A stretch of DNA of 32,000 nucleotides from Candidatus Thorarchaeota archaeon (GCA_003345555.1 PRDJ01000001.1:30001-62000); one strand, 5' to 3'. Positions 1 through 32,000 are shown, counted from the stretch's first letter. Numbers and translations: made by a program. The notes: generated from the letters alone by a model not told the origin.

Positions 1-49
1 CTTCTTCCGCTTCATGTATCATCTCCAAGTCGTCATTGGCTGCACACAT
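1..49 (-). CDS. 5' end of a gene running off the window (MCAANDDLEMIHEAEE...), possibly A/V-type ATP synthase subunit H (G-like stalk subunit)
   Basis: ATG at 49-47 on the minus strand with GAGGT just upstream. The 16 visible codons resemble the LExIxEAEE start of archaeal subunit H, and the gene is divergent from atpI. Too short to be sure. Confidence 0.35.
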   Translation of the reverse strand, partial: MCAANDDLEMIHEAEE

Positions 50-158
50 GGTAAACCTCTCCGGGCGTGGCGAGTTGAAGCTCCCGCGGCTAATCTCCTG
101 ATAAAGATTGACCCTGCCGAATAGCCCGCCCGAGTCTCGGACTCACTCAGACACTACG

Positions 159-164
159 TTTAAA
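159..164. promoter_or_regulatory. Palindromic TTTAAA, candidate TATA element between atpI and the divergent gene
   Basis: TTTAAA at 159-164, about 97 nt before the atpI start (261) and about 110 nt from the minus-strand ATG at 49. Confidence 0.3.
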
Positions 165-260
165 TCGGTCCAACCAGCGCTGTGCCCACTCAGCCCGACT
201 GATACCAAGCGTCCGACATCACGGGTTGACGTGAACCTAGATGCCACGGTGACGGCAGAA

Positions 261-2447
261 ATGCGCCTATCGATGAGTCCTGCAGAGATGGTGATTGCCA
301 AAGTCGTCTCGCATAGAGACTTCGAAAGGCAGGTAGTCATGGCACTAGAGGAGTTCGGTCTTTTTGAGTTCATAGATGTACGCCAGCAGGTAGGACTTTC
401 TGAAGTGAAGAGGTCCAGAGAAGAGGAGACCGTTTTTTCTGTTCTTGACAGATGCTCCAATCTCGTTTCTTTTCTGAAACTGGACGTCCGTCATCATGGT
501 CGTTTGCCAACTGTTATCGATGATACGAGCTTATCAGGCTCTCTTGATTATGTCGGTGGAGTTATCAAGTCTGTTGAGCCCGAAACGCTCGAACTCGAAA
601 AAAGCATTGCATCTGCCGGGCTCGAACTTGAGCGACAGCGTGGCACTAGAGACATAGCAGTCTCATTGAAACCTCTCAGACTTGATCTGGCTCGAATTGG
701 CACCACAGAATATACTTTCACGACGGCTGGGGTTTTGCCAACCGCCCACGTGACCCAGCTTCAATGGAGTTTAAGCGAGGTTACGGAAGGTGCTCTCGCC
801 TTCAGGTCAATCGCGGTGAGGAAAGGAGTATCCGTAGCTAGCATCAGCGTTCCGGTTGATCGAAAGCCCGCAGTACTACGCATACTCTCGGCCTTAGGAT
901 TCGAGACCTTCGAAGTGCCGGAGAAAACGGCCGGACGCCCTGATGAAATCGTGAAGGCAGCCGAGGAAAGGATGGCAGATTTAGAACGCGAGCTTGACCA
1001 ACTTGAGTCCAAGAGAAAATCTATCGCCAATGAGTGGGGTCAACGAGTCATAGCCGCTTGGGAAATCCTAGATATTGAGCGCCGGCGGGTCGAGGTTAAG
1101 TCCTTCTTTGCCTACACTGAGCATTCACTTAAGGCATGGGGGTGGATTCCAGAAGGTACCGAAGAGCGACTTGAGTCTCTGCTGCGAGAAAGAGTTGGCA
1201 CGGCAATTGAAGTGAAGTTCGACCGACCCGATTTTGCAGAGGAGGAGTCGCCGACCTATCTCACGAATCCGTCATTCATGAAAGCCACCCAGGGTGTGGT
1301 GACCGCATACGGAGTGCCCTCGAAACATGATATTGACCCTACGAAGCTCATGTTCATTTCATTCCCCTTGATATTCGGGCTCGTGTTTGCGGATGTCGGA
1401 CAAGGCTTCATCATACTGCTGATCGGTCTCGGAGCTTGGAGGTCCACCCGCAAGGGTCAGGACTGGGGGTCCACGCTTGGGTATTTGCAGACTGGCGCGC
1501 AGGGTCTGATGATGATGGGAGTCTTCGCCATGCTCGGAGGGTTCCTTTTCGGCAGCTTCTTTGGATCAGAAACAGTAATCGAACCCCTCTGGCCGCTTTT
1601 TGTACACACTTTGGAGGACGGCAAGGCCAATCCGTATCGGTCTGCGCATATGCTGAAACTGTCAATTGAGATAGGCGTGATTCACATTACCCTGGGCATT
1701 CTGCTGAGTCTTTACAATAAGCTGAAACATCATGCCTACCGCGAAGCGATGGTATCTTTGTCCTACGTTTGGATGTATCTCGGGTTCGTCAATCTTGTAT
1801 TCGGTGTGAGCTACAACAGCGTGAACAGCTGGTTCAGTTCCGCAGGTGCAGTCTACATGTGGATTCCATTCTTGGGGATTGGCCATGGCACAGGCAATAA
1901 TGGCATCTACCCGATGCTACCAATCAGTCCGTTCATCTTCACTTTGGCGGCCTTCATTGTACCCTTCGTATTAATGGCTGTGACATCGATGAAAGGAGGT
2001 ATGGATGGCGCAGTCATATTCCTTGAGAACAGCATCGGCACTATTAGTCACACTGTGAGTTACGCCCGAATATTCGCCTTGAATACGGTGCACGTCATAT
2101 TGAGCAGCATTTTCATGTCCTTGCCCGCGATATTCGTGATATACTTTCCACAGATCTCCATTGTGGGTGTCAACATAGTTCCTGCGGGTTTTTGGACTGA
2201 GGTGGCGGGCGAACCGGTGCTGATTTCACCCCAAATGCCTCTACTTGGGGCCTTCATAGGTTCCATCATAGTGGGAGTTCTCGAAGGACTTCTTGCCTTC
2301 ATGCACACCCTGAGGTTGCACTTCGTTGAGTGGTTTAGCAAGTTCTATCACGCAGGCGGGGTGGCATTTGCTCCGTACCACGTGAGTCGTCTACACACAG
2401 TGAGTTCAAAGGTTGTGCCAGCAACACAGACGCAATTGGCCACCTGA
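261..2447 (+). CDS. atpI: A/V-type ATP synthase subunit I (a subunit)
   Basis: Soluble coiled-coil N-half, then PTYLTNP...YGVP...IDPT, FGLVFADVGQG, SHTVSYARIFAL (essential Arg) and HTLRLHFVEWFSKFY. The ORF track starts at 108. I prefer ATG 261, which has GGTGA at 248-252. Confidence 0.96.
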   Translation: MRLSMSPAEMVIAKVVSHRDFERQVVMALEEFGLFEFIDVRQQVGLSEVKRSREEETVFSVLDRCSNLVSFLKLDVRHHGRLPTVIDDTSLSGSLDYVGGVIKSVEPETLELEKSIASAGLELERQRGTRDIAVSLKPLRLDLARIGTTEYTFTTAGVLPTAHVTQLQWSLSEVTEGALAFRSIAVRKGVSVASISVPVDRKPAVLRILSALGFETFEVPEKTAGRPDEIVKAAEERMADLERELDQLESKRKSIANEWGQRVIAAWEILDIERRRVEVKSFFAYTEHSLKAWGWIPEGTEERLESLLRERVGTAIEVKFDRPDFAEEESPTYLTNPSFMKATQGVVTAYGVPSKHDIDPTKLMFISFPLIFGLVFADVGQGFIILLIGLGAWRSTRKGQDWGSTLGYLQTGAQGLMMMGVFAMLGGFLFGSFFGSETVIEPLWPLFVHTLEDGKANPYRSAHMLKLSIEIGVIHITLGILLSLYNKLKHHAYREAMVSLSYVWMYLGFVNLVFGVSYNSVNSWFSSAGAVYMWIPFLGIGHGTGNNGIYPMLPISPFIFTLAAFIVPFVLMAVTSMKGGMDGAVIFLENSIGTISHTVSYARIFALNTVHVILSSIFMSLPAIFVIYFPQISIVGVNIVPAGFWTEVAGEPVLISPQMPLLGAFIGSIIVGVLEGLLAFMHTLRLHFVEWFSKFYHAGGVAFAPYHVSRLHTVSSKVVPATQTQLAT

Positions 2448-2495
2448 GAAGCGCATGCATGCTGGATGTGGGTCATTTGCGCGGAGGAAGACCTA

Positions 2496-4862
2496 TCACT
2501 GTCCTCCTGTGCCCAAGTACAGCGCCGCTAGCTCGCTATCGCCCAAGTAGGTGGGAGTCTCGTCTCTGTCCATCTTCTGCCTATTGTCCCAGATGCCTCG
2601 TGCGATCAAGTCTGTAGTCCGAGCCTTATCGTCAACGCTCTGAGCAGCATCGGCATCGCCGATATTCTGGAACATCTGAGCTGCAACGGTGTAGTTGCCG
2701 ACAGCTTCTCTCAACCGGTCGCTTGCCTCCGAGAAATACTGCTTGGCCTTTGATGCATCTCCTTTCTTTGAGTAGACCTCTGCCAGGAAATCGCTCTTGG
2801 CCCCAAGAAGCCTTGATAGGTCGCCCTTGAACTTCACAATGACCCCTTGAAGCTGTTTGACTTGGGCATCCACATTATTCTTGCTACGGATATCCTCGCC
2901 TTTCACGCTGTTCAGCTCATTTGTCGCTGCCTCAAACGCGGCGACCGTCTGTCTGATTCTTCTGACGGTATCATCGTGAAGTTTCACCGTGCTGTCGGAC
3001 ACGTCCTCTTCCACGAACTGTGCTATTTCGTCATCGAATTCCTTCAGGGTGTTCGTGCGTGAGAGTTGTGCTCTGAACGCCCACTGCTCTGACTGCCTGG
3101 CAAATATCTGAGCTTCAGATGCATAGGCCGTAGCTAGAGCCAACTTGCCCAGGTCGGTCAGCTCGTCTGCTGCCTTTGTCTCGCCGATGACCTTGTAGTA
3201 AGTGGCCGAATCGGATGCATGAAGATTCTCCAAGATTCTTGACGTGATGAACTGGACTCCGTGCTGCCTCTGCGAACTCACTTGGAACTGAATGACGTAT
3301 TTCAAGTGACTCAGCATCGCCAGAGTCCTGTTTCTGAGGGTGCCAACCTCTTCGTCGTCGGACTCAAGACTGAGAAGTATGCCGAGACTGCTCAGGCCCT
3401 CTCTAATCGAGTCGAGGGCCGCAGACGGATCCGAGGACAGCTTAGTCCCGGCCTCGTCTAATGACTTGCCAACAATCTCGATGAGGGCCGTCTTTCTGAG
3501 GTCTTTTGCGAAGTCGATCTGCCCCTTTATCGAACCGACGTCGCCAGTCTTCTTTGTTAGCATATCCTCGATGAATGAGAATATCTTGAGGTTCTCCTTG
3601 ATGGCGGCAACCAACTCTCGTGCCTTGGCGAGCTTCTCCGCCTTCTTGAGGTCCTTGAAGATTTCCGCAAGCACCGCCATAGCTTCTTCCTTGTTGTCGA
3701 CCTCAAGGAGTTCGGAGAGAGTTGGTACAGCGGCTTCTGCCTTGCAGAACAATGACTGAGCTTTCTTCCCCTCCTTGTCGCTTCCTGACTGTTCTGCATT
3801 GCTCTGGAGTGAAAGCACCTCTCGGAAGCACTTCTCTGCCCGGCCGAATGCTTCCGAGGACTGCTCGTAAAGCTTGGCCGCATCCTCCAAATTGCCAGAC
3901 CTCATTTGGGCGTCTGCTATGTCATTGTAGGTCATTGCCATGTAGACTTCGCTGAGGCCTGCCGTATTCTGTTTCCATGCCTTGATCATCGATACGCGTT
4001 GCTTGTCCACTGTCTTGCCCTTTTCAAACAGCGGCAAAGCTTCGTTGTACAAGTCTGTGGCTTGTTCGAATATGAATGAGCTGAGCATGTCTCGCCAGAT
4101 CAATTCATCAAACGGGTTGAAGGCTTGTCGAAAGGTACTCTCAGTGCCTATTAGTTCGTTTAGAAACTCGTCGTAGAACTCTGCTTCCGCGGCCTTGCTT
4201 CTGCTCTGAATGTCTGCTGAATCTGCCTCTTGAGCCTTTGAAGAACCCGTCATCAGGCCTAGAGCCATGTGACCCAGTGCGACTCTTCTCAGCTTCTGTG
4301 CGCCGTCGGTCTTGGATGGTATCGCCGAAAACGGCTTTTCAAGCAAGGTATAAACTGCTGCAAGATGACGAGAGGCCTCTTTCTTCTTGTCCTCGTGTTC
4401 GCGTTCAACGAATGGGCCACTCGCAGCCGCGGCCTGATGTAACCAAGCCAAGACTCGGGCCATCCACATCTCTGAAGTACTCTTCTGTGTATCATCCTCG
4501 AGTTCCTTAAGAGCTGTAGAGAGCTTCTCTTTGGCTTCTCCCTCAGAACTCTCAATCCTGCTTCTTAGATAGGCAATGTCAAACTCCTGAGTCATGCTTG
4601 CCTCAAGGAACCCGGCGGCCTCATCATACAACTTAGTGAAAGCATCGTGCATTGCCACGCGCTTCTTTTCGAGCCCCTCTTTATCGTCGATATCATGAAG
4701 GGCGAACTCGCGCACTGCATCTTGGGCCATGATGTTAAGCTCGAAGAGTTTGCTCGTGTGAACTGTCAGTTCCTCTTCTTCCTCAGGCTCAATAGAACTA
4801 GCACCCACTATCTCTACAGGTTTAGGCCGTTTCCGTTTCGAGCCACGCAGTTCATTGCCCAA
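2496..4862 (-). CDS. Large all-helical (TPR/SNAP-like repeat) hypothetical protein, 788 aa
   Basis: Long ORF rich in A/E/L/K with TPR-like segments (AAKLYEQSSEAFGRAEKCF; AKQYFSEASDRLREAVGNYTVAAQMF). No transmembrane segment evident. TTG start uncertain. Confidence 0.8.
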   Translation of the reverse strand: MGNELRGSKRKRPKPVEIVGASSIEPEEEEELTVHTSKLFELNIMAQDAVREFALHDIDDKEGLEKKRVAMHDAFTKLYDEAAGFLEASMTQEFDIAYLRSRIESSEGEAKEKLSTALKELEDDTQKSTSEMWMARVLAWLHQAAAASGPFVEREHEDKKKEASRHLAAVYTLLEKPFSAIPSKTDGAQKLRRVALGHMALGLMTGSSKAQEADSADIQSRSKAAEAEFYDEFLNELIGTESTFRQAFNPFDELIWRDMLSSFIFEQATDLYNEALPLFEKGKTVDKQRVSMIKAWKQNTAGLSEVYMAMTYNDIADAQMRSGNLEDAAKLYEQSSEAFGRAEKCFREVLSLQSNAEQSGSDKEGKKAQSLFCKAEAAVPTLSELLEVDNKEEAMAVLAEIFKDLKKAEKLAKARELVAAIKENLKIFSFIEDMLTKKTGDVGSIKGQIDFAKDLRKTALIEIVGKSLDEAGTKLSSDPSAALDSIREGLSSLGILLSLESDDEEVGTLRNRTLAMLSHLKYVIQFQVSSQRQHGVQFITSRILENLHASDSATYYKVIGETKAADELTDLGKLALATAYASEAQIFARQSEQWAFRAQLSRTNTLKEFDDEIAQFVEEDVSDSTVKLHDDTVRRIRQTVAAFEAATNELNSVKGEDIRSKNNVDAQVKQLQGVIVKFKGDLSRLLGAKSDFLAEVYSKKGDASKAKQYFSEASDRLREAVGNYTVAAQMFQNIGDADAAQSVDDKARTTDLIARGIWDNRQKMDRDETPTYLGDSELAALYLGTGGQ

Positions 4863-4975
4863 TCAGGGATACCCCGGTTGTAGATTCTCTCCTGACTGAC
4901 TCTTGTGCTCCTATACTTAAGAATACCTTGGCCGAATAAGGTGCTTTTCAACGGTTTGCGCTCACGAACGGACTG

Positions 4976-5371
4976 CTAGCTGACTCGCTTTCGGCCAAGC
5001 GCCTTTCTGAATCTGATTCTGCGTCCGTCTCTGAACTTGACGACATGCCCGTCTTCAGCAAGCTTGTTTAGAACTTCACTGGTTCTTGACCGCGACTTGC
5101 CCCACAGCGTTGCGAGCTCTGTAGCTGTCAGACCAACGCTCTCATCTCGCAACATTCCAACCAGCCTTTGCCAACCGATTTCGTAATCTATACAGCTTGG
5201 TTGGTTGGCGAAAACATTGTATTGAGCACTTCTAGGAGCTGGTGCTGCCCGAGCATCTGATCCGCCAATCTTGGCAGTCAACTGATTCACGGTCTCTGTG
5301 AGCTTCGAGACGGTCTTCTTGAGTTCCTTTACTTCGTCTTTGAGTTGACCCACTTCATAATCCTTGGCCAT
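4976..5371 (-). CDS. Winged-HTH DNA-binding protein with N-terminal coiled coil
   Basis: N-terminal heptads (LKDEVKELKKTVSKLTETVNQLTAKI). C-terminal LTATELATLWGKSRSRTSEVLNKLAEDGHV followed by a wing. G-rich RBS (GGAGGGGGGAG) upstream. Confidence 0.85.
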   Translation of the reverse strand: MAKDYEVGQLKDEVKELKKTVSKLTETVNQLTAKIGGSDARAAPAPRSAQYNVFANQPSCIDYEIGWQRLVGMLRDESVGLTATELATLWGKSRSRTSEVLNKLAEDGHVVKFRDGRRIRFRKALGRKRVS

Positions 5372-5385
5372 AGGTCTCCCCCCTC

Positions 5386-5760
5386 CTACAATCTCCCGTA
5401 GTCGAAACGGAACTCTACGTAGTTCCTATGTTTCCCCCTCTTCTCGAATCTCACTTTGGGCTCTTGAGCCTCGAATTCAAGCTCTGTCGGAGGTTTGTAG
5501 TTTTCAAAGTCTTCGGTCGCATGATCATGGACTTGGATATGCTCCATTTCATCTTCGTCTTCAGAGGCAGGTGCCTCCTCCTGACCTGGGAGGGCATTCG
5601 GGGGTATTGTCCCTTTAGCCATCTCGCGAACCAAGCTTGTGCCCTTCGCAGCCTGCGAAGCTTCGTCCAACCCATACTCTGCATCTCTGAGTCCGAGGAT
5701 ATTCTCGAGGATGTCTTTCGTAGTCTTGGAACAGAGGGCTTTCTTGTGCTGGTATGCCAT
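5386..5760 (-). CDS. Hypothetical protein with acidic centre (about 124 aa, MAYQHKK...FRFDYGRL)
   Basis: Part of ORF 5386..5883. ATG at 5760 avoids overlap with trmI. The stop lies 14 nt before the wHTH gene. Confidence 0.6.
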   Translation of the reverse strand: MAYQHKKALCSKTTKDILENILGLRDAEYGLDEASQAAKGTSLVREMAKGTIPPNALPGQEEAPASEDEDEMEHIQVHDHATEDFENYKPPTELEFEAQEPKVRFEKRGKHRNYVEFRFDYGRL

Positions 5761-5819
5761 TGTACCGAGCCCCGTCGACAACAATCGACAGTCAACATAC
5801 GGGCCGACCGGATATAAGG

Positions 5820-6605
5820 TTATGCACTTGTCTCGGCAAGCGACCTCGCGAACGTGAGAAAGCATGTGTGCGCGACCATCCATGTGGTAGGGCGCGTCTT
5901 GTTCTCTCGAACCATTATCTCGCGTTGGAACACTTCTAGAGTCTTAATCATGCCCCATTTCCCGCTCTCGGACATGGCTTTGCAGGTTTTCATCACTTGC
6001 TCAATGGTTGGGCTGCAGCTAGCTATGAAATGACTCGGCTTCAATGCTCTATGGGCTATGTCGACTACCTCCCACGGTGTAGCGAGATCCAGAATGACCG
6101 CATCAAGCTCCGTCTCATTGATGCCTTCAAGAATATCTCTGCGATACATCGTCACCCTGTCCATCGAGGCATAACGTTCCAAGTTCTTCTTTGCTGCCTC
6201 ATACATGTCCTCGCGAATCTCATATGTGTAGACGTGACCCGTGGGACCGACGGCATTCGCTAAGACGTATGTCAGTGCCCCTGAACCTGTCCCGGACTCT
6301 GCAACGCGACTGCCCGCTCCAATTCCCGTTTCAACCAAGATTGTGCCAGCGTCTTTCGGGTAGATGATCTGTGTGTTCCTACCCAGTGAAATCTGAGTGT
6401 CGGCCAGACTTGGTCGATGTATCTGGAAGATTACGCCCGAGTGGCTCGTGACTTTGATACCGTAGGGACGACCGATGATATCATCGAAGCTGATGATGCC
6501 CTTGTTGGAATGGAAGCTGTCGCCGGCCTTCACCTTCCTTATCCAGTTTCTCTTAGCGTCAAGGAATATGTAAACGGTGCAGCCATCTTGAATCAGCTCT
6601 TGCAT
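5820..6605 (-). CDS. trmI: tRNA (adenine-N1)-methyltransferase, m1A57/58, TrmI/Gcd14 family
   Basis: RNTQIIYPKD, SAM-binding ESGTGSGALT, YEIRED, VILDLATPW, SPTIEQV and VAHTCFL motifs. Confidence 0.96.
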   Translation of the reverse strand: MQELIQDGCTVYIFLDAKRNWIRKVKAGDSFHSNKGIISFDDIIGRPYGIKVTSHSGVIFQIHRPSLADTQISLGRNTQIIYPKDAGTILVETGIGAGSRVAESGTGSGALTYVLANAVGPTGHVYTYEIREDMYEAAKKNLERYASMDRVTMYRRDILEGINETELDAVILDLATPWEVVDIAHRALKPSHFIASCSPTIEQVMKTCKAMSESGKWGMIKTLEVFQREIMVRENKTRPTTWMVAHTCFLTFARSLAETSA

Positions 6606-6832
6606 GTGTCATGGGTCATAACATGAGGTTTTGAGTGTTGCTCATCCGCCGTCAACGAAGGGTCTTTTCTGGGAATGGTGACCGAAGGGCGCTTTCGTAC
6701 AAACGTTTATTCGAAGTCGACTTTGAGTGTCTCTCAGGGACAGCCTTGGACGAGCATGGCTCACGTGACCCTGACCCGCGCCCAGAGGTCGAGTCATCAG
6801 CTGACAATGATGTTGTCGACAAGACAGTGATC

Positions 6833-8941
6833 ATGATTCCGGAATCAGTCTTGGAGTTTCACCCAAGCATAGGAATCGCGGCAAACCTGCATGTTGACAC
6901 GGCTAAAGGTGTCATACTAGGAAGGTCAGAGTCATTTCACAAGAAGTACAGGTCAACAGGTATCGGGCTCGTGGGTGCGGTGACAGAGGCGTCTGATGAC
7001 CCGGCCACCTCGCTATTGGGAATGCCAGTCAACATGGACTTAGTAAGCCCTCATGTCATGCTCGTTGCCGGGAAGAGGGGATCTGGCAAGAGCTACACAC
7101 TGGGGCTCATCGCAGAGGAATTGGCTCGCGCCATGGCTCGAAGAGAGATAGAAGTTGCCGTGGTCATTATCGACACGGTCGATGTTTTTCGACTGATGGT
7201 GGAACCGAATAATGAGCAAGTCGCGTCGCTTGAAAAATGGGGTCTGACAGCCCAAGGTTTCCCGGCTGCAGTTTACATTCCGCGGCGCGCGTACACGCAC
7301 ATCCCAGGCGAGGTCAAGGCAAAGTCACACCTTTTTCCGCTGGCGATAAGTCCCTCCGAGCTATCCGTTTCTGATTGGGGATACGTCATCGAGAGACACG
7401 GCGCGCTAAGTACGGCGATGGAGAACCTCATTGGTGATGTTGTTGACGGGTTGAGGCGCGGGTACACTAGAAGCAAAGGAGATCAACAACCACCGAACCC
7501 GGATTTCAGCATTCAGGACATGATACGCTGCGTGGAATCCAGCTCGTCCGTTGCAGACCTATACAAACCCTCGACGAGAACTGCTCTGATTCAACGGCTA
7601 CGGCGAGCTCAGAACCTCGGCATATTCCACCCGGGCGGAACCAGTGCACAGGATCTCGCTGTGGCAGGACAGATTACCGTCATCGACATGGCACCCTTGG
7701 GATCCGATGCAGAGGCTGTGCTGGCAATTCTGACGAACATGTTGAGTAGACAGATACTCACCTATCGAATGGCCTGGACCGATGACGGGACGAGTGCAAG
7801 AGAGGAGCTTCCGCCAACATGGTTAATTGTTGATGAAGCCCAGACTCTCGTTCCTAGGTCTGGGACTACTCCAGCGAAGGATGCGATAGTGAGCTATGCG
7901 AAGCTCGGACGAAGATTCGGGTGCAGTCTCATCCTGTGCACACAGCAACCGTCGGCCGTGTCCGATGAAGCAATATCGCAGGCGGACATAGTCATCTCAC
8001 ACTCTCTCTCCCATGATGCTGACATAAGAGCGCTTCAACAAAGAGCACCAGCCGCGATGCCCGAGGCATTCAAGGACAAGGCATTCATCAGTGGTCTGCC
8101 GAGAGGGGTTGCTCTTGTGTTTGACCAATCCACAGAAAACAGACGCGGATTCATAATGCAAGCCCGACCGCGTATGTCACAGCATGGTGGCACAGACAGA
8201 CTCTCTGCTCTCCTTGAGGCTACCAAACTTATTCCTCCTGATGTGTCTGAGTTAGAAGCAGGGACAATGGAGGCTCCTGAAGGGCTCCTTGACACCGAGG
8301 AGGATCTCCTCTCCAGTCTTCCAGATGTGCCCAGACCACCGCTGAAGCTGAGCAAGAAGGACTGGGATGTCTTGGATGATTGGATTAAGAGCTATGCGAA
8401 GGGTTTCTTCGAGAGACAAAACAGAGAGTATGCTATAACTGAAGAATCTTCCCCGATGGCAGAAGAGGTTCCTGCGTTGCACGCAGCAGGTTCACTTGAG
8501 GAGGTGCCAGCGTCAAGCTCTGCAAGGTTTGTTGGTGTTGTCGAAGGGAAGAGGATTATGGCCAGAGTCTTTGGCGAATTGTCGCCTCAGCTCTTCGAAA
8601 AAGCGATGCTTCGTAAGGTACTCTACTCCAAGCCGTCGCATTCTTTTCTGTTCACTAGCGCATCTCCCTATCGAGAACCAGTCATTGTACAACGTCACGA
8701 TCCGGTAGGGAACAGTACGCTGCAGTCAGTGATGTCCTCATTGTCGGCAGCAGGCATGACATCGGAGTCAATAGTCAGTGAAGAGGGGTTCACATTCATA
8801 CTGCTGAAAAAGGACTCTGTAAAGGCCTCTCTGTCGGTCGCCTTGAGTGGGCATACCACCTGTGTACCTGTGGTGTTCGTGGGCTCTGACAAGAAGCAGC
8901 TGGACTCGCTCGCCCAGAAACTGAGGGAGACGATGCGCTGA
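6833..8941 (+). CDS. HerA/FtsK-superfamily ATPase (DUF87 type) with long C-terminal extension
   Basis: Walker A VAGKRGSGKS, Walker B LIVDEAQ, GRRFG arginine-finger region and CTQQPS. The ORF track starts at 6635. ATG 6833 (MIPES) is preferred but uncertain. Confidence 0.88.
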   Translation: MIPESVLEFHPSIGIAANLHVDTAKGVILGRSESFHKKYRSTGIGLVGAVTEASDDPATSLLGMPVNMDLVSPHVMLVAGKRGSGKSYTLGLIAEELARAMARREIEVAVVIIDTVDVFRLMVEPNNEQVASLEKWGLTAQGFPAAVYIPRRAYTHIPGEVKAKSHLFPLAISPSELSVSDWGYVIERHGALSTAMENLIGDVVDGLRRGYTRSKGDQQPPNPDFSIQDMIRCVESSSSVADLYKPSTRTALIQRLRRAQNLGIFHPGGTSAQDLAVAGQITVIDMAPLGSDAEAVLAILTNMLSRQILTYRMAWTDDGTSAREELPPTWLIVDEAQTLVPRSGTTPAKDAIVSYAKLGRRFGCSLILCTQQPSAVSDEAISQADIVISHSLSHDADIRALQQRAPAAMPEAFKDKAFISGLPRGVALVFDQSTENRRGFIMQARPRMSQHGGTDRLSALLEATKLIPPDVSELEAGTMEAPEGLLDTEEDLLSSLPDVPRPPLKLSKKDWDVLDDWIKSYAKGFFERQNREYAITEESSPMAEEVPALHAAGSLEEVPASSSARFVGVVEGKRIMARVFGELSPQLFEKAMLRKVLYSKPSHSFLFTSASPYREPVIVQRHDPVGNSTLQSVMSSLSAAGMTSESIVSEEGFTFILLKKDSVKASLSVALSGHTTCVPVVFVGSDKKQLDSLAQKLRETMR

Positions 8942-9041
8942 GCGCTCATGGTGCGGCACGCACGGCATGAATCACCACCAGAGACCTTCTCCGAATGTAA
9001 GCTCTTATATGGATGAATCAACAACTTTGTTTGCGAGCCAT

Positions 9042-9401
9042 ATGGTTACCCAAAAGGACATCCGACCACCGGTCAATCTTAAGATCGCATCCATGAAGGA
9101 TTTGGCTAGGATGCTTGTCTCTTGGTCTCAGCGAGATAGACCGGCTAGTATGCTCTACTTCGAGCATCGTGGTAAACACATATACGGAACACTCATTTCG
9201 AACCATGGATACTTCGAAATGTATGGACTTCCTCTATGGGTGTATACCGAGGGCGATGGACCGCCCCGCGGCAACTTCCTATCCTATAAGACCCGCGAGA
9301 AGGAAGCCATTGACTTTACTGAGTCTGTTGATTCCGATCCTATGACCCTTCACTTGCCGATAATCCGGTTGTCCGAGAAACCAATCATCATCGACCTATG
9401 A
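9042..9401 (+). CDS. Conserved-looking archaeal hypothetical protein (about 120 aa)
   Basis: Part of ORF 8967..9401. The KIASMKDLARM...KHIYG...YGLP...LPIIRL pattern recalls small crenarchaeal hypothetical proteins (from memory). TTATAT at 9005-9010 favours the ATG at 9042. Confidence 0.7.
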   Translation: MVTQKDIRPPVNLKIASMKDLARMLVSWSQRDRPASMLYFEHRGKHIYGTLISNHGYFEMYGLPLWVYTEGDGPPRGNFLSYKTREKEAIDFTESVDSDPMTLHLPIIRLSEKPIIIDL

Positions 9402-9558
9402 GGTCGGAAAGTCACCTCATTCACTTGGAGCATGAAGACTCATAGGGTTCGCGATTGCCCGATAGCGAGAAGAGCCTCGCTCTTGAACACTCTATTTCTT
9501 CCCACTTACGAGTCCAACCATAGGGGGTCGGAGTAGGACTTGATGATTTGACTCCAAA

Positions 9559-10227
9559 TCAATAGGACAATGTAAGCACGATTGAATAGGAATATCGGTC
9601 TATACCCTGCAGTTGCATCGCCCATATGGTCAGAGTGAATGGAACGCCAGTGACTGTGTCTACCTTGGCAGACCAGCCTATACCAGAACCAGCGGCGTAG
9701 GTTCTGTGTCCTATGAGAAACCCATCTTGTTCCACTTCGGAGAAGTAGGTGTTGCAAACAAAGCCGGGTTCAGGTTCATCGACATAGAATGAGTCTAGAA
9801 GGCTCCATCCTCCTACGGGCAATATGCACCTCGACACCACCGCGTTTAGGAAATCGTATTTCGCGCCTACTATTTCTGTTCCATCGTAGTGTCTGAGAGC
9901 CCCTACCTGTTGTGTTTTCAGATAGTCAATCACGTGTTCAGTGAAACTACTACTGCTCAACGCGTCATCGAGGCTTGGCAAGGATGTGACGTTGATGCTT
10001 ATCAGAGAGTCATCCAGTACATAGAACGGCGGCGGTCCGTATGTGATGTTTTCCTCAAAGACACTCGTTGAGTTGCCGGTTACAGCAATGAAATACGTCA
10101 TTGCCAGACCTGGGTTCACACGCCAACGAGGAGTTTCCAACTGTGCATACTGAAACACGCTGAATGCCGCGATGAGATTCGCTAGTATGATTGCCGTCAT
10201 CAGCATGCCGGTCTTCTTTTTCTCCAA
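9559..10227 (-). CDS. Exported or membrane-anchored hypothetical protein
   Basis: Basic N-terminus (KKK) followed by hydrophobic helix MLMTAIILANLIAAFSVF, then a soluble domain. Confidence 0.75.
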   Translation of the reverse strand: MEKKKTGMLMTAIILANLIAAFSVFQYAQLETPRWRVNPGLAMTYFIAVTGNSTSVFEENITYGPPPFYVLDDSLISINVTSLPSLDDALSSSSFTEHVIDYLKTQQVGALRHYDGTEIVGAKYDFLNAVVSRCILPVGGWSLLDSFYVDEPEPGFVCNTYFSEVEQDGFLIGHRTYAAGSGIGWSAKVDTVTGVPFTLTIWAMQLQGIDRYSYSIVLTLSY

Positions 10228-10526
10228 CTGGGACTCCTTCGAGGGTTTTTCTATCGTGTCTATCTAGTTGCATTGCGAATCTGTTGCTTGAGTCTCACCT
10301 TTGGCGCCGCAACCGCTGACTATCTGGTCCGAGGCAGCATGTGAGTGATTAATGCTGTAAACACAGATGGATTTTATTCTATCTCTTCCATCGATCTCCT
10401 TGGCAACGCGGTCACCAGCAGACGGTCTTCGTCAGATTCATATCTAGACGGCCGAGAGCCCATAGGGTCTTCGGGGGTCGGTTGTCATGAATCTATCTTG
10501 CCTAGCACAAAGGGTCACGATGCGCT

Positions 10527-11570
10527 TCAGTACATCTCTCTCGGAGAAGCTCTGAGCAGACTAGTGAGTATGACTCCCGCGAAGATGAAGAATGCCAACC
10601 AGATGATTAGGGTTACTATCAAGATACTCGTTTTGAAGAATATCTCCACCAAGAGAAACATCCCGACGACAACTGTGTTTGACGGACCTCCGATGGTGCC
10701 ATTATCATTGGCTTTCAGTCTCCATCGCAGAACCACCATAAACGCAACGATGAACAAAGAAAACCAATTCACATAATTCGTGAACAGCCAGGGCATGTCA
10801 AGGAAGGGGATGATACCGAAAGGAGTGGGCATTGGAGGAAGATAGAACACAATGAGTATCACGAAACAAACCGTCTCAAAGATTCTGATTAATGCTGAAG
10901 GGGTTCTTGTATAGACCTCGCCGTAAAGCCCCTTGTCATACTGTCCTGCCGCGAAGAAGAGGAAGTAGAAGGGGGCGCCAAAACTCAGCGCGTTAACAAG
11001 GCACTGAGCAACTCCGTAAACGATACCGACCCAGTAAGTGCTCCAAGCATCAAGTATCGTCTGCCATACCTGAAGATAGGCCGGAGTAAATTGAATCATT
11101 ATGATGAAGGGCAATATGCAGAGCGCAATCCCAACAAGAACCCCCAGTGCAGCCGCGGGTCTTCCTCCTCCCATCTTGCCCACTCCGACTCTGTAGAAGA
11201 CATGCCCCGCAACAAACAGCCCCCCTGCGAGTGCCATTGGGGCTGTGGCCAAAGGAAGAATGAAGAATGTCAGGACAAATGCCGCGTTGGCTCCATAGAA
11301 GACTCTCCATCTCAAAGGAACCGTCGTCGTGGTGTCATGCATGATTTGAACTGCGTTTGCCAGGCGATAGCGTTCATAATACATTGCTCCGACCCACGCC
11401 GCTGAGAATACCGCTGGTGCTGCGACATGATGGAACAACCAGTTCAGTACAGGATCGTCGAATGGCGCCATCTGAAAAGGCAGCATGAACATTAGAAGAA
11501 AGAAGTAGATGGGTCCTAGGGCAGCAAGGAAAACAACTGTGATGCGTGTCATCAGCCAGTCGGGACTCAT
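10527..11570 (-). CDS. Polytopic membrane protein of unknown function (about 9-10 TM helices)
   Basis: 347 aa made almost entirely of hydrophobic stretches with short loops. No recognisable transporter motif. Confidence 0.8.
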   Translation of the reverse strand: MSPDWLMTRITVVFLAALGPIYFFLLMFMLPFQMAPFDDPVLNWLFHHVAAPAVFSAAWVGAMYYERYRLANAVQIMHDTTTTVPLRWRVFYGANAAFVLTFFILPLATAPMALAGGLFVAGHVFYRVGVGKMGGGRPAAALGVLVGIALCILPFIIMIQFTPAYLQVWQTILDAWSTYWVGIVYGVAQCLVNALSFGAPFYFLFFAAGQYDKGLYGEVYTRTPSALIRIFETVCFVILIVFYLPPMPTPFGIIPFLDMPWLFTNYVNWFSLFIVAFMVVLRWRLKANDNGTIGGPSNTVVVGMFLLVEIFFKTSILIVTLIIWLAFFIFAGVILTSLLRASPREMY

Positions 11571-11603
11571 TGACTCTGTCTCCTAAGGGTGTTTCCGAAT
11601 TGG

Positions 11604-11609
11604 ATATAT
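11604..11609. promoter_or_regulatory. Candidate shared TATA element (ATATAT) for the divergent membrane-protein and pyrF genes
   Basis: About 35-40 nt from both starts (11570 on minus, 11648 on plus). Confidence 0.35.
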
Positions 11610-11647
11610 GCGAGCGTCATCATCGACGAGATAAGAGTTATCCGATA

Positions 11648-12466
11648 TTGAAGGTGCTGACTGTGCAAGTCCTGAAGCGCAAGCTTGCGGCTGCTGCATT
11701 CGTTAGGAAGAGCAGACTGATTGTGGGGCTGGATTTTACAGCTAACACTGCACAGACCATGGGTAAGGGTTCACGACAAGAGATAGACCGCTTAGAACGA
11801 GATGCGTTGAAGGTAATCACCAGCACTGCTGATTATGCAGTCTCATTCAAGTTCAATTATCATTTGGTTCTGCCTTTGGGCTTGTTTGATAGAATCCCGG
11901 GCCTCATTGACAAGATACACGGTTATGGCCTCACAGCGATCATGGACTGCAAGATGAACGATATTGGCAACACGAATGAGCACGCAGCTCGCTACTACTA
12001 TGACGCAGGATTCGATGGCATCATCGTCAATCCATTCGTTGGATGGGAGGGTGGTTTGGATTCTGTGTTCAAACTGGCTCAGACTAAGCAACGCGGTATT
12101 GTGACGCTATGCTACATGTCACATCCTGCCGCGGACGAAGGATATGGTCTCAATGTCGCCGTCGACAAGAAGATGAAGACCCACGAACCAATGTATTTGG
12201 TATTCGCTCGTCGTGCACAGTCTTGGGGATCTGATGCGGTAATCGTAGGCGCCACGTATCCCGAGAAGATAAGCGAGGTCAAGGGGATTCTGGGTGAAGA
12301 GATACCGATCATCTCACCGGGTGTTGGAGCTCAAGGCGGTAGTGCAGCAGAGGCCATAAGCGCTGGCGCATCCTACGTTATTGCTGTGAGGTCGATAATA
12401 GAGTCACCGGACCCTGGCGCAGTAGCAAAGAATCTTGCCGAAGAGACACAGAGCGCATCATCGTGA
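11648..12466 (+). CDS. pyrF: Orotidine 5'-phosphate decarboxylase
   Basis: SRLIVGLD, FKFNYH, catalytic DCKMNDIGNT (DxKxxD) and ISPGVGAQGG. The ORF track starts at 11546, overlapping the divergent gene. TTG 11648 or GTG 11654 is more likely. Confidence 0.95.
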   Translation: MKVLTVQVLKRKLAAAAFVRKSRLIVGLDFTANTAQTMGKGSRQEIDRLERDALKVITSTADYAVSFKFNYHLVLPLGLFDRIPGLIDKIHGYGLTAIMDCKMNDIGNTNEHAARYYYDAGFDGIIVNPFVGWEGGLDSVFKLAQTKQRGIVTLCYMSHPAADEGYGLNVAVDKKMKTHEPMYLVFARRAQSWGSDAVIVGATYPEKISEVKGILGEEIPIISPGVGAQGGSAAEAISAGASYVIAVRSIIESPDPGAVAKNLAEETQSASS

Positions 12467-12512
12467 GTGCAGCCTTTCACTTGGGGCCGGTAATTTGACT
12501 GCGGCCTCGTAT

Positions 12513-12530
12513 TGTACAATAATGTACATG
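12513..12530. promoter_or_regulatory. Operator-like box 1: TGTACA-ataa-TGTACA-tg
   Basis: Two palindromic TGTACA hexamers 10 bp apart, 17/18 identical to the reverse complement of box 2. Confidence 0.6.
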
Positions 12531-12575
12531 GTCGTCTAGAATGCGGCACCACGACCGTCAGACAGCCAGAAACAG

Positions 12576-12580
12576 TTAAA
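12576..12580 (+). promoter_or_regulatory. Candidate TATA (TTAAA, preceded by purine-rich GAAACAG) for the aminotransferase gene
   Basis: Lies between the two TGTACA boxes, about 100 nt before ATG 12679. Confidence 0.4.
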
Positions 12581-12604
12581 GGACCCGGTCTGTATGTGGT
12601 TTAC

Positions 12605-12630
12605 GTTCATGTACAGTATTGTACATGAAC
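12605..12630. promoter_or_regulatory. Operator-like box 2: perfect 11-bp inverted repeat GTTCATGTACA-gtat-TGTACATGAAC
   Basis: Arms at 12605-12615 and 12620-12630 are exact reverse complements and contain TGTACA-N4-TGTACA. Confidence 0.65.
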
Positions 12631-12678
12631 AGCGGAAAGGGGTGATGCGCAGCCACCGTTGTCTCGGAGAGTAAGTTC

Positions 12679-13947
12679 ATGGGAAACAATGAGGGTTATG
12701 CCTTTGCGACCTGGACAAGTTTCATCGAAGAGTCGCAGATTCGTGCACTTCTCAAGTACAATGTAAAGTACTACTTCGCTGGCGGGAAACCGGGCATCGT
12801 GCCCACTGGAGTTTTTGCAAAGATAATGGCCGATCTGAGTGAGCGTTACAAGAAAGACCCAGCAATGGCACTCGACGATTTGAACTATGGACCAACCGCG
12901 GGTCAGCCCTATTTTCTGAAAACACTTGCAGAACGGCTTTGTAGAGTCAGAGGCCTACCTATCGACTGTGAAACCCAGTGGGAACGAGTATGCATCACGA
13001 ATGGATCCCAGCAGGCAATTTATGCTCTGCTTGACACGCTCATCGATCCTGGTGATGTGATAGTTACGCCGTCCCCATCATATCTCGGCTTCCTTGTGCC
13101 AGCAGTAAAGCTCGGCGCCCGGGTCATAACTGTGCCCACTGACTTGGACGGGATAATGCCGGAGTATGTTGACAAGGCTATTCGCGTTTCTGAAGAGAAG
13201 TTCGGCAAGACACCCGACATGGTCTATGTGGTTCCTGAGTCGGACAATCCCAAAGGAACGACTCTTCCATGGAAGAGAAGGCAGAGTCTGTTTGACATCT
13301 GCGAGAGCCACAAGATACTGATTCTGGAAGATGCGGCCTACGCAGAAATCCAGTTTAAGAAGACCCCCAAGCCAATCAAGTCTCTTGATAAGGAGAACGA
13401 GCGCGTCGCGTATCTCGGGACCACTAGCAAGGAAGCTGCAGTTCTTCGAGTCGGTTATTCTGTACTTCCGGACAGTGTGAAGGAACAAGTTATGAAAGAC
13501 AAGGGATACCTAGATCTGTGTACATCAAGCTTCGTGCAGCGGATCTTAGACGAGTATTATCGCAAATACATCGATGAAGCAATGAGGGTTGCGGTTCCGA
13601 AATACAAGGAACGATGTGCGGCGATGGCGAAAGCAATCGATGCGGACTTCCCCGCAGGAGAAAGGACAGACCCAACAGGCGGATTCTTCATCTGGTGGCG
13701 AAGCGAAAAGAGAGACTTTGACAGCAGCGAATTCATGCAGAGAGTTGCGATTCCCAACGATGTCATGTATGTCCCAGGCGGTCCGTTCTATCCAATCTCT
13801 GGGTTTAGGTTGACTGACGACGGAACCGACCTAGTGGCGAGTGTTCCTGAACCGAATACGATGCGTTTGGGTTTCTCATTCGAAGAACCAAAGCTGATAG
13901 CAGAAGGAATAGGGCGGCTCGGGAAGTTGCTGTCCAAGGAGCTTTGA
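12679..13947 (+). CDS. PLP-dependent aminotransferase class I/II, LysN/ARO8 type (2-aminoadipate or aromatic amino acid)
   Basis: FAGGKP, YGPTAG, ITNGSQQA, PSYLG, DNPKG, ILEDAAY, PLP lysine in GTTSK and MRLGFS. No N-terminal HTH. Confidence 0.9.
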   Translation: MGNNEGYAFATWTSFIEESQIRALLKYNVKYYFAGGKPGIVPTGVFAKIMADLSERYKKDPAMALDDLNYGPTAGQPYFLKTLAERLCRVRGLPIDCETQWERVCITNGSQQAIYALLDTLIDPGDVIVTPSPSYLGFLVPAVKLGARVITVPTDLDGIMPEYVDKAIRVSEEKFGKTPDMVYVVPESDNPKGTTLPWKRRQSLFDICESHKILILEDAAYAEIQFKKTPKPIKSLDKENERVAYLGTTSKEAAVLRVGYSVLPDSVKEQVMKDKGYLDLCTSSFVQRILDEYYRKYIDEAMRVAVPKYKERCAAMAKAIDADFPAGERTDPTGGFFIWWRSEKRDFDSSEFMQRVAIPNDVMYVPGGPFYPISGFRLTDDGTDLVASVPEPNTMRLGFSFEEPKLIAEGIGRLGKLLSKEL

Positions 13948-13950
13948 TAG

Positions 13951-15690
13951 TTATAGTTCTCTTGCGTCTTGCTCTCGAATCGAGAAGTTCACGAAGACAG
14001 TTGCACCGTTCTTCATCTCTTCAGAATACGCTCGTTCATACGGTCCGAAGAGATCCGGGAATCCCGAGTTGATTGCCCACTCAATCCATGACCAAGCACT
14101 CTCTTGTCCTGCCTTCTCTTCTGCGAACTCCCCGAATGCCCAACTCAGGTAACGTTCGACGTCGAATCTGGTGGCCACCAGATTGCTGGCTTCCTCTCCT
14201 GTGCGATGAGGCGCCGCCTCATTGATTTGCGCGAGCCTCCGATTCAGTTCGTCTCTCGTCGCGATTATGAGCTCCGATAATTCCAACAGGGCTGAATTCA
14301 TATCTTCAAACCTGCGTTTGCTGCGGAGCTTGGTCAACCTGCCCAACAGGCTGAAGAGCTTGGGCGAATGCAGAACGGGGAGTCCACGTGTCTTCATAGC
14401 ATCTGCGAGCCGTTCGTTCCACGGGGTATTGAAGTAAGCTCGAGGGTACTTCACGAATAGCGGAAATGGTACATTAAGGGCCTTGGCGATGGGTATGACT
14501 TGAGCATAGTAAGCGGCCTCCCCAATTCCTCCGATATGGACTGTGACGGGCAACACAAAATCCGTCATGAGCTGCCTCGAATCAACGCGTGGCGAAAGAC
14601 TACTCTCGACTGCGCTCAGGTCTGGTGCGCCGGCATTACAATCAATATCAATCTGGTCGCCACACGAAGGACATCGACCGGTCAATCCAATCCGTGAGCC
14701 GCGGTCTGCATAGTGCAACTCGGTCCTGCTGAAGTGGCACGAGTCATTCGGGCACTCATAGTAGAATGGAACATAGTCTGCCCCCCTTGAGCCCATCCCG
14801 GGCCTGAATCCATTTTCGGTGATGAGGTTGGTGGCGACTTCATGTGCTTGCAGGAACAGGGTTCTGTTGGATCGAGCGAGAAGGAACTCCATTCCGATGG
14901 TCATCAAATGCTTGATTCGCGTATCGGAGGCGGGAATAAGCGGGATTCCAAGGTCCTGCTCAACATTGAACAGGCGAGCGAGGATTCTTTCTGCCCAATC
15001 CCCAAGCGTTCGAGAGCTGACGTACGCAGACCTTGCGAGGGCAAGACAGTGCTCAAGTCTTTCTTGAAAGAGAGTATGGGCAGTCCCAGACAAGGCTTTG
15101 AATAGAGGTCTATACCCAGCCCGGATTCCTTCCTCGACCTGTGAGTACCAGTCGTGGTCTGGCAGCGGAATAGCGTGAACCGGCGAGTATTCATACCCTT
15201 CCCGAACCGGAAGACTCACGAGATTGCCAGCCTGTCCTGAGGCTGGCGTTCTTGTGTTCGTAAGTTCCGGCTGCACAATGTCGTAGTCTGCCACAAAGAA
15301 GACTGGTGACAGGTCAACTCCTTTCTCACGGCCTAGTGCTGCTACCTTTCCCGCTGTAGCGGCTTTGTTGAGGATGTAACAAGTGCCTCCCATGACAACA
15401 CTTTGATGGGACGCTTCAACAACTCCGTATGGAACGCGTTCAATAGCCGACTTCACTTTGGGTGTGAGGCACTCCAACTGCCTGTTCATGTCTTCGAGGG
15501 CCTTTCGGAGTATCTCCATCCGTTCGAGGGTGTGCCATCCGGTTTTGGTGAATGCCTCTGCAATGCTTGGTACCCTTTCTCCAATGCCACCCATCGTCAG
15601 GACCGGACCATCGTAGAGCTTCTGTGCAAGTCCTGTGGATTTCCCTTTCCAGATGAAGTCTTGATAGACCTCCACAATGCCGAGGTCCAT
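13951..15690 (-). CDS. bshC: Bacillithiol biosynthesis cysteine-adding enzyme BshC homolog
   Basis: VVEASHQSVVMGGTCYILNK matches the BshC VxxGQQxxxxGGPxYxxxK region, PVFFVADYD matches PVFWxxxED, and HIGGIGEAAYYAQ matches xxGPGExAYxxQ. Helical coiled C-terminal part. Directly downstream of bshA with a GGAGG RBS. Confidence 0.82.
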   Translation of the reverse strand: MDLGIVEVYQDFIWKGKSTGLAQKLYDGPVLTMGGIGERVPSIAEAFTKTGWHTLERMEILRKALEDMNRQLECLTPKVKSAIERVPYGVVEASHQSVVMGGTCYILNKAATAGKVAALGREKGVDLSPVFFVADYDIVQPELTNTRTPASGQAGNLVSLPVREGYEYSPVHAIPLPDHDWYSQVEEGIRAGYRPLFKALSGTAHTLFQERLEHCLALARSAYVSSRTLGDWAERILARLFNVEQDLGIPLIPASDTRIKHLMTIGMEFLLARSNRTLFLQAHEVATNLITENGFRPGMGSRGADYVPFYYECPNDSCHFSRTELHYADRGSRIGLTGRCPSCGDQIDIDCNAGAPDLSAVESSLSPRVDSRQLMTDFVLPVTVHIGGIGEAAYYAQVIPIAKALNVPFPLFVKYPRAYFNTPWNERLADAMKTRGLPVLHSPKLFSLLGRLTKLRSKRRFEDMNSALLELSELIIATRDELNRRLAQINEAAPHRTGEEASNLVATRFDVERYLSWAFGEFAEEKAGQESAWSWIEWAINSGFPDLFGPYERAYSEEMKNGATVFVNFSIREQDAREL

Positions 15691-15704
15691 TTCTGCTGTC
15701 CTCC

Positions 15705-16877
15705 TTAGCTGGCGATGGCCTCTTCGAATACCCTTTCGTACATGGGTACGATCTTGTCAGGAGAGAAGTTCTCAACTACCCTTTTTCTGCCCGCCTTGGC
15801 AAGCTTGCTGCGGAGAGAATCATTCTCAAGGATCTTGATAACCTCTTGGGCGAATTCATCGGGCTCGAAACCCTTTGTTACAATTCCATCTACTCCCGGA
15901 CGCACTAGTTCCGGCACCCCTCCAGCTGGAGTCGTAACCACAGGGACCTCGCACGCCATTGATTCCAGCAAGACAAGTGGCATTCCCTCCAAGGTTGAAT
16001 TAAGGAGGAATGCATCCGCACCGCATAGTATCTCCTGCATATTTGACCTGACGCCCAATAGATGAACATTATTGCAGAGGTTGAGTCTCTCGATTTTCCT
16101 CTCGACGTCAATCCTGCTGGGGCCGTCTCCAACAATCACTAGATGAGTCTTTGGAAGATCGTCCACCACAGTTCGAATGATATCGATGAGATCGGTCACT
16201 CGCTTCACCTCTCTGAAGTTAGAGATGTGAAGCAGCACCTTCTCATCAGGGTCGGATGATTCTGTGTCCTTTTCTTTTCTTGTTCCAACGCAACCGCTCT
16301 CGAGTTTGATTCGACAGTTCAGCATGGGGTGGAACTGTTCAACGTCTACGAAGTTTGGTATGACGTGAATCTCCCTTTGTATGCCGAGTCCATCGTATGC
16401 CTTCTTCTGAAGGAATCTTGATACTGCAGTGACTGCGTTAGCTTTCTCAGCCGTGAACTTGACCACAGGCTTGTAGGCCGGATCAATTCCAAGCGTGTGA
16501 ACATCCGAGCCGTGCAGAGTGATAACGTAAGGAAGCCCGGCTATCTCCCTGGCCATGTATGCCGCCATGGCATGCGGGATTGCGTAATGTGCATGTAGCA
16601 GGTCAAGTTTCGCGTCGCCTGCTACCTTGAGGATTTTTGATGTCAACGGTATCGTGTAAGGGGATCCAATCCCGCTGAAGAGCGGATAATCGAGCCTGTC
16701 GACCAAGTCGACGTAGATGCCCACGGGCTGTTCCCACATCAGTGCGAACGGACGTTGATAGGTGATGAAGTGTATAATGTGTCCTCGCTGAGCTAAATGC
16801 TCTCCGAGCCGAGTTGCCAGATGACCCGACCCACCCACACCGGGAAAAAGGTTCACACCAATTCGCAAGTGGCTCAC
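15705..16877 (-). CDS. bshA: N-acetyl-alpha-D-glucosaminyl L-malate synthase BshA (GT4 glycosyltransferase)
   Basis: RIGVNLFPGVGGSG, LLHAHYAIPHA, TLHGSDV, LLHISNFREVKRV and LVLLESMACEVP closely match Bacillus BshA as recalled. GTG start. Confidence 0.9.
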   Translation of the reverse strand: MSHLRIGVNLFPGVGGSGHLATRLGEHLAQRGHIIHFITYQRPFALMWEQPVGIYVDLVDRLDYPLFSGIGSPYTIPLTSKILKVAGDAKLDLLHAHYAIPHAMAAYMAREIAGLPYVITLHGSDVHTLGIDPAYKPVVKFTAEKANAVTAVSRFLQKKAYDGLGIQREIHVIPNFVDVEQFHPMLNCRIKLESGCVGTRKEKDTESSDPDEKVLLHISNFREVKRVTDLIDIIRTVVDDLPKTHLVIVGDGPSRIDVERKIERLNLCNNVHLLGVRSNMQEILCGADAFLLNSTLEGMPLVLLESMACEVPVVTTPAGGVPELVRPGVDGIVTKGFEPDEFAQEVIKILENDSLRSKLAKAGRKRVVENFSPDKIVPMYERVFEEAIAS

Positions 16878-16903
16878 TCGAGATTCGGATTTTGCTTTTG
16901 CCC

Positions 16904-16909
16904 TTTAAG
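16904..16909 (-). promoter_or_regulatory. Candidate TATA (CTTAAA) for a leaderless bshA-bshC transcript
   Basis: About 27 nt upstream of the bshA GTG, which lacks an evident RBS. Confidence 0.4.
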
Positions 16910-17007
16910 CGAGCTGGTTCAGCTAAACATGTCACTCAGAACAACTAGTCGTGCTAGGAACCTGTATGGTCCAAACCTTGATTAGATACCCGCTCTGAGT
17001 CTTTTCC

Positions 17008-17676
17008 ATGACTCCCTTATATCAGGGTTCGATTCTCGTTGTGATAGCACATCCGGATGACGAATGCATTGGCGCTGGCGGAACAATCAAGAAGCATACC
17101 GACCAAGGCGTCGACACTGATGTCTTGTGTTTGACGGGCAACGAAGTACGAAACGAAGAAATCAGGGCTGCATGCAAGGTACTCGGGGTGAGGGAGGTGT
17201 ACACGAACCAAAGAGATGACTTCGCCATCGACTGGTCTCTTGAGCAGGATATCGTATCAACCATTCTGAAGTCAAGGCCGACGGCTATCATTACCCATTC
17301 CGCGAACGACTACAACCGTAGTCATGTCCGGTGCTCAAAGATTGTGACCGATGCCGTTGAATGGGCATCCCATGTGACAATGCACGAGAACGCTGTCCGT
17401 GTTGACAGAATCTACAACATGGAGATTAACAGTCTGCATTCGCGACCCAATGTCCTTGTTGATGTGTCTGATTCGTTCGATGCGGCAATGAACGCGCTTC
17501 GAAAGCACACTTCACAGCTTCAGAAAGCCGATGGTTTCTACTTGCGGTTCTACGATGCAAGAACCCGCTTGCGTGGAGTCCAAGCAAGTTGCGAAAGAGC
17601 TGAAGCCTTTACTGTGTCGTTTCCGTTTCACGCAGGTCCATTTTACGGAAGAAACGCCGTTGAAAGCTTAGTCTAG
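17008..17676 (+). CDS. bshB: PIG-L/LmbE family de-N-acetylase, likely BshB (GlcNAc-malate deacetylase)
   Basis: VVIAHPDDECIGAGGT zinc motif, second metal His in DYNRSH and C-terminal RLRG...AEAF. Divergent from bshA. Confidence 0.78.
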   Translation: MTPLYQGSILVVIAHPDDECIGAGGTIKKHTDQGVDTDVLCLTGNEVRNEEIRAACKVLGVREVYTNQRDDFAIDWSLEQDIVSTILKSRPTAIITHSANDYNRSHVRCSKIVTDAVEWASHVTMHENAVRVDRIYNMEINSLHSRPNVLVDVSDSFDAAMNALRKHTSQLQKADGFYLRFYDARTRLRGVQASCERAEAFTVSFPFHAGPFYGRNAVESLV

Positions 17677-17688
17677 GAGCCTTGAACA

Positions 17689-18111
17689 CTAGCCGGGACC
17701 TTCGCCGCCGCCTGAATCTCCCTTCTTCCTTCTTGCGGATAGAAGTGACTTCAGTTCTCCCATCAGAGTCCCTCCTCCACCGGGAGCAGCTGCACCCGGG
17801 GCACGTGCTGGAGTTGGGGCTTTGCCAGCTATTCCCTTCGAACCGGCAACCGAACCCGCCTCACCGGCTCCTGATGGCCCCGCGGTCCTGATGCCTGCCA
17901 TTCTGCTATCCAGTTGGCCGACCCGCGCTTCGAGTCCCCCAAGCTTGGATTGAAGATCTGAGACCGTGTTCTGCAATTCCCCTATCACCTCAGCCAGTTT
18001 CAATGTGACGGTTGAGATTACCTGCCCCAGTTCTCGGAGCTTCTCGTCGGTGGGGTCTTTTAGAGCCCACTCGAAGTCTTCCATGATTCCTAGTTCGTCT
18101 TTGTCAGCCAT
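17689..18111 (-). CDS. Small coiled-coil protein with Gly/Ala/Pro linker and C-terminal Ena/VASP FAB-like basic amphipathic helix
   Basis: Heptad repeat LRELGQV...LQSKLGGLEARVGQLDSRM, a low-complexity linker, then GGGGTLMGELKSLLSARRKK. ATG 18111 or GTG 18123. TTTATA at 18158-18153 on the minus strand. Confidence 0.8.
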   Translation of the reverse strand: MADKDELGIMEDFEWALKDPTDEKLRELGQVISTVTLKLAEVIGELQNTVSDLQSKLGGLEARVGQLDSRMAGIRTAGPSGAGEAGSVAGSKGIAGKAPTPARAPGAAAPGGGGTLMGELKSLLSARRKKGDSGGGEGPG

Positions 18112-18228
18112 GGCCCGGACCACATCTTCAACTTTGAATGACTTGGTTTTGCTATAAACATTGTCTGCATATTGACTCGTGAAGTATGCTTCTGAAGTGC
18201 TTGGACTTGCACGAGCTATGAGTTCTTC

Positions 18229-19605
18229 CTATCGGATACGTTGAATCGCTTCTGCGACGATGTTCTTTGTTCGCTTCATGGTCTCTTCCGCTTGGCGAGC
18301 TGTACGGGCTTCACAAGTGATTCTTATTGCGGGCTCAGTTCCGGAGGGTCTGACCAGTATCCAACCTTCCTTCAATGATATGCCTAGACCATCGACCGTC
18401 ACCACGTCAAGGGCATCTCTGAATGTTTCAGGCAACTTCCTTGTTAAGGCTTGCATCACAGCCGCCTTCAGTTCGTTCCTGCATTCTAGCTTCGTTTTTA
18501 GAAGCGGGTATAGAGGTATTTGTCGGATGAGACTTCCGAAGCTCTGTCCTGTGCGTGCCATAAGTTCAAGGATCTTGCACGCGGCTAGGAACGGCTCTGG
18601 GGCCAGATGAAACTCTGGAAAGATGAACACGCCACTAGCCTCTCCACCCATTGCCGCCTTGGTCTCGTTCACCTTGATTGACACCTGTATGTCCCCAACC
18701 GGCGTTCTAACCGTATGCCCTCCTGCCTTCTGGACAGTCTCATCTAGGACCCTTGAACTGTCAACGGTGGTAACGATGGTCTTGTTGCTAGATGTCTTCA
18801 GGACCTCTCTTGCCAAGAGAGCTATCGTCCTATCACCTCTCACGACTTCACCGCTCTCGGTCACAAAGACAACTCTGTCAGAATCCCCATCATGAGCTAT
18901 GCCGAGATTCGCCCCTGTCTCGGGCACAATCCGGGCGAGATCTCTTAACGACTCTTCGTCAGGTTCTGAAACCCTGCCCGGAAATGAACCGTCTGGTTGG
19001 CCATTGATTGTGATTACTTTGCATGCCAGATCCCTCATGAGGTACGGCGTCAGTACGCATGCAGCGCCATTCCCCGGGTCGACAATCACTTTGAAGGTTC
19101 TCTTTTTGATGAGGTCTGCGTCACATCTCGTTCTCACAGCTTGCATGTGCTCCGTCACTGCAGTATCGATGATCTGTTCAGTACCTAGATGGTCCCAAGG
19201 TGCCACCTTGAACTTGCGAGACTCATATAGACTCTCGACTGCCTCCTCTTCTTCTGGAGTATAGCCCATGCCGTTTCGTGACCAGAACTTAACTCCAGTG
19301 TACTCTGGGGGGTTGTGGGATGCAGTGACCACAACTCCTGCATCGTAGCCATGACTCGCCGTAACAAAGGCTAGTGTCGGCGTAGGCAACATGCCCGCCC
19401 TGACGACATTGGTTCCTGTCGAAAGCAAACCAGCAGAGAAAGCATCAGCCACCATCCGTCCAGTTGTGCGGACATCGAACGCCAAGACAACCGTCCCTCC
19501 GTCAAGATGGGTGCCAAGCGACTTGCCGAGATTGAGAGCCATCTCAAGGTCGAACTCTGACCCGTAGATTTTCCTGACTCCGGTTGTCCCAAACAGCTTT
19601 CCCAA
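18229..19605 (-). CDS. Phosphohexomutase (phosphoglucosamine mutase or phosphomannomutase/phosphoglucomutase family)
   Basis: KLFGTTGVR, catalytic TASHNP, metal loop DGDSDR, GGEASG and VRPSGTEP. TTG start. Confidence 0.95.
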   Translation of the reverse strand: MGKLFGTTGVRKIYGSEFDLEMALNLGKSLGTHLDGGTVVLAFDVRTTGRMVADAFSAGLLSTGTNVVRAGMLPTPTLAFVTASHGYDAGVVVTASHNPPEYTGVKFWSRNGMGYTPEEEEAVESLYESRKFKVAPWDHLGTEQIIDTAVTEHMQAVRTRCDADLIKKRTFKVIVDPGNGAACVLTPYLMRDLACKVITINGQPDGSFPGRVSEPDEESLRDLARIVPETGANLGIAHDGDSDRVVFVTESGEVVRGDRTIALLAREVLKTSSNKTIVTTVDSSRVLDETVQKAGGHTVRTPVGDIQVSIKVNETKAAMGGEASGVFIFPEFHLAPEPFLAACKILELMARTGQSFGSLIRQIPLYPLLKTKLECRNELKAAVMQALTRKLPETFRDALDVVTVDGLGISLKEGWILVRPSGTEPAIRITCEARTARQAEETMKRTKNIVAEAIQRIR

Positions 19606-19774
19606 AGAGCTTTCCCGAATGGTTCCCTTGCGACACCGTAAAAAAACCTGCCTGCGGCATCTTGGGAGGTGATTCAGCTTGTGTTGCGCGAAAGCTTATT
19701 AGAAGCTAAAAACCTTAGACGCTTTGGCAGAACCTCCACGGCGTTTTGCCTATCGAGAACCGGGGTAATCCCTA

Positions 19775-20335
19775 ATGAGTAGCACATACGACAGACTGTA
19801 CAAGGTCGTGGTACTTGGTGAGGGCGCTGTAGGGAAGACTGCGATCGTGACCCGATTCTCGCACGGATTCTTCAGGACCGATTACAAGACGACTATTGGT
19901 TCTCAGTTCGCCGTGAAGAACTTAGACATCAAGACCAAGGACAATAGAAGGCTCACTGTCAAGTTACAGATTTGGGACGTAGCGGGCCAGTCGCGTTTCC
20001 AGATTCTCCGGCCGATGTATTATCGGGGCGCCAGTGGTGGTATTCTCGTATATGACGTGAGCAGGCGTCGCACGTTCATAGTGCTGCAAGAGTGGCTGGA
20101 TGAGCTTCAGAAGGCCATCAACAAGAAGATACCTCTCGTGCTCGTTGCTAACAAGACCGACCTTCCAGACCGCGTTGTTACACCGGCTGAGGGCAGGGAA
20201 TTCGCCGACAAGCAGGGTATGCCCTACGTGGAATCATCTGCCAAGACTGGTGAAGGTGTCGTCGACATATTCGAGGAGTTGGCGAAGACTCTGGTTGAAG
20301 AGCATAGTCACGAAGACGAGGCCGCAACAATGTAA
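19775..20335 (+). CDS. Rab-like small GTPase (Ras superfamily)
   Basis: G1 GEGAVGKT, G2 TTIG, G3 WDVAGQ, G4 NKTD, G5 SSAK. Rab-family motifs KLQIW, YYRGA and LVYDVS. Confidence 0.95.
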   Translation: MSSTYDRLYKVVVLGEGAVGKTAIVTRFSHGFFRTDYKTTIGSQFAVKNLDIKTKDNRRLTVKLQIWDVAGQSRFQILRPMYYRGASGGILVYDVSRRRTFIVLQEWLDELQKAINKKIPLVLVANKTDLPDRVVTPAEGREFADKQGMPYVESSAKTGEGVVDIFEELAKTLVEEHSHEDEAATM

Positions 20336-20411
20336 TGCGCGCCCAATTCGTTATCCATAATGACCTCACAGTCAGGAATATCAGATGCTCTCTTACGAGT
20401 GATTCTCGACA

Positions 20412-21017
20412 ATGACGAAGCCTGACGAATATTACGCTGCCAACGTATTTCCTCCTCTTGCATGGGCGCTCGAACTCTATTTCAAGCAGGGGCGTCGTTC
20501 AAAGGAGACACCGGTGGTTGAGATTGCATTTTCTGCAGGAGAGCACAAGGCGGCGCTCCGTACGCAGGGACAGCACGAAATCGTGGTCTGGTTCTCCAAG
20601 CAGGAAGTCTTTCTGAGACCTCGGTGTACTTATGACAAGGACTGCAAATTCATGGGGCCGCGGATTAATGCCCGGGACAGAGAGGCCGTCAAGGCGCTGC
20701 CGTGGGACAAGACAGATCAAACCAAGTTCTTCAAGCCAACTCGTGACTGGGTGCTCAAGTTGAATCTCGATTTCACGACCTTGGTTAGGGCTCTGGTGAC
20801 TGTCTGTGACAGGATGGTGACCATTCCACTTACAACACGCTACGGTAAGACCTTCGACAAGTTCGATGATTACCGTCGTCACAAATGGCCGGAGGATGCG
20901 ACCCCTGACAACAAGTCTCGCCTTCTTGAGGAAGTGCTCTTGAGGGTGGCATTCTGGTTCCAGACAGCAGCTGATGTCGGGGCACTGAAAAAGGCTCAGG
21001 CCAATCAACATTCATAA
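20412..21017 (+). CDS. Hypothetical protein, 201 aa
   Basis: ORF with ATG fills the gap between the GTPase and the kinase on the same strand. No family recognised. Confidence 0.7.
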   Translation: MTKPDEYYAANVFPPLAWALELYFKQGRRSKETPVVEIAFSAGEHKAALRTQGQHEIVVWFSKQEVFLRPRCTYDKDCKFMGPRINARDREAVKALPWDKTDQTKFFKPTRDWVLKLNLDFTTLVRALVTVCDRMVTIPLTTRYGKTFDKFDDYRRHKWPEDATPDNKSRLLEEVLLRVAFWFQTAADVGALKKAQANQHS

Positions 21018-21061
21018 GACTGCCTCTTCCAGAACGACAGTAGACGACCTGTGGGATACCC

Positions 21062-22183
21062 ATGATAATTGGTTTGCTTGTCAACCCAATAGCCGGAATG
21101 GGCGGGCGTGTCGGACTGAAGGGAACTGACGGAGTCGTCGACGAGGCAGTACGGAGAGGCGCGACACAGGTCGCTCCCGGTCGTGCTCTCGAATTCCTGG
21201 TGACTCTTTCTTCCTTGAAGCTCTCGGGTGTTGAGCTGATTACATGCCCCGGAGCAATGGGCGCGGAAATCTGCAAACGTGCTGGCATCAAGCACAAGGC
21301 AATCAACATCAGACTGGGACCGAAGACCACCGCCAAGGACACCATTCGTTGCGTCAGAGCCTTGTATGAATCAGCAGTGCGGCTGTTGGTGTTCGTGGGA
21401 GGAGACGGCACTGCAAGAGATATTCTAGATGCAGTGAAGGAAGGGAATTTGTCAGACCTACTTGTTCTCGGTGTTCCGTCGGGTGTCAAGATGTATAGTG
21501 GAGTCTTCGTTGTCAACCCCAGTGACGCAGCCGAAGTTGTCAGGCTGGTGAATGAAGGCGCGACGGGTACCACTGAATTTGAGATAATGGATGCTGATGA
21601 AGCCGCGATAAGGCAGGACAAGTTCATGGTCCAGCTGTACGGCTATCTCACAGGACCATCGGTCCCAGCTCGGTTTCAAGGATCGAAGCAAGTAAGCCCA
21701 GAGACCGTGGATGAGCACGAGGCGCAAGAGGCCATAGCAAAATACGTTATTGATACGATGCCTCAAGGACAGGCTCTCATACTAGGCCCAGGAACTACCA
21801 TCAAGGCTCTCGCAGACCTTCTCAGAATCAAGAAGACCACACTTGGTGTGGACCTCTTTCACGAGGGCATTGTGTATAACGATGTCAATGAGTCGAAGAT
21901 ACTTGAAGTCGTGAAGGACTTTGCGAAGGCGTGGATTGTCGTGTCTCCTATAGGTCACCAAGGCGTTCTCTTCGGTCGAGGCAATCAACAAATCAGCCCG
22001 CACATAATCCAACGCATAGGCCGCGACAACATACGCGTTCTCTGCACCGCCTCCAAGCTGACAGGAATTGAAGGTGGCACCTTGAAAGTAGACACCGGCG
22101 ACCCTGAAGTAGACAAGCTTCTGCGAGGGTACATAAGGGTCGTTACTGACTATAGTGAAATGCGTCTAGTGAAGATAGAGTGA
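21062..22183 (+). CDS. ATP-NAD kinase/AcoX family protein
   Basis: NPIAGMGGRVGLKGTDG, GGDGTARD, GVKMYSGVF and GRGNQQIS motifs. Confidence 0.88.
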   Translation: MIIGLLVNPIAGMGGRVGLKGTDGVVDEAVRRGATQVAPGRALEFLVTLSSLKLSGVELITCPGAMGAEICKRAGIKHKAINIRLGPKTTAKDTIRCVRALYESAVRLLVFVGGDGTARDILDAVKEGNLSDLLVLGVPSGVKMYSGVFVVNPSDAAEVVRLVNEGATGTTEFEIMDADEAAIRQDKFMVQLYGYLTGPSVPARFQGSKQVSPETVDEHEAQEAIAKYVIDTMPQGQALILGPGTTIKALADLLRIKKTTLGVDLFHEGIVYNDVNESKILEVVKDFAKAWIVVSPIGHQGVLFGRGNQQISPHIIQRIGRDNIRVLCTASKLTGIEGGTLKVDTGDPEVDKLLRGYIRVVTDYSEMRLVKIE

Positions 22184-22226
22184 AGACTCTGACACTCTCT
22201 AATCGAGATCAATAGAGATACTCGCC

Positions 22227-23594
22227 CTATTTCGTGACTTCCCGCAGGCATTCCTCGAACACTTCGAGGACCTTGTCCACCTGTTCCTCCGTGATTGTAA
22301 GAGGTGGCTTGAACTTGATCACGTTTCTGAGGTCGTACCCCCAAGGTGACAGACTAGGCATGTTGTAGTCGAATATCACTCCGCGCTTCCAGCCCTCTTC
22401 GATGAAATTGTTAGCTGCTTCTACAGCAGGAGTCTTGCTCTTCGGGTCCTCAACCAGCTCAACTCCCTTGTAGAGTCCTGGACAACGCACGTCTCCGATA
22501 ATCGGATACTTTTCCTGAAGCTCCAAGATGCCCTTCTTGAATTTCTCGCCAAGTATCTTGCTCCTCTGTAGCAGTTTCTTCCTCTTAATTATCTCGATGT
22601 TCACGAGAGATGCTGCAAACATGACTGGATTGGAGCCGAATGTGGAGTGCTCTTCGGACTCAGTGAATCCGACGATGTCTCCGCGCGTAAGTATGGCGCC
22701 CATGGGAACTCCCCCGGCAATTGCCTTGGTCAAGCACATGACATCTGGACGCATGTTGTGCAAATCCGAGGCGCACCATTCTCCAACTCTGCCAAAGGCG
22801 GTCTGCGCTTCGTCGAATATGAGCAGTGCATCAATCTCCTCGCATATCTCCTTGAGCGCCTTCAGGTACTGAGTGTGAGCTTCGATGTGCCCTCCGGGTC
22901 CGCTTATTGGCTCAAGAAGGATTCCTGCCACGGGGCCAGTCACACCGTGCTTGATTGTCTCCTTCACAAACTCTGCGCAGACCCCTGTGCAGTCCTCCTT
23001 TTCCCTATCGTGACCAAGGTAACACCTGTAACAATATGGGTAAGGGACTTTCACGAAATGCTCTCTTCCAAAGCCGGGGAAGCGCGTGGCTGTAGGCATG
23101 TACGCGCTAGCAGCCATCGTTCCCAGAGAGGCCCCGTGGTAAGCACGCCAAGTGGTGATGAATGTATCCGCGCCTTTCTTGCGCAGCATTGCCACTTTCA
23201 TGGCCGTTTCGACTGCTGCTCCTCCTCCCATGTTGTTGAAGCTCGCACGCGGCATCTTGAACAGCTTCGTGAGTTCGTTCAATAGCTTGAGCCTCGGTAC
23301 AGTTGGAAAACCATACCTCACGTGAGAAAGGCGAGACATCTGAAGAGCCGCCACGTAGGCAATGTCAGGATCACAGAAGCCAATATTCAATGTCCAAGCT
23401 TGGGATGTGCAGTCAATGTACTTGTTACCCTTGAGGTCCTTGATGACAGCTCCACCCGGTTCTCCTTCAAACATTACCTTGTCTTTGAGCGGAGTAAGCG
23501 AGTGTTCCTCTGCTTCCTTGATTTCTCCATCCGTGATATGGGATATCATTTGTTCGATTTCGCCTTCGGTCAAGGTGACCGGCTTGAGCTTCAT
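22227..23594 (-). CDS. PLP-dependent aminotransferase class III (GABA/ornithine/acetylornithine type)
   Basis: YIDC, AYHG, LLEPISG, FDEAQTAFGRVG, PLP lysine in PDVMCLTK, STFGSNP and IKFKPPL. GGAGG RBS. Confidence 0.93.
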   Translation of the reverse strand: MKLKPVTLTEGEIEQMISHITDGEIKEAEEHSLTPLKDKVMFEGEPGGAVIKDLKGNKYIDCTSQAWTLNIGFCDPDIAYVAALQMSRLSHVRYGFPTVPRLKLLNELTKLFKMPRASFNNMGGGAAVETAMKVAMLRKKGADTFITTWRAYHGASLGTMAASAYMPTATRFPGFGREHFVKVPYPYCYRCYLGHDREKEDCTGVCAEFVKETIKHGVTGPVAGILLEPISGPGGHIEAHTQYLKALKEICEEIDALLIFDEAQTAFGRVGEWCASDLHNMRPDVMCLTKAIAGGVPMGAILTRGDIVGFTESEEHSTFGSNPVMFAASLVNIEIIKRKKLLQRSKILGEKFKKGILELQEKYPIIGDVRCPGLYKGVELVEDPKSKTPAVEAANNFIEEGWKRGVIFDYNMPSLSPWGYDLRNVIKFKPPLTITEEQVDKVLEVFEECLREVTK

Positions 23595-23693
23595 CGAATA
23601 TTCCTCCTGAATGCCAACCTTCCATTGAGCTCGTTACCGATTATTAACTCTGATGGGCGGCCTCAGCACCGAATGCGACACACTCGTTCAGAC

Positions 23694-24698
23694 TCATGTG
23701 CCAGCTTCATACCACCTCTTCAAGACTCTCATTGCTCTCAAGGTCACCCATTTTGATGGCTGACCCTTCGTTTCAATGTTACAGAGCATCTTGCTATTGT
23801 AGGTGTTCTTGAGGAGGCACCGGCCGTCAGGTCTTCGTGCCTGCTCGACCAAGTCAATTGCGTCTTTCATTCTTGCGTCGTGAACGCCTAGGCTAGTCAG
23901 CACGTCAAGAACCTCAAGCGCGTCTGACTGATAGAACAGAGGAAAGCCAAATCGTTTCCAGCCTTCCTTGTCCTTGCGCTCGCCCTTCGGTCCACGGAGG
24001 TACTTGTAGACCCGATTAGTGAGAATGGACTCCGTCTCTTCCTCAATGATTTTGTGGACATCCTTTGACCTCTTGTTCATGGGAATTGTAGATAGGGCCT
24101 TGAGGACTTTCACGGCCCCCATGTAGCAATTGACAGGGAATACTCCTGCTATATTGATTGGATAGCTGCGGCATCGCCAGCCATAGTCCTTGCTGGAGTG
24201 ATCCCCAACAAGGAAGTCTATCAGCTTCTTGGTATGAGCATCGTCCAAATAACCGAAGTGTATCAGATAGTACAGGATGTTTCCGTCAAAGCAGCAGCCA
24301 TCTGTTACTGTACTAGCTTTTCCTTTCTCTGTTTTTGGCGGAGTAACCCCGAAGTGGCCCGAATTGCGCTGGAATGAGAACATGAACTCGAAGGCACGAC
24401 GAATGGCAGGTGTCGAGTCCGCTCCGAGCTCGGCGAGAATGAGGAGGGTGTGTGTTGTGGCTGTGTATTTGGGAAGGTACATGCTTTCCTTCTTGCCCCA
24501 GTAACCCTCGGCCTTCTGTGCTCCCAGGATTGTCTTAACACAGGGCGACTGCATTATTGCTCGCTGTGCAGAGACAACCTGCGGGTCTGTCCGGGTCTTG
24601 TCCTTCAGATCTTGAAGCGCCCAGAACCTCACACTGGGATTGTCCTCAGACAGCAGCCAGTCTATGACTTCTTTGTCAGCCACTCCTTCTGGATTCAT
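23694..24698 (-). CDS. Alpha/alpha-barrel protein with prenyltransferase/squalene cyclase-like repeats, function unknown
   Basis: WLLSEDNPSVR, QW-like repeats (AQKAEGYW, FQRNSGHF, RRPDGRC), FGFPLFYQSDALE and SKWVTLRA. Confidence 0.75.
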   Translation of the reverse strand: MNPEGVADKEVIDWLLSEDNPSVRFWALQDLKDKTRTDPQVVSAQRAIMQSPCVKTILGAQKAEGYWGKKESMYLPKYTATTHTLLILAELGADSTPAIRRAFEFMFSFQRNSGHFGVTPPKTEKGKASTVTDGCCFDGNILYYLIHFGYLDDAHTKKLIDFLVGDHSSKDYGWRCRSYPINIAGVFPVNCYMGAVKVLKALSTIPMNKRSKDVHKIIEEETESILTNRVYKYLRGPKGERKDKEGWKRFGFPLFYQSDALEVLDVLTSLGVHDARMKDAIDLVEQARRPDGRCLLKNTYNSKMLCNIETKGQPSKWVTLRAMRVLKRWYEAGT

Positions 24699-24787
24699 GT
24701 GTGCTCACCAAACTCCTCTAGTGTGGGCCAAGTCTCACTAATATTCTGCTTGGTTTGCGCGATGTCTTAAGAAATGAGGATACAGGG

Positions 24788-24820
24788 CCTAGGCTCATAG
24801 TAGACACCCACGAGCCTAGG
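24788..24820 (-). terminator. Stem-loop CCTAGGCTC-N15-GAGCCTAGG downstream of the RuBisCO-like gene (terminator or processing/stability hairpin)
   Basis: Perfect 9-bp arms at 24788-24796 and 24812-24820. On the minus-strand RNA the stem extends by four more pairs, two of them G:U. Confidence 0.4.
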
Positions 24821-24863
24821 TCGGTTTTAGGGAGCTAACAGTACAGTGCTGGTTACTCCAAGA

Positions 24864-26180
24864 CTATAGCTCGAACCCTGTCTTGCCGCTACCATAAGTC
24901 TCCATAGCGACTCTCAGTTCCTCATGGTCGGTTGCGTACTGGCTGACTGGTATTCCTTTCATCTTCGCGTCAATTGCTTGTCTGAATGCAGTTGCACCAG
25001 CACGGGGTCCCTTGGGATGAGCATGTATTGCTCCACCAGAGCCGATCACGATATCCGGTCCTAGATCATTCATGACTTCCTCGACCATACCCTGCGATAT
25101 TCCCCCGCTAGGCATTGGAGCCGTCTGGTCGATGTGGAGCAGCGGCATGACCATCTCGTGCGCCATTCCGAGGTATCTCTCCTTGAGTATAGGCGCCTTA
25201 CCATAAGGTGCAGGGAAGACAGTTATGTCTGAACCACAGATTCTTGGCAGCTTGCCGATCACCAAGTTCGAGGACATCCCTGTTATGGGCGATTCATAGA
25301 GTGCGCCTGCAATATCCATGTGTGCCAATACAGGAACCTTCACTGATGGATCCTCACAGATGTGTTGGAAGACCGAATAGCCCACGGCTAGGAAATTCAC
25401 CATGAGCGCATTTGCCCCCCACTCCTGTGCCTTCTCTGCATTCTCGAAGATTTGCGGCACACTGTCTGTTATATTGGCAGTGTAGAGAGTCTTCTCTCCC
25501 TTCTCTGCATCAGCCCTGTCGGCTGCTTCCATGAAGAGAGGAACGCGTTCGGCCAGACTGTTGAATCTAGGATTGGCCAGGAGTTCGTCATCCTTGATAA
25601 TGTCTGCTCCGCCTGCCGCGGCCTCGTAGAAGAGGCCTGCTCCCATCTTTGCTGAGGGATAGACACAAGGCTTAATCATGTTGTTCAGTAACGGCCTGTC
25701 TTTCACTCCTGTGAGCTTCCTTAGACCCTTGATACCGAATTTGGGGCCCTTGAATGATTTCAGCCAGCTCTTGGGGAAGCGAAGGTCTAGGCACTTTATT
25801 CGCCCGCCCATACTGATATTGCCTACTACCGTACTGAGTAGCATGGGAATCTGCGGTCCGAAATTCTCGTGCGGGAAAGCCACCTGTATGATATACTCAC
25901 GACGTTCCAAGTCCTTGGGCAGGCTGTACTCATGATACGGCACTTCGTAGATTCCGATTACCTTGGCAATGTGCCTCTTGCGGACCTCGACAGTTTCACC
26001 GGGTACGGGAATCCAAGTTCCCGTGCTCTGCTCCACTGCAGCAGCCCACGCAAGGTCTCTCGCATCGAACATAGGTGGGATGCCGACGTAATATGTTCCG
26101 ATTACGTACTTTTCGATGTCTATGCCATCGGGCAGTGCGTCAGGTAACGCCTCGAGCGGTGTTCTTTCCATACTCATCAA
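24864..26180 (-). CDS. RuBisCO-like protein (form IV RLP)
   Basis: AVEQSTGTW, VVGN, GPKFGIKG, MIKP, KDDE, YGK, PSGG and GSGG are present. K177, R295 and H327 equivalents are replaced (KPC, HMD, VFPAP). Confidence 0.93.
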   Translation of the reverse strand: MMSMERTPLEALPDALPDGIDIEKYVIGTYYVGIPPMFDARDLAWAAAVEQSTGTWIPVPGETVEVRKRHIAKVIGIYEVPYHEYSLPKDLERREYIIQVAFPHENFGPQIPMLLSTVVGNISMGGRIKCLDLRFPKSWLKSFKGPKFGIKGLRKLTGVKDRPLLNNMIKPCVYPSAKMGAGLFYEAAAGGADIIKDDELLANPRFNSLAERVPLFMEAADRADAEKGEKTLYTANITDSVPQIFENAEKAQEWGANALMVNFLAVGYSVFQHICEDPSVKVPVLAHMDIAGALYESPITGMSSNLVIGKLPRICGSDITVFPAPYGKAPILKERYLGMAHEMVMPLLHIDQTAPMPSGGISQGMVEEVMNDLGPDIVIGSGGAIHAHPKGPRAGATAFRQAIDAKMKGIPVSQYATDHEELRVAMETYGSGKTGFEL

Positions 26181-26301
26181 ACCTGAATAGCAATAGAGCG
26201 GGCCGTCTTATTTTCTTTTGGAACGACATTAGTCTCATTGACATTCTTTATCTAGGGATGAAAATCGTTATGGCGCAATAACATACGGACAGTGCAGTAT
26301 C

Positions 26302-27897
26302 GTGATTCCTATCGCAGATGTCGCTCAGAAGGCTGGCGTATCGCTCGAGTTTCTTGAACCATATGGCAAGTACATGGCAAAGATTGACCTTGGGATCAGG
26401 AAGGAGCTCGGTGAGCGAAAGGGTAAGCTCATTCTCGTGACAGCAACAACTCCTACTCCGGCCGGAGAGGGCAAGACCACGAACTCCATAGGGCTTTCCA
26501 TGTCTCTCAATGCTCTGGGCTACAAGGGTGTCGTAACCCTTAGAGAGCCCTCACTCGGTCCTGTGTTCGGCGTAAAGGGAGGTGCTGCGGGAGGCGGGAA
26601 GTCTCAGGTACTCCCATTCGAAAAGATCAATCTGCTCTTCACATCAGACTTCCCTGCTGTCTCTGCCGCTCACAATCTTCTCTCTGCGATGATTGACAAT
26701 CACATCCACCAAGGCAACCAGCTTGACATTGACCTGCGAAGAGTCTACTGGCCGCGGACCATTGACATGAATGACAGATCGTTGAGGAAAGTCACTGTCG
26801 GGCTTGGTGGAAAAGCAAATGGTTTCCCTCGTGAGGACACATTCGTCATTACTGCAGCATCCGAAATCATGGCCATTCTTGGACTGGCAGCTGATTACGA
26901 CGATCTCAAGGCGCGTCTTGGACGAGTGCTCGTCGGACGCACAGTGAAGCTAGATGAGGTTCATGCGAGCGACCTCAAGGCCGAGGGTGCGATGAGTGTT
27001 CTGCTACGAGATGCACTGATGCCCAACCTCGTTCAGACATCTGAGGGTACTCCCGCCCTGATACATGCTGGTCCTTTTGCCAACATTGCCCACGGCACGA
27101 ATTCTATCACGGCTATTGACGTTGCTCTGAGGTTGTTTGATTACGTGGTTGTCGAGGCCGGCTTCGGTGCTGACTTGGGGGCAGAGAAGTTCATCAACAT
27201 AGTCACTAGGATTGGCGGTTTCAGGGTTGATGCAGTTGTCGTTGTTACGTCAATCCGCGCGCTGATGGGTCATGGGGGTGGTGTCCTTGAGAAGGGCCTG
27301 GGAAACTTGGAGAAGCATATGGAGAACGTGAAGGCCTTTGGCCTGCCTGCTGTTATTGCACTCAACAAGTTCCCTGATGACAATGCTGACCAGATATCCA
27401 CACTGAGAGCTTTCTGTACGAAACGCGGTTGGAAGATGGAAGTTTCGGAAGTCTATGCCAAGGGCAGCGAGGGCGGCAAGGATTTGGCCAAGGCGGTCGT
27501 TGATGCTCTTGGTCAGAAAAGCAAGATTGCCTACACCTACGAGCTGGAAGATGACCTGAAGACCAAAATCAGTAAGGTTGCTACCAAGGTATACGGAGCG
27601 CGAGGGGTCGTTTATTCTGAGGATGCAGAGTCCGATATCAAGTCTCTCGAGAAGCGCGGATATGGAAAGCTGCCCATCTGCATTGCGAAGACGCAGTTCA
27701 GTCTTTCCGATAATCCAAAGCTATTAGGACGACCTACGGGATTTGATGTGTCTGTTAGGGGAGTAGACGTGAGTGCTGGAGCAGGTTTCGTTGTCGTCTA
27801 CATGGGTGACATAATGCTCATGCCAGGTTTGCCGAAGGAACCCGCAGCAGTCAATATGGGCTTGGATGAGAATGCCAACATACACGGAGTATTCTAG
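26302..27897 (+). CDS. fhs: Formate--tetrahydrofolate ligase
   Basis: TPTPAGEGKTT, REPSLGPVFGVKGGAAGGG, ITAASEIMAIL, HAGPFANIAHG, EAGFGADLGAEKF and MPGLP. GTG start. Confidence 0.97.
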   Translation: MIPIADVAQKAGVSLEFLEPYGKYMAKIDLGIRKELGERKGKLILVTATTPTPAGEGKTTNSIGLSMSLNALGYKGVVTLREPSLGPVFGVKGGAAGGGKSQVLPFEKINLLFTSDFPAVSAAHNLLSAMIDNHIHQGNQLDIDLRRVYWPRTIDMNDRSLRKVTVGLGGKANGFPREDTFVITAASEIMAILGLAADYDDLKARLGRVLVGRTVKLDEVHASDLKAEGAMSVLLRDALMPNLVQTSEGTPALIHAGPFANIAHGTNSITAIDVALRLFDYVVVEAGFGADLGAEKFINIVTRIGGFRVDAVVVVTSIRALMGHGGGVLEKGLGNLEKHMENVKAFGLPAVIALNKFPDDNADQISTLRAFCTKRGWKMEVSEVYAKGSEGGKDLAKAVVDALGQKSKIAYTYELEDDLKTKISKVATKVYGARGVVYSEDAESDIKSLEKRGYGKLPICIAKTQFSLSDNPKLLGRPTGFDVSVRGVDVSAGAGFVVVYMGDIMLMPGLPKEPAAVNMGLDENANIHGVF

Positions 27898-27908
27898 GTG
27901 ATGAATCC

Positions 27909-28844
27909 ATGACGACTATGGAGGCTACTGTAGAAACATTCTGTGAGGACCGGATTGTCAGTGGCAAGAAGCTGGCTGCACATATTGAGGCGGAAATCAT
28001 GCGGGAGATTGCTCGTCTTACAGAGATGAATGAGATACCGCCGAAACTTGTCACGGTTCAGGTCGGTGAGGACCCGGGCTCCACAATGTACGTCCGTATG
28101 AAACACAAGGCTTGCCAAAGAGTTGGTATTGCCTCGGGGCAGTTCAACCTCCCCGAGAACATTACAGAGGAAGAGCTAATCGAGGTGATACGCACCCTGA
28201 ACCGCGATGCTACAGTTCATGGCATACTTGTCCAACTTCCTCTGCCCAAGCATATCAATGAAGAACGAATTATCAGCACAATCGAGCCTACGAAGGATGT
28301 CGACGGTTTCTCTCCAACCAACATCTACCGACTCTTCTATGGCAGCGAGCTGCTCGGTGCTGCAACTCCCCAAGGCATCGTGACGATTCTCGATCATCTC
28401 TGCAGTCGACTGCAAGGAAAACATGCTGTCGTAGTTAACAGGTCGACAATCGTTGGGAAGCCTTTGATTCTAATGTTGCTGAACCGGGACCTCACAGTTA
28501 CGGTCTGCCATTCCAAGACGGTAGATCTCCCCTCGTTCACAAGGCAGGCTGATATCCTCATAACCGCTATTGGTCGTCGCAAATCGAAGGAAGACCCGTA
28601 CTTCATCACCGCTGACATGGTCAAGCAAGGGGCGATTGTGATTGATGTAGCTACTCCGAACGGCGATTGTGATCTCGAAGGCATGAAAGATAAGGTGGCA
28701 TTCATAACGCCGGTTCCGGGAGGAGTAGGTCCCATGACCATCACTATGCTGCTAAAGAACGTTCTCTCGGCCTACGCATTCGAAAGGGCAGCGACGAATG
28801 TCTTGACAAGTGATGCAATCGACTTGGGAACATACGCCAGTTGA
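27909..28844 (+). CDS. folD: Bifunctional methylenetetrahydrofolate dehydrogenase/cyclohydrolase
   Basis: YVRMK (YxxxK), GILVQLPLP, KDVDG, RSTIVGKP and TPVPGGVGPMT. GGTGA RBS at 27897-27901. Confidence 0.95.
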   Translation: MTTMEATVETFCEDRIVSGKKLAAHIEAEIMREIARLTEMNEIPPKLVTVQVGEDPGSTMYVRMKHKACQRVGIASGQFNLPENITEEELIEVIRTLNRDATVHGILVQLPLPKHINEERIISTIEPTKDVDGFSPTNIYRLFYGSELLGAATPQGIVTILDHLCSRLQGKHAVVVNRSTIVGKPLILMLLNRDLTVTVCHSKTVDLPSFTRQADILITAIGRRKSKEDPYFITADMVKQGAIVIDVATPNGDCDLEGMKDKVAFITPVPGGVGPMTITMLLKNVLSAYAFERAATNVLTSDAIDLGTYAS

Positions 28845-28917
28845 GTCTCCGGGACAGCATGGTAGCCTGCCCAAACCTTTTTTGCCGGTTTCCCCAGCGT
28901 CCCCATCGGTGACAAGC

Positions 28918-30492
28918 GTGAAGATAGTAGAATGCGTGCCAAACTTCAGCGAAGGCCGACGAAAGGAGGTCATCGATGCTCTGGCTGAGGCGATGCGCAG
29001 TGTCGAAGGCGTGAAGCTTCTGGATGTTGAGTACGATCAGGACCATAATCGGTCTGTATTCACTCTCATAGGGGAGCCGCAGAAAGTCAAGGAAGCGGTC
29101 TTGAAAGCCTCTCAGCTTGCTGTTCAGAAGATTGATCTCAACAAGCACAAGGGCGCTCATCCAAGGATGGGAGCAGTCGATGTTGTGCCCTTCATACCAC
29201 TTCACGGAGTCACAATTGGAGAGTGTATTGAGCTTTCTAAGGAATTCGCTCAGGAGTTCTCGAAGGCCTGCAATGTACCGGTATACTTGTATGCAAAGTC
29301 TGCGACGCGACCGGACCGTGTTGATTTGCCTAATGTCAGAGAGGGCGAGTTCGAGGGGCTAAGGAAGCTAATCGGCACGGATCCGACCAAAGATCCGGAC
29401 TATGGGCCAAAGAAGATTCACCCGACGGCGGGCTGTACCGCGTCAGGCGCTCGCAACTTCCTGATTGCATTTAATGCCAACTTGAACACGACAGATTTGA
29501 GAGTCGCCAAAGCCTGCGCAGACGCAGTGAAGGCAAGTGCGGGCGGGTTCGTCTACGTTCAAGCGATGGGCCTTGACTTGCCCAAGAAGGGCATGACCCA
29601 GATTTCAATGAACCTAACAAATCCTAGACTCACGAAAATGCATCAAGCTCTGGAAGTAGTGCGCATGGAGGCACGCCGTCATGGTGCCGCAGTTGTCGAA
29701 ACCGAAATTGTTGGCATGGTGCCGTTGTTTGCACTTATTGACGCGCTTAGGTACTATTTCCAGGTCGAGAAGCTCGAGGAATCAATGATTCTCGATCTCT
29801 ACTACTTGGCCGGCGCACAGGAACCGACCAAGAAGACCTTCACAGAGATGTCGCTGATCGAATTCGGTGATGAGGTCAGACGCGCAAGTGCCACTCCGGG
29901 CGGAGGAAGCGTTGCAGCCGTCATGGGATCCTATGGTGCGGGTCTTGTATGTATGGTAAGTGGCCTCTCACTTTCGGGCCGCAAGTTCGCTGCTGTCCAC
30001 GAAGAGATGATTGAACTGAGGCATGCAGCAGAAACAGAGCGTGGCATTCTGATGGATCTCGTGGAGAAGGATTCTGCCGCATTCGAGGATGTTCTGTCTG
30101 CCTTTAGACTGCCCGAAACCACGGATGTCGAGAAGAGAACAAAGGCCGACAAGGTTGAGGCGGCAACAAAGCACGCATCCGAAATCCCGTTGCAGACAAT
30201 GCAGCACTCGTTCAAAGCTCTCGAACGTGCGAAGGTGGTTGCCGAAAAGGGCAATGCAAATGCAATTACTGACGCCGGCGTTGCGGCTATTGCTCTCTTT
30301 GGAGCCATAGAAGGCGCAGCGCTTAATGTGCGCATTAATCTTGGAAACATACATGACAAGCCGTTCATGAAGAGAATGAGCGATGAAGTTGACAGGCTGA
30401 CATCAGGTGGTCAAGAGCTCAAGGATGAGATACTGACAACAGTGAATGCTCGAATGAGAGAACTATCAGGTCAGCAAGGCGGAGCTACTTGA
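28918..30492 (+). CDS. ftcd: Fused glutamate formiminotransferase / formiminotetrahydrofolate cyclodeaminase
   Basis: VECVPNFSEGR, DHNRSV and HPRMGAVDVVPFIP (FT domain); TPGGGSVAA and NVRINL (cyclodeaminase domain). GTG 28918 with GGTGA at 28908-28912. The ORF track starts at 28810. Confidence 0.95.
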   Translation: MKIVECVPNFSEGRRKEVIDALAEAMRSVEGVKLLDVEYDQDHNRSVFTLIGEPQKVKEAVLKASQLAVQKIDLNKHKGAHPRMGAVDVVPFIPLHGVTIGECIELSKEFAQEFSKACNVPVYLYAKSATRPDRVDLPNVREGEFEGLRKLIGTDPTKDPDYGPKKIHPTAGCTASGARNFLIAFNANLNTTDLRVAKACADAVKASAGGFVYVQAMGLDLPKKGMTQISMNLTNPRLTKMHQALEVVRMEARRHGAAVVETEIVGMVPLFALIDALRYYFQVEKLEESMILDLYYLAGAQEPTKKTFTEMSLIEFGDEVRRASATPGGGSVAAVMGSYGAGLVCMVSGLSLSGRKFAAVHEEMIELRHAAETERGILMDLVEKDSAAFEDVLSAFRLPETTDVEKRTKADKVEAATKHASEIPLQTMQHSFKALERAKVVAEKGNANAITDAGVAAIALFGAIEGAALNVRINLGNIHDKPFMKRMSDEVDRLTSGGQELKDEILTTVNARMRELSGQQGGAT

Positions 30493-31669
30493 CAGCTGTC
30501 AACTTGGCACCCTGACCAATCCTTGTCAGATAGGGTATTCCACCAACCTTCCTGATAGCCTCGGCCACTTCCTTCTCATGACCGGGTGCATACGCAAGCA
30601 TGGTCCCTCCCCCGCCACTTCCGTTTATCTTGCACCCAAGCGCACCGGCTGCCTTGGCCGCCGAGATGAGCTCCTCGATTCTGGCTGTTGATCGATGAAG
30701 CCCATCCCTTAGCAGGACATGGTGTTCATTCAGCATTGAGCCAACTATGCGAGGGTCCGGTTTCTTGGAACTCAGCACCTTGAGTGCTCGCGCAGTGAGA
30801 TCCCTGTTGCGTATTGTCGTGAGAGTCATCAATCGACAATCTAAGGGCAACGTGTCTATGTGCTTAGATACCAGCTTAAGTGGAGTCTCTCTCTGATTGA
30901 ATCCCGGTATAGCCTTCGACAGTCGCCTATAGCCATCTTCGACCGTCGCCCTGATTGTAGTGAGGTCACCCACGGTGTCCTTCTTCTTTTCTTGCGAATC
31001 TCCAATTACCAACCCATCGAGGCTTGCTGCGATTCTTGTGAGCTTGTTCTGTCTGCCGCAGTCAACGTGGATTAATCCCCCGTACGCCGAGGCGAAATGG
31101 TCCATCATACCCCCGCTCTCCCCAAACTCGCGAACCTCGGCTTGGAATGCAAGATTGGCTAGTCTCTCTGGGTCCAAGTCTTCTCCTGCCAGATGAGCGG
31201 CGGTCATCACCGACGCGACCGTGAGCGCTGATGAACTTGATAGCCCTCCGGCTATCGGGATGTTCCCAGCTATGGCGAGCTCAGCACCCGTCCTTGGAAT
31301 GAGCCCTTGTCGCGCGACCACGTTGAAGGCGCTCCTGAGGTAGTCACGACGTTGCCGATACGACAGATTCTCACCGATTCGGAATGAGTCCGCTTGTTTG
31401 AGGTCACTATAGAGTACCCTAATCTCTGAACCCTCTCCCGGTTTTCCCGAAATGGTAATGCATCGATCTATAGCACCCGGAATCACGGGAAGTCCAATGT
31501 AGTCGCTATGCTCTCCGAACAAACACACCCGTCCGGGTGCCGTAACAAGGAAAGGTTGAGCTGCTATCATTGCTTTCAACCCAATCTTTGACATCAATGT
31601 GTCTTTTGGTAATCGCCTTGAAACCATGGTCTCATTCTTGATTAGCGCTACTTGGTGCGCGGTAGGCAT
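30485..31669 (-). CDS. Galactokinase-like GHMP kinase
   Basis: APGRVCLFGEHSDY, PIAGGLSSSSA, GGMMDH and GCKINGSGGGG. The true start may be a downstream ATG. The stop overlaps the ftcd stop region by 8 nt. Confidence 0.88.
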   Translation of the reverse strand: MPTAHQVALIKNETMVSRRLPKDTLMSKIGLKAMIAAQPFLVTAPGRVCLFGEHSDYIGLPVIPGAIDRCITISGKPGEGSEIRVLYSDLKQADSFRIGENLSYRQRRDYLRSAFNVVARQGLIPRTGAELAIAGNIPIAGGLSSSSALTVASVMTAAHLAGEDLDPERLANLAFQAEVREFGESGGMMDHFASAYGGLIHVDCGRQNKLTRIAASLDGLVIGDSQEKKKDTVGDLTTIRATVEDGYRRLSKAIPGFNQRETPLKLVSKHIDTLPLDCRLMTLTTIRNRDLTARALKVLSSKKPDPRIVGSMLNEHHVLLRDGLHRSTARIEELISAAKAAGALGCKINGSGGGGTMLAYAPGHEKEVAEAIRKVGGIPYLTRIGQGAKLTAVK

Positions 31670-31676
31670 GGTCTGC

Positions 31677-32000
31677 CTACTTCGGACCTAGTGCCAGCCT
31701 AATTGCTGTTTCAAAATCCTCTGGGGTTACCCCTGGAGAATCGATTCTGATGTCCGCGTAAGTCTTCCTTAATCGGTCGATGATATCGTCGCCAGTCGTT
31801 TTGGCTCCCAGTAACGCATGTTCAATAGCTGCAATCGAATCAGAAGGCACAAGGAAGAAATCTCCGCTCACGACTATGTCTCGAATCGTGTCTTCGGTTT
31901 CCTCGACTGTAACTCTAATCAGTCCTCCGGGTGCCTTGTGGTTTGCAGTCCCGACTGTGGATGTAGCCGATATCTTCACAGTCCTTGCATCATGTAATAC
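31677..32000 (-). CDS. C-terminal domain of a lipoate-protein ligase (partial; the frame stays open to the window edge)
   Basis: HKAPGGLIRV...IVVSGDFF...IEHALLG matches the lipoate ligase C-terminal domain. No stop between 31979 and 32000 in this frame (VLHDART). Confidence 0.8.
   Translation of the reverse strand, partial: VLHDARTVKISATSTVGTANHKAPGGLIRVTVEETEDTIRDIVVSGDFFLVPSDSIAAIEHALLGAKTTGDDIIDRLRKTYADIRIDSPGVTPEDFETAIRLALGPK

Follow-up and report, generated by a model that had tools for sequence, protein, structure and literature searches.

A small Asgard archaeal protein family with an N-terminal coiled coil, a disordered tether and a C-terminal helix that resembles the F-actin-binding segment of VASP

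Introduction

In human VASP, the GAB lies at residues 223–239, the site that binds F-actin (FAB) has been mapped to residues 259–278, and the tetramerisation coil lies at residues 343–380 (PMC10340426). The VASP segment that an earlier note on this DNA had quoted is correctly this FAB. For the PRD + WH2 arrangement of WASP/WAVE proteins, PMC12050087 cites Bieling et al. 2018 for a distributive polymerase activity. In Asgard archaea, current cytoskeleton work names only profilins and gelsolins as actin regulators, and crawling Asgard cells are without known filament polymerases such as formins and Ena/VASP (PMC13716822). Asgard gelsolins also carry the short WH2-like actin-contact motifs LRRV and LVDV (PMC7444086, PMC9433394). 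No published description of the family presented below was found; the literature on Asgard actin regulation covers profilins, gelsolins and WH2-like linkers inside gelsolins.

The gene and its promoter

The protein discussed here, P0001, is encoded on the minus strand at 17689–18111 of the window (the whole stretch of 32,000 nucleotides that was analysed). It consists of 140 amino acids followed by a stop codon, and the coding sequence is supported by an open frame, by orthologues and by contigs from an RNA library. The earlier note had located both the open frame and its C-terminal motif exactly: GGGGTLMGELKSLLSARRKK (residues 111–130), which can be written GGGG-TLMGELKSLLSARRKK, is found at 17781–17722. 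Translation starts at the ATG at 18111, which is common to the orthologues (MADKDELG...; pattern M-[AP]-x-[KED]-D-E-L). A GTG start at 18123, which would give a 144-aa form, was rejected since the four-codon extension is not conserved in orthologues.

The gene has a promoter element of its own, ACAATGTTTATAGC, at 18151–18164 on the minus strand, made up of a BRE-like element and the TATA box TTTATA (18158–18153), and located 47 nt upstream of the ATG. The position of the hexamer is conserved among Thor orthologues. Of 69 distinct Thor orthologues, 62 have a TATA-like hexamer 30–70 nt 5′ of the ATG, with 54 of these hexamers falling in the 45–49 nt bin, so the TATA-like element claimed for this gene is both real and conserved. 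Most of the Thor upstream regions listed share the context ...CAAT[GC]TTTATAGC. In addition, a wetland metatranscriptome library (X6) has contigs on 17534–17805, 17866–18022 and 17993–18114, which cover the P0001 ORF at a likeness of at least 95%; such contigs record presence in an RNA library, not an expression level or a transcript end. Within the stretch compared, the contigs leave the neighbouring genes uncovered, which carries no information about those genes. P0001 is thus a real, transcribed gene with its own promoter.

Architecture of P0001

Modelling of P0001 with AlphaFold2 on a 21-sequence alignment gives three helices, at residues 3–18, 22–76 and 116–132. The N-terminal head (residues 1–21; 18049–18111, minus strand) is defined by invariant columns and by a head profile, and contains the Thor-invariant motif FEWAL.DP. 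The long helix that follows (residues 22–76; 17884–18048, minus strand) is delimited by AlphaFold2 at a pLDDT above 90, with values of 83–96 over residues 21–70, and has the pattern of a canonical heptad coiled coil. Read from the sequence, the a/d positions 46, 50, 53, 57, 60, 64, 67, 71 and 74 form nine consecutive hydrophobics with 4,3,4,3 spacing (residues 46–74), with Leu/Ile at one set of positions and Val/Leu/Met at the other. By this pattern, the coil is a canonical left-handed coiled coil, and P0001 is probably a parallel coiled-coil oligomer, either a dimer or a trimer.

The long helix is followed by a Gly/Ala/Pro/Ser linker (residues 77–115; 17767–17883, minus strand), which ends in GGGG (17781–17770) and is predicted by AlphaFold2 to be disordered, at a pLDDT of about 43–45. 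The N-terminal coiled coil of about 50 aa and the Gly/Ala/Pro linker before the motif, both described in the earlier note, are therefore borne out by the heptad and the modelled helix 22–76 and by the disorder of residues 77–115. The putative C-terminal docking helix, LMGELKSLLSARRKK (residues 116–130; 17722–17766, minus strand), carries the FAB-like motif and is delimited by the modelled helix 116–132 and by the conservation of E119, L120 and K121. Finally, a variable tail rich in Gly, Asp and Ser (residues 131–140; 17692–17721, minus strand) is without conservation in alignments A1 and A3. Searches of Pfam, PDB and Atlas with the whole of P0001 return coiled-coil noise below threshold and clusters annotated “hypothetical protein”.

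Distribution of the family

The close relatives of P0001 have 43–70% identity to it, are all Thorarchaeota, and are annotated “hypothetical protein”. These Thor members keep the head, with the invariant columns F13, E14, W15, A16, L17, D19 and P20, the coil, and a tail of the form [LM]MGELKxLLAARR[KR]K. The linker varies in length among the relatives and is nearly absent in one homologue (P0023). P0001 has all of the features that define the wider family: a helical head, a heptad coil, a low-complexity Pro/Ala linker, a C-terminal ..ELK.[LA][LF].[AKR][RLM][KR] helix and a length of 120–190 aa.

A profile of the whole protein matches 314 of 400 Asgard genomes, where some of the weak matches are to the coiled coil only. 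A head-only profile (A6; 47 positions, without the heptad region) matches 260 of the 400, almost always as one copy per genome in an ORF of 120–190 aa. Its matches are confined to ORFs of 120–200 aa except for one 410-aa ORF with a HEAT-like N terminus. By genome family, the head profile is found in 77/85 Thor, 13/14 f21, 120/135 f22, 18/19 f14 and 4/4 f29 genomes and in others too, and among the 400 genomes it has no match in f3–f13 or f23–f27, several of which are actin-bearing. A search for homologous proteins found no longer fused forms of the family at E≤0.01, which is weak evidence on this point. Tandem paralogues, as two adjacent genes of 100–150 aa, were observed in four genomes of families f17 and f18 (L150/L155, L151/L156, L153/L158 and L154/L159).

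Named members belong to the Thorarchaeota, Promethearchaeota, Hodarchaeota, Hermodarchaeota and Odinarchaeota, including Odinarchaeum yellowstonii LCB4, and no named database member from outside the Asgard archaea was found. Fourteen members of different lineages form one cluster by blastp at E≤1e-6. No eukaryotic protein appeared in the sequence searches. The search for related loci used a Thor-specific FEWAL pattern (alignment A2), and its scope is that pattern, not the tail motif. Actin turned up in 53 of the 61 Asgard genomes sampled, and the actin of the present genome scores 445 bits. Every named homologue is from an Asgard archaeon, a group that carries actin. By these searches, the P0001 family is unnamed, single-copy and restricted to Asgard archaea (Thor, Loki, Hod, Odin and others).

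Conservation and modularity of the tail motif

The motif is conserved in orthologues, and the tail helix is the best-conserved region in a family that extends over Thor, Loki, Hod and Odin lineages. Across 34 diverse Asgard members, the sole invariant or nearly invariant residues of the whole protein are E119, L120 and K121 of the tail. Such conservation on the polar face of the helix is as expected of a specific protein-docking peptide. The family consensus of the tail is P.S.R..L..ELK.LF.KRK, and outside Thor it reads P-[MIV]-[SN]-[PLA]-x-[RK]-x-x-[LIM]-x-x-E-L-K-x-[LA]-[FL]-x-[KR]-[RLM]-[KR]. In Thor members the S.R part is replaced by a Gly run, with at least three Gly just before the helix in 40 of 66; this poly-Gly run and the ARRKK ending are Thor-specific features. 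In several lineages the tail has two or three basic residues (KMRSQTE) and then acidic ones, and in Loki orthologues the helix is followed by an acidic run, DDDDDD.

The proline content of the linker also varies with lineage. Runs of at least four Pro are found in 14 of 31 non-Thor members and runs of at least five in nine of them, typically 10–20 residues before the tail helix. The proteins of L. ossiferum and MK-D1 have two or three copies of PPPPPG, and Hod-type proteins contain PPPPPPP. Among the 66 Thor members the longest Pro run is at most four, and P0001 has no Pro run longer than one. This means that profilin-type polyproline is lacking from P0001 and is present in 14 of the 31 non-Thor relatives (at least four Pro), where profilin binding is putative.

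The ELK.LF motif is modular, judging from where it recurs. A 298-aa ORF of a 5.8-Mb genome (L170:1312-2205, minus strand) has three copies, one at either terminus and one internal, and a Cys-rich middle. In a 697-aa ORF (L167:670-2760, plus strand), the motif lies mid-protein after a polyPro tract, and the C-terminal part has a hydrophobic, predicted membrane segment. A 338-aa long form with the motif and a Lys-rich end is found at L172:1102-2115 (minus strand). No Pfam domains were found in these three ORFs. In eukaryotes, short actin-binding modules are reused in a modular fashion.

Likeness to the VASP FAB

The ungapped 14-residue alignment of the P0001 tail with VASP has been reported to contain seven identities, and a recount gives the same number. 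This count alone is not by itself remarkable, as windows with at least 7/14 identities occur five times in the 1.09 million residues of six-frame ORFs from this genome. The BLOSUM62 score of the P0001 14-mer against VASP is 36, which is unique among these ORFs, the next best being 29. A second measure comes from a tail HMM of 27 columns, built on 25 diverse members. The FAB 20-mer scores 16.0 bits against this profile of all members (best background stretch 9.3 bits), 15.5 bits against a Thor-only profile (best background 11.9) and 12.8 bits against a non-Thor-only profile (P0001 15.5; best background 6.0). With each of the three profiles, the FAB comes second only to P0001 among the 1.09 million residues of the genome. 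Since the profile without Thor still matches the FAB, the likeness does not arise artefactually from the Gly run of Thor members. Of the VASP-like features claimed earlier, then, the FAB resemblance stands, while the poly-Gly and the ARRKK ending, which bring the Thor tail nearest to VASP, are particular to Thor and are not family-wide.

Alignment of the tail with the FAB by hhalign covers 18 columns at P=1.5e-6. For the GAB of VASP, the tail profiles give −0.5 to −3.2 bits and hhalign gives no alignment. Against 177,635 distinct PDB sequences, the best single stretch found by the tail profile has 11.1 bits, and the top matches are designed helical peptides. On the Eisenberg scale, the hydrophobic moment and mean hydrophobicity are 0.16 and −0.30 for the tail and 0.16 and −0.31 for the FAB. 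One difference is that the E-L-K which is nearly invariant in the family reads E-M-N in VASP. Taken at the level of sequence profiles, the likeness is specific to the FAB type and is one of a short motif only, about as strong as an 18-residue match can be. No structure that shows how the FAB contacts actin is known to us, and the likeness is one of pattern.

The best match to the Thor tail profile elsewhere in the genome (11.9 bits) is the active-site stretch GDLHGELKSALAARD of a metallophosphatase (G000:C81, ORF from 8638, plus strand). This second genome match falls on the GDxHG motif of the enzyme and was set aside as a chance match, useful as a negative control.

Comparison with Ena/VASP, WASP/WAVE and other short motifs

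P0001 shares with the Ena/VASP EVH2 module an oligomerising coiled coil and a helix, preceded by poly-Gly, of the form [LM]M.E[LM]..[LM]L.ARR[RK]K. The non-Thor relatives further share polyPro just upstream of the helix, much as the loading site of VASP precedes the GAB. However, the coil of P0001 is N-terminal and a canonical heptad, and the EVH1, GAB and VASP_tetra elements of VASP are missing. WH1/EVH1 gave no match for P0001 and is not among the 25 Pfam families most often matched by the 34 members at E≤10, and VASP_tetra is not among the Pfam matches returned for P0001 or for family members. The lack of an EVH1 domain and of a long polyproline tract in P0001 had been recognised before. 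Membership of P0001 in Ena/VASP is rejected on these grounds, with the polyproline absent from the Thor clade as a whole, and the term “Ena/VASP-like” does not hold as a statement of family.

The order of parts in WASP/WAVE PRD + WH2 proteins is the same, with an N-terminal helical or oligomerising region, a Pro-rich region and a short helix of actin-binding type. The acidic tail of Loki members is also reminiscent of the VCA. The family tail nevertheless differs in lacking WH2 traits, a C region and a Trp-containing acidic region, and any link of the family to Arp2/3 is purely speculative. WH2 (PF02205) is not among the Pfam matches returned at E≤10, no WH2, thymosin or MIM chain is among the PDB matches of the tail profile (177,635 sequences, E≤10), and P0001 has no L[KR][KR][VT] motif of the LKKT/V type. 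Identification of the tail as a WH2 is rejected on this evidence and because the helix runs straight into the basic cluster. The ESCRT-III MIM1 motif, (D/E)xxLxxRLxxL(K/R), was likewise rejected by inspection of alignment A5: the hydrophobic spacing fits, but the central Arg corresponds to the invariant Glu, and a Leu/Phe comes after the third hydrophobic.

Gene neighbourhood

In Thor loci, the P0001-type gene sits between a phosphohexomutase gene and a PIG-L/GT4/BshC-like cluster. Phosphohexomutase (PMM) is found in 88/88 Thor loci, PIG-L in 85/88, GT4 in 78/88 and BshC-like in 52/88, counts that are limited by flank length. In the window, this bacillithiol-type set of BshC-like (Rossmann-like_BshC, 51.8 bits), GT4, PIG-L deacetylase and phosphohexomutase genes occupies 13951–17676 and 18229–19605. 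A Ras/Rab-like small GTPase (Pfam Ras, 170.6 bits) is encoded at 19775–20335 on the plus strand, 1.7 kb from the P0001 gene. It is followed at 20412–21017, also on the plus strand, by a 201-aa ORF that has no Pfam family and adjoins the gene in 3/88 Thor loci.

Other lineages have other neighbours. In two of three Loki-type loci (L022 and L023), an Elf1-like gene (Zn_ribbon_Elf1, 60.6 bits) lies directly upstream, and in the third (L025) an Elf1-like gene lies about 2 kb off on the opposite strand. Elsewhere the neighbours are UbiA, molybdopterin oxidoreductase, UDG, methyltransferase and a VTT-domain protein. No cytoskeletal gene was found as a conserved neighbour, and synteny is only lineage-specific. 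Gene order thus gives no functional hint.

Abundance and Lokiactin co-IP in L. ossiferum

The data of a study on crawling motility (preprint 10.1101/2025.11.30.690169, published as PMC13716822) bear on the orthologue in L. ossiferum. Mapping of locus tags by three anchors identifies this orthologue as GNAMCCOK_02219. The anchors are the actin gene at 3.92 Mb (GNAMCCOK_03343), a 481-aa ORF of 53.86 kDa average mass, which is the nearest fit to the listed 53.82 and was taken as 02268, and the Elf1-like gene directly upstream, which is 02218 (24.03 kDa average mass; listed 24.01). In the whole proteome, GNAMCCOK_02219 has a mean log2 intensity of 18.47 and stands at about rank 430–480, as estimated from its place in the abundance-sorted list. 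Most gelsolins and profilins are within the top 500 of 3,061 L. ossiferum proteins (PMC13716822). The orthologue is made at about the level of gelsolins and profilins.

In the Lokiactin co-IP, one profilin, five gelsolins and an Arf GTPase are enriched (PMC13716822). GNAMCCOK_02219 is not among the co-IP rows listed, which span log2 ratios of +10 to −1.06; the full table runs on for a further 841 rows. This absence among the rows listed counts weakly against a stable complex with Lokiactin. Micromolar, multivalent and filament-dependent binding, as expected of a FAB-like peptide, would be compatible with it, and low-affinity binders can be lost in washes. The neighbouring Elf1-like zinc-ribbon protein GNAMCCOK_02218 (L022:7235-7852, plus strand) has a C-terminal extension that is long and acidic/coiled. 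This protein does show enrichment with Lokiactin in the co-IP (log2 1.36, adjusted p 0.034).

Proposed function and alternatives

In the proposed mechanism, the head and heptad helix of this small Asgard adaptor would assemble a parallel coiled-coil oligomer, in which each chain holds out the helix LMGELKxLLAARRKK on a floppy tether of 40 residues. The helix would be an actin docking peptide that binds filaments as short basic amphipathic helices such as the VASP FAB do, and as an oligomer the protein would act on Thor actin filaments as a multivalent side-binder, bundler or tether. In the Loki, Hod and Odin relatives, polyproline would add recruitment of profilin-actin, by the logic of Ena/VASP and of the WASP-family PRD + WH2. 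That P0001 may be an oligomeric adaptor whose tethered helix docks on actin is put forward tentatively, and with less than even confidence; the actin binding itself is plausible, at a similarly cautious level. In its favour are the conservation of the helix across lineages, the profile match to the FAB, the polyproline just before the helix in non-Thor members, the reuse of the motif as a module, the confinement of named homologues to Asgard archaea together with the frequent presence of actin there, the abundance of the L. ossiferum orthologue, and a hydrophobic moment and mean hydrophobicity like those of the FAB.

For P0001, the proposal is better put as a bundler or side-binder. The earlier suggestion of an elongation factor is unlikely here, as profilin-type polyproline is missing from the linker of this Thor protein, and the polyproline-bearing relatives would be better candidates for polymerase-like activity. 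Several observations count against actin as the partner. The L. ossiferum orthologue is not among the co-IP rows listed, the head profile is absent from several actin-bearing Asgard families, WH2 identity of the tail was rejected and the GAB of VASP has negative scores, and there is no conserved cytoskeletal neighbour. In addition, the DDDDDD run after the Loki helix would be of no help for binding acidic filaments.

The main rival to actin carries nearly the same weight and is, like it, a serious possibility that we would not call probable. Here the scaffold is the same and the tail docks on another conserved Asgard protein (e.g. a small GTPase, a roadblock/longin regulator, an EF-hand protein or the ESCRT machinery), while the Pro tracts serve another reader and the FAB likeness reflects a generic basic amphipathic helix. 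The co-IP, in which the L. ossiferum orthologue is not among the enriched rows, is in keeping with such a partner, as are the E-L-K in place of the E-M-N of VASP, the designed helical peptides that lead the PDB matches of the motif profile, and the Ras-family GTPase 1.7 kb away, which lies within 3 kb in 35/88 Thor loci. However, gene order conserved across lineages indicates no alternative partner, and a generic helix fits poorly with a FAB that outscores every stretch of the genome (P0001 aside) and every single PDB stretch. The reading of the Pro tracts cuts both ways. Loki profilins are reported not to bind VASP polyproline, but in Asgard archaea no polyproline reader other than profilin has yet been characterised (PMC8410842), and polyPro beside an actin-binding-like helix is a specific combination.

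The remaining alternatives concern the basic helix or its ancestry. A C-terminal basic helix after a flexible linker is an arrangement typical of membrane-targeting sequences, and with its net charge of +4 the helix of P0001 could insert into anionic membrane as in MinD/FtsA while the coiled-coil head recruits cargo. This is improbable, given that the hydrophobic moment (0.16–0.35) and mean hydrophobicity (about −0.3) fall short of those of typical membrane-seeking helices, that the polar face has an invariant Glu and Lys, which would be unusual for a lipid binder, that six Asp follow the helix in Loki orthologues, and that the motif occurs at the N terminus and mid-protein as well. By the same heuristic test, a MinD/FtsA-type helix was rejected for the tail itself (moment 0.16, mean hydrophobicity −0.30). 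Distinctly improbable is a role with nucleic acids, whether through RNA or DNA binding by the RRKK tail or through joint action with the Elf1-like elongation factor. The basic tail and the adjoining Elf1-like gene in the Loki-type loci L022 and L023 would agree with it, but that adjacency is limited to one lineage and Thor synteny is different, the tail in several lineages has only two or three basic residues (KMRSQTE) before acidic ones, and the protein has no nucleic-acid-binding fold.

The last alternative is that the family is a true homologue of the Ena/VASP EVH2 module, inherited by eukaryotes from an Asgard-related host. The profile-level FAB match and the combination of oligomerisation, Pro-rich and FAB-like elements in one protein speak for common descent. 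The match covers only 18 residues, though, the domain order differs, the EVH1, GAB and VASP tetramerisation domain are absent, and no eukaryotic protein came up in the sequence searches. To our knowledge, Ena/VASP is confined to Amorphea and has not been traced to the last eukaryotic common ancestor, in which case vertical descent would need many losses. Such ancestry is highly improbable, and because of this confinement the VASP likeness is most likely convergence on a binding mode, not common descent.

If actin is the partner, the family could amount to a third class of Asgard actin regulator beside profilin and gelsolin, a minimal oligomer whose tethered FAB-like helices, joined by polyproline in Loki, Hod and Odin lineages, bundle filaments or feed profilin-actin to growing ends. 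We consider this wider claim rather doubtful. Were it true, the tethered-polymerase logic seen in Ena/VASP and WASP would predate eukaryotes, whether it was already present or came about in parallel. As a conserved, abundant and Asgard-only family with a coil, a Pro-rich tether and a FAB-like helix, it is a concrete candidate for the missing activity. P0001 is small and soluble-looking, and the candidate is directly testable; rabbit actin has served before in assays of Thor gelsolins, and cultures of L. ossiferum, an actin antibody and a proteome are available. Should the partner be something other than actin, the family would still be a widely conserved Asgard adaptor that carries a modular docking peptide and lacks annotation, and the identity of the partner would be informative.

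Other proteins of similar build or context

The P10 protein of baculoviruses consists of a coiled coil, a Pro-rich linker and a basic tail, and associates with the host cytoskeleton. It has the same three-part build and size as the P0001 family. The Pfam family NPV_P10 is matched by 10 of 34 family members, with E no better than 0.0078 and over the coiled coil only. These matches are too weak to count as a sign of homology, and coiled-coil noise is the best reading of them.

Asgard gelsolins and profilins (Thor 1DGelX/2DGel, Loki 2DGel) occur in the same organisms as the P0001 family and at similar abundance, but have unrelated folds. The only long Thor gelsolin ORF found (L177:986-2008, minus strand) has no match to any profile of the P0001 family. 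It encodes 340 aa, with an N-terminal gelsolin domain, a Pro/Thr/Ala-rich linker of about 110 residues and an uncharacterised C-terminal domain, and is possibly of the published 1DGelX type.
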